From NCBI GenBank assembly GCA_903927505.1, contig CAIYNF010000158.1, forward strand, positions 1-48,042: DNA of 48,042 bases, given 5' to 3'. This document shows positions 1-48,042 of this stretch, piece after piece. This stretch comes from an uncultured Bacteroidota bacterium. Lineage in GTDB: Bacteria; Bacteroidota; Bacteroidia; UKL13-3. Position numbers and translations under genes: made by a program. Every line of letters starts with the position of its first letter. Position 1 is the first letter of the stretch. The notes beneath the pieces are model-generated. The model had not been told where the DNA came from, searched no databases, and saw only the letters and a list, made by a program, of their open reading frames with translations.

Positions 1-314
1 CATGTTCTGATATGAAATGCGATACGGTAGTTATTGGTTCTACCACAGGCATTAAAAAAGAAGGAATGCTATTGAATGCTGTATATCCTAATCCATTTGA
101 AAACATCATTAATATTGACCTAAGTGTTAACAATAAACAAACAGGCAATATTCAATTGATGGATATAAATGGTAAAATTATTTTGAACGAAACAAGAAAC
201 TTCCAAAAAGGCAGCAATCACTTTACATTAGAGGTAAATGATATAGCCCAAGGAATGTATATTTTACAAATTCAAAGTGGCGAACAAATTCGCATACTTA
301 AAATTTTAAAATAA
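1..314 (+). CDS. T9SS type A sorting-domain protein, C-terminal fragment (starts upstream of window)
   Basis: Frame is open back to position 3. C-terminus has VYPNP...I.lmDinGK...G.Y.L.I...KILK, the type A CTD pattern. Confidence 0.9.
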   Translation, partial: CSDMKCDTVVIGSTTGIKKEGMLLNAVYPNPFENIINIDLSVNNKQTGNIQLMDINGKIILNETRNFQKGSNHFTLEVNDIAQGMYILQIQSGEQIRILKILK

Positions 315-325
315 GATTACCCAAT

Positions 326-365
326 AAAAAAGTCCTGGTTTAGCAATAAGCCAGGACTTTTTTTT
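326..365 (+). terminator. Intrinsic terminator
   Basis: AAAAAAGTCCTGGTTTA-GCAA-TAAGCCAGGACTTTTTTTT: stem with one G-U pair, GNRA loop and U-tract just after the stop at 314. Confidence 0.9.
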
Positions 366-449
366 GTGCCATAGCCCAAAGCCTTAGAAAAGCATTTCAT
401 TTTTTCCAAATTTGATTATATTGTCCCCTCAATAAGATTTATATTTTAT

Positions 450-2042
450 ATGGCAAATTTCTTTTACACCAAATCATTAACTGATTTACTCAAACACCAC
501 GACGGTTCGCAATTAAAACGCACGCTTACGGCAACCAATTTAGTTGCTTTAGGAGTTGGTGCTATTATTGGCGCAGGTTTATTTGTTAGAACCGCAGCTG
601 CATCTGCAGAAGCCGCAGGCGCTGCAGTAACCTTAAGTTTTATTGTTGCAGCGGTGGGCTGTGCATTTGCGGGTATTTGCTATGCAGAATTTGCCTCAAT
701 GATTCCAATTGCAGGAAGTGCTTATGCTTATTCTTATGTTACCATGGGCGAGTTAATGGCATGGATTATAGGTTGGGCTCTAATAATGGAATATGCTTTA
801 GGAGCTGCCACGGTAGCCATAGCCTGGAGTGAATATTTAAATAATTTATTAGGTGGTACCATCCCCTATGAATGGTGCCATTCGCCTTTTGAGAGTTTGA
901 AAAAAGTAGTTGACCCTGCCAGTATCAATCAATTCTTAAGTTTCAACCCAGATTTTAGTCACCACATTAAAAATGGCGAACTTTTGTTGTCTGATGAGTC
1001 ATACCATAGTTTAAATACAAGCATGCAAGGTTTGGTTCAAATTACACATGGTTTTATGAATGCGCCTGCATTAATAATTTTATTGGCTTTAACTTTATTA
1101 TTAATTAAAGGAACGCAAGAATCTGCCACTGTAAACGCCATTATTGTATTTATAAAAGTAGCCATTGTATTGCTCTTTATTATTTTGGGATGGCAGTTTA
1201 TTAAACCAATTAACCATACACCATTTATGATTCCAGAAGGCACACTTGGCCACGAAGGATTCTTTAAACATGGCTGGGGTGGTGTATTAGGAGGTGCAGC
1301 TATTGTATTCTTTGCCTTTATTGGTTTTGATGCGGTAAGTACTGCAGCCCAAGAAGCAAAAAACCCAAAACGCGATATGCCAATTGGTATTTTAGGCTCA
1401 TTGGTTATTTGTACCATTCTATATATTTTATTCGGACATGTATTAACCGGTGTTGCCAATTGGCAAGAATTTAAAACTGCAGGAAAAGAAGCTTCGGTGA
1501 GTTATGCCATTCAAACCTATATGAAAGGTTACGAATGGTTGGGAACAAGCGTAACTGTAGCAATTTTAGCAGGTTTCTCTTCTGTAATCTTAGTAATGTT
1601 AATGGGGCAAAGTCGTGTTTTCTTTAGCATGAGTAAAGATGGCTTATTACCAAAAGCATTTAGCGAATTACATCCAAAGTTTAAAACACCTTACAAAGCA
1701 AATTGGATTCTACTTGTTTTTGTAGGTGCCTTTGCCGCCTTTATCCCAGGCTCTGTGGCAGGAGATTTAACCAGCTTTGGAACTTTGTTTGCATTTGTAT
1801 TGGTATGCTTGGGTATTATTATCATGCGCAAAAAAGAACCAGCATTAGAACGTCCGTTTAGAACACCATTGGTACCTTTGGTTCCTATTTTAGGCATGAT
1901 TATTTGCCTTGCTATGATTGTAAGTTTACCATTACCTACATTGGCAAGTGCTGGAATTTGGTTGGTATTTGGCTTAATTATTTACTTTACCTACTCGGCA
2001 AAACATGCGCGTAAAATGCGCGAAAATCTGACAAAATATTAA
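450..2042 (+). CDS. APC-family amino acid permease
   Basis: GAIIGAG in TM1, CYAEFAS.IP.AGSAY, FFAFIGFDAVST.AQE.KNP; many hydrophobic segments. Confidence 0.95.
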   Translation: MANFFYTKSLTDLLKHHDGSQLKRTLTATNLVALGVGAIIGAGLFVRTAAASAEAAGAAVTLSFIVAAVGCAFAGICYAEFASMIPIAGSAYAYSYVTMGELMAWIIGWALIMEYALGAATVAIAWSEYLNNLLGGTIPYEWCHSPFESLKKVVDPASINQFLSFNPDFSHHIKNGELLLSDESYHSLNTSMQGLVQITHGFMNAPALIILLALTLLLIKGTQESATVNAIIVFIKVAIVLLFIILGWQFIKPINHTPFMIPEGTLGHEGFFKHGWGGVLGGAAIVFFAFIGFDAVSTAAQEAKNPKRDMPIGILGSLVICTILYILFGHVLTGVANWQEFKTAGKEASVSYAIQTYMKGYEWLGTSVTVAILAGFSSVILVMLMGQSRVFFSMSKDGLLPKAFSELHPKFKTPYKANWILLVFVGAFAAFIPGSVAGDLTSFGTLFAFVLVCLGIIIMRKKEPALERPFRTPLVPLVPILGMIICLAMIVSLPLPTLASAGIWLVFGLIIYFTYSAKHARKMRENLTKY

Positions 2043-2047
2043 TAGAC

Positions 2048-2089
2048 ATTTTTATTGCAGCCTTAAATTGTTAAGGCTGCAATAAAAAT
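2048..2089. repeat. Perfect 19-bp inverted repeat between convergent genes
   Basis: ATTTTTATTGCAGCCTTAA-ATTG-TTAAGGCTGCAATAAAAAT; the right arm is the last 19 nt of the esterase CDS. Confidence 0.85.
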
Positions 2090-3015
2090 AACAAAGGCTT
2101 CCCCACCCTACTGCGCCAAGCAGTTTCATTATGTGGTGCATTTGGAAAGCTCAAACTCATATAATCTTTAGGACTTTCATAGCCACTTTCGCGGCACAAA
2201 GAATCCATTAAATTTTGATGTGGTTCGTACCAAGCATCCAAAGTGGCAGTGCCATGGTCGAAATACAATTTGTGTTGCTTTGGATTGGGCAAATGCCTTA
2301 CAAAATAATTGATATAACTGCTTGCCACAGCAGTGTTGTTTTCTTTTAAACTCAGCGGCCAATGTGTAGACAAACACGCAACCCCTTTTAGCTGATCAGA
2401 ATATTTACAAAGGGCATATAAAGAAATTAAGCCACCCATACTTGAGCCCATCATAAAGGTGTTTTTCTCATCACTACGCGTAGGAAAAATACCATCAATA
2501 AAAGGCTTTACATTTTCAAACACAAAAGCCAAATATTGATTGGCAAGGCTGGTACCACCGCGCTCTTGACTTAATTTTCTTTTATTGGTACTGTCTAATT
2601 GTTTAAATGCATCTTCAGGATTGTATTCTAAAAAACGCTTGGGCGAATTCCATATTCCTACCACAATTGTTTTGCGAATTAAATTCCTGCGCAGCAAACT
2701 ATCCATTGCTTCATCTATTCCCCATTCTGCTCCGCCAAATGAATTACCTGGCAAGAATAAATTCTGCCCATCATGCATGTACAATACGGCGTATTTGGTT
2801 CGGCCACTTGAATCAAAATCACTCGGTACCCAAACATCTATATTTCTTGCATCTAAAAAAAGTGGTTTTACTTTTTCATAGCGAAACAAACGACCTGTTA
2901 AATTTGGATCGTACAATTCTTTTTGCGCACTTAAAAGGCTTGTATTTACAAGCAACAAGAGGCAAGTATAGACAATAAATTGCCCCGCTTTTTTAGTATT
3001 TATATTTAAAATCAT
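2071..3015 (-). CDS. Secreted alpha/beta hydrolase (putative esterase family)
   Basis: Signal peptide; VLYMHDGQNLF, GSSMGG nucleophile elbow, D.GT..LD and H.E.AW motifs. Confidence 0.9.
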   Translation of the reverse strand: MILNINTKKAGQFIVYTCLLLLVNTSLLSAQKELYDPNLTGRLFRYEKVKPLFLDARNIDVWVPSDFDSSGRTKYAVLYMHDGQNLFLPGNSFGGAEWGIDEAMDSLLRRNLIRKTIVVGIWNSPKRFLEYNPEDAFKQLDSTNKRKLSQERGGTSLANQYLAFVFENVKPFIDGIFPTRSDEKNTFMMGSSMGGLISLYALCKYSDQLKGVACLSTHWPLSLKENNTAVASSYINYFVRHLPNPKQHKLYFDHGTATLDAWYEPHQNLMDSLCRESGYESPKDYMSLSFPNAPHNETAWRSRVGKPLLFLLQP

Positions 3016-3022
3016 GTACTGT

Positions 3023-3751
3023 TTAACTTAATACCTCGTGCAAAATGCTCGGCGATTTTAAATCGCTAAACAACATGAGGTGAATTTGAAAATAACGAAT
3101 CATTTTATGCAGCAATTCTCTTCGCACTTGGGCTGAAATAATCTCATGCTGAATTTCTTCATAATTCATTTGAATAAATTTATTTAAGGCAAAGGCCATT
3201 TCTCCCTTACAAAAATCTTGTGTATTAGGCGCATTGGCAATAAACATACCTTCATTTAAACTAAAATCAGGTGTTTGCGCACTGTAATTTGTTTTAGGAA
3301 AGAAGCCCAAATACTTACTCAATTGCACCATAAAATACACAGGAAAATTGCGCAATGAGCCTTCTGTTAAATCAGCAATTTGAATCGAATTGAAAACAAA
3401 ACCAAACATTTGCACATCCAATTGCGCTTCCTCTCTTAGGCTTTTACCAAGCAGTTCGGCCATAAATAAGGCCAAGGTGCTTTTGTGTAAATCAAAATGC
3501 AATTGGTTTAGTATTGGCACACATTTAAGCTCTTTGATGCGTTGTATGTTTTTATTTTGTTGGTGGTATACTTCCATCTCAAGCAAACTTAAAGGCATTA
3601 AATGAGAGGGCTTAATAGCAGCTTTCTTTCCCTTCACCCCATTGATCATATAACTTTGCAAACCATACTTATCGGTATAGCATTTGAGCACCACACTGTT
3701 TTCGGAATAATTCACCGTACTTAAAACAATCCCCCTACACTTTTCTAGCAT
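3023..3751 (-). CDS. recO: DNA repair protein RecO
   Basis: N-terminal GIVL...YSE.S.V...YT...G..SY OB-fold pattern; Bacteroidota-type C-terminus KS..ILHEV. Confidence 0.92.
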   Translation of the reverse strand: MLEKCRGIVLSTVNYSENSVVLKCYTDKYGLQSYMINGVKGKKAAIKPSHLMPLSLLEMEVYHQQNKNIQRIKELKCVPILNQLHFDLHKSTLALFMAELLGKSLREEAQLDVQMFGFVFNSIQIADLTEGSLRNFPVYFMVQLSKYLGFFPKTNYSAQTPDFSLNEGMFIANAPNTQDFCKGEMAFALNKFIQMNYEEIQHEIISAQVRRELLHKMIRYFQIHLMLFSDLKSPSILHEVLS

Positions 3752-3756
3752 AATTA

Positions 3757-4029
3757 TTACCTGGAATTATGCGCCAACAACCCATCTTTGGTTGCCAAAT
3801 AGGCATAGGCATTCATGTTATCTGAATCATAGATAAAACTACGCTTATAGTCTTGTTTTTCCTCTTCCCATTTCATGGCCACAACCATTTTTTTGTGGAT
3901 GAGCGTCTTTAACACATCCCCTACTACTGAAGGCGGTTGCGCTACTTCTTCTAAAATTTTGTCAAACGACTCTACAAAATATAAGCAATTAAGTATGTCG
4001 TATTCTATGTCGTCTAATTCTGGTATCAT
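3757..4029 (-). CDS. Conserved small hypothetical protein (about 90 aa)
   Basis: ATG at 4029 forms an ATGA overlap with the upstream glycosyltransferase stop, so it is preferred over the ORF-track start at 4050. EYDIL..LYFVE.F and YLATK.GLLAHN look like conserved blocks. Confidence 0.75.
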   Translation of the reverse strand: MIPELDDIEYDILNCLYFVESFDKILEEVAQPPSVVGDVLKTLIHKKMVVAMKWEEEKQDYKRSFIYDSDNMNAYAYLATKDGLLAHNSR

Positions 4030-5159
4030 TTCAATTCTCTTTCTTTCCATGTATAGGTTTTAATATTGGCCCATATCCCAATTACAATTACATAAACAAT
4101 ATGAAATGGCTGCACCAATGGCACCAAAAATAACATTCCAATTTTATTAAAAAACAATAGGATCGAACCAATGAGCAATGCCTCTGCCAAAATTTTTATA
4201 AGCAATTGCCCAATACCTATTACTGCCAATGCTGGATACCAAAAGCCAAGCACTAAATTTATAACAATACTCAGGTTAAAAAAATAGGCACCCACCAAAA
4301 TGGCGGTAATATACCTGTTTTCATATTTGGTACTTTTAGATACCCAACGCCTTCTTTGCTGCGCCAATTGATCAACAGAGGCATTTGGTGTAGTATAAAC
4401 CACCGCATCACGGTTCTTTAAAAAGAAAACTTCTTTGGGGTATTTCTTAAATATTTTATGCAATAAAAACTCATCATCACCACTGGCCAAATGCACATTG
4501 TCGGCATAACCATTTACCGCAACAAATGCCTCCTTTTTAAATATCAAATTAGCGGCACTACACATGTTTGGATTTTTTAAATGAATGGCAGCTCCTCCAA
4601 TTCCTACCAAACCTGCAAACTCCAATGATTGAAATCTTTCAAACAGATTGCTTGAGCTAAAAAATACAGGAGCATACACAAATGAACAATTGCGTTCTTG
4701 CACAAAAGCATCAATTGCTTTGAGCCAATTTTCACCACGCGTACAATCGGCATCACTTAAAATGATATAGGGGAATTTGGCTTTTTCTACACCCAATTCA
4801 ATGGCATTCTTTTTACCTGAAAATCCAAACTCCGTAGCGTTTACTAAATAGATTGCATGACTTGGAAAACGCTTTATTATGGCCGCAACCTTTTCTCCTG
4901 TTTCGTCTGTTGAATGATCGTTTAAAACTAATATTTCAAACAATTTTGGCGGATAATTTTGCGCAATAATTGCTTGCAAACAGGCTTCAATTTGCGCCTC
5001 TTCATTTCTTGCGGCAATTAAAATGCTATAAGCATTTATAGGGCTATATTCCATAGCGGGTCTGCTTCTTGGAATAAGCAACCAGGCCACAAAATACACT
5101 AAAATTAAGGCTGCATAAGCAAAGGCCATGGCATAACAGATGTATTCCCAAGCACTCAT
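4026..5159 (-). CDS. Family 2 glycosyltransferase, membrane-bound
   Basis: AARNEE, NDHSTD, GKK.A, SDAD (DxD), GDD and QRRRW motifs; N- and C-terminal TM helices. Confidence 0.93.
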   Translation of the reverse strand: MSAWEYICYAMAFAYAALILVYFVAWLLIPRSRPAMEYSPINAYSILIAARNEEAQIEACLQAIIAQNYPPKLFEILVLNDHSTDETGEKVAAIIKRFPSHAIYLVNATEFGFSGKKNAIELGVEKAKFPYIILSDADCTRGENWLKAIDAFVQERNCSFVYAPVFFSSSNLFERFQSLEFAGLVGIGGAAIHLKNPNMCSAANLIFKKEAFVAVNGYADNVHLASGDDEFLLHKIFKKYPKEVFFLKNRDAVVYTTPNASVDQLAQQRRRWVSKSTKYENRYITAILVGAYFFNLSIVINLVLGFWYPALAVIGIGQLLIKILAEALLIGSILLFFNKIGMLFLVPLVQPFHIVYVIVIGIWANIKTYTWKERELK

Positions 5160-6121
5160 GACTTAATTTTATAAATGAAATACATACCTAAGATACCTGG
5201 CAACAACATATTAATAATCCAAAGGCTATAGGCCGATAGCAATACCGCTTCTGTTTGATTTACAAACATAGAGAAGAAAAACAAGGCACTTACACCGCGC
5301 AAACCAATTTCTAACAATAAAAAAGAAGGCACCACAGATTGCACACAAAAGGTTGCAATAATGCAGGCAATGGCTGGCAAGAAACTTATTTCTACTTGGA
5401 AAAACTTTAGCAAAAAGTAATATTGACTCAAAAAAACAAGGTACCTTAAAAAAGACAAGCTCAATAATTGAAACAAGTCAGCTTTGCTATAGGCTGCAAA
5501 AACATCAATATATTTTTCAAACTTTTTTACCCAAGTAAGGGCACTCATTTTTTTGTAAACCAAACGCAGGTTTAAATAGGCCCAAATTAAAAATCCAATG
5601 ATCAAAAACGCAATAGGCAAGCCAATTTGAAACACATAAGATTGATTGGAAATAATTGAAAAATCATTGCTAAAAAACACCAAAGCAAATAAACCAAAAA
5701 CCAATGTAACTATCACTTGAGCGGTATGCCCTATTACGGTAACAAAAGAGCCACGCCATTTATTCATAATTTCTAAATGAATAACCCTACCTGCAAAATC
5801 GCCAATTTGGTTGGGCGTAATAATACTTAAGGTTACACCAGAAAAAACTGCTTTAATAGCTGTAGTAAAAGTTATTGGTTCGAACCGATTGATAAGCATG
5901 CGCCATTTCACCGCTTCTAAACCCCAATTGGCAAAAACAAAAAGCATTGCGGCCAATAAATAAAGAACTGAACCCAATTGGGAATGCAATTCATAGCGTT
6001 GGAAAAGTGAATTGATATGGTAGGAATAGAAAAGCTTAAAAAAAATAAAGACCGTCAGCACCAATATTAACAATGGCTTGGCGATTTTTATAAGTTTTTG
6101 ATATGGGTGTGATTGAAACAA
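5156..6121 (-). CDS. Lysylphosphatidylglycerol synthase TM-domain / flippase-like membrane protein
   Basis: NW.LEA.KW, ITPN..G.F.GR, E.G.RG, LWIIN..LP..LG; 4-nt overlap with the GT2 gene. Confidence 0.8.
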   Translation of the reverse strand: MFQSHPYQKLIKIAKPLLILVLTVFIFFKLFYSYHINSLFQRYELHSQLGSVLYLLAAMLFVFANWGLEAVKWRMLINRFEPITFTTAIKAVFSGVTLSIITPNQIGDFAGRVIHLEIMNKWRGSFVTVIGHTAQVIVTLVFGLFALVFFSNDFSIISNQSYVFQIGLPIAFLIIGFLIWAYLNLRLVYKKMSALTWVKKFEKYIDVFAAYSKADLFQLLSLSFLRYLVFLSQYYFLLKFFQVEISFLPAIACIIATFCVQSVVPSFLLLEIGLRGVSALFFFSMFVNQTEAVLLSAYSLWIINMLLPGILGMYFIYKIKS

Positions 6122-6183
6122 TTGCAGGCTTTAACTATGTTTGACAAAATAACGCATACCTGAGTCCTAAACCAAATCAGATT

Positions 6184-6795
6184 TTGAGCAATACCAAATC
6201 TATACAAGAAAGAGTCATCCTGGGCATAGATCCGGGCACCACTGTAATGGGTTATGGAATTATTCATACAACGGGTAAAAAGGCGGTAGTGCTCACATTA
6301 GGCGTATTAAAACTAGACAAATACGCCGACTATGCCATGAAGCTTAAAAAGATTTTTGAACGTACGGTTGGCCTCATTGATGAATTTCACCCAGATGAAT
6401 TGGCCATTGAAGCGCCCTTTTTTGGAAAGAACGTGCAAAGTATGCTCAAATTAGGCAGAGCACAAGGCGTGGCTATTGCAGCCGCTATGAGCAGAGAATT
6501 GTCTGTAGTGGAATATGCGCCAAAAAAGATAAAAAAATCTGTTACAGGCAACGGAAATGCCTCCAAGGAGCAAGTTGCACAAAGCTTGCAACAACAATTA
6601 AAATTTGAATTCGATAACCAATACTTTGATGCCACAGATGGTTTGGCTGCTGCCTATTGCCATTTTATGCAGAACACCATTGTTATTCCCGATGCTGATA
6701 AAAAGACTAAAAGCAAATTGCCTCCCAAAAAGAAGGCAAGTTCTTGGGAAACTTTTGTAAGTCAGAATCCCTCTAAAATTAAAAAGAAAAGCTAA
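6184..6795 (+). CDS. ruvC: Holliday junction resolvase RuvC
   Basis: ILGIDPGT, AIEAPF, VTGNGNASKEQV, DATDGLA catalytic motifs; TTG start. Confidence 0.96.
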   Translation: MSNTKSIQERVILGIDPGTTVMGYGIIHTTGKKAVVLTLGVLKLDKYADYAMKLKKIFERTVGLIDEFHPDELAIEAPFFGKNVQSMLKLGRAQGVAIAAAMSRELSVVEYAPKKIKKSVTGNGNASKEQVAQSLQQQLKFEFDNQYFDATDGLAAAYCHFMQNTIVIPDADKKTKSKLPPKKKASSWETFVSQNPSKIKKKS

Positions 6796-7194
6796 TTAGT
6801 TTTTAAAATGAGCTGCAATAGTATTTGCTATTGTTTGCATTTCTTCACTTGGTAAATCCAATTTTGGATTGGCAAAATTCATTTCCTCCATTTGAGAAAA
6901 CGGAATTAAATGAATGTGTGCATGCGGCACTTCTAAACCCATTACACAAACACCCACTCTCAGACAAGGAATAGCCTGTTTAAGGGCCATTGCTACCTGT
7001 TTAGAAAAGACATGTAAATTGGCAAATTCGGCATCTGCCAAATCAAAAATATAATCTTCTTCTATTTTGGGTATTACAAGAGTATGACCTTTGGTAAGCG
7101 GACGAATATCTAAAAAAGCTAAAAAATTTGCAGTTTCAGCCACCTTGTAACAAGGAATTTCTCCTGCTATAATTCTGCTAAAAATACTGGCCAT
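6796..7194 (-). CDS. HIT family nucleotide hydrolase
   Basis: SIFSRII.GEIP, GHTLVIPK, HAHIH histidine triad. Confidence 0.95.
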   Translation of the reverse strand: MASIFSRIIAGEIPCYKVAETANFLAFLDIRPLTKGHTLVIPKIEEDYIFDLADAEFANLHVFSKQVAMALKQAIPCLRVGVCVMGLEVPHAHIHLIPFSQMEEMNFANPKLDLPSEEMQTIANTIAAHFKN

Positions 7195-7195
7195 T

Positions 7196-7669
7196 TTAGA
7201 AAGTGATTTCTAATATTTCTAGTTTAATATTTCCAGCAGGAACAGTTACTTCGCAGGTATCACCAACTTTCTTGTTCATTAAGCCCAAACCTATTGGCGA
7301 TTTAAAGGAAATTCTTCCTGTTTTTAAATCTGCCTCTTTTTCATTCACCAAAGTATACCAAATTTCTTTTTTAGAGTTATGGTTTAAAACCCTTACTCTG
7401 GTAAGCATCATTACTTGGCTATTGTTTATTTTAGATTCGTCAATGATTCTAGAAACAGCAATCAAATTTTCCATTTTAGAAATCTTGGCTTCCAATAATC
7501 CTTGGTCTTCTTTTGCGGCATGGTACTCGGCATTTTCACTCAAATCACCTTTGTCTCTTGCATCAGCAATCTGCTTAGAAATAAAAGGACGTTGAACGTA
7601 TTTCAAATCATATAAATCTGCCTTTAATTTCTCTAAACCTTCTTTGGTTACAAAATTTGTTTCTGCCAT
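7196..7669 (-). CDS. greA: Transcription elongation factor GreA
   Basis: ARDKGDLSENAEYHAAKE and IS..SPIG motifs. Confidence 0.97.
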   Translation of the reverse strand: MAETNFVTKEGLEKLKADLYDLKYVQRPFISKQIADARDKGDLSENAEYHAAKEDQGLLEAKISKMENLIAVSRIIDESKINNSQVMMLTRVRVLNHNSKKEIWYTLVNEKEADLKTGRISFKSPIGLGLMNKKVGDTCEVTVPAGNIKLEILEITF

Positions 7670-7695
7670 AAAAATGCTATTTAATCAATCTCCTT

Positions 7696-7738
7696 AAAAA
7701 TAAAAGAAACGTTCCGCACAAAGGCGGAACGTTTCTTT
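7696..7738 (-). terminator. Intrinsic terminator-like hairpin between the PorV-family gene and greA
   Basis: 15-bp perfect stem AAAGAAACGTTCCGC (7703-7717) / GCGGAACGTTTCTTT (7724-7738), followed on the minus strand by a U-rich tract. Confidence 0.85.
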
Positions 7739-7746
7739 CTTACATA

Positions 7747-7754
7747 CAAATATA
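7747..7754 (-). promoter_or_regulatory. Bacteroidota -7 promoter box upstream of greA
   Basis: Minus strand reads TATATTTG, matching TAnnTTTG. Confidence 0.65.
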
Positions 7755-7764
7755 GTAATTTTTT

Positions 7765-8904
7765 TTATCCCTTTTTACCTCCAATAGTTAAACGTATGCC
7801 AACTGTGTGCATTCCGTTAAAAATTCGGGTTGGTGCGTAAGAGTAATCTATTGCCATTGCTGTTCCAGTTTTTGTTACAGGCACTTGAAAAGTAGCACCT
7901 GCCCATAAGCCATAAACAGGATTCAAATATTGAGGATCCGACATATTTTTTGAAAATGCTTGCTGATCGCCCATAACATTATAAGCTACGCGTAACATGG
8001 CAGTTTCTTTGTATGAATATTCAGCACCAAAACCATATACATTTGATTGAAATGCATTGTAGTTAAAGTTAAAAGAACCCGTTAAACGATGGTAATAGGT
8101 ATCTGGTGATTTATCTAAACGCATATCATAACCCAAACCAATATTTACCAAAGTAGGTAAATTGAATTTATCTGCAGAGAAATAAGCCTTTCTATCAGCA
8201 CCAGTTGCAGAATTAATTGCACGGAAAGACAAACCTGGACCACGGAAAGTTAAATCCGGACCAATATTTCTCATAGAGATACCTAACCTGAAATCTTCTT
8301 TCTTAATTTTATTTTTCTCTTTCTTTTCTTTGCTAGAGCTCAAAGAAGTTTGGTATTGAACACCAAAATCAAAAGCCATGCCTTGCGCTTTCACGTCCTG
8401 CAAGCCCTCAGAAATCAAGCGAATCAAGAAACCACCCGTAATACTGTTTGAAAACTTCTTGGCATATGAGGCACCAATATTTAACACTTGAGGTGTAAAG
8501 GTAGGCAAGGTTCCATCAGGATTATCGTAGGTAGTAATAGGAATATTACCAAAATCCCATGACGCAAATCCCAAACCAATTACACCACCTTCGCCTTTTT
8601 CTCCAACGGTTTGAGCCAAAGCAAAGTTGTTAATATTAACACCTGCGCCCTGCAAGAAACTCATACGAGAGAAACAAACTTCTGTTTTATTGGTATATGC
8701 CAAACCAGCAATATTCATATTAAAAGATTCGATACCTCTAACAGAAGCAGTATTTGAGCCTCCGTAACCAGAGCTTCTTCCGAAAGGATTAATGTTCAAT
8801 TGTGTTGCACCCGCACCGCCAGAACGGTCTGGGTTTCCTGCGAAGGCATTTGCCGAAACAAACAACATACCAAGCAATCCTAATTTTATAATGTCTTTCT
8901 TCAT
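7765..8904 (-). CDS. PorV/PorQ-family outer-membrane beta-barrel
   Basis: Signal peptide; L.INPFGRSSGYGG...N.AGLA start typical of PorV/FadL-like barrels; D.G.QY, NIGP.L and DYSY strands. Confidence 0.82.
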   Translation of the reverse strand: MKKDIIKLGLLGMLFVSANAFAGNPDRSGGAGATQLNINPFGRSSGYGGSNTASVRGIESFNMNIAGLAYTNKTEVCFSRMSFLQGAGVNINNFALAQTVGEKGEGGVIGLGFASWDFGNIPITTYDNPDGTLPTFTPQVLNIGASYAKKFSNSITGGFLIRLISEGLQDVKAQGMAFDFGVQYQTSLSSSKEKKEKNKIKKEDFRLGISMRNIGPDLTFRGPGLSFRAINSATGADRKAYFSADKFNLPTLVNIGLGYDMRLDKSPDTYYHRLTGSFNFNYNAFQSNVYGFGAEYSYKETAMLRVAYNVMGDQQAFSKNMSDPQYLNPVYGLWAGATFQVPVTKTGTAMAIDYSYAPTRIFNGMHTVGIRLTIGGKKG

Positions 8905-8938
8905 TTTACAATTATTAGTAATTTATACTCTCGTCTAA

Positions 8939-11900
8939 TTAGAATGTATCAAAATCCGCAGGACGCATGATTCCGAAAAATTTAATTACACGTTCACCTA
9001 TTCCATCTGCATATACATGCACCAAATAAACGCCACTTGAAATTGGCACACCTGCGTCGTTTTTCAAATTCCAATCCAAATAGGTTTTGCTGTCATCGTC
9101 TTTTTTAATTCTACGAATCAAGAAACCACCTTGGGTATAAATTGAAACCACACATTTTTTAGGTAGGTTAATGATTTTAACTCTGGTGTCTAATTGGTTT
9201 CCTGGATCTTCATAACCTGCATAGGCATAATATGGATTTGGAGTAACAGAAACCATATCCAAAGCAGTTTTACCAGATTCTTTCCCTCCAGCAATTGGCG
9301 CTAAACCAGCAGTAGAGAAAGTATACAATGGCACACCTTTATTTAACAAAGTATCTGTAGCCGTTTGGTTAATTGAAGAATAAGGACGCTTAACATTTAA
9401 GTTAATCTTTACATCACAAGGTAGACTGCCATTTGAAGTTAAATCGCCTAAGAATGTTTTTGGAGAAACCAATGTCATACTCACCCACATTGCTTGAGAA
9501 TAGATATAACGCATATTCAAAGTAACACCTGTACCATTTTCAATTTTGGTATACAACTCATTGTAATTGGCACACTCATCGTAATGCGGACCATTATACA
9601 ACACCGGACCGGTAGGTAAAGTGCGGAATGGTTTTGCCCCCATTACATAAATATGGTGTTTTCCACCCATCATATAATCTAAACCAGCAGGTGTACCTGT
9701 AACCAAATGGCTTGTAGGATTCCAAATCATATCTGTTCCATTTTCTAATGGCAATGATGAATCTTCTGCAAACATGATATTTAAACGCTCGCCCGTTTCT
9801 TTATTAATTGCATAACCAGGGAACCAACTCATACCTGTTCCAGACCCATCTGGTTTACCATCTTTACCAACAGATTGAGATTTTCTTCTGGTCATTTTTG
9901 CTGCACCACCAATTGTTAAGGCAGGGTTTTCTCCAGCTTCAACTACCACACATCTCGACCATTTAGATTTATCAGCTGTAATAACAACTAAAGTACTTCT
10001 TAAATCAGACAATGGGTTATCTGCTGAGTATCCACCACTACTTGCAGCCCAAGCTGGACCATAAGTTGGTTGTGGCGTTATGGCTCTTGCTGCCAAACTA
10101 TATGGAGCCCAAGTACCATCAATTAATTTACTGTATTGTCTTCTAGGGTCGATAGGGCGTTTAGCACCTGATGGACCATCTGCAAAGTCATGCTCGTAAG
10201 GATTTCCAAAGCCAGGAGTACCTGTATTACCAGATCTAATCCAGTTAAATGGAACCAAAGAAGCCATTTCATCTTGTATACCAACCATCCAACGGTCTAC
10301 AGGATTTGCATATTCAATAGTTGCAGATAAAAATCCATTTGCATCATCCGTTGGGTCATCTGGGTGACCAGGACCAACAACTTGACTTACCGTTAAGCTT
10401 AGACCTAAATCTACAAATATTTGCTCATTGTGTCGGTTAATTTTAGCTTCACCTGTATCTACTTTACCTGTGGTCAAATTTGTCAAAGTCCAAATAGTTG
10501 AATCACCTGTTAAGGTATCAGATTTAAATTTAGAACGCGATTGATCAATCATTCTCAATTCAAAATCTGCACTTGGTACTTTAAATGGATCTATTACTTT
10601 AACTATTACAGGACCATTACCTCTAGCAAATGTTGGGTTTGGCACATAGTAAGGAGCTAATAATGCTTTTTCAATACTTTCTTTTGTTAACGACAATGCA
10701 TTTCCGCCATTACCCAATCCTTCAATACGGGTAATTTCTGGGCCATCGCCCCATGAAGTATTTAATACAATACCTTGTTGGTGTGGAGTAGGTTTATGCG
10801 GTGTTCCTGTCCAAACAGTAATACCAGAACCATCCACCATTTTTCTACCTGCCAAATATTGCAAGGCATCGCTGGTACAATTAGTAGCGCTCGCATAAGC
10901 CACCAAAAGGAAATAATAATTTTGGAAGTTAACCAAGCTTTGGTCAGACAATTTAGAGAAAGCATCTTTAGAAATTTTGAAACTATGTCTAATTCCTTTG
11001 TCTTCTCCAGTAACCATAATTTTCTTCACCGATCCTAAATCGGCATCGTTAACAATGTTTACTATTAAACCACTACCATCCAAAATATCACATTGCGCTA
11101 CAGGAATAGCTTCATCTAAATTATATAAATCACTCGGAATTGAATTTTTCTTCAATTGGAAGATTTGGTAACCTTGGAATTTATAAACAGTTTTACTGGT
11201 ACATAAACCTGCCGATGAATCTGAATAATTTTCAGTTGTTTTATAGTTAGTAATGTTTAAGATAATTTCTTTGTCTAGTTCTACCACATCAATTGTAGGT
11301 ACACGAGGACCATCAACAATATTGAAATTGTTTTTGTAAAGTACATATGCTTTATCTGAAGCTTCTTTTAACAAGTTAAATGAACCAGTTGCTCCACCTG
11401 TTGTTGCTCTTGCCCATACAACGGCAACAGTAACTTGGTTTTTAGAACCCGGCAACAAACTAAAGGTACCAGCAGTTTGTAAAAATCTGCGGTCACCCGG
11501 ATTATTTCCAGCAATTCTTTCAGTCCAATCTGCACGGCCAATTGGATCTGTTTTACCAGGGAACATGAAACTAGCAGTATCTGTTCCACCACGGCCATTG
11601 CCACCATAAGTGATATTTAAACCATCTTTCCATCTACCGTTTAGGTAATTCCAATAATGCTCAGGGCGGGTAGGATTACCAGTAATTGAAAAGTCGTTGT
11701 TATAATAAACAAACTTTGTTAAACCAATTTCAGAAGTATCTCCATTTACAATTCTGCGTGGACCTTCAAAGAAGTTTACACCAACGCTAGGTGGGTTCAA
11801 ACCGTAACCTAAAATACCTTCATCGTTATCATCGCCATTATAGCAGATACCTAAGTTTCTTTTTACATCACACTCCACATAGTCATCTGAGTAGTTACCC

Positions 11901-12811
11901 AAATCTGCATCCACCCACTGACCAAAAATACAGCTATCAATAACCTCAGTACTGCGGTTATAAATGGTTGTACGGTAGAAAGTCATGTTATTGATTTCAT
12001 CATTGGTAGAATAAGCAAAACTTTGTGTGTGCATTTCCAAACCAATTGGCAAACCTTCGGTTTCTGAGTGAATATTTCCTTTATCGTTGTAAATAGTATA
12101 CAACATCATGTCAGGAATATTCTTCAAATTATCTTGTTCAAAAGTTGGGAAGTCGCCACCATCTGCAGGATTGTAAGTACCACTTACGTCTGCATCATAA
12201 TAAGGAGCTAGGTATGTAGCCTCACCTGTTACAATTGGACCATCAGGTGATTGCACGTTACCGTTTCCTGGCCAGCTTAAAATAACCTCACTAGGCTCTT
12301 TGCTTTCAATTGGTTGGTTTTGAAATTCTTCAATTTCAGCCAAAGTAATTTTCCAGATTTTGTCGTAGAATTTGCAACGAGCAGCAGCAATAGATGCAGA
12401 ACCGTCGGTTTGTAAAGCACCTGGGTAATAATCACTACCACTTTGACGGTAGGTTTGCGCTGCAATGCGCAAGTTCCCTTGTGTTACACCACCAATCCAT
12501 AATGCACCAGAGAACAAAGAGTTCTTTGAGGTATTACCTGGTTCAACCTTAGGAATTTCATATTTGGCATTTTGCAAATTCCACCACATATCACCACCAT
12601 TTAAGATAGTAGTTCTAACGTTGTTAAGATCTAAATCTTTTTGCTGTGTTGCTGCTGCACAACCGGCACCCATTTTGTGCAAATTTGGCTGAGCACTTTT
12701 TCTTAGCATTCCAATATTCTCTTTGGCAAAACCTGCGTGGCTTGCAAAAAGCAATCCAAGCGCCACTAGAGACGTTTTAATAAAACTGGTATTCATCTTA
12801 TTCATGGTCAT
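8939..12811 (-). CDS. Large T9SS-secreted protein of unknown function (type A-like CTD)
   Basis: Signal peptide ending AGFA; C-terminal VTPNPYY...IINLP..C..SIYT..G.LIR...WNLKN..G.PISSGVYLVHV. The true start may be one of the downstream Met codons. Confidence 0.85.
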   Translation of the reverse strand: MTMNKMNTSFIKTSLVALGLLFASHAGFAKENIGMLRKSAQPNLHKMGAGCAAATQQKDLDLNNVRTTILNGGDMWWNLQNAKYEIPKVEPGNTSKNSLFSGALWIGGVTQGNLRIAAQTYRQSGSDYYPGALQTDGSASIAAARCKFYDKIWKITLAEIEEFQNQPIESKEPSEVILSWPGNGNVQSPDGPIVTGEATYLAPYYDADVSGTYNPADGGDFPTFEQDNLKNIPDMMLYTIYNDKGNIHSETEGLPIGLEMHTQSFAYSTNDEINNMTFYRTTIYNRSTEVIDSCIFGQWVDADLGNYSDDYVECDVKRNLGICYNGDDNDEGILGYGLNPPSVGVNFFEGPRRIVNGDTSEIGLTKFVYYNNDFSITGNPTRPEHYWNYLNGRWKDGLNITYGGNGRGGTDTASFMFPGKTDPIGRADWTERIAGNNPGDRRFLQTAGTFSLLPGSKNQVTVAVVWARATTGGATGSFNLLKEASDKAYVLYKNNFNIVDGPRVPTIDVVELDKEIILNITNYKTTENYSDSSAGLCTSKTVYKFQGYQIFQLKKNSIPSDLYNLDEAIPVAQCDILDGSGLIVNIVNDADLGSVKKIMVTGEDKGIRHSFKISKDAFSKLSDQSLVNFQNYYFLLVAYASATNCTSDALQYLAGRKMVDGSGITVWTGTPHKPTPHQQGIVLNTSWGDGPEITRIEGLGNGGNALSLTKESIEKALLAPYYVPNPTFARGNGPVIVKVIDPFKVPSADFELRMIDQSRSKFKSDTLTGDSTIWTLTNLTTGKVDTGEAKINRHNEQIFVDLGLSLTVSQVVGPGHPDDPTDDANGFLSATIEYANPVDRWMVGIQDEMASLVPFNWIRSGNTGTPGFGNPYEHDFADGPSGAKRPIDPRRQYSKLIDGTWAPYSLAARAITPQPTYGPAWAASSGGYSADNPLSDLRSTLVVITADKSKWSRCVVVEAGENPALTIGGAAKMTRRKSQSVGKDGKPDGSGTGMSWFPGYAINKETGERLNIMFAEDSSLPLENGTDMIWNPTSHLVTGTPAGLDYMMGGKHHIYVMGAKPFRTLPTGPVLYNGPHYDECANYNELYTKIENGTGVTLNMRYIYSQAMWVSMTLVSPKTFLGDLTSNGSLPCDVKINLNVKRPYSSINQTATDTLLNKGVPLYTFSTAGLAPIAGGKESGKTALDMVSVTPNPYYAYAGYEDPGNQLDTRVKIINLPKKCVVSIYTQGGFLIRRIKKDDDSKTYLDWNLKNDAGVPISSGVYLVHVYADGIGERVIKFFGIMRPADFDTF

Positions 12812-12840
12812 TTTCTTTTTCTTTTTTTAAACAATATGGT

Positions 12841-15800
12841 TTAGAAATATAAAGCCAAACCTAAACGCGTTAACCTAGGCAACATAAATCTGTCTGGGTT
12901 AATCATTCTGATATTGTATAAGTCAACATAAGACTGCTGATTGGTTGCAACCTCTTTTTGTTCTTGTGAAGCTGGTGAAGCCAAAAATCCATCATTATAG
13001 GCAGAACCGGTATAACGGTATACTGAAGTTACATTTGCTGTGTTCAATAAGTTTTGAACCATTACAAAGGCACGCAATCTATATACTGTTGTAGAACCAT
13101 CTATTTTCTTTTGTTTGAAAATAAAGTTTTTATCAATGTTCAAATCAACGTTTATCTGTGCTGGTAAATTTGCCCCGTTTGGAGTTCCTTTTACCGGGCT
13201 TCTCACAACCACGCCACTTTGCACACCACCTGGTGTTGGGTTTAAATCTTGGGTATATGGACGGCCAGAGTATGATGTAAAAATAAAGTTGAAACCAGCA
13301 TTTTCAAAAATTTTCTTGCCATTTACAATTGGACCATTGTATTCTTTTCCTTCTTTATAATGGTAGTCGAAAATAGCTTTGAAAGTATGACGGGTATCAA
13401 AATCCAATGGAATTAATGTACGCAATGATGGCATACCTACTTGGATCAATGCACTTGCCGAGTTGGCGTTTGAACCAGTTCCATCTGCAAACATCAATTG
13501 GTAATTGGCAGTAATAGTTACATTGCCTAAATCTCTCACATTGTATTCTAATCCTAAACTTTTTGTAGTTGAAAAGTCTAAGTTACCATAAGTGGTATAA
13601 TCATTTGGCCAAGATTGTACATAACGGTACAATTGCTCTAGGTTCTTAATTTCACTGTATGAAGCAATAATAGACAATGCGGCATCTTGACCAATTTGTT
13701 GACGGAAACCAATTTCATAATCGGTTTTTTGACGCATTTTCAAATTTGGATTGGCAATGGCGCCACCACTCAAACGATTTTGCAAATAGAAATAATCATC
13801 AATCTGACCAACATTGGCTCCTGGTCTTTGGGTTAAGATATCATAAGTACCAAAGAACTGAGAAGTTGTTGAAATTGGGAATGAGAACCAGATACGAGGT
13901 AAAATTTTCAAATCTGGTTTATAATCTGTAAACGAAGAGGCTGTAGGTAATTGAGGATTTTTAGGATCAACCAAATAAGGCATATTTCTGTTTGTTCCTG
14001 CATCACGTGCAATTTGTTGCGGATCAGAAATTGGATTACCATTTCTATCATACCATTTGTTACCATCACGGTAACCCATGAATTTTACATTCGACATATC
14101 ACCCAATTGTTGGTCTGGGTCTTTGTTGATATAAGGAACAAAATTATCGCCAATAGTGGTAGGAATGTTAGCAGCATCAGCAAATCCTTTTGCTTTTGCT
14201 TCGCCAACTGAATACAAAGGAACCATTGAATATGGATCTTTTAATACAGATTGGTTCGCATCAAAACGCTCCATACGCACACCCACACGAACAATTAAAT
14301 CTTTAAATACAAACTTGTCTTGAATCCAAGCTGCAAAATAAGTTGGTTGATAAGCCGGCAATAAACGCTTAGATGGGTCGTTTAAGAAATCTTCAATGCT
14401 CGGACGTTTTCTAGTAATATTACCTAAATGGTCATATCCGCTATAACTTACAATTGAATTACCATTGTTTAACAACTCGCTTGCATTAAACATATCCAAT
14501 GAGTAATCAGATGGTTTGTATGAGTTCACATCTAAGTATGAATATTTGTCAATTGGCTTGCCATAAGCATCAACCGCACCTTGAGCGATTAACTTATCGC
14601 GGAAGTTTTTATCGAAATTGGTTTGCTCATCGCTGATGATTTTTCTTCTAAAATCAACTGTATCGCTGAAAACACCATTTTGGTCAAATCTTAAGGTATA
14701 ACCGTTTGAATCTAATCCAGAGAACTGACGGTTAGCATATAAACGCATCACCCCCCATAAACTATTTGCACCCAATCCATAACTTCTGTTGAAACGTTGC
14801 TCTAAGTTCAAGCCCATTTGGAACTCATGTTTGGCTTTCGGATTGCTTTTTGGTGCAACGGTAAATTCACTTTGAATATATAAATTAAAAGTTTCACCCA
14901 TCGATTTGCTGTAACCAGCTTGTTGCGAACCAACATTAGCAAACATTGAAGAGTAAATACCATTTGGGGCATCTCCATTAATTAAACCACCTACTTGGCG
15001 AACAGTACCTAAGTTTCTGATATTGTTTGCTCCAAAATAGTCATAAACAGAACGGGTATAATTTCCACGAACTTCATTGTAGTTTTTGTCTTGGTCGAAA
15101 GTATAAAGGGTATCTCTAAAACCAGTATGACGGTAATAGTCTGTTAAATATAAGGTATTACCGTTTACACTAAAGGTATCGGGCCTGTCATTTATACCTT
15201 TAATTACGCGTGCGTAATTTGGTGCAGAATAGGTAGTAAACTTACCTACATAACCATAGTCGAAATAGTTTTTGCCGAAATCGGCATCCATAGATTCGCC
15301 ATAACCTCTTTCGTATGATAAACGCACAGAATAATAAGCATTGCTAATAGATGAAGGCTTTTTAGCTGCGCCGTCCTCGTCTTTTTTATCATTTTTAAAT
15401 GTTTGCGTAAACTGCAAAAATGTTCTAACGGTATAACCTCTAGAAAAACCATTCTTATCTGAATTTAACAAAGAACTATAAGAGTTCCATCCCAATCCTT
15501 GGTTATAGTTACCATAATAACCCAAACGTACATTGATATTGCTTGTTGGTTGAAAGTTAAAGTTACCATTGATATTAGCACTGGTAGAATAAACATTTTG
15601 GCGAACCGAAACTTTTTCTAAATCGTTTTTGGTGATGTATTCAGCAGCAGGAAACAAAGTACCCAATGCCCCTGGCACCAGAGGCGTTCCTTGAATTTGT
15701 TTCATTTTATCAGCTTTCACTTTGTATAAATCTACAGCCGATAAACTCTTAGAATAGGTAATATCTCCAGAAATTAAAAAACCTACAATAACACGTTCTT

Positions 15801-16623
15801 CATTTCCTCTACCTTTATTAATGGTTTTAATAGGGCCAGAAACAAAACCTTGAAAGTTATTGTATTGGCTATTGTCTAAATATCCAGTGAAAGGAGAAGC
15901 TGAAGTAATTTCAAAACCTCTGTTGAAATTTTTTGTAGGAGCCTTAGTTGTAATACTAATTGCACCACCCACAAAGTCGCCATATTGCGCAGGCGTACCA
16001 CCTGTAATAACCTGAATTTGATCAATGGCATTGGCAGGAATACTTGCAGCACCAGCATTTACGCGCACGCCATCAATATAATAAGCAGTACCATCTGCAC
16101 GTGCTCCACGGAAATTTGGTGTACTACCACCGCGGGTGTCTACCCCTAAAGTTGTACCAGCAATAGAGTTCACAGAACGCGTACCCAATGCCAAAATTTC
16201 TTTGGTAGTTTTCACATCGCCTTTTACCCCTCCTGGATCAACCAATTGCTTTTTGAAAGTAACTTTTACTTCCTTGTAAATGTTACCATCTGAAGGTTCC
16301 ATGCTAAAATTAACAAAACGGTCACCCTCTGGCTCAACTGTAATGTTTTCAATTACAGAATTGTTGTAACCTATATAGGTAGCATATAAGTCATACTCGC
16401 CTGGCTGTAAGGTTTTAACAACAAACCCTCCATCATCATCCGTTTTGGCAGTACCTTTTACCACACCATTTAACTTAACGGTGATACTCACAAAATCCAT
16501 AGGTTTTTTGGTTTTGCCATCTTTTACCGTACCACGGATGGTACCCATACCCGATTGGGCATAAAGGGCAAATTGGAAGCCAAAAAGAACCACGAGCAAA
16601 ATGTATATTTTCTTCATTGACAT
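12841..16623 (-). CDS. Large TonB-dependent receptor with N-terminal carboxypeptidase-regulatory-like domain
   Basis: GTI.G.V.D..T N-domain; plug motifs FRGAR...T.YYIDGV and VITGG.PAQYGD..GG.ISITTK; NPNLK, DYEIGF; C-terminal Phe. Confidence 0.92.
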   Translation of the reverse strand: MSMKKIYILLVVLFGFQFALYAQSGMGTIRGTVKDGKTKKPMDFVSITVKLNGVVKGTAKTDDDGGFVVKTLQPGEYDLYATYIGYNNSVIENITVEPEGDRFVNFSMEPSDGNIYKEVKVTFKKQLVDPGGVKGDVKTTKEILALGTRSVNSIAGTTLGVDTRGGSTPNFRGARADGTAYYIDGVRVNAGAASIPANAIDQIQVITGGTPAQYGDFVGGAISITTKAPTKNFNRGFEITSASPFTGYLDNSQYNNFQGFVSGPIKTINKGRGNEERVIVGFLISGDITYSKSLSAVDLYKVKADKMKQIQGTPLVPGALGTLFPAAEYITKNDLEKVSVRQNVYSTSANINGNFNFQPTSNINVRLGYYGNYNQGLGWNSYSSLLNSDKNGFSRGYTVRTFLQFTQTFKNDKKDEDGAAKKPSSISNAYYSVRLSYERGYGESMDADFGKNYFDYGYVGKFTTYSAPNYARVIKGINDRPDTFSVNGNTLYLTDYYRHTGFRDTLYTFDQDKNYNEVRGNYTRSVYDYFGANNIRNLGTVRQVGGLINGDAPNGIYSSMFANVGSQQAGYSKSMGETFNLYIQSEFTVAPKSNPKAKHEFQMGLNLEQRFNRSYGLGANSLWGVMRLYANRQFSGLDSNGYTLRFDQNGVFSDTVDFRRKIISDEQTNFDKNFRDKLIAQGAVDAYGKPIDKYSYLDVNSYKPSDYSLDMFNASELLNNGNSIVSYSGYDHLGNITRKRPSIEDFLNDPSKRLLPAYQPTYFAAWIQDKFVFKDLIVRVGVRMERFDANQSVLKDPYSMVPLYSVGEAKAKGFADAANIPTTIGDNFVPYINKDPDQQLGDMSNVKFMGYRDGNKWYDRNGNPISDPQQIARDAGTNRNMPYLVDPKNPQLPTASSFTDYKPDLKILPRIWFSFPISTTSQFFGTYDILTQRPGANVGQIDDYFYLQNRLSGGAIANPNLKMRQKTDYEIGFRQQIGQDAALSIIASYSEIKNLEQLYRYVQSWPNDYTTYGNLDFSTTKSLGLEYNVRDLGNVTITANYQLMFADGTGSNANSASALIQVGMPSLRTLIPLDFDTRHTFKAIFDYHYKEGKEYNGPIVNGKKIFENAGFNFIFTSYSGRPYTQDLNPTPGGVQSGVVVRSPVKGTPNGANLPAQINVDLNIDKNFIFKQKKIDGSTTVYRLRAFVMVQNLLNTANVTSVYRYTGSAYNDGFLASPASQEQKEVATNQQSYVDLYNIRMINPDRFMLPRLTRLGLALYF

Positions 16624-16726
16624 AGAATTTACTATTTAGAAACAATTATTTAAGAGCGGTAAAATAAAGTAGTTATATTGAAAATAACAATATCTATTTA
16701 CGGACGAATGCCTTTTGGGGATATTT

Positions 16727-17686
16727 TTAGCTAAAAGTGAGCAACTTAAGCAATAAAACGTTGGAAATTTTGTGATAACTTTCTTTGGTCCACCCCCCAA
16801 TATGAGGTGTAAGTATCACTTTTTCGTTTTGTGACAAATAAGTAAACTCCTCAAATTCGGTCGAATTTAGATTTTTCAAATCCTCATTTTCGAGCACATC
16901 CAATGCACATGAATTAATTTTTCCAATTTTTAAAGCTTCAATTAAAGCATTTGTATGAACTACTTTTCCTCTGCTCAAATTTAAAAGGGTAAAATCTTTT
17001 TTAAACTGCGCAATTTTGGTTCGATCCAAATAGTACTTTGTTTCACTTGTTAATGGCACGTGAAAGGAAAGAATATCTGCCGCTTCATAAATTTCTTCCC
17101 AATTACTTTCTTTCACTATTGCCGAACCAAAACCATGCAAATATTTATCGTAAGCGAGTATTTGAACGCCCATGCCACTTAACTTTTGTGCAAATGCTTT
17201 TCCTGTATTTCCATAACCAATTATGGCAATGGTTTTTCCTGCCAATTCCACACCTCTATTTGCTTCTCTTAGCCATATCTTTTGCCTCACTTCAAAAAAG
17301 GCTTTAGCCAACTTATTATTGAGCATTAGCAACAAACCTAAAGCATGCTCTCCAACAGCATCTGAATTGGCTTCTCCAGCATTTACGCAAGTGATGTTTT
17401 GGGCATTTGCCAATTCCAAATCTATGTTGTCTAAACCTGCTCCTGCACGCGCAATAATTTTCAAATCTTTTGCAGCATTTAGTAGCTCAAAATCTACAGT
17501 GGTTTTGCTTCGAATAATTAATACTTGTTTGCCTGGCAAATTTGCAATTATTTCTCCCCTGTCTGCATCCGGTAAATAAAGAACATTACATCCAACCTCA
17601 CACAAGCCTTCTGGCAAACATGCATGCACGTCATCTACAATTAAGACATTCATACCCGCCATCCAACTATTTATCTTACCTAACAT
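16727..17686 (-). CDS. D-isomer-specific 2-hydroxyacid dehydrogenase (SerA-like)
   Basis: ARAGAGLDNID, GYGNTG Rossmann motif, HVPLT, N.SRG, LDV.E.E, TPHIGG. The start may be a few codons downstream. Confidence 0.92.
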   Translation of the reverse strand: MLGKINSWMAGMNVLIVDDVHACLPEGLCEVGCNVLYLPDADRGEIIANLPGKQVLIIRSKTTVDFELLNAAKDLKIIARAGAGLDNIDLELANAQNITCVNAGEANSDAVGEHALGLLLMLNNKLAKAFFEVRQKIWLREANRGVELAGKTIAIIGYGNTGKAFAQKLSGMGVQILAYDKYLHGFGSAIVKESNWEEIYEAADILSFHVPLTSETKYYLDRTKIAQFKKDFTLLNLSRGKVVHTNALIEALKIGKINSCALDVLENEDLKNLNSTEFEEFTYLSQNEKVILTPHIGGWTKESYHKISNVLLLKLLTFS

Positions 17687-17730
17687 TTTAATAGTAATTA
17701 ATTCTTACAAATTGGTTGCACCGCCCCTTT

Positions 17731-18513
17731 TTATTTTTGACTTTTCGAAGCTATTAAATGCGTTAATTCAAAATAATCTGCAACACTTAATTCTTCTGCA
17801 CGTTGTGTTGCAAATCTACCTAAATCTGCATCGCTTAAACCAAAAACAGCAATGGCATTTCTCAATTTTTTCCTTCTTTGGTTAAATGCAGTTTTAATAA
17901 TCTTTTTAAACAATATTTCATCACATGGCAATTCTGTAGCGATGCGTGTCATCCGAATTACCCCAGATTTTACTTTTGGAGGAGGAATAAACACATCTTC
18001 ATTTACAGTAAATAAATATTCCACATCATAAAATGCTTGTGTAATTACCGTAATAATGCCATAAGCCTTGCTTCTAGGTTTGGCCCCTATGCGCTCTGCC
18101 ACTTCTTTCTGAAACATGCCAACTAAAAATGGAACATGATTTTTATGGTCTAACACATGAAACACTATTTGGGAAGAAATATTATAAGGAAAATTGCCAA
18201 TTACAGCAACAGATTCAGGGAATTTTTCGCTTAAATTTAAATCTAAAAAACTTTCAAAAATAAGCCTGTCTTTCAATTGCGGGTAAGTAGCACTTAAGTA
18301 AGCTATAGACTCCGCATCCACCTCGGCAGCCCAAGTGGTGTTAGAACCAAAATCCAATAAATATTTAGTTAATACGCCCATACCTGGGCCAACTTCAAGA
18401 ATTGCGCCTGTAGGGTAAACAGTGCTTAATGCACTTACAATATTTTCGGCAATATTGGTATCCTTTAAAAAATGTTGACCTAAGTGTTTCTTAGCTTTAA
18501 CTGCTTGCATCAT
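17731..18513 (-). CDS. rsmA: 16S rRNA adenine dimethyltransferase RsmA/KsgA
   Basis: KKHLGQHFL, EVGPG.G, NFPYNIS, F.PPPKV.S, F.QRRK.LRN. ATG at 18513 or 18510 preferred over TTG at 18522. Confidence 0.96.
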   Translation of the reverse strand: MMQAVKAKKHLGQHFLKDTNIAENIVSALSTVYPTGAILEVGPGMGVLTKYLLDFGSNTTWAAEVDAESIAYLSATYPQLKDRLIFESFLDLNLSEKFPESVAVIGNFPYNISSQIVFHVLDHKNHVPFLVGMFQKEVAERIGAKPRSKAYGIITVITQAFYDVEYLFTVNEDVFIPPPKVKSGVIRMTRIATELPCDEILFKKIIKTAFNQRRKKLRNAIAVFGLSDADLGRFATQRAEELSVADYFELTHLIASKSQK

Positions 18514-18672
18514 GTAATGCAAATAGAAGCTATTTGTACTAAAAATTGAAGTAAAAGTCGAAAATGAGTCTATTTTAGCTAATCCTTCTTTAAATGGAAA
18601 TTGAGAATTAAAACCTTAATATTGCCAATTGGAAGCATTTGCCTCCTTTTATTAAAGCATAGCAGCACAACC

Positions 18673-20112
18673 ATGAGTATTCAGTTTATTTCACAAGCAA
18701 AGGCCGCGGCCGAGCAATCAGAGGTTTTTATCCTTTCTAAAAAAGACAAATTAGCCAATTTAGGTTTCACAAAAACTGAAATTGCTTACATTCAAAAAAA
18801 GGAAAAAGCGGGTGATAATTATGTTTTATTGAACCAATTGAACAAGCTAAGTTTTATTCAGTTTAACGACAATTGGTCGAAAAAATCAAATGCTGCCATT
18901 TTAGAAGAATGCCGTTTATTAGGCCACAAAGTTTGTAGCGCTATTAATGCGCATCAATACAATTCTGTGTTTGTTAATTCAAATACAGAATTATCGCAAA
19001 CCATTGCAATTGCGGAGGGTATAGCCTTGAGCAATTACCAATTTCTAAAATATAAATCCGACAAGAAAAACACACATACTTTAGGGAAAATTGCTTTGGC
19101 CAACGATGCTAAAACAAAGAAAGAAACGGCCGAACTTCAAATTTTAGTGAATGCTGTATACAACGCAAGAACATGGGTGAACGAACCTCAATCGTATTTA
19201 GATGCTGTTGTGTTTGCCAAAGAAATTAAAGCGCTTGCCAACAAAAGCGGTTTAAAATGTGAGGTGTTAAATAAAAAGCAAATTGAAGCCCTAAAAATGG
19301 GTGGATTATTAGCCGTAAATAAAGGAAGTAAAACGCCTCCAACATTTAGCATTTTAGAACACAAACCCAAAAATGCCAAAAACAAAAAACCATTGGTTTT
19401 AGTGGGCAAAGGCGTTGTATACGATACGGGAGGATTGAGTTTGAAGCCAACTCCCAATTCTATGGATACCATGAAATGTGACATGGCAGGTGCGGCAGCT
19501 GTAGTTTCGGCTATTTCGGCTATTTCATTGGCACAGCTTCCATACCATGTAATTGCATTGGTACCTTCTACAGACAACAGACCGGGCGAAAATGCCTACA
19601 CTCCTGGCGATGTGGTTACCATGTACGATGGACAAACAGTGGAAGTATTAAATACAGATGCTGAAGGCAGAATGCTATTAGGTGATGCCTTGGCTTATGC
19701 AAAAAAATACCAACCATCTTTGGTTTTAGATTTCGCAACACTAACAGGTGCCGCTGCTGCAGCCATTGGCTCTTTTGGAACCGTGTGCATGGGAACAGCT
19801 GATGAAAAAATAAAAAATCAACTGAAAATTGCAGGTGAAACCACTCATGAGCGATTGGTGGAGTTTCCTTTTTGGGATGATTATGCCAAGCTTATCAATA
19901 GTGATTTAGCCGATATGAAAAACATTGGCGGTCCGGTTGGTGGAGCCATTACAGCTGGAAAATTCTTGGAAAAATTTACCGATTACCCTTGGATGCATTT
20001 TGATATAGCTGGTCCAGCTTTTTTAAATGCAGCCGACCAATACCGTGGCAAGCAGGGAACAGGTGTAGGTGTTAGATTGATATTTGAATTCGTGAAACAA
20101 TTGAGCAAATAA
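18673..20112 (+). CDS. pepA: Leucyl aminopeptidase (peptidase M17)
   Basis: VGKGVVYDTGG, MKCDMAG, NTDAEGR, ATLTGA, HFDIAG. ATG at 18673 preferred over TTG at 18601. Confidence 0.95.
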   Translation: MSIQFISQAKAAAEQSEVFILSKKDKLANLGFTKTEIAYIQKKEKAGDNYVLLNQLNKLSFIQFNDNWSKKSNAAILEECRLLGHKVCSAINAHQYNSVFVNSNTELSQTIAIAEGIALSNYQFLKYKSDKKNTHTLGKIALANDAKTKKETAELQILVNAVYNARTWVNEPQSYLDAVVFAKEIKALANKSGLKCEVLNKKQIEALKMGGLLAVNKGSKTPPTFSILEHKPKNAKNKKPLVLVGKGVVYDTGGLSLKPTPNSMDTMKCDMAGAAAVVSAISAISLAQLPYHVIALVPSTDNRPGENAYTPGDVVTMYDGQTVEVLNTDAEGRMLLGDALAYAKKYQPSLVLDFATLTGAAAAAIGSFGTVCMGTADEKIKNQLKIAGETTHERLVEFPFWDDYAKLINSDLADMKNIGGPVGGAITAGKFLEKFTDYPWMHFDIAGPAFLNAADQYRGKQGTGVGVRLIFEFVKQLSK

Positions 20113-20138
20113 CCTTGCTTTAAAATGGAATTAGTAAA

Positions 20139-21206
20139 ATGAGTAAATTACCAATAATAGGTATAACCATGGGTGATATGAATAGTATTGCCACAGAAGT
20201 TATTATAAAAACATTAGTTGATCACCGCATTAATGATTATTGCATCCCCGTGGTGTATGGTTCGCCAAAAGTTATTTCCTATTGGAAAAAAATTATTGGT
20301 TTACCCGACTTCCAATTGAACATTATTACTAATTTGGATCAGCTTAACCCAAAGCGCTCAAATATTTTGGTTTGTTGGGAAGAAGAAACCGAAATTAAAC
20401 CTGGCGAGGCAACTGAATTGGCTGGTAAATACGCATTTAAAGCTTTGGAAGCCGCTACCAAAGATGCTGTTGCCGGAAAATTACACGCTATTGTAACAGC
20501 ACCCTTAAATAAAAATACAGTAAGCGCCACAAGTCCAAATTTTAAAGGACATACAGAATATCTGGCACAACAAGCGGGTTCGGATCATTTAATGGTGCTT
20601 ACGGCAGATGAACTTAAAATGGCATTGGTTACAGGCCATATGCCCGTTAAAGATGTGTCTGCAGCCTTAAGTATTGAATTGATTCAAAACAAAATTAAAT
20701 TGTTAAACGATAGCCTAAAACAAGATTTCGGTATTGTAAAGCCTAGAATTGCCGTTTTAGGATTGAACCCACATGCTGGCGACAATGGCCTTTTGGGCAG
20801 TGAAGAAAAGGAAATAATAATCCCTGCAGTAGATCGTGCTAAAAACGATAAGCAAATTTTGGTGATGGGCCCCTACCCTGCAGATGGCTTTTTTGGTTCG
20901 AACCAATACAAAAAGTTTGACGGCATTTTGGCAATGTACCACGACCAAGGTTTGGTACCCTTTAAATATGCGGCCTTTGATTCTGGGGTTAACTTTACGG
21001 CAGGCTTGCCATTTGTAAGAACTTCTCCCGACCACGGAACAGCCTTTGATATTGCCGGTAAAAATGAGGCAAACGAACAATCGATGCGAAATGCCTTGTA
21101 TTTGGCAGTAGATATTTGGGCCCAAAGAAACAATTTCAAGGAAATTAATGAAAATCCGCTCCCAATGAACCCAGGAAAAAGGGAACGCTTTAGAATTGAT
21201 TTTTAA
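20139..21206 (+). CDS. pdxA: 4-hydroxythreonine-4-phosphate dehydrogenase
   Basis: GHTEYL, LNPHAGD.G, MYHDQG, RTSPDHGTAFDIAG. Confidence 0.96.
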   Translation: MSKLPIIGITMGDMNSIATEVIIKTLVDHRINDYCIPVVYGSPKVISYWKKIIGLPDFQLNIITNLDQLNPKRSNILVCWEEETEIKPGEATELAGKYAFKALEAATKDAVAGKLHAIVTAPLNKNTVSATSPNFKGHTEYLAQQAGSDHLMVLTADELKMALVTGHMPVKDVSAALSIELIQNKIKLLNDSLKQDFGIVKPRIAVLGLNPHAGDNGLLGSEEKEIIIPAVDRAKNDKQILVMGPYPADGFFGSNQYKKFDGILAMYHDQGLVPFKYAAFDSGVNFTAGLPFVRTSPDHGTAFDIAGKNEANEQSMRNALYLAVDIWAQRNNFKEINENPLPMNPGKRERFRIDF

Positions 21207-21295
21207 TAAATTTAGTTTTTTTGACCTAAATAGAGGGGGTTTAGACCCCCAAACTCAATTTAGTGACTTGATTTTCAAGTAATTTTCAAAAATAA

Positions 21296-21326
21296 TTGAG
21301 TTTTTTACCACCAAACCTTATCTTTG
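21296..21326 (+). promoter_or_regulatory. Housekeeping promoter of the yceD-rpmF-plsX-fabH operon
   Basis: TTG at 21296-21298, 20-nt spacer, then TATCTTTG at 21319-21326 (-33/-7 architecture). Confidence 0.75.
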
Positions 21327-21338
21327 CGAGCTATTATA

Positions 21339-21899
21339 ATGGGAACGAGGTCGAAAGCATACCTAATTGAATTCAATAAGCTTGTTGCAGGGCAAAACGA
21401 ATTTGATTTTACTTTAGATAAACAGTTTTTATCGGAATTGGAATATGCGCCGATAGAAAATTGTGAAGTTAAAGTAGACTTAAAGTTAATAAAATCAGAA
21501 CATATGTATGACCTGAGGTTTGACTTTAATGGAAAAGCAAGGGTAGCCTGCGACACTTGTGCAGAGGAGATAGATTTGCCAATTCATCAAAAATTTGGCT
21601 TACTTATTAAACTCAGTGAGGTAAACAATTTCGATGACAGCGAGATTATTTACATTGCGCGCACAGAAATAGACTTCGACCTAAAGCAGTATTTGTATGA
21701 AAGCCTATTATTAGCGCTTCCACCCAAGAAAAACTGCGATGATTTAGCCGATCCAAAGCCATGTAACGAAGAGGTATTGGATAGATTGAACCATATAGAG
21801 GAATTTGATGAAGATGAGGAAGATATAGCTGATGGAGAGGGAGACTCCCCAAAAGACAATGATCCTCGTTGGAATAAATTAAAAGATTTGCTTAACTAA
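21339..21899 (+). CDS. yceD: YceD/DUF177 family protein
   Basis: CDTC motif, E..LLALP, C-terminal DPRW.KLK; directly upstream of rpmF. The ORF-track TTG start lies inside the -7 box. Confidence 0.9.
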   Translation: MGTRSKAYLIEFNKLVAGQNEFDFTLDKQFLSELEYAPIENCEVKVDLKLIKSEHMYDLRFDFNGKARVACDTCAEEIDLPIHQKFGLLIKLSEVNNFDDSEIIYIARTEIDFDLKQYLYESLLLALPPKKNCDDLADPKPCNEEVLDRLNHIEEFDEDEEDIADGEGDSPKDNDPRWNKLKDLLN

Positions 21900-21923
21900 A
21901 AAATTAATAAGGAGACATATAAA

Positions 21924-22109
21924 ATGCCAAATCCAAAACGTAAAATCTCAAACTCAAGACGCGATAAGCGCAGAACGCACTACAAAGGCGCTAACCCAAC
22001 TACATCTGTAGATGCAACTTCAGGCGAAACACACTTGCGTCACCGCGTAACTGCAAACGGTTACTACAAAGGCAAATTGGCCTTTCCAGATATGCAAAAA
22101 GATATCTAA
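21924..22109 (+). CDS. rpmF: 50S ribosomal protein L32 (Cys-free type)
   Basis: [26 protein letters not shown]. Confidence 0.96.
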
Positions 22110-22142
22110 TTGCTTATTATTTCCCGCTGAAATTCCGTTTTA

Positions 22143-23102
22143 ATGAAAATAGGTTTTGACATTATGGGGGGCGATTATGCCCCAAAGGAAGCAATTGCCG
22201 GTGCAATTTTTGCCCAAAAGGAACTTGGCGACAAAACGAAAATCGTTTTAATAGGCGATAGGGACCAGGCAATTCACCACCTTCAAAACGAAGGTGCCAA
22301 TCCTGACGACTTTGAAATTGTTCATACTACCGAGGTAATTGGTATGGGTGAACATCCTACAAAAGCCATTTCACAAAAGAAAGACTCTAGTATTTCTGTT
22401 GGTTTTGGACTTTTAGCCCATAAAAAAATTGACGCCTTTGTTAGCGCCGGTAACACGGGAGCTATGCTTGTTGGTGCAATGTTTTCTGTAAAACCAATTG
22501 AAGGTGTAATTAGACCTTGTATTACCGCAATGGTGCCTAAGGCTAAAGGCGGTGTTGGTTTAATCTTAGATGTTGGAGCCAATGCAGATTGTAAACCAGA
22601 CGTACTCTACCAATTCGGAATTTTAGGCTCCCTTCTTTTGCAACATGTATACAAAATGCCCGACCCTAAAGTTGGCTTATTAAGTATTGGCGAAGAGAAA
22701 GAAAAAGGAAACTTGGTGACCATTTCGGCGCACCATATGATGGAAGATACTAATCATTTTCATTTTATTGGAAATGTTGAAGGTAGAGACATCATATCCG
22801 ACAAAGTAGATGTGATAGTTTGTGAAGGATTTACTGGCAATGTAGTATTGAAAGCACTTGAATCTATGCACTATGTGCTTCGTAAACGTGGCATTGAAGA
22901 CGATTATTTAGAAAGTTTTAACTACGAGAATTTTGGAGGTACGCCAATTTTAGGCGTAAATGCGCCAGTAATTATTGGACATGGCATTTCTAATGCCAAA
23001 GCCTTCAAAAATATGATTTTATCGGCACGTGATGTGGTTGATTCCAACTTGGTTCAAATCATACATGATGCCTTTCAAAACCTCGTTCCACCCTCACAAT
23101 AA
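22143..23102 (+). CDS. plsX: Phosphate acyltransferase PlsX
   Basis: D.MGGD.AP, SAGNTGA, LDVGAN.D, GF.GNV.LK, IGHG.S. Confidence 0.96.
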
Positions 23103-24109
23103 TGACAAAAATTACTGCAGCTATTACAGCAATTAATGGATACGTTCCACCTGATTTGCTAACCAATAAAGATTTGGAATTGCTGGTAGACACTTCCGAC
23201 GAGTGGATAACCTCTCGCACTGGAATTAAAGAACGACATATATTAAAAGGTGCTGGTTTGGCTACTTCAGATATGGCGGTAGAAGCAGTAAATGGCTTGT
23301 TAAAAAAACGTGGTATTTCTGCAGAAGAAATTGATTTGATTATTGTGGCAACTGTAACGCCCGATATGGTTTTCCCTTCAACAGCCTGCATTTTAGCCGA
23401 TAAAATTGGTGCAAAAAACGCCTTTGCTTATGATTTAATGGCAGCCTGCTCTGGCTTCCTTTTCTCTTTGCAAACTGGCGCAACCTTTATTGAGGCTGGA
23501 AAATATAAAAAAGTACTAGTTGTAGGCGGAGATAAAATGTCGTCTATTATTGATTATACCGACCGTAACACTTGTATTATTTTTGGGGATGGTTGCGGTG
23601 CCGTTCTATTAGAACCCAATACAGAAGGTTTAGGTATCATTGACTCAGTTTTAAAATCTGATGGCAATGGCCGTCATTTTTTACACCAAAAAGCGGGTGG
23701 ATCTTTAAAACCACCTACACATGAAACCATTGATGCGAAAGAACATTTCGTATTTCAAGATGGAAAATCGGTATTTAAATTTGCGGTTACCAATATGGCT
23801 GATGTTTCTGCCCAAATTATGGAAAGAAACAATTTAACTGCCGATGATATTAGTTGGTTGGTTCCACATCAAGCTAATTTGAGAATTATTGATGCAACAG
23901 CAGAAAGAATGGGCCTAAGTAAAGAAAAAGTAATGATAAACATTGACAGGTATGGAAATACCACCAATGGCACATTACCTCTTTGTTTATGGGAATGGGA
24001 AAGCAAATTAAAAAAAGGCGATAACTTGGTATTGGCTGCTTTTGGTGGAGGTTTTACTTGGGGAGCCATTTATTTAAAATGGGCTTACGACACCCCTGCT
24101 GAAAAGTAA
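23102..24109 (+). CDS. fabH: Beta-ketoacyl-ACP synthase III
   Basis: AACSGF, FGDG.GA, PHQAN.RI, YGNT, FGGG.TWG; TAATG coupling to plsX. Confidence 0.97.
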
Positions 24110-24154
24110 TTTTGGCAAAATTTCCAAAAGAGTTTGCCTTTTCATTTTTTTAGA

Positions 24155-24162
24155 TAATTTTG
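24155..24162 (+). promoter_or_regulatory. -7 promoter box upstream of accB
   Basis: TAATTTTG 19 nt before the ATG. Confidence 0.55.
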
Positions 24163-24181
24163 ACTTATTAATACGAATATT

Positions 24182-24640
24182 ATGGAATTAAAAGAAATAA
24201 AAGAACTAATTAAATTGGTTTCTGACTCAGGTGTTTCTGAAGTAGATATTACAAAAGGTGATTTCAAAATTGCCATCAAAAAGCACGAAGAAAAAACTGT
24301 TGTAATGCAAGCACCACAAGCTTATGCACCAACCCAAGCGCCAGCAGCAATTGAAAGATTAGAGGCTCCAGCAGTAAAAACAGAAACTGTTGCAGGTAAT
24401 TTTATTACCATTAAATCGCCAATGATTGGAACCTACTACAAATCGCAATCACCAGATAAAGCAGCATTTGTACAAGTGGGTGATGAAATAAAAGTTGGTC
24501 AGGTTTTGTGCATCGTAGAAGCCATGAAATTATTCAATGAAATTGAATCAGAGGTTTCTGGTAAAATTGTGAAAATATTGGTAGAGAATGCCTCTCCAAT
24601 TGAATACGACCAGCCATTGTTCTTGGTTGAACCTAAATAA
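24182..24640 (+). CDS. accB: Acetyl-CoA carboxylase biotin carboxyl carrier protein
   Basis: SPM.GT.Y, EAMKL biotinylation site, Ala/Pro linker. Confidence 0.97.
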   Translation: MELKEIKELIKLVSDSGVSEVDITKGDFKIAIKKHEEKTVVMQAPQAYAPTQAPAAIERLEAPAVKTETVAGNFITIKSPMIGTYYKSQSPDKAAFVQVGDEIKVGQVLCIVEAMKLFNEIESEVSGKIVKILVENASPIEYDQPLFLVEPK

Positions 24641-24696
24641 TTTACCCCCGGTAAATTCATTTCAAATTCAATTGCTTTCATAAATTTAAACTTCAA

Positions 24697-26043
24697 ATGT
24701 TCAAAAAAATACTCATAGCCAATAGAGGAGAAATTGCCTTAAGAATTATCCGTACTGCGCGAGAGATGGGGATTAAAACCGTTGCCGTATATTCTACTGC
24801 CGACCGTGATAGCCTTCATGTTCGATTTGCAGACGAAGCGGTTTGTATTGGTCCTCCCCCATCGGCGCAATCTTACTTAAGTATTCCAAATATTATTGCT
24901 GCAGCTGAAATTACCAATGCAGACGCTATACATCCTGGTTATGGTTTCCTTTCTGAGAATGCTAAATTCTCTCAAGTATGCCGTGATCATGGTATTAAGT
25001 TTATTGGCGCAAGCCCAGAGATGATTAACTCTATGGGCGATAAAGCAAACGCAAAAGATACCATGAGGAAAGCAGGTGTGCCTGTGGTTCCTGGATCTGA
25101 TGGTTTAATTAGCGGCCCAGAAGAAGGCATAAAAATTGCCAAAGAAATTGGCTATCCTGTAATTATCAAAGCTACTGCCGGTGGCGGTGGCAGAGGGATG
25201 CGCATTATTTGGAACGACGAAGAGTTTGAAAAAAATTGGGACAGTGCCAAACAAGAATCTGCCGCAGCTTTTGGAAACGATGGTATCTACATGGAAAAAT
25301 TTGTAGAAGAACCTCGTCATATAGAAATTCAATTGGCAGGTGATCAATACGGAAAAGTTTGTCACCTCTCTGAAAGAGACTGTTCGATCCAACGCAGACA
25401 TCAAAAATTGGTTGAGGAAAGTCCTTCTCCATTTATGACAGATGAATTGCGTGAAGCCATGGGAAATGCAGCCGTTGCTGGTGCATCCGCCATTGGCTAT
25501 GAAGGTTTGGGAACCATTGAATTTCTGGTTGACAAGCACAGAAATTTCTACTTCATGGAAATGAATACCCGTATACAAGTTGAACATCCAGTTACTGAAG
25601 AAGTAATTAATTTCGACTTGGTAAAAGAGCAAATTTTAATTGCTGCTGGTGTTCCAATTAGTGGTAGAAATTATTATCCATCACGCCACTCTATTGAAGT
25701 GCGTATCAATGCGGAAGACCCATACAATAATTTTCGTCCTACACCGGGAAGAATAGACTACTTGCACAAACCAGGTGGCCATGGTGTGAGGGTTGATACC
25801 CATATTTACGCAGGATATACCATTCCAAGTAATTATGATAGTATGATTGCAAAAATGATTGTTACGGCACAAACACGTGAAGAAGCAATTATTAAAATGG
25901 AAAGAGCCTTGGGTGAATTTATTATTGAAGGTCCTGGATTAAAAACTACCATTCCTCTTCAAATGAAATTGATGCAAAATGAAGATTTCAAAAAAGGTAA
26001 TTTCACTACTGCCTTCATGAATACTTTTGATATCAATAAATAA
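24697..26043 (+). CDS. accC: Acetyl-CoA carboxylase biotin carboxylase
   Basis: [38 protein letters not shown]. Confidence 0.97.
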
Positions 26044-26054
26044 TTAATTAAAAC

Positions 26055-26092
26055 AAAAAGGAGTCGAAACATCAGTTTCGGCTCCTTTTTTT
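26055..26092 (+). terminator. Intrinsic terminator after accC
   Basis: AAAAAGGAGTCGAAAC-ATCA-GTTTCGGCTCCTTTTTTT. Confidence 0.9.
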
Positions 26093-26104
26093 ATGCAAAA
26101 TTGA

Positions 26105-26338
26105 ATGCTAGAATTCTTAATCATGCAGCTTATTTATCCGCCAATAATGGGCTATTTGGCCACTACCAAAGGCTATAGATACTGGACATGGGCAATTATT
26201 GGATTCTTTGTTCCAGTGGTTTCAATCTTCATTTTATTTGCTTTAAAGAAACGCCCTATTAAAATAGATGAATCTAAAATAGTTACCTATGAGTGCAAGG
26301 ACAAGGTGCTATTTAGAAAAGACGAGCTATTTGTTTGA
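26105..26338 (+). CDS. Small hypothetical membrane protein
   Basis: 77 aa with two hydrophobic segments followed by a basic KKR; fills the intergenic gap. Confidence 0.6.
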   Translation: MLEFLIMQLIYPPIMGYLATTKGYRYWTWAIIGFFVPVVSIFILFALKKRPIKIDESKIVTYECKDKVLFRKDELFV

Positions 26339-26373
26339 TCAAATTGCCATTAGCAAAAATGCAGCAACAAAGC

Positions 26374-26381
26374 TATTTTTG
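26374..26381 (+). promoter_or_regulatory. -7 promoter box 5 nt before the redoxin ATG
   Basis: TATTTTTG matches TAnnTTTG. Confidence 0.5.
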
Positions 26382-26386
26382 TTTCT

Positions 26387-26941
26387 ATGCGTAGCCTTTT
26401 CATTTTTTTGAGTTTTTTATTGATTGAAAGCAATACCAATTTAACACAAATTGAATTGACAAATCTTTCAGGCCAAATAGAAAAAATCAACTTAGCAAAA
26501 GGCCCTAAAGGAACGGTATTGTTTTTCCTTTCACCTGAATGTCCGCTATGCCAAAGTTACTCATTAACCATCAATAAGCTACAAAAGACCTACGCAAACA
26601 AAGGGTTTCAGTTTATTGCCATCATTCCAGGGAAAGAATTTTCTAAAGAAAGTGTCATTGAATTTAGAAACCATTACCAATTAAAGGGACTGCAATTTTG
26701 GTTCGACCCAAAACTTGAATTGGTTAAATTTACCCAAGCAAGTATTACCCCAGAAGCAATTGTATTTAATGCAAAAGGACAGAAATTATACCAAGGAAGA
26801 ATAGACAATTGGGCTTATGAATTGGCAAGAAAACGCAAGGTAATTACCGCGCATGAATTACAAGATGTGTTAATACAATTGGATCAAAAGAAGGAAGTAA
26901 AATTCCGTAAAACCAAAGCTGTAGGATGTTTTATCAATTAA
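26387..26941 (+). CDS. Exported redoxin (AhpC/TSA-like thioredoxin fold)
   Basis: Hydrophobic N-terminus; CPLC, TPEA cis-Pro loop, Y.GRIDN, C-terminal VGC.I. Confidence 0.85.
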   Translation: MRSLFIFLSFLLIESNTNLTQIELTNLSGQIEKINLAKGPKGTVLFFLSPECPLCQSYSLTINKLQKTYANKGFQFIAIIPGKEFSKESVIEFRNHYQLKGLQFWFDPKLELVKFTQASITPEAIVFNAKGQKLYQGRIDNWAYELARKRKVITAHELQDVLIQLDQKKEVKFRKTKAVGCFIN

Positions 26942-28284
26942 GTAAAATTACATTGATTTGCCTGTTGCTTGCGGCTTGCCAGCAACAAAACTCTTTACCG
27001 AAGGAAGGCGAACCTGTTTTGTTTACAGAACATATTGCCCCTATTGTGCATGCCAATTGCAGCAAATGCCATAATGCCGCTGGCGCAGCGCCCTTTCAAT
27101 TGATTACCTATAAAGATGTGGCTAGTAAATCCAAATTGCTTGCTTATGTTACTGAAAAAAGAATTATGCCGCCATGGCCTGCCGATCCTGAATACACGCA
27201 TTTTGCCAATGAAACATATTTGAGTGATGCCCAAATTAATCTCATTGCACGTTGGGTAGCTGGTGGCTGCCTTCCGGGAGATACCGCTAATTTGGTTCGA
27301 CCCGAAATTTTGGAGAAACAATGGCAGCCTGCAAAACCAGATTTGATAATAAGAATGCCTAAACCCATTCAAGTTAAAGGCAATAATACCGATATGTTTT
27401 TGGTGGTAAAAATCCCTTTTGAATTACCAAGAGATACTTTTATTAGAGCCATTGAATTTGTGCCTGGAAACAAACGTTTGGTACACCACATGAATGCACA
27501 CATTATTCAGTTTGAACCTGGCAAAAAGAAATTATTAGACACATCAATTTTTTGGGTGAACCAAGACCAAACTAAAAGTCAGACCATACACAGAGAATTA
27601 GGCTTACTTAATGATGATGGCAGTTACGCCCCAATGACACCAAGTGTTTGCAATTATTTACCTGGAGCTCAATTTAGTTTTTACCCCAATGAAATTGGTT
27701 CGTATAAAATTGGCAAGAAAAATGCCTTTTATTTAAACGATATGCATTTTGGACCGAGCCCTGTTGATGAATTAGACAGCAGTTATTTTAAGATTTATTA
27801 TTCGGATAAGGCGCCCAAAAGACCTGTTTCAGAATTTCAAATTGGTACTTTGGGATTGGCACCCGTGGTACCCAAATTAGAGGTAAAAGCGAATGAGGTA
27901 AAGATATTTCATATTACTTTTCCTGTGGTTCAGGATATTTCTATTTTAACTTTGGTTCCTCACATGCATTTGATTGGAAAGAAATTTTGGGCCTATGCCA
28001 TCAAACCAAGTGGTGATACCATTAGGTTGATTCGCATAAACAATTGGGATTTTAGGTGGCAATATTTTTACCAACCCAAAACCTTATTAAAAATCCCAAG
28101 GGGTTCTGTCATATATGTGGAGGGTGTATATGACAATACGGCTTCAAACCCCAACAATCCGTTTAACCCACCAAGAACAATTGCCGAAAGAAATGGCAGC
28201 ATGAAAACCACGGATGAGATGTTTCAGCTGATTGTAACATATGTGCCCTATAAAAAAGGGGATGAGACGATTTCCATAAAATAA
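26926..28284 (+). CDS. Lipoprotein with cytochrome c motif fused to a copper type II (PHM/DBH-like) monooxygenase-like domain
   Basis: Lipobox LAAC; CSKCH; MPPW; VHHM, MHF, PHMH..GK, WDF.WQ..Y, YDNT, T.DEM motifs. Confidence 0.8.
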   Translation: MFYQLSKITLICLLLAACQQQNSLPKEGEPVLFTEHIAPIVHANCSKCHNAAGAAPFQLITYKDVASKSKLLAYVTEKRIMPPWPADPEYTHFANETYLSDAQINLIARWVAGGCLPGDTANLVRPEILEKQWQPAKPDLIIRMPKPIQVKGNNTDMFLVVKIPFELPRDTFIRAIEFVPGNKRLVHHMNAHIIQFEPGKKKLLDTSIFWVNQDQTKSQTIHRELGLLNDDGSYAPMTPSVCNYLPGAQFSFYPNEIGSYKIGKKNAFYLNDMHFGPSPVDELDSSYFKIYYSDKAPKRPVSEFQIGTLGLAPVVPKLEVKANEVKIFHITFPVVQDISILTLVPHMHLIGKKFWAYAIKPSGDTIRLIRINNWDFRWQYFYQPKTLLKIPRGSVIYVEGVYDNTASNPNNPFNPPRTIAERNGSMKTTDEMFQLIVTYVPYKKGDETISIK

Positions 28285-28285
28285 C

Positions 28286-28367
28286 GTAGGGACAGATCAT
28301 GTTGTAGGGACAGGTCATGTTGTAGGGACAGGTCGCGACCTGTCCCTACATCGCGACCTGTCCTTAC
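28286..28367. repeat. GTAG-family REP-like palindromic repeat cluster
   Basis: Two 18-nt GTAGGGACAG(A/G)TCATGTT units, a perfect 28-bp palindrome GTAGGGACAGGTCGCGACCTGTCCCTAC (28322-28349), then an extra right half. Confidence 0.88.
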
Positions 28368-28374
28368 CCTTACA

Positions 28375-28794
28375 TTAACAATATTCTTCGAATGCGGCTT
28401 GTAGGTTTTGCGAGATCATTTCTGCGCTGCGACCTTCAATCATGTGACGCTCGATAAAATGTACCAAGTTGCCATCTTTAAACAATGCGATTGATGGAGA
28501 TGAAGGTGGGTAAGGCAAGGTAAACTCGCGTGCTTTGGCAACGGCATCGGCTTCTTGACCAGCGAATACGGTAAGTAACTCGCTAGGTTTTTTATCTGTA
28601 GATGTTACAGCATTAATTACACCTGGCCTGCAAGTACCGGCAGCACAGCCACAAACACTATTAAAAACAAGCAATTGTGTGCCTTGTTTGCTGTTCATTT
28701 TATTTTCAACTTCTGAAGCGCTCATTAGTGAAGTGAAGCCAACAGCTTCTAATTGTTGTCTCATTGGAGCAACTAACATTTCTGGGTATGCCAT
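28375..28794 (-). CDS. BrxA/BrxB family bacilliredoxin
   Basis: NSVCGCAAG..RP, TVFAGQ, PPSSPS.ALFKDG, RH.IEG. Confidence 0.93.
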   Translation of the reverse strand: MAYPEMLVAPMRQQLEAVGFTSLMSASEVENKMNSKQGTQLLVFNSVCGCAAGTCRPGVINAVTSTDKKPSELLTVFAGQEADAVAKAREFTLPYPPSSPSIALFKDGNLVHFIERHMIEGRSAEMISQNLQAAFEEYC

Positions 28795-28954
28795 ACGTTT
28801 TATTGAGGTTTATTATTTTTACAAAAATGGAATAATTCTTACTATTTCTCAATAATAAGTCCAAATCTTACAAATCGGTACAAATGGCAGAACGGAATAA
28901 AAATAAGGACAAAAGTTTGACCAAATTTTATTTTTATTATCAAGGACTTAGCGC

Positions 28955-28962
28955 TAAATTTG
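28955..28962 (+). promoter_or_regulatory. -7 promoter box of ahcY
   Basis: TAAATTTG(CA), 27 nt before the ATG at 28990. Confidence 0.7.
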
Positions 28963-28989
28963 CACACTAAAAAAAATAAAAGTAATTAT

Positions 28990-30303
28990 ATGTCAGAAGC
29001 AACAACTGCCCTTCCTTACAAGGTAAAGGACATTACCCTAGCAGAATGGGGACGTAAAGAAATTCGTTTAGCTGAAGCAGAAATGCCAGGTCTTATGTCT
29101 ATTCGTAAAGAATATGGCCCAGATCAACCTTTAAAAGGTGCACGTATTGCTGGATGTTTACACATGACTATCCAAACTGCGGTATTAATTGAAACATTAA
29201 AACACTTAGGTGCTGAAGTAACCTGGAGTTCATGTAACATTTTCTCAACCCAAGACCATGCTGCTGCTGCTATTGCTGCTGCAGGTATTCCTGTTTATGC
29301 TTGGAAAGGCCAAAACGAAGAGGAATTTGATTGGTGTATTGAGCAAACTTTACGTGCATTTGAAGGTGGCAAGCCTTTGAATATGATTTTGGATGATGGT
29401 GGAGATTTAACCAATATGGTTTTTGACCGTTACCCAGAATTAACTGCTGAAATTAAAGGTTTATCTGAAGAGACTACAACTGGTGTTCACCGTTTGTACG
29501 AGCGCATGAAAAAAGGCACTTTAGTAATGCCTGCAATCAACGTAAACGATTCAGTTACTAAATCAAAATTTGACAACAAATACGGTTGTAAAGAATCATT
29601 GGTAGATGCTATCCGCAGAGCTACTGATATTATGATGGCTGGTAAAGTTGCTGTAGTTGCGGGTTATGGTGATGTTGGAAAAGGTTCTGCAGAATCTTTA
29701 CGTGGTGCTGGTGCACGCGTATTGGTTACTGAAATAGATCCAATTTGTGCATTACAAGCTGCAATGGACGGATTTGAAGTTGTGACAATGGAAGAAGCAT
29801 GTTCACGTGCTAACATTTTTGTTACAGCAACTGGTAACTTAAAAATCATTGGCGAGCGTCATTTCAAAGCAATGCGCGATAAATCTATCGTTTGTAATAT
29901 TGGTCACTTCGACAATGAAATTGACATGGCTTGGTTAAATGGCAATTATGGTTCAACCAAAAACACTTTAAAACCACAAGTTGATATTTACAATGTAGAT
30001 GGCAATGAAATTATCATTTTAGCTGAAGGCCGTTTAGTTAACTTAGGTTGCGCTATGGGCCATCCTAGTTTTGTAATGAGTAACTCATTCTCGAACCAAA
30101 CTTTGGCTCAAATTGAATTGTGGAACCACAGTGCTAACTATGAGAATAAAGTTTATGTTTTACCTAAGCATTTAGATGAAAAAGTAGCTTTCTTACACTT
30201 AGCTCATATTGGTGCAAACCTTACTATTTTGGATAAAGAACAAGCTGATTATATTGGCGTGAAAGTAGAAGGTCCTTTTAAAGCAGAAATGTACAGATAC
30301 TAA
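28990..30303 (+). CDS. ahcY: Adenosylhomocysteinase
   Basis: [41 protein letters not shown]. The ORF-track TTG start is part of the promoter box. Confidence 0.98.
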
Positions 30304-30318
30304 TCTGTAAGAGATTCA

Positions 30319-30360
30319 ATAACAGAAAAGGCTAACCAAATGGTTAGCCTTTTCTGTTAT
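30319..30360. terminator. Bidirectional terminator
   Basis: 20-bp perfect inverted repeat ATAACAGAAAAGGCTAACCA-AA-TGGTTAGCCTTTTCTGTTAT between convergent genes. Confidence 0.88.
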
Positions 30361-30418
30361 AAGCTGATTTGCCAAAAAACCCATTAAAAAGGAGAATATT
30401 AGACAAAAAAGGGAAAAC

Positions 30419-30880
30419 TTATTTTGCTGCCTCACCTAACACATGATCCAAAACTTGCATAAAGCCTGCGGCATCCTTGTAACCGGCGTCAATTAAAAGG
30501 GATTTCCTTACGGGGTCGATAAAGTAAGTAGTTGGAAACCCTGTGCGCTCACCCCTGCAAAGTTGCTTATAAAAATCTCTAGCAGTAAACACCTGCCCAT
30601 CAATTGTATATGTTTTATCCAATTGTTCGGGATTAAATTTTATAACTACAAAATACTTGTTGAGCTTTTTAATTACCTCTGAATTTGAATAGGTATCGCG
30701 GTCCATTTTTTTACACCAACCACACCAATCTGTATAGGCATCTACCAAAATTAATTTCTTTTCTTTGGTTGCTTTGGGGTAACCTTCATTCCAATGATAC
30801 CATTTCAATTCCTCCTCTTTTGGCGAAATAAATGATAAAATAAACGTCAAACACAAGAAAATTGAGATTGTTTTTTTCAT
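30419..30880 (-). CDS. Exported thioredoxin-family protein
   Basis: Signal peptide from MKKTISI (30880); YTDWCGWCKKM and FPTT.F. Confidence 0.88.
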   Translation of the reverse strand: MKKTISIFLCLTFILSFISPKEEELKWYHWNEGYPKATKEKKLILVDAYTDWCGWCKKMDRDTYSNSEVIKKLNKYFVVIKFNPEQLDKTYTIDGQVFTARDFYKQLCRGERTGFPTTYFIDPVRKSLLIDAGYKDAAGFMQVLDHVLGEAAK

Positions 30881-31021
30881 ACCTATTGTAGATTCGATTT
30901 CCGAAATAAACCCTTTTCCTTGCATTCCTCAAAACCAAGGGCTTAATCAGTAAACAATTTTACGAAAAAAAAATAGCCTCTCAAAATCAATGATAATTAA
31001 GTAGCATCTGCACAAATTTCC

Positions 31022-31029
31022 TATTTTTG
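31022..31029 (+). promoter_or_regulatory. -7 promoter box of the E1 gene
   Basis: TATTTTTG(C), 17 nt before the ATG. Confidence 0.6.
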
Positions 31030-31046
31030 CCTATTACTCCGAACCT

Positions 31047-33068
31047 ATGTTAAGTTACAACAGGAAACAATACAGCAACGAACTACTACTTTCTCTTTAT
31101 GAAGCCTTGGTTAAGCCACGCATGATTGAAGAAAAAATGCTCATCCTATTACGTCAAGGAAAGGTGAGCAAATGGTTTAGTGGCATTGGACAAGAAGCCA
31201 TAAGCATTGGTTTGGTTAAAGCATTACACACCGACGAATACATCCTTCCCCTGCATAGAAATTTAGGCGTATTCACTGGAAGAAATATTCCCTTTGCAAA
31301 ACTATTTGCACAATGGCAAGGTAAATTCAGTGGCTTCTCAAAAGGCAGAGAGCGCTCTTTCCATTTTGGAACAAATGAATACCATATAGTTGGTATGATA
31401 TCGCACCTAGGCGCTATGCTTGGTGTGGCTGATGGAATTGCATTGGCAAGTTTATTGGCAGAAGAAAAAAAAGTAACTGTAGTTTTTAGTGGTGATGGCG
31501 GCGCAAGCGAAGGCGATTTTCACGAAGCACTTAATACCGCAGCTGTTTGGAGCCTGCCTGTTATTTTCTTAATTGAAAACAATGGTTATGGACTTTCAAC
31601 TCCAAGCGACCAACAATTTAAATTTAAAAGCTTTACCGATAAAGGTCTTGGCTATGGCATGGAAGCCTATAAAATTGATGGAAACAATATACTAGAAGTT
31701 TATGATACCATCAAAAACCTAAGTGAATCTATCCGAACCAAACCACGTCCTGTAATTTTGGAGTGCAATACCTTTCGCATGCGTGGACATGAAGAAGCTT
31801 CTGGAACCAAATATGTACCACAAGAATTATTTGAATTGTGGGGCAAAAAAGACCCTGTTAGCAATTATGAACATTACCTATTGGAAGAAGGAATTTTAAA
31901 TGACGAAATAATATCAAGTATCAAAACGAAAATCAAAAAAGAAATTGAGGAGGGTATTGAAACAGTAGAAAACGAAGCAGATATTATTCCAGATACAACC
32001 TTTGAATTGAACGATCTTTTCATGCCTAATTCAATTCCAGATGCAGTGCCAAGCTACCAAAACTTGCAACATGTGGTTATTAAACCTGCAAGTGAAAATA
32101 AAAGCAAAAAACGTTTTGTAGATGCCATTTCCGATGGTCTTCGTCAGGCTATGGAAAAACACCCGAACTTGGTTTTAATGGGCCAAGATATTGCCGATTA
32201 CGGCGGTGTATTTAAAATTACGCAAGGATTTTTAGCGCAATTTGGAAAAGGCCGTGTGCGAAATACACCTCTTTGCGAAAGCGCAATCCTTGGTGCAGGT
32301 TATGGTTTATCCATTAAAGGAATGAAGGCAATGGTAGAAATGCAATTTGCAGATTTTGTAAGTGTAGGCTTCAATCAAATTGTAAATAATTTTGCAAAAA
32401 GTTATTACCGTTGGGGACAAAATGCTGATGTAGTTGTGCGCATGCCAACAGGCGCTGGCGTTGGCGCTGGCCCATTTCACTCGCAAAGTAATGAAGCGTG
32501 GTTTTTTCATGTGCCAGGCTTGAAAATAGTATACCCTTCTACACCATCAGATGCAAAAGGCTTGCTCATTGCAGCTATTAACGACCCTAACCCTGTATTA
32601 TATTTTGAGCACAAAGTTTTGTATCGTTTGGTTGAACTAGAGGAAGAAGTGTTCGACGATTATTACATGCTTGATTTATGTAAAGCACGTAAAGTAAAAG
32701 ATGGCAATGAAGTAACTATTATTACCTATGGCTATGGCGTTCATTGGGCAAGTGCCTACGTAAAAGAAATGAACATTGATGCAGACATCATTGACCTACG
32801 TTGCTTGCTGCCATGGGACAAACAAGCTGTGGAAGAAAGTGTAAAGAAAACTGGAAAAGCAATTGTATTGCATGAAGATACATTAACAGGTGGCATAGGT
32901 GCAGAAATTGCAGCCCATATTTCTGAACATTGTTTTAGTTATTTAGATGCGCCTGTTAAACGTGTTGGAAGTTTAGATTCACCCGTTCCATTTAACATGG
33001 ATTTAGAGCAAAACTATTTGCCAAAAGAACGTTTTAAAACCGCCTTACAAGAACTACTCAACTATTAA
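31047..33068 (+). CDS. Fused 2-oxoacid dehydrogenase E1 alpha/beta (branched-chain type likely)
   Basis: GQEA, GDG..SEG...ENN TPP motif, FRMRGH, NTPL.E, EMQF.DF, GPFHSQ. Substrate cannot be determined from the sequence. Confidence 0.92.
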   Translation: MLSYNRKQYSNELLLSLYEALVKPRMIEEKMLILLRQGKVSKWFSGIGQEAISIGLVKALHTDEYILPLHRNLGVFTGRNIPFAKLFAQWQGKFSGFSKGRERSFHFGTNEYHIVGMISHLGAMLGVADGIALASLLAEEKKVTVVFSGDGGASEGDFHEALNTAAVWSLPVIFLIENNGYGLSTPSDQQFKFKSFTDKGLGYGMEAYKIDGNNILEVYDTIKNLSESIRTKPRPVILECNTFRMRGHEEASGTKYVPQELFELWGKKDPVSNYEHYLLEEGILNDEIISSIKTKIKKEIEEGIETVENEADIIPDTTFELNDLFMPNSIPDAVPSYQNLQHVVIKPASENKSKKRFVDAISDGLRQAMEKHPNLVLMGQDIADYGGVFKITQGFLAQFGKGRVRNTPLCESAILGAGYGLSIKGMKAMVEMQFADFVSVGFNQIVNNFAKSYYRWGQNADVVVRMPTGAGVGAGPFHSQSNEAWFFHVPGLKIVYPSTPSDAKGLLIAAINDPNPVLYFEHKVLYRLVELEEEVFDDYYMLDLCKARKVKDGNEVTIITYGYGVHWASAYVKEMNIDADIIDLRCLLPWDKQAVEESVKKTGKAIVLHEDTLTGGIGAEIAAHISEHCFSYLDAPVKRVGSLDSPVPFNMDLEQNYLPKERFKTALQELLNY

Positions 33069-33946
33069 CGCGTAATAAATTTCTCAATTACTTCTGAGTA
33101 ATTTTGAAAACCAAAAACAGCTGGAATTTGTCCGTGGTCCGATCCTGCAATGCGATGCGCTTCTTTGTATAAACCTCCGTGGTTTTTATAAACCACTTCG
33201 CCATGTGTATTTATGTTTAAGAAATTATCATTTAAACCATGGATCCAACAAAGATCTTGACTCACCAATTTAATTTCTTCGGCATTGTCTATTTTCAAAT
33301 TGCTAATATAAGAACCAGGAACATTTAGTCCTGCGCCATCTGCAACCATTATAGCTTCACTTGCAAATGGAGCTTCCAAAATTAATTTATGTGGCGTTAA
33401 ACTTCTTGGATGTGCTGATAGTTTACAAACCGGAGCTGTTCCCATGCTAAATCCATACATAGTTAAACGTTGCGAATTTAATCCATTTGTTTTTAACCAA
33501 GATAAAGCAGCATCCACATCTTCATACAAGCCTTCTTCACTTGGCACACCTTCAGATAAACCATAACCACGGTAATCTATCATTAACACACCATAACGGT
33601 GCTTATAACCTGTATTGGCAAGTAATTTGGCACGTTGCCAATAAAAATCCATATGCCATTTATTGCCGTGGCAATACATAATTACCGTATCAGTGCTAAT
33701 CTTATTTATATCACCAATGTATATGGCATAAATTTTATTCCCTTTAGAATCCAAAGTGAAAACATGTTGCATGCTGTCTGCAATTTTATAAGAAGCATCC
33801 AATACAAAATCTTTTTCTCCTTTATATTGATCCCATTTGTATTCCGTAATTTTTTCATCCAAGTTGTAAAAATTACTATCCAACCTTAAACAGCTTGCAA
33901 AAGAAAAAAGGATAAATACTAAGCTAATTTTTATTTGCATTTTCAT
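33065..33946 (-). CDS. Alpha/beta hydrolase lipoprotein
   Basis: Start at 33946 gives TAATG coupling and lipobox FASC; HGN, DYRGYG.S.G, GFSMG, HG..D and late His motifs. Confidence 0.88.
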   Translation of the reverse strand: MKMQIKISLVFILFSFASCLRLDSNFYNLDEKITEYKWDQYKGEKDFVLDASYKIADSMQHVFTLDSKGNKIYAIYIGDINKISTDTVIMYCHGNKWHMDFYWQRAKLLANTGYKHRYGVLMIDYRGYGLSEGVPSEEGLYEDVDAALSWLKTNGLNSQRLTMYGFSMGTAPVCKLSAHPRSLTPHKLILEAPFASEAIMVADGAGLNVPGSYISNLKIDNAEEIKLVSQDLCWIHGLNDNFLNINTHGEVVYKNHGGLYKEAHRIAGSDHGQIPAVFGFQNYSEVIEKFITR

Positions 33947-34602
33947 TAGAACCTCCTCATTATTTGAAAATAAACACCAATAGCCCCTTGATGATGAGGC
34001 CCCATATAATCTGGCACATTCGGCTGATTTGAAACTCCTGGCGCTACCCATTTAGATTCAATTCCGTATGTCCACTTATTGGGTGCATATTGAAAACCAA
34101 GCTGCGGATTCATAAACCAATTTTTATTTTGGCCCTCGCCATGTGCACGCGTATTGCTTGGTTCGAACCAATTAGAAACACCAAAATATAAAAATGATTT
34201 TGAACCAATATTCTTATACATATTTACATCCAATTGTGGCCAAATTTTGGCTTTCCATTCCCACTTATCAATGGCAAAATTAATGGCAGGGTTTGCACTC
34301 ATTCCCAATTTAAATTTTGGAGAATAAAACACATTGGTACATAAACCTATATCTGTCTGAAAAACGCCAAATGCAAAAGCTGTTAAATGCAAAGATCCAA
34401 ATGCAGTTGTTTTTGAGGACATACCCTTAGCATAAAAAGCACTGGTATATGGAATAGGAATTGGCAGGCCTCCAAAGTTAATTAAGGGCCCTCCCAAATT
34501 TGCACCAATGGCTTGCTCACCCTTTGCCAATGGCTTTACAATCCTACTTGGAGAACAGGAAACCAAAACAAGCAAAAGGAAAATGACGCTAATTTTTTGC
34601 AT
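33946..34602 (-). CDS. Hypothetical lipoprotein, possible small outer-membrane beta-barrel
   Basis: Lipobox LVSC after MQKIS; alternating Gly/aromatic strands; C-terminal Phe. Confidence 0.65.
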   Translation of the reverse strand: MQKISVIFLLLVLVSCSPSRIVKPLAKGEQAIGANLGGPLINFGGLPIPIPYTSAFYAKGMSSKTTAFGSLHLTAFAFGVFQTDIGLCTNVFYSPKFKLGMSANPAINFAIDKWEWKAKIWPQLDVNMYKNIGSKSFLYFGVSNWFEPSNTRAHGEGQNKNWFMNPQLGFQYAPNKWTYGIESKWVAPGVSNQPNVPDYMGPHHQGAIGVYFQIMRRF

Positions 34603-34689
34603 AACATTTAGAACATAAATTAACTGCAAGATATTAATTTTAAAGTCATAATTAAGAGCGTGGTAATAGTTCCTTCCATTAATTTGCAG

Positions 34690-34697
34690 TAAATTTG
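34690..34697 (+). promoter_or_regulatory. -7 promoter box of the DUF1456 gene
   Basis: TAAATTTG 16 nt before the ATG. Confidence 0.55.
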
Positions 34698-34713
34698 AAT
34701 TTTAAGCGCCAAT

Positions 34714-35181
34714 ATGCATAACAACGATATCCTACGCCAACTTCGCTACACATTCAATTTTAATGATACCAAAATGATGGACCTCTTTAAGGAAGGAGGA
34801 CAAGAAGCCACGCGCGCCGAAATTAGTGATTGGCTTAAAAGGGAGGAGGACCCAGATTTTAAGGCATTGTACGACCCTCAATTGGCTGTTTTCTTAAATG
34901 GTTTTATCACACTAATGCGGGGCAAAAAAGAAGGTGAACAACCCAAAGCTGAAAAAAAACTCAATAACAATATCATTTTTAGAAAGCTAAAAATTGCACT
35001 TAACCTTAAAGATGAAGACATCCTTGCCATCTTGGCTTTGGTTGATTTTCAATTTGGAAAACATGAATTGAGCGCCTTCTTTAGAAAACCAGATCAAGAC
35101 CAATATAGACCTTGTAAAGACCAAATCATTAGAAACTTTTTACATGGCCTTCAAATAAAATACGCAGAAAAATATCGTTAA
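34714..35181 (+). CDS. DUF1456 (YehS) family protein
   Basis: M.NNDILR..RY, FLNG.I...RG, NN.I.RKLKIA, C.DQ..RNFL.GL; internal two-fold repeat. Confidence 0.9.
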   Translation: MHNNDILRQLRYTFNFNDTKMMDLFKEGGQEATRAEISDWLKREEDPDFKALYDPQLAVFLNGFITLMRGKKEGEQPKAEKKLNNNIIFRKLKIALNLKDEDILAILALVDFQFGKHELSAFFRKPDQDQYRPCKDQIIRNFLHGLQIKYAEKYR

Positions 35182-35229
35182 AAAAAATAGTTACTCAAAA
35201 CATTTTTCAAAATTAGCGGTTTATTCTAT

Positions 35230-36561
35230 ATGCAAAAAAACATTGCAATATTTTGGTTTCGCCGCGATTTAAGACTTGCAGATAACGCAGGACTTTACCA
35301 AGCGCTTCGCAGTGGGCTTGAGGTGCTGCCACTATTTATTTTCGATCAAAACATCTTAGACAAACTCGATAATAAAAAAGACCTTAGGGTTAATTTTATA
35401 CATCAAGAAATTAAACAACTCAAAGAAGAATTAGTAGGAATTGGATCGAACCTTTTGGTGAAATATGGCACACCAGAAACGGTTTTTAATGAATTGCTTT
35501 CTCAAGAAGAAATCAACGCTGTTTATTGCAACCACGATTACGAACCAAATGCCATTACAAGAGACCAAAAAATTGCTGCCTTGTGCGAAAACAACAAGGT
35601 GCAATTTTATTCCGCTAAGGACCAATGCATCTTTGAAAAGCATGAAATAACTAAGGACGACGGCAGCCCCTACACAGTTTTCACCCCCTACTCTAAAAAA
35701 TGGAAAGCTAAATTAAATAGCCAAATCAACGGCAATGAATTTTACTTTTTCAAAGCCTTTCCCACAGAAAAATACTTTCAAAATTTTATCAAAGAGTTTC
35801 GGTTCGAACCGACCCCAACTTTAAATGAAATGGGCTTTGAAAAAATTGCATTTAATTTCCCTCAAAAAGAAGTTGCTAGCAGTCTAATAAAAAACTACGC
35901 AAACAACAGAAACTTTCCTGCCATTGAAGGCACTTCGCACCTTGGCATTCATTTTAGGTTTGGAACCATAAGTATTAGAGAAAAAGCCCGAAAAGCAATT
36001 CAACTCAATGAAACATTTTTAAATGAATTAATTTGGAGAGATTTCTACATGCAAATTCTGTTTCATTTTCCGCATGTAGTAAATGGTGCATTCCGACCAA
36101 TTTACGACAGAATAGAATGGCGCAACAATGAGATTGAGTTTGAAAAATTTTGTACTGGTCAAACAGGCTACCCTATTGTGGATGCAGGCATCAGAGAACT
36201 AAACGCAACTGGATTTATGCACAACCGTGTACGTATGATTGTGGCAAGTTTTTTAACAAAACACCTATTAATTGATTGGCGTTGGGGAGAAGCCTACTTT
36301 GCAGAAAAACTATTAGACTTTGATCTTAGTGCAAACAACGGAGGATGGCAATGGGCAGCAGGTTGCGGAACAGATGCAGCACCTTATTTCAGGGTATTTA
36401 GTCCAAAACTACAAACAGAAAAATTCGATAAAAACCTGGTTTATATAAAAAAATGGGTGCCAGAACTTTTATCTCCCAATTATCCAAAACCAATTGTCGA
36501 CCATGATTTTGCGAGGAAACGCTGCTTGGAGGTTTATAAAAAAGGCCTACAAACGCAGTAA
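35230..36561 (+). CDS. phrB: Class I CPD photolyase / cryptochrome family protein
   Basis: WFRRDLRL.DN, WRDFY, TGYPIVDA, GFMHNRVRM, NNGGWQW. Confidence 0.92.
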   Translation: MQKNIAIFWFRRDLRLADNAGLYQALRSGLEVLPLFIFDQNILDKLDNKKDLRVNFIHQEIKQLKEELVGIGSNLLVKYGTPETVFNELLSQEEINAVYCNHDYEPNAITRDQKIAALCENNKVQFYSAKDQCIFEKHEITKDDGSPYTVFTPYSKKWKAKLNSQINGNEFYFFKAFPTEKYFQNFIKEFRFEPTPTLNEMGFEKIAFNFPQKEVASSLIKNYANNRNFPAIEGTSHLGIHFRFGTISIREKARKAIQLNETFLNELIWRDFYMQILFHFPHVVNGAFRPIYDRIEWRNNEIEFEKFCTGQTGYPIVDAGIRELNATGFMHNRVRMIVASFLTKHLLIDWRWGEAYFAEKLLDFDLSANNGGWQWAAGCGTDAAPYFRVFSPKLQTEKFDKNLVYIKKWVPELLSPNYPKPIVDHDFARKRCLEVYKKGLQTQ

Positions 36562-36723
36562 TTCAATCCTATTTCCAATAAAAATCAATTCAATTAGGCT
36601 AAATTATTTGCTTTTTTAATTGATTATTCCTTACTATTGTATTCTCAATCAACTCCCCCCAAGGATTTATCGGTGTCTTTTCGAAACCAAATTCCGGTTG
36701 ATTGGTTCATTTAAAAAATTTAC

Positions 36724-38439
36724 ATGCACGATTCTACTTCCTTATCAAACATGCTCGTTCCAGAGCTGAAAGAAATTGCTAAAAATCAAGGCATCAATGC
36801 CAGTGGATTAGACAAACAAGGCTTAATTGCAGCTATCATTCAAAACAAAGGCGGAGATTCTGCCAATGATGAAAATGCAGCCGCTCCAAAAAGAAGAGGC
36901 CGTCCAAAGGTTACTAAAGCCGCTGAAGCTGACGTAAAAATAGTAGTTGAAGAAACACCTGTTGCGCCTGTGGCACCCCTTGTTTCAATCCCTCAAAATA
37001 ACGAAGCACCTAGCAATTTAGAAAATACAAATACACCTCCTGCCACAAACGTAAATACCTACGAAAACCGTCAACAAAATCGTCAGCCAGAAAGAAAAGA
37101 CAACAAATGGCGCAACGATAGAAACGACCGTGGTCCAGAACGTAACGATAGAAATCCGAACCAACAAAGACAACCGCGTCCGGAAAACGGAAACAACCCC
37201 AACAACCATAATAATCCCAACAACGCAGGGAACAATTATAACAACGGAGCTAACAACCCAAACAATGGAGGCAACAACCAAGTTGAAAGAGTTGAACGCG
37301 TTGAAAAAATTGCCTACCAAGAATTAGAGGCTTTGGTAACATCTGAAGGCGTATTAGAAATGATGGTCGATGGCTATGGCTTCTTGCGTTCATCAGATTA
37401 TAATTACATGCCTTCTCCAGATGATATTTATGTATCTCCTTCACAAATCAAATTGTTTGGTTTAAAAACAGGTGATACCGTGCAAGGGACAATTAGACCT
37501 CCGAAAGAAGGTGAAAAATATTTTGCTTTGGTTAAGGTTGAATCTATTAATGGCAGAATACCTTCAGAGGTGCGCGATAGGGTTGCTTTTGAACATTTAA
37601 CACCATTATTCCCCGATGAAAAATTAAGATTGGCAGACAACTCTTCAACATACTCCACGCGTATAATAGATTTATTGGCACCAATTGGAAAAGGCCAACG
37701 TGGTTTAATTGTGGCACAACCTAAAACAGGTAAAACCATTTTATTAAAAGAAATTGCCAACGCTATTGCTAAAAATCACCCTGAGGTTTATTTGTTAATT
37801 TTATTAATTGATGAACGTCCGGAAGAGGTAACAGATATGCAACGCAGCGTGCGCGCTGAAGTTGTTGCCTCTACCTTTGACGAACCAGCAGAAAAGCATG
37901 TGAAGCTTGCAAATATTGTTTTAGAAAAAGCAAAACGTTTGGTAGAATGTGGACATGATGTAGTGATTCTTTTAGATTCTATTACACGTATGGCACGTGC
38001 CTTTAATACCGCACAACCAGCATCTGGTAAAATATTATCGGGTGGTGTGGATGCAAATGCTTTACATAAACCAAAACGCTTTTTTGGTGCCGCTCGTAAA
38101 ATTGAAGATGGTGGCTCATTAACCATTATTGCAACGGCACTAACTGAAACAGGCTCTAAAATGGACGAGGTGATTTTTGAAGAGTTTAAAGGTACTGGTA
38201 ACATGGAACTTCAACTTGATAGAAAATTGGCCAACAAACGCGTATTCCCTGCCATTGATATTGTTTCATCAAGTACACGTAGAGATGATTTGTTATTAGA
38301 AAAATCAACCTTACAACGTATTTGGGTATTGCGTAACCATTTGGCAGATATGAACCCAGATGAGGCTATGGATGTAATGTTGAAAAACATGCGTTCAACC
38401 AAAAACAACGAAGAATTCTTGGCATCCATGAATGGGTAA
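36724..38439 (+). CDS. rho: Transcription termination factor Rho with long disordered N-terminal insertion
   Basis: [17 protein letters not shown]-loop [32 protein letters not shown]. Confidence 0.98.
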
Positions 38440-38533
38440 GGACAATTCGCTCGTAGGGACAGGTCGCGACCTGTCCGTACCGCGACCTGTCCGTACCGCG
38501 ACCTGTCCCTACCTTATTGCGACCTGTCCCTAC
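38436..38533. repeat. GTAG-family REP-like palindromic repeat cluster (second copy)
   Basis: GTAGGGACAGGTCGCGACCTGTCCGTAC (38453-38480); 16-nt CGCGACCTGTCC(G/C)TAC three times in tandem (38465-38512); another half at 38519-38533; degenerate GTAAGGACA at 38436. Confidence 0.88.
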
Positions 38534-38619
38534 GGCGATAAAAAAAATCCTTTAATTATTTCATTGAAAGATGTATTATGCGGTATAAAATCCATCCATA
38601 CACCTTTTAAAATAATTTT

Positions 38620-40059
38620 ATGAATTCAGACAATTCAAAAACAAATTGGGGGCAATTTATTCCCTTAGTTATTGTTTTCTTCTTTTGGGGTTTTGTTGCA
38701 GCAAGTAACGATATCCTCATTCCCGTTTTCAAAAAAACATTCAGTTTATCGCAAGGAGAAAGCCAATTGGTTTCACTTGCCTTTTACATTGCCTATACCG
38801 TAGGATCGCTCATTTACATGGGTATTTCTTTGTTAATGAAACAAGACTTGGTAAATAAAATTGGCTACAAAAACGGCCTGGCTTTGGGTTTATTTATTTC
38901 GGCACTTGGAACTTTATTGTTTTACCCAGCAGCCAATTTGAGTTCATTTCCATTAATGCTTTCCGGCTTATTTACTGTTGCCCTGGGCTTCTCCTTGCAA
39001 CAAACAGTTGCTAATCCTTTGGCCATTGCACTCGGACCCATTAGCACAGGTTCACAAAGATTAACCATGGCAGGCGGTATCAATAATTTAGGAACTACCA
39101 TTGGTCCACTTATTGTAAGCTTTGCCATTTTTGGTTCGGCCAGCACTGCCAATTCAGATATGAGTATTGAAAGTGTAAAGGTGCCTTATTTGGTTTTAGG
39201 ACTTGCCTTTTTATTGGTTGCTATCTTATTAAAAACATCTTCATTGCCAGACAAACCTGCAGCAATTTTAGAAGAAGAAGCACACCCGCATTCAAACAAA
39301 AGTTCTGCTTTAAAATATCCTCAATTGATTTTGGGTATGATTGGTATTTTTGTATACGTAGGTGTGGAAGTATCTACAGCAAGTAACCTGCCAGCTTACA
39401 TGGAAAAAAACTTAGGCTTCTTAACAAAAGACATTGCACCTTATATTTCTTTGTATTGGGCAAGTTTAATGATTGGTCGTTGGACAGGCGCTGTTGAGGC
39501 CTTCACAGATAACATGAGCACACAAAAAATATTGCGTTTTATAGCGCCCTATTTGGCTTTTGCTGTTTTCCTTTTTGTGAATGCAATTGCTAAACATGAT
39601 TTAACTCCTTTCTACGTTTATGGCCTCATTATTTTAGTTTTAATTGCAGGAGACATCGCAAGCAAAGGTAATCCAGCACGCATGTTATTGATATTCTCTT
39701 TGCTTGGCATTGCAGCACTCCTAATTGGAATTACAACTTCTGGTATGACCAGCGTATACGCCTTTACCAGTGTTGGTTTATTTTGTAGTACACTTTGGCC
39801 TTGTATTTTTACATTGGCCATTAGCGGCTTAGGAAAACATACCAGTCAAGGTAGCAGCTTTTTAATTATGATGATTATGGGCGGTGGTATTATTAGCTGG
39901 CTTCAAGGCTTTATAGCAGATGAAATTAACAGTATCCAATTGAGTTATGTGGTTGGTATTTTCTGCTTTGCCTACTTGGCATTTTATGCTTGGAAAGTAA
40001 GTGGTATCCTAAAAAGTCAAGGAATTGATTTTGATAAAAAATTGAGCGGCGGACATTAA
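38620..40059 (+). CDS. MFS sugar transporter (FucP/GluP family)
   Basis: FFFWGF, FY.AY, IGYK.G, ANP, YVGVEV, YW...MIGR, GG. Confidence 0.9.
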   Translation: MNSDNSKTNWGQFIPLVIVFFFWGFVAASNDILIPVFKKTFSLSQGESQLVSLAFYIAYTVGSLIYMGISLLMKQDLVNKIGYKNGLALGLFISALGTLLFYPAANLSSFPLMLSGLFTVALGFSLQQTVANPLAIALGPISTGSQRLTMAGGINNLGTTIGPLIVSFAIFGSASTANSDMSIESVKVPYLVLGLAFLLVAILLKTSSLPDKPAAILEEEAHPHSNKSSALKYPQLILGMIGIFVYVGVEVSTASNLPAYMEKNLGFLTKDIAPYISLYWASLMIGRWTGAVEAFTDNMSTQKILRFIAPYLAFAVFLFVNAIAKHDLTPFYVYGLIILVLIAGDIASKGNPARMLLIFSLLGIAALLIGITTSGMTSVYAFTSVGLFCSTLWPCIFTLAISGLGKHTSQGSSFLIMMIMGGGIISWLQGFIADEINSIQLSYVVGIFCFAYLAFYAWKVSGILKSQGIDFDKKLSGGH

Positions 40060-40077
40060 TATCCAAAGCAAATTAGT

Positions 40078-40117
40078 ATAAAAAAAGCGCGAAGAATATT
40101 CTTCGCGCTTTTTTTAT
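40078..40117. terminator. Bidirectional terminator (perfect 40-bp palindrome)
   Basis: ATAAAAAAAGCGCGAAGAAT/ATTCTTCGCGCTTTTTTTAT between convergent genes; contains the GH53 stop codon. Confidence 0.9.
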
Positions 40118-41181
40118 TTATAAGCATCTAAAATGGGCAATGCCAAGCCATTGAAATCCCAGAAAGCCTGATTTTCGTAAGAAGAGCCATCCTTTGCAGT
40201 TGCACCTTTAAATGAAATCCACTCCCCTCCCCAATAGCAAAAACCTTGTCCGTTATTTGCCTTACTTGCAATATCCCTTATACGCAATAAAAAATCACGT
40301 TGCCCATTTTTTGTGGCCGGAAATTGAGGATGTAATTGTGAACTATCACCAATAATATTGTTTGTCCAATCGTTCCAGCCCAAAGTAAATGGATAAGACG
40401 TTTCTGCTATGATTACAGGTTTATTGGTGAGCGTTGAAACAGTAGAAAGCTGCAATTGCAAACTATCCAAATTAGCACCATGCCAAGTTGGGTAATAAGA
40501 AAGACCAATTATATCTGCCCCTACTTCACCTATTTGGTTCATGAACCAAAGCACATCTTTATAGCCTGCATACTGCAAGATAACGCTGCAACTATAGCTA
40601 GATAACCTCACGGCCATTATACCTTGGTTCATCAATTCTTTGAATTGCGAAAGCGAGGAAATATTCCCTTCTGGCCATAAAAATCCATTGTTTACCTCAT
40701 TGCCAATTTGAATATAATCTGGTTGAATTTCGGCCATAATTTTACCAGTGTAATCAAATACACTGTCCTTCAATTGCGCATAAGAAATATTCTTCCAAGC
40801 AAGAGGTTTTGTTTGTGCGCCAGGATCTGCCCATGTGTCTGAATAATGAACCGTTAACCAAACTTTCAATCCCGCTTTTTTTAGTTCTGCGGCCAATGTT
40901 TTTACTTCTTCAAAACCGCAATGCCCATCTAAAGGATCTTTCCATAAGCGCAGACGAATAGTATTAACACCTGATTTAACAAGTGTTTGCAGCATATCTT
41001 CATTATACCCGTTTTGGTTATAAACTTTAACGCCGCTTTGCCTCACTTGTGGCAAAAAAGATAAATCTGCAGCCTTTATAAAAAAAGGAGTTGGCTTTAC
41101 AGCAACAGTGGAAGCATTGTTTTTCTTACAAGCAAAAAACAAAAATAAGAAACATAAAAGCAGAAAAAATCTATTCAACAT
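40114..41181 (-). CDS. GH53 endo-beta-1,4-galactanase, lipoprotein
   Basis: Lipobox FFAC; ADLS, R.RLW.DP, HYSDTWADP..Q.KP, QIGNE, SYYP.WHG, AET.YP. Confidence 0.92.
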   Translation of the reverse strand: MLNRFFLLLCFLFLFFACKKNNASTVAVKPTPFFIKAADLSFLPQVRQSGVKVYNQNGYNEDMLQTLVKSGVNTIRLRLWKDPLDGHCGFEEVKTLAAELKKAGLKVWLTVHYSDTWADPGAQTKPLAWKNISYAQLKDSVFDYTGKIMAEIQPDYIQIGNEVNNGFLWPEGNISSLSQFKELMNQGIMAVRLSSYSCSVILQYAGYKDVLWFMNQIGEVGADIIGLSYYPTWHGANLDSLQLQLSTVSTLTNKPVIIAETSYPFTLGWNDWTNNIIGDSSQLHPQFPATKNGQRDFLLRIRDIASKANNGQGFCYWGGEWISFKGATAKDGSSYENQAFWDFNGLALPILDAYK

Positions 41182-41193
41182 GTTTGCAACATA

Positions 41194-43443
41194 TTACAAT
41201 TTGAACCTAAATCCACCATAAAACATTCTACCAAAAACAGGTCCCCATGTTAGGCTTGCATCAAAGTAATTTCCAAAAGGATTGGCACCATCCAAAATAG
41301 CACGTGGCTGTTGAAAGTTTAATATATTTTCACAACCCGCATATACATCCCATTTCTTTTTAAGGTTCTTGCTAATTTGCGCATTTACTAAAACATAGGC
41401 ATTGGAACGCGCTGCAAGCTGCAATGAACTTGGGTTGTCTAGCGTTTGTGGCAAGCGTTTTGCGCCAATCCAATTAGCAGTTGCATCAAAACTCCATTTT
41501 GATTTTGTAGCATAAGCAAAGTTTACGAACCACCTGTGTGTGGCAATCATGGGAACATCCAATAAAGCGGCTTGGTATTGTGTTTTCACTTCATACCAGC
41601 GGTAGGCAAAACGCACATCAAACCTGCGTATAGGTTGGTATTCCATTTGCACTTGCAAGCTTCTGCTGTAGGAGCTCCCATTTAAATTATAAAAATAAAC
41701 CGAATTGGTTTTAGCATCTCTATCAACTACTATTTGCTTTTCAAAAAGGGTATGGTAATAATCGATGCCAATATTCCCTTTGTGTAAGTTTATTTTAAAT
41801 TCATGGGTTAGGTTTACGCCAAAATTCCATGCCTCTTCTGGGGCAAATCCGTAAGCAGTATTTGGTAAAAACGCGTTTGTAAAAACCCACGTTCTATTGC
41901 TGGTTAAGCTGCTCATATTTTCGCTAATTAAATTTGCGGTACGCCAACCTTTGCCCGCAACAGCTCTGAATACGGTGTTTACAGAAGGGGCATACCTCAA
42001 GTGCAAGCGCGGTACAAACATCCATCCAAAATAATTATGGTAATCTATTCTTGCACCCGCAACCGCGGTAAACAATGCCAAATAAGAATACGCATATTCT
42101 GCAAAAGCACCACTCACTTGTTCATTGCGATTAAAATGGTAGGCTTGTTTATTGAATAATTTTTCGTCAATGATATCCGATTGGTGACTCAATCCAGTTC
42201 TCAATTTATGGTTGGTATTCCCAATAATATCTTGGTAAATTAAATTCGCATACAAGCTTTGTTGGTTTGCATTGTATAAATTATTGCCAAAAAAATTATC
42301 AAAGCTTTGGTTCGAAGCGTATGCTTGTATACCAATACTGCGGTATTTCTTTTTTGGAAACACATAGCCCAACTTCATCATCCCACTTAGCCTTTCAGCA
42401 TTTATCTGCGTTCCAAACATGGCAGTGTGTGTAGTATCATGCAAACCAGGTTTAAAGTCCATCATACCTCCCATTTTCTCGTCTTTTACATATTGAATGG
42501 AAGCATGAAACACCAAGCCGTTTTTAGGATCGAGAAAAATCCTATATAAAATATTGGTTTGTGTGCCAATTGGATTATCTAGATAGCTATCCCTATTTTG
42601 ATCCATCCTATTTACCGTTGCACTGGTATGCAAAAACAAGGCATGGGAAAACATTTTAGTAGGTTGTTGCGCTAAAACTAAATTTGTTTCATACCTACCG
42701 CCTTGTCCGGCATAGGCGTTCCAATAAATTTTATCTTTAGAAATTGGTTTGTGCAATTCCACATTAATTTGCCCAGAAACACTTTCAAAACCATTTACAA
42801 CCGAACCCATTCCTTTGCTTACTTGGATAGAATTTACCCAAGTTCCAGGAATATAATTCAAACCAAAATTACTTGCAATTCCGCGTATGCCGGGCATTTG
42901 TTCCAAACTCATTTGCGTGTATTGCCCAGCTAGACCCAACATTTGAATTTGTTTTGACCCCGTTAAGGCATCACTATAGGCCACATCTACACTCGGATTG
43001 GTTTCAAAGCTTTCTGATAAGTTGCAACAGGCGGCTTTAAATAATTCCTTTTCATTCATAATGGTAGTTTTCCAAGGATCAATAAAAGAAACCTCACTTG
43101 ATTTGCGCTCATAGGTAATAATTGCCTCCTCAAAATTTCTTTTGCTCACCATCAATACTTTGAGGTAATTATTTCCACTTACAAAAATGGTATCATTTTT
43201 AAAACCTAAAGCTTGAACAATTAAATAAGAATATTGCGGATCTATTGCAATTTTAAAAGCACCATTGCTATCTGTGCCAGTGCTATAATTTGAGCCCTTC
43301 CAATGAATCACCGCGCCTTGAATAGGTTCAATGAATCCTTTTTGGTTTGTTTCCACAACAACCCCATGCAATAGCATTGGCTTTTGAGCCCTTGTTTCAA
43401 ATAGAAACAAAAAGCCCAAACAAAACACAAAAAACGCTTTCAT
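41194..43443 (-). CDS. TonB-dependent receptor, heavy-metal-associated type
   Basis: Plug motif EL.KAACCNLSESFETNPSVDV; KG.GSVVNG.ES..GQIN; WGP..GR..Y.G.R end. Start at 43443 by TAATG coupling and signal peptide. Confidence 0.9.
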   Translation of the reverse strand: MKAFFVFCLGFLFLFETRAQKPMLLHGVVVETNQKGFIEPIQGAVIHWKGSNYSTGTDSNGAFKIAIDPQYSYLIVQALGFKNDTIFVSGNNYLKVLMVSKRNFEEAIITYERKSSEVSFIDPWKTTIMNEKELFKAACCNLSESFETNPSVDVAYSDALTGSKQIQMLGLAGQYTQMSLEQMPGIRGIASNFGLNYIPGTWVNSIQVSKGMGSVVNGFESVSGQINVELHKPISKDKIYWNAYAGQGGRYETNLVLAQQPTKMFSHALFLHTSATVNRMDQNRDSYLDNPIGTQTNILYRIFLDPKNGLVFHASIQYVKDEKMGGMMDFKPGLHDTTHTAMFGTQINAERLSGMMKLGYVFPKKKYRSIGIQAYASNQSFDNFFGNNLYNANQQSLYANLIYQDIIGNTNHKLRTGLSHQSDIIDEKLFNKQAYHFNRNEQVSGAFAEYAYSYLALFTAVAGARIDYHNYFGWMFVPRLHLRYAPSVNTVFRAVAGKGWRTANLISENMSSLTSNRTWVFTNAFLPNTAYGFAPEEAWNFGVNLTHEFKINLHKGNIGIDYYHTLFEKQIVVDRDAKTNSVYFYNLNGSSYSRSLQVQMEYQPIRRFDVRFAYRWYEVKTQYQAALLDVPMIATHRWFVNFAYATKSKWSFDATANWIGAKRLPQTLDNPSSLQLAARSNAYVLVNAQISKNLKKKWDVYAGCENILNFQQPRAILDGANPFGNYFDASLTWGPVFGRMFYGGFRFKL

Positions 43444-43802
43444 TAATCGTGGTGCGTATTTGGTTTCTCGCGGTATAAGCAACAATCAGGGAGTTTTTGA
43501 TAAACTACTTCAATTGCCTTTTTCAGATCTGTATCATGACCACAATCTGCAATCAATTGGTGGACTTTTTCGAGGCTAATTTTTTCGGGTACATAAATAA
43601 TCTGCATCATTTTCGTATCCACATTCCACTCGGCCGCTTTAATCCCTTTTACATCGCAAGCGTCTTCTATACGTTCCTTACATTGAGGACAATTGCCATA
43701 AACTTTAAATGAAATCTTTTCTTTTTTACCTTTTTGTGCAAAAGCAGAAAAAGTAAACACCAATGAAAATATAAATAGGACGATAAATTTTGAATTTTTC
43801 AT
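43443..43802 (-). CDS. Exported heavy-metal-associated (HMA) domain protein
   Basis: Signal peptide; V.GNCPQCK.RIE; GHD; Y..LP.CC.Y tail. Confidence 0.9.
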   Translation of the reverse strand: MKNSKFIVLFIFSLVFTFSAFAQKGKKEKISFKVYGNCPQCKERIEDACDVKGIKAAEWNVDTKMMQIIYVPEKISLEKVHQLIADCGHDTDLKKAIEVVYQKLPDCCLYREKPNTHHD

Positions 43803-43806
43803 AATT

Positions 43807-43885
43807 TGAATTTGTTAAATAATAAATTGGGTCGAACCGAAATGGCCGACGTAATTCATAGCTGATTAGGCAGCTAACAAATTCA
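43807..43885 (-). promoter_or_regulatory. Putative intergenic RNA structure sequestering the HMA gene translation-initiation region
   Basis: Perfect 11-bp inverted repeat TGAATTTGTTA (43807-43817) / TAACAAATTCA (43875-43885) enclosing smaller hairpins. Confidence 0.5.
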
Positions 43886-43887
43886 TC

Positions 43888-44277
43888 CTAAATTCTAAAA
43901 ACTTGCAGGGCACTCGGTTCCAATTTTCGAATGGGTGGCGAAGCAGAATTCCTTTCGCCACATTTTGCAACTCTATTTAAACTGGCAAGTGAGGGTTCCC
44001 AAAAAACGGCAAATGGCAAAACAGGAAGCAAAATACGTTTTGGCGTAAAGCTTTGTTTGGCTTGAAAAGTTTGGTCGTTTAGGCTTGCTTTTATAACAAC
44101 ATCTGCGCAACAATCTGTGTTTCCTACATCTGCACATTCACAATCATCCGATCCAATAGTGGTAGAAAAGAAACTTAATTCGGTTAATTTTTCGCCGCAA
44201 AAATGGCTGTGAATAGGCATTCCCGCTATACTTAGCAGGTAAACAAAAGCAAATAATATGTAAAGCCTATTTTTCAA
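43888..44277 (-). CDS. HYC_CC_PP-type His/Cys-rich small protein
   Basis: Hydrophobic N-terminus, HSHFCG, CEC...DCC, C-terminal SPP...VFRI; first gene of the metal operon; TTG start. Confidence 0.78.
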   Translation of the reverse strand: MKNRLYILFAFVYLLSIAGMPIHSHFCGEKLTELSFFSTTIGSDDCECADVGNTDCCADVVIKASLNDQTFQAKQSFTPKRILLPVLPFAVFWEPSLASLNRVAKCGERNSASPPIRKLEPSALQVFRI

Positions 44278-44284
44278 GTTTACA

Positions 44285-44292
44285 CAAAGTTA
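44285..44292 (-). promoter_or_regulatory. -7 promoter box of the metal operon
   Basis: Minus strand reads TAACTTTG, 7 nt before the TTG start. Confidence 0.65.
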
Positions 44293-44347
44293 ATTCTTTT
44301 AGCAGGCAAATAATCAAGCAAAAATTTTTTAGCAGGATAATTTCACT

Positions 44348-44355
44348 TACATTTG
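44348..44355 (+). promoter_or_regulatory. -7 promoter box of typA
   Basis: TACATTTG(CA), 20 nt before the ATG at 44376; divergent from the metal-operon promoter. Confidence 0.72.
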
Positions 44356-44375
44356 CAGTCCTTTTTAAATTGAAC

Positions 44376-46187
44376 ATGCAGAATATCAGAAATATAGCTA
44401 TAATAGCACACGTTGACCATGGAAAAACTACTTTGGTTGACAAAATCATTCACCAAACTCAGATTTTTCGTGAAAACCAAGAAAAAGGCGACTTAATCCT
44501 TGACAACAATGACCTTGAGCGTGAAAGAGGTATCACTATTTTGGCTAAAAATATCTCAGTTAATTACAAAGGAACAAAAATTAACATCATCGACACCCCT
44601 GGTCACAGTGACTTTGGAGGTGAAGTTGAACGCGTATTAAATATGGCCGATGGCGTATTGTTATTGGTTGATGCATTTGAAGGTCCAATGCCACAAACGC
44701 GTTTTGTTTTGCAAAAAGCATTGGCTTTGGGTAAAAAACCAATTGTTGTAATTAACAAGGTAGACAAACCTAACTGTCGTCCAGATGAAGTACATGATGC
44801 CGTTTTTGATTTATTCTTTAACCTTGAAGCAACCGAAGAGCAATTAGATTTCCATACCATGTATGGCAGTTCTAAAATGGGTTGGATGGGTAGAGATTGG
44901 AAAAATCCAACAACAGATTTCACAGAATTATTAGAGGATATCATTACCCAAATTCCAGCACCTGTGGTACCAGAAGGTAACTTGCAAATGCAAATTACTT
45001 CATTGGATTACTCTTCATTTACTGGTCGTATTGCCATTGGTAGAATTTTACGTGGTAGTATTAAAGTTAACCAACCAGTTAGCATTGTTAAACGTGATGG
45101 TTCAATCCAAAAATCTCGTATCAAAGAACTTTATACATTTGAAGGTCTTGGTAAAATGAAAGTAGAAGAAGCGCACGGTGGAGATATTTGTGCGGTGATG
45201 GGTATTGATGGTTTTGAAATTGGCGATACCATTGCCGATTTCGAAAATCCTGAAGGCCTTATTCCTATTAAGATTGACGAACCTACCATGAATATGTTGT
45301 TTTGTATAAACAACTCACCATTCTTTGGTAAAGAAGGAAAATTTGTAACCTCACGTCACTTACGTGATCGTTTGTTTAAAGAATTAGAAAAGAACTTAGC
45401 CCTCCGTGTTGAAGAAACAGATGCGGCAGATTCATATTTGGTATTTGGTAGAGGTATTTTGCATTTATCTATCTTAATTGAAACCATGCGCCGTGAAGGT
45501 TATGAAATGCAAGTTGGACAACCACAAGTTATTGTTAAAGAAATTGATGGCAAGAAATGTGAACCAATTGAAATATTAACAGTAAACGTACCAGAAGAAT
45601 ATTCAGGTAAAGTAATTGAATATGTAAGTCAGCGCAAAGGAGATATGTTAATCATGGAACCTAAAGGCGATTTGATTCATTTAGAATTTGAAATTCCTTC
45701 ACGTGGTATCATTGGTTTAAGAAATAACTTGCTTACCGCAACAGCTGGTGAAGCAATAATGGCGCACCGTTTCAAAGCATTTGAACCTTGGAAAGGAACT
45801 ATTCCTAACCGTGGTAGTGGTGTTATGATTTCTGGTGAACAAGGCAAAGCAATTGCTTATTCAATTGATAAATTACAAGACCGTGGTAGCTTCTTTGTTG
45901 AAGCAGGTGAAAATATCTACATGGGTCAGATTATTGGTGAAACCAATCGTCAAGACGATTTAGTTGTTAATATTACCAAAGAGAAAAAATTAACCAATAT
46001 GCGTGCATCTGGAACAGATGATAAAACCCGTATGGCGCCAAAAATTAATTTCTCTTTAGAAGAGTGTATGGAATATATACAAGGTGATGAGCTGGTAGAA
46101 ATAACGCCACTTTCACTTCGTTTGCGCAAAGTACATTTGGAAGAGAACGAACGCAAACGTTTCAAAAACGCATTGGCATCTTCGTAA
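44376..46187 (+). CDS. typA: Translational GTPase TypA/BipA
   Basis: AHVDHGKTT, RGITI, DTPGH.DFGGEVER, NKVD, GRG.LHL.ILIE.MRREG, LTNMRASG.D. Confidence 0.98.
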   Translation: MQNIRNIAIIAHVDHGKTTLVDKIIHQTQIFRENQEKGDLILDNNDLERERGITILAKNISVNYKGTKINIIDTPGHSDFGGEVERVLNMADGVLLLVDAFEGPMPQTRFVLQKALALGKKPIVVINKVDKPNCRPDEVHDAVFDLFFNLEATEEQLDFHTMYGSSKMGWMGRDWKNPTTDFTELLEDIITQIPAPVVPEGNLQMQITSLDYSSFTGRIAIGRILRGSIKVNQPVSIVKRDGSIQKSRIKELYTFEGLGKMKVEEAHGGDICAVMGIDGFEIGDTIADFENPEGLIPIKIDEPTMNMLFCINNSPFFGKEGKFVTSRHLRDRLFKELEKNLALRVEETDAADSYLVFGRGILHLSILIETMRREGYEMQVGQPQVIVKEIDGKKCEPIEILTVNVPEEYSGKVIEYVSQRKGDMLIMEPKGDLIHLEFEIPSRGIIGLRNNLLTATAGEAIMAHRFKAFEPWKGTIPNRGSGVMISGEQGKAIAYSIDKLQDRGSFFVEAGENIYMGQIIGETNRQDDLVVNITKEKKLTNMRASGTDDKTRMAPKINFSLEECMEYIQGDELVEITPLSLRLRKVHLEENERKRFKNALASS

Positions 46188-46201
46188 TTAATTGAACTTA
46201 A

Positions 46202-46246
46202 AAATGAAATTGTTCTGTAATACTGCAGAACAATTTCATTTATTTT
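46202..46246 (+). terminator. Hairpin / probable terminator between typA and prfB
   Basis: AAATGAAATTGTTCTGTA-ATAC-TGCAGAACAATTTCATTT (18 bp, one G-U pair) followed by ATTTT. Confidence 0.65.
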
Positions 46247-46260
46247 AATAATACCTTTCC

Positions 46261-47347
46261 ATGACTACAGAACAACTCAAAGATTTGAAGTTGAGGGCAG
46301 ATGCCCTGAGGAGGTACCTTTGACGTCGATAATAAATTATTAGACATTAAGGAAGAAGAGGCGCGTAGTTTACAGCCCAATTTCTGGGACAATCCCAAAG
46401 AAGCAGAAAGACATATTAAAGGTACCAGGCTAAAAAAAATCTGGACCGATGCATACGCCACAATGGAAAATATTGTGGAGGATTTATCTGTATTATTTGA
46501 ATTTTATCAAGAAGGTGAAGGAACCGAGGAAGAAGTAGAATCTGCTTACCAAATAGCCGCCAAAGTTGTTGAAGAGCTTGAATTTAAAAACATGCTTAGC
46601 AATGAGGAAGACCAAATGAATTGCATGATCAATATCAATTCTGGTGCAGGTGGAACAGAGAGCCAAGATTGGGCAGAAATGCTCATGCGTATGTATATTA
46701 TGTATGCAGACAAACACGGTCTCAAAGCCGCGGTGGTAGATGAACAAGCTGGCGATGGTGCAGGTATTAAATCATGCTCCATTGAAGTAAGTGGCGATTT
46801 TGCTTATGGCTTTTTAAAAGGAGAAAATGGCGTGCATCGTTTGGTTCGAATCTCTCCATTTGATAGCAATGCCAGACGACATACTTCCTTTGCCTCTGTA
46901 TATGTTTATCCAATTGTTGACGATAGCATTGAAATAGAAATCAAAGATGCAGATATAGAATTTCAAACTTCTAGGTCTGGGGGTGCAGGTGGACAAAATG
47001 TAAACAAGGTTGAAACCAAAGTACAACTAACCCATAAACCTACAGGAATTGTTATTATTTGTCAGGTAGACCGCTCTCAAAGTGCCAATAAAGAAAGGGC
47101 TTTAACCATGTTGCGCTCGCAATTGTATGAACTAGAATTGCGCAAGCAAAACGAAGCAAAATCTGTGATTGAGGCTGGTAAAAAGAAAATAGAATGGGGA
47201 AGCCAAATTCGCAATTATGTATTTCACCCTTACAAATTAATTAAGGATTTAAGAACAGACACAGAAACTTCGGATGTACAAAAAGTAATGGATGGTGGCT
47301 TAGATGATTTTATCAAAGCGTACCTCATGGAGAATTCAAAAAACTAA
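46261..47347 (+). CDS. prfB: Peptide chain release factor 2, with programmed +1 frameshift
   Basis: Frame 0 encodes [20 protein letters not shown], then TGA at 46321. The +1 frame from 46322 (DVDNK...FWDNP) is continuous with the 46463 ORF, which has SPF and GGQ motifs. About 361 aa in total. Confidence 0.97.
46309..46324 (+). promoter_or_regulatory. prfB frameshift signal
   Basis: AGGAGG-TAC-CTT-TGA-C: internal SD, 3-nt spacer, slippery CTT T and weak TGAC stop. Confidence 0.95.
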
Positions 47348-47348
47348 T

Positions 47349-48042
47349 TTACTTTCTATGGATAATGCCCGGAACGGGCTGTGCGGTAGGCATCACAATC
47401 ATTTCATTGATGTTTACATGTGCTGGACGACTGATGGCATAATAAATGGCATCTGCAATATCACTGGCCAATAAATTATCAAATCCTTGGTAAACTGCTT
47501 TTGCTTTTTCTTCATCGCCATGGAAACGAACAAGAGAGAATTCTGTTTCTACTGCTCCCGGATAAATTCCAGTAACCCTAATTGGGTATGCCGATAATTC
47601 TATGCGCATGGCTTTGTTTAAAGCATCAACCGCAAATTTTGTAGCACAGTAAACATTTCCATTTGCGTATACTTCTTTTCCTGCAATGCTGCTAATATTT
47701 ACAACATGCCCTGTTTTTCTTTCAATCATGCCAGGAATTACCAAACGAGATATATACAATAAACCTTTTACATTGGTATCTATCATGGCTTCCCAATCGC
47801 CTAAGGCGCCTTTATCAATGGTGCTCAAGCCACTTGCTAAACCTGCATTGTTAACTAAAACATCAATGGCTTGAAAATCTTTTGGCAATGCATCTACAGC
47901 AATTTGCACTTCTTCTTTGTATCGAATATCAAAAATAGCCGCATGTGATGCTGTGCCAAATTCGGCCTTCAATTGCGCTTGTAAAGCCAAAATTCTATCT
48001 GCTCGCCTTCCACTTAAAATTAAATTATATCCGTTTTGCGCC
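47349..48042 (-). CDS. SDR oxidoreductase (YdfG-like), 5'-truncated by the window edge
   Basis: Frame is open to the window end (…GYNLILSGRR…); NNAG, TNVKG, YCATK, PGAVETEFS. Confidence 0.92.
   Translation of the reverse strand, partial: AQNGYNLILSGRRADRILALQAQLKAEFGTASHAAIFDIRYKEEVQIAVDALPKDFQAIDVLVNNAGLASGLSTIDKGALGDWEAMIDTNVKGLLYISRLVIPGMIERKTGHVVNISSIAGKEVYANGNVYCATKFAVDALNKAMRIELSAYPIRVTGIYPGAVETEFSLVRFHGDEEKAKAVYQGFDNLLASDIADAIYYAISRPAHVNINEMIVMPTAQPVPGIIHRK

Follow-up and report, generated by a model that had tools for sequence, protein, structure and literature searches.

The window, by which we mean the whole stretch of DNA analysed (48,042 nucleotides from an uncultured Bacteroidota bacterium), carries three co-oriented genes on its reverse strand, here called genes 1, 2 and 3. 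These are listed below, together with the features of the locus and of the encoded proteins referred to in the text.

16624..16726, reverse strand: 103-nt intergenic region upstream of gene 1, presumed promoter region by its sequence position
12841..16623, reverse strand: gene 1 (P0001, 1260 aa, from the ORF list), TonB-dependent transporter
16300..16542, reverse strand: gene 1, N-terminal extension (residues 28-108), carboxypeptidase-regulatory-like, in SusC-type placement (PF13620 at 28-108, PF13715 at 29-113)
16255..16275, reverse strand: gene 1, possible TonB box KEVKVTF (residues 117-123), from its position at the junction of N-terminal extension and plug
15964..16215, reverse strand: gene 1, plug domain (residues 137-220; Pfam PF07715, 41.1 bits against a cut-off of 23.9)
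8939..12811, reverse strand: gene 2 (P0002, 1290 aa, from the ORF list), presumed T9SS cargo
12725..12811, reverse strand: gene 2, signal peptide (about residues 1-29, ...HAGFA/KEN), read from the translation, with a putative cleavage site
11315..12661, reverse strand: gene 2, N-terminal beta-supersandwich (about residues 51-499), galactose-mutarotase-like by VIA-align fold match
8942..9319, reverse strand: gene 2, C-terminal domain (CTD, residues 1165-1290), type-A-like by NCBIfam matches, with a conserved tail and predicted docking
7765..8904, reverse strand: gene 3 (P0003, 379 aa, from the ORF list), PorV/PorQ-family outer-membrane barrel
7702..7739, reverse strand: intrinsic-terminator-like hairpin after gene 3 (16-pair stem, 6-nt loop, T-run)

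According to the ORF coordinates, genes 1 and 2 are separated by 29 nt (12812-12840) and genes 2 and 3 by 34 nt (8905-8938). The terminator-like hairpin lies 25 nt past the last stop codon and has 7 G-C among its 16 pairs. It is the longest stem in the window scan, which as a whole showed no enrichment (11 sites against 8.1 +/- 2.6 expected). An earlier note on this DNA had described three co-oriented genes of these lengths and coordinates, with gaps of about 30 nt and a closing terminator; its coordinates and lengths match the ORF list exactly, and the gaps and the hairpin agree with it. The ORF list has no further ORF of at least 100 aa inside the three-gene stretch, and the genes on either side have housekeeping roles: greA, HIT and ruvC downstream, 2-hydroxyacid dehydrogenase and ksgA upstream. 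The unit is therefore without SusD, regulator or hydrolase, as the earlier note had read it, and no inner-membrane transporter gene is found inside it. A sigma-70 promoter scan was uninformative (34 sites against 41.4 expected). Rfam families gave zero matches anywhere in the window, and thus no riboswitch ahead of the transporter gene.

Contigs from four freshwater RNA libraries fall on the triad. In one of them (X12), a contig at 7832-9091 spans the junction of genes 3 and 2 and another at 11109-15343 that of genes 2 and 1, although such RNA-library contigs may include DNA and are no proof that the genes share one transcript.

The transporter, the cargo and the barrel

Gene 1 encodes a signal peptide, an N-terminal CarboxypepD_reg domain (Pfam, 54.2 bits), a plug and a large beta-barrel into which long extracellular segments are inserted. 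By its predicted fold it is a true TonB-dependent transporter. In the AF2 model of residues 110-1260 (pLDDT 88.4, pTM 0.83) the plug precedes the barrel, and the best Foldseek matches of this model are all TonB-dependent transporters (best E 1.9e-25, range 1e-25 to 1e-20; target-normalised TM-score 0.65-0.76), which at the level of the fold points to a 22-strand barrel. Gene 1 itself stays below the threshold of the Pfam barrel model PF00593, which is reached by its orthologue in locus L101 (75.1 bits). No NCBIfam family, SusC/RagA and other transporter models included, matched at E <= 0.01; with no curated model match and no SusD family in the next gene, gene 1 does not belong to the SusC/RagA subfamily. 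The segment KEVKVTF presumably resembles TonB boxes, by motif likeness only, and the family consensus retains just two of its positions, V and Y. SusC-like transporters have about 1000-1150 aa, so that the word giant, used of this 1260-aa protein in the earlier note, was too strong.

Gene 2 encodes a secreted all-beta protein of about 130 kDa without a Pfam family, and the translation of its signal peptide has no lipobox cysteine. Among 8000 candidates scored, 2560 relatives were found with E <= 0.001. Where named, these are called hypothetical or T9SS type A sorting domain-containing, the latter being the NCBI name of the homologues P0104 and P0113. In the AF2 model of residues 30-1175 (pLDDT 82.2) the N-terminal supersandwich was compared with 48161 chains by VIA-align and matched best to the N-domain of 9ju0 (Z 17.5, rmsd 3.4, 253 residues aligned). 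It was followed by the N-domains of GH15, GH94, GH65 and GH116 and by galactose mutarotases, and about 20 more N-domains of glycoside hydrolases and phosphorylases match at Z 13-17. This places the domain in the galactose-mutarotase-like fold, well above background, as a common fold only. The periplasmic domain of YidC also has a supersandwich fold, and the fold is no proof of sugar binding.

The supersandwich and residues 500-690 are the part of the cargo that is kept in every class; in distant orthologues the retained HMM positions are about 24-690. VIA-align resolved only residues 22-470 of the model, and its fold matches do not extend to residues of about 500-1165. Searching solved structures by sequence with the cargo profile gave zero matches at E <= 1, and Foldseek with the whole model gave weak local matches only (E 2e-5, TM 0.16). 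In the ESM Atlas the whole protein matched only unnamed clusters, the nearest named one being a Fidelibacterota cluster with Por_Secre_tail (score 0.92), and residues 690-1165 had no usable match. A reading of the invariant S1018, D1027 and H1052 as a Ser-Asp-His triad was dropped, because the region is beta-rich and missing from the short orthologues of other classes, and because the spacing is unlike hydrolase folds; to our knowledge it fits none of them.

The CTD of gene 2 matches NCBIfam models weakly, best the C-terminus of PorZ (24.2 bits, E 9.9e-6) and then that of PorU (E 0.0026). The type A model TIGR04183 stays under its cut-off (14.5 against 23 bits) and PF18962 is absent from the match list. 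None of the type B sorting-domain models is among the five families matched at E <= 10, so the domain is not assigned to type B. All orthologues share an additional tail of about 8-10 residues with F as its last, which the paralogous cassette cargos described below lack.

Gene 3 belongs to the PorV/PorQ family (NF033709, 113.1 bits against a cut-off of 90, profile positions 3-324 of 326), and together with the CarboxypepD_reg and plug domains of gene 1 and the signal peptide and CTD-like tail of gene 2 this bears out the family labels given to all three genes in the earlier note. It is neither a canonical PorV (equivalog 49.7 bits against 250) nor a PorQ (48 against 220), and there is no match to PorV2. 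The genome itself has a PorV (488 bits) beside PorU (1279 bits) on another contig, C120, and elsewhere a PorQ (258.5 bits), a PorV2 (424 bits) and one further PorV-family gene; with SprA (2487 bits), PorU, PorV and PorQ its T9SS is complete-looking. In the barrel tree a single clade (SH-aLRT 98) unites the 25 triad barrels and is separate from PorV (99), PorQ (100) and PorV2 (100). Both the phylogeny and the separate porU-porV locus, the two checks suggested for the barrel, thus speak for a paralogue that is not the only or canonical PorV of the genome.

The CTD is predicted to dock on the gene 3 barrel. The complex model, proposed as a check in the earlier note, supports binding with a score of 0.83, against 0.00 for the best of three controls. 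Among solved complexes 116 of 157 came up to this mark, and among mismatched pairs 2 of 215; these counts hold only roughly because our own alignments were used. At least 97% of contacts are shared between runs, and the partner pLDDT is at least 74. The modelling covered the CTD-barrel pair only, and complexes of PorV-family barrels with CTDs have already been solved, so the pass may reflect likeness to these instead of binding by the pair itself.

Conservation of the triad and the wider cassette family

In 66 of the 68 related loci in which both sides could be judged, and in all 12 distant genomes fetched, eight of them from other classes of the phylum, transporter, cargo and barrel follow one another in this order on one strand. 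Such an arrangement is far beyond chance. Triad synteny had been put forward as a further check, and within the window's own phylum, which the searches covered, the three genes are conserved together. Some loci depart from the pattern, with a full-length cargo homologue without either partner (L094), a second cargo copy after the barrel (L098), transporters followed directly by a barrel (L148, L158) or barrels without a transporter (L153, L161). The identities of the three proteins to the window copies co-vary (r 0.97-0.98, 56 loci), which is not an independent test because the loci are kin. In the distant genomes long forms of the transporter go with long forms of the cargo, and short with short.

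In the window's class the triad is present once per genome, and its neighbours are often retained as well (greA in 58, HIT in 56 and the dehydrogenase in 51 of 68 loci). Over 44 loci the mean identity is 57% for each triad protein, compared with 70% for GreA, 62.5% for HIT and 53% for the dehydrogenase, so that the triad is about as conserved as the neighbouring cytoplasmic genes. Nutrient-capture surface proteins are not usually conserved at such a housekeeping level.

PorV is present in each of the 16 same-class genomes that have a relative of the cargo, and both are absent from the 87 genomes of family f25. Together with the SprA, PorU, PorV and PorQ of the window's own genome, this is indirect evidence that the cargo is a T9SS substrate. 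PorV is found in all genomes of families f3 (28/28) and f12 (12/12), where the cargo is lacking (0/28 and 0/12), and many families of the class that have a T9SS yielded no copy of the module.

In other classes of the phylum the cassette has been multiplied with very different cargos. In one such genome (G036), 9 of 14 further PorV-family loci have a transporter, a CTD protein and a barrel in this order, which with the orthologue makes 10 of 16 PorV-family matches; in another (G128) the figures are 6 of 10 further loci and, with the orthologue, 7 of 14. Multiplied cassettes with differing cargos are a pattern typical of uptake systems. The triad of the window is best explained as a single, slowly evolving and vertically inherited member of this wider cassette family.

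A possible barrel-held partner of a transporter

We propose, with a probability of about 0.5, that a protein exported by the T9SS is held on the cell surface by the barrel and acts there as the transporter's partner. The three genes would then encode one outer-membrane module. The gene 2 protein is predicted to reach the periplasm via its signal peptide; it would cross the outer membrane through the T9SS, and its CTD would not be removed but would stay bound to the gene 3 barrel, as PorZ does on PorQ and PorU on PorV. Gene 3 would thereby tether to the outside of the cell an all-beta protein of 130 kDa, beside or over the gene 1 transporter. There it may capture or process a ligand, probably a glycan in view of its galactose-mutarotase-like supersandwich, which the transporter would import with TonB energy. 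The module would be a functional counterpart of SusC-SusD or of the pairs of transporter and surface lipoprotein, with a partner that arrives through the T9SS and has a barrel, not a lipid, as its anchor.

The interpretation given in the earlier note is supported in part, by a paralogous barrel, three genes conserved together and a CTD that docks on the barrel in the complex model, while its phrase SusD-independent uptake is still drawn from gene order. SusD-family matches number two in the window's own genome, both elsewhere, six in G036 and none in G128, G083 and G107, and show no clear inverse relation to the number of cassettes in a count that left out other SusD-like Pfam families.

It is possible, though we consider it unlikely, that gene 3 is instead a transient private shuttle of the PorP/SprF kind. 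It would collect the cargo at SprA, the CTD would be cut and the cargo released or linked to LPS, to work only loosely with the transporter, for instance as a secreted enzyme or binding protein. The complex model suits such a transient contact equally well, the PorU of the genome could cleave the CTD, and cognate shuttle barrels beside their substrates are established for type B CTDs (PMC12618676). The same paper has all type A CTDs recognised by PorV, however, and a type-A-like CTD with a shuttle of its own would be a novelty. The gene 2 CTD is also nearer, though weakly, to the retained CTDs of PorZ and PorU than to the generic type A model. Its extra tail, conserved in all orthologues and absent from the paralogous cargos, likewise argues against a shuttle, and a diffusible partner would not need a gene order that stays so strictly one-to-one with the transporter from class to class.

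Somewhat less likely again is a module that forms part of the envelope or of a structure on the surface (an adhesin, an element of a surface layer or a component related to gliding, for example), in which the plugged barrel would serve as a platform without import. The housekeeping-level conservation, the single copy per genome in the window's class and the conserved neighbours are consistent with this, as is a unit without regulator, hydrolase or inner-membrane transporter. There is also a precedent in BamG-BamH, where a FadL-like barrel holds a large extracellular protein in a machine not devoted to transport (PMC12578637). Yet gene 1 retains its plug, its N-terminal extension and the full transporter fold. 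Families f3 and f12 have PorV and do without the cargo, and the module is therefore not a general envelope requirement. The multiplication of the cassette with very different cargos, a pattern more like that of uptake, points the same way.

That gene 1 works outwards, as does Oar of Myxococcus, which is reportedly needed for secretion of PopC, and exports or inserts the gene 2 protein for gene 3 to receive, is highly improbable: Oar-type proteins do share the CarboxypepD_reg plus plug architecture and the cassette transporters of G036 touch Pfam PF25183 (OMP_b-brl_4, 45.9-49.6 bits), but the cargo bears a T9SS-type CTD, the genome has SprA, PorU, PorV and PorQ, relatives of the cargo in the same-class genomes checked occur only beside PorV, and a folded 130-kDa protein would hardly pass through a plugged 22-strand barrel.

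Returning to a protein held by its barrel as partner of the importer, a broader and more tentative suggestion is that the triads are a second, phylum-wide build of surface-assisted TonB-dependent uptake, parallel to SusC-SusD, in which an accessory protein delivered by the T9SS remains inserted, CTD first, in a private barrel of the PorV family next to the transporter. The triad of the window might then be the ancestral, single-copy and slow form with a conserved ligand, multiplied elsewhere, in the manner of PULs, to about ten copies per genome whose cargos vary.

The phylum-wide retention of an importer, a large secreted protein and a private docking barrel, in a module of only three genes, suggests a means, so far undescribed, by which a partner protein is mounted on a nutrient transporter. 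If this is true, the role of the T9SS would extend beyond the secretion of enzymes and adhesins to the installation of permanent accessory subunits on nutrient importers. The occurrence of 14-16 PorV-family genes in many genomes of other classes of the phylum would be explained. The statement in PMC12618676 that all type A CTDs are recognised by PorV would be incomplete, if type-A-like CTDs have private receptors of the PorV family. The triad also supplies a name, and a model open to testing, for a protein family whose thousands of members are still annotated as hypothetical. No paper on a unit of transporter, CTD protein and PorV-like barrel was found in full-text searches of the literature, subscription journals and preprint supplements excepted. 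One apparent match to PorV2, in PMC10994853, was merely a superscript reference number.

Comparison with known systems

In the attachment complex of Porphyromonas gingivalis, as described in PMC10202324, a barrel of the PorV/PorQ family holds a large surface protein via an uncleaved CTD: PorZ keeps its CTD to bind PorQ, and the CTD of PorU stays on PorV. The same review suggests that cognate PorV-like barrels may protect the CTD from cleavage. Gene 3 is of this barrel family, the CTD of the cargo matches best to the C-termini of PorZ and PorU, and docking is predicted. Unlike these pairs, gene 3 falls in a clade apart from PorV, PorQ and PorV2, the cargo lacks the body of PorZ or PorU and has a supersandwich N-domain and no Pfam family, and the pair is encoded with a TonB-dependent transporter, its CTD retention being putative.

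The shuttles of the PorP/SprF type, such as SprF-SprB of Flavobacterium johnsoniae, are likewise dedicated barrels encoded beside their own T9SS substrate and deciding its fate, according to PMC12618676 and PMC10202324. The triad differs from them in a cargo CTD that is type-A-like and not type B, in a barrel of the PorV/PorQ family and in the transporter gene within the unit. BamG-BamH of the Bacteroidota BAM complex has a FadL/PorV-like barrel that binds a large extracellular protein via extracellular loops (PMC12578637); the protein bound there, BamH, is a surface lipoprotein, and the task of the complex is protein insertion, whereas no link to BamA is seen for the triad. A link between TonB-dependent receptors and the T9SS has a precedent in PMC8564354, in which such a receptor co-purified with PorV in Cytophaga hutchinsonii. 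The TonB-receptor-like, T9SS-linked proteins PorF (PG0534) and CHU_1606 are not described there as encoded with a private barrel and cargo, and PorF has no plug, while gene 1 has one.

SusC-SusD and the transporters with surface lipoprotein lids, BtuB-BtuG and XusA-XusB, share with the triad a Bacteroidota TonB-dependent transporter with an N-terminal extension, encoded beside its partner, and the fold matches of gene 1 include 8bmx (a B12 transporter with its surface lipoprotein) and 9gbc (XusA with XusB). For the gene 2 protein, surface exposure and the role of partner are putative. Gene 1 differs from SusC in matching no SusC/RagA model, and gene 2 differs from the partners in these pairs: it is without a lipobox and outside the SusD family, has a size of about 130 kDa, carries a T9SS signal and comes with a barrel of its own.

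Layout and conservation of the triad

Transporter (gene 1), presumed cargo (gene 2) and barrel (gene 3), together termed the triad, are encoded in this order on the minus strand, with the following features in the window:

12841..16623, minus strand: gene 1, ORF of 1260 aa
8939..12811, minus strand: gene 2, ORF of 1290 aa
8942-8971, minus strand: last 10 codons of gene 2, extra tail of its C-terminal domain (CTD), also present in the related loci L098-L109
7765..8904, minus strand: gene 3, ORF of 379 aa
7739..7702, minus strand: terminator-like hairpin (16-pair stem, T-run), 3' of the last stop codon
6796-7669 and 16727-17686: flanks travelling with the triad, without evident functional link to it

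The earlier note had described three co-oriented genes about 30 nt apart and closed by a terminator; its coordinates and lengths match exactly, and the gaps calculated from the ORFs are 29 and 34 nt. The ORF listing of the window contains no further ORF of at least 100 aa within the triad stretch. The triad is flanked by housekeeping genes: downstream are greA, a HIT protein gene and ruvC; on the upstream side are ksgA and the gene of a 2-hydroxyacid dehydrogenase. Four RNA libraries from four studies have contigs on the triad, DNA carry-over being possible. In library X12 the junction of genes 3 and 2 is crossed by one contig and that of genes 2 and 1 by another, such contigs being no proof of one transcript.

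A locus scan using one genome per species gave 605 candidate stretches, 558 of them with a relative of the cargo, and the best 80, all metagenome-assembled, were kept. Transporter, cargo and barrel follow each other on one strand in 66 of the 68 loci that could be judged on both sides of the cargo, and the intergenic gaps in conserved loci are mostly 10-80 nt. The exceptions are L070, with a truncated ORF, and L094, with a lone full-length cargo homologue. The same order was found in all 12 of the more distant genomes fetched, eight of these from other classes. The three genes are conserved as a set across the phylum. The eight triads from other classes are shorter (transporter 1049-1144 aa, cargo 1063-1159 aa), and their cargos retain just the CTD and the N-terminal region (45-690).

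The homologue in L094 (L094:7989-14772; 1287 aa, 42% identical) lacks both transporter and barrel; its neighbours encode a TetR regulator and a further protein containing a Por_Secre_tail domain. In L098:4219-17393 the barrel is directly followed by an additional cargo paralogue, full-length at 1326 aa, giving the order transporter, cargo, barrel, cargo. Among the metagenome-assembled loci, several (L030, L039, L062, L067, L074 and L096) have record titles that name Vulcanococcus, Comamonas, Bifidobacteriaceae, Agrobacterium, Rhizobium and Burkholderiales. Such titles from unrelated taxa on Bacteroidota-type loci are probably the result of mislabelled bins.

The identities of the three proteins to the copies in the window covary (r 0.97-0.98 in 56 loci, a test that is not independent as the genomes are related). 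Each triad protein averages 57% identity across 44 loci, compared with 70% for GreA, 62.5% for HIT and 53% for the dehydrogenase. The evolution of these surface proteins is thus roughly as slow as that of housekeeping genes of the cytoplasm. The flanking genes are kept as well: of the 68 loci, 58 have greA downstream, 56 have HIT, and 51 have the dehydrogenase upstream, three of these 51 being from other classes.

Matches to the cargo profile (E <= 1e-10) were found in 192 of 401 sampled genomes of the phylum, and PorV in 308 of the same genomes. Within the class of the window the cargo is confined to some families (f7 8/8, f10 3/3, f2 2/21), and all 16 genomes with the cargo also encode PorV. 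At the same threshold the cargo is absent from f3 (0/28) and f12 (0/12), where PorV is universal (28/28 and 12/12), and family f25 has neither (0/87 each). Thus, the triad occurs only together with a T9SS (type IX secretion system), but is not a general part of it.

Gene 3 among PorV-family barrels

With 113.1 bits, gene 3 exceeds the cut-off (90) of the PorV/PorQ family model, and fails both the PorV (49.7 vs 250) and the PorQ equivalog (48 vs 220). In the same assembly, a gene for PorU (1279 bits) adjoins that for PorV (488 bits) on a separate contig, and SprA (2487 bits) is also encoded, so that this genome has a T9SS of its own. PorQ (258.5 bits) is split across two contig ends, L015:1-2284 (C102) and L017:3-407 (C167). 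A REP-associated tyrosine transposase gene located about 700 nt from one of these pieces may be the cause of the assembly break. PorV2 (424 bits; L016:9177-11080, contig C24) adjoins a 279-aa ORF without family and an O-antigen-ligase-like gene, and no PorU2 was detected among the ORFs scanned. The genome encodes one more barrel of the family without a specific name (333 aa, 183 bits; L014:8442-10699, contig C78). The ORF after it (422 aa, overlapping it by 13 nt) has no NCBIfam family and just a weak NHL-repeat match; the two may form a further pair of barrel and partner, with the order reversed and no transporter.

A tree of 62 PorV-family proteins, drawn from the related loci and six genomes (fast search, no bootstraps; three rows with long branches stay unplaced), gathered the 25 triad barrels in one clade (SH-aLRT 98), separate from PorV (99), PorQ (100) and PorV2 (100). 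Together with the PorU-PorV pair on another contig, this upholds the assignment of gene 3 as a paralogue distinct from the canonical PorV of the genome. The clade is split between the class of the window and other classes along kinship labels, which fits vertical descent.

Two complete genomes from other classes, G036 and G128, contain 16 and 14 PorV-family matches, respectively. Triad-like order was found in 9 of 14 further PorV-family loci in G036 and 6 of 10 in G128, so that paralogous cassettes, including the orthologous triad, account for 10/16 and 7/14 of the matches. The G036 cassettes consist of a transporter (CarboxypepD_reg, Plug, PF00593), a protein with a CTD but no Pfam family (615-1285 aa), and a PorV-family barrel. 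Variants have the barrel directly after the transporter with no cargo in between (L148:9678-13686, L158:7635-11587), or two tandem barrels without transporter (L153:8098-11718, L161:9626-11572), those of L153 coming after a BNR-repeat, sortilin-like CTD protein. The cassette barrels of G036 and G128 pair one to one in the tree, and the paralogues themselves are therefore old.

Folding gene 3 together with the CTD of gene 2 (residues 1165-1290) gave a complex score of 0.83, whereas the best of three controls scored 0.00. At least 97% of the contacts are shared between the three runs, with a partner pLDDT of at least 74. The predicted interface involves the N-terminal segment and extracellular loops of the barrel and, as far as residue 1285, most strands of the CTD. 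Among solved complexes 116 of 157 attain this mark of 0.83, and among mismatched pairs 2 of 215, counts that hold roughly as own alignments were used. Docking of the CTD on the barrel is thus predicted. Since complexes of PorV-family barrels and CTDs have already been solved, the score expresses likeness to these and is no proof that this pair binds.

Transporter and cargo proteins

Gene 1 encodes the Pfam domains CarboxypepD_reg (residues 28-108) and Plug (137-220). It matched no barrel model in Pfam and no family in NCBIfam, and the NCBIfam scan placed it outside the curated SusC/RagA model. An AlphaFold2 model of residues 110-1260, based on an alignment of 46 orthologues, reached pLDDT 88.4 and pTM 0.83. 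The best Foldseek matches, among them YddB (E 1.9e-25), are all TonB-dependent transporters (target-normalised TM-scores 0.65-0.76), and a distant orthologue in L101 reaches the Pfam barrel model PF00593 at 75.1 bits. By its two domains, the fold matches and the L101 orthologue, gene 1 is a true plugged TonB-dependent transporter, with insertions on the extracellular side that are long. The strand KEVKVTF (residues 117-123), at the position expected for a TonB box, resembles one.

The translation of gene 2 starts with a signal peptide without lipobox cysteine. Gene 2 matched no Pfam family, and a sequence search of solved structures gave no relative. Among 8000 candidates scored, 2560 relatives were found at E <= 0.001; the best 120 are 47-100% identical across the full length, and names, if any, are 'hypothetical protein' or 'T9SS type A sorting domain-containing protein'. 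The AlphaFold2 model (residues 30-1175, pLDDT 82.2) is nearly all beta. Model residues 20-469, to which the fold match is limited, form a galactose-mutarotase-like supersandwich (best match Z 17.5, rmsd 3.4, 253 aligned residues) that matches the N-domains of GH15, GH94, GH65 and GH116 enzymes.

The C-terminal 126 residues resemble a CTD. When this segment was scanned by itself, its top matches were the PorZ C-terminus (24.2 bits, E 9.9e-6) and that of PorU (E 0.0026); with the generic type A model (cut-off 23) it scored 14.5 bits. In all orthologues examined, the final CTD strand is followed by 8-10 more residues, of which the last is F, Y or L (...KWFGxxRPxDxDxF in the class of the window, ...KFGVVKKRIQLxxF/L in other classes). 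The cargos of the paralogous cassettes have no such tail and end in the usual ...GKFAIIK.

Proposed role and comparison with known systems

We give a probability of about 0.5 to the reading that the cargo is exported via the T9SS and held by its CTD on the gene 3 barrel, as a partner of the transporter. The cargo would exit through SprA with its CTD kept and remain tethered on gene 3, in the way that PorZ stays on PorQ and PorU on PorV (PMC10202324). Tethered there, it could serve the transporter by capturing or processing a ligand.

That gene 3 is instead a transient private shuttle for the CTD predicted to dock on it appears unlikely. Somewhat less likely again is a module that forms an envelope or adhesion structure without import, a role favoured by the slow evolution of the triad proteins and set against the plugged transporter fold of gene 1. 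Oar is said to act in export, and Oar-like export of the cargo by gene 1 itself is very improbable.

A full-text literature search, excluding subscription journals and preprint supplements, found no published combination of transporter, CTD protein and PorV-family barrel. According to a recent abstract, PorV recognises every type A CTD (PMC12618676). The parts of the triad are of known kinds, namely TonB-dependent transporters that have a surface partner, and barrels of the PorV family to which a CTD protein is bound. What appears to be new is their combination, in which a type-A-like CTD has a private barrel of this family, always linked to a transporter and multiplied in cassettes.
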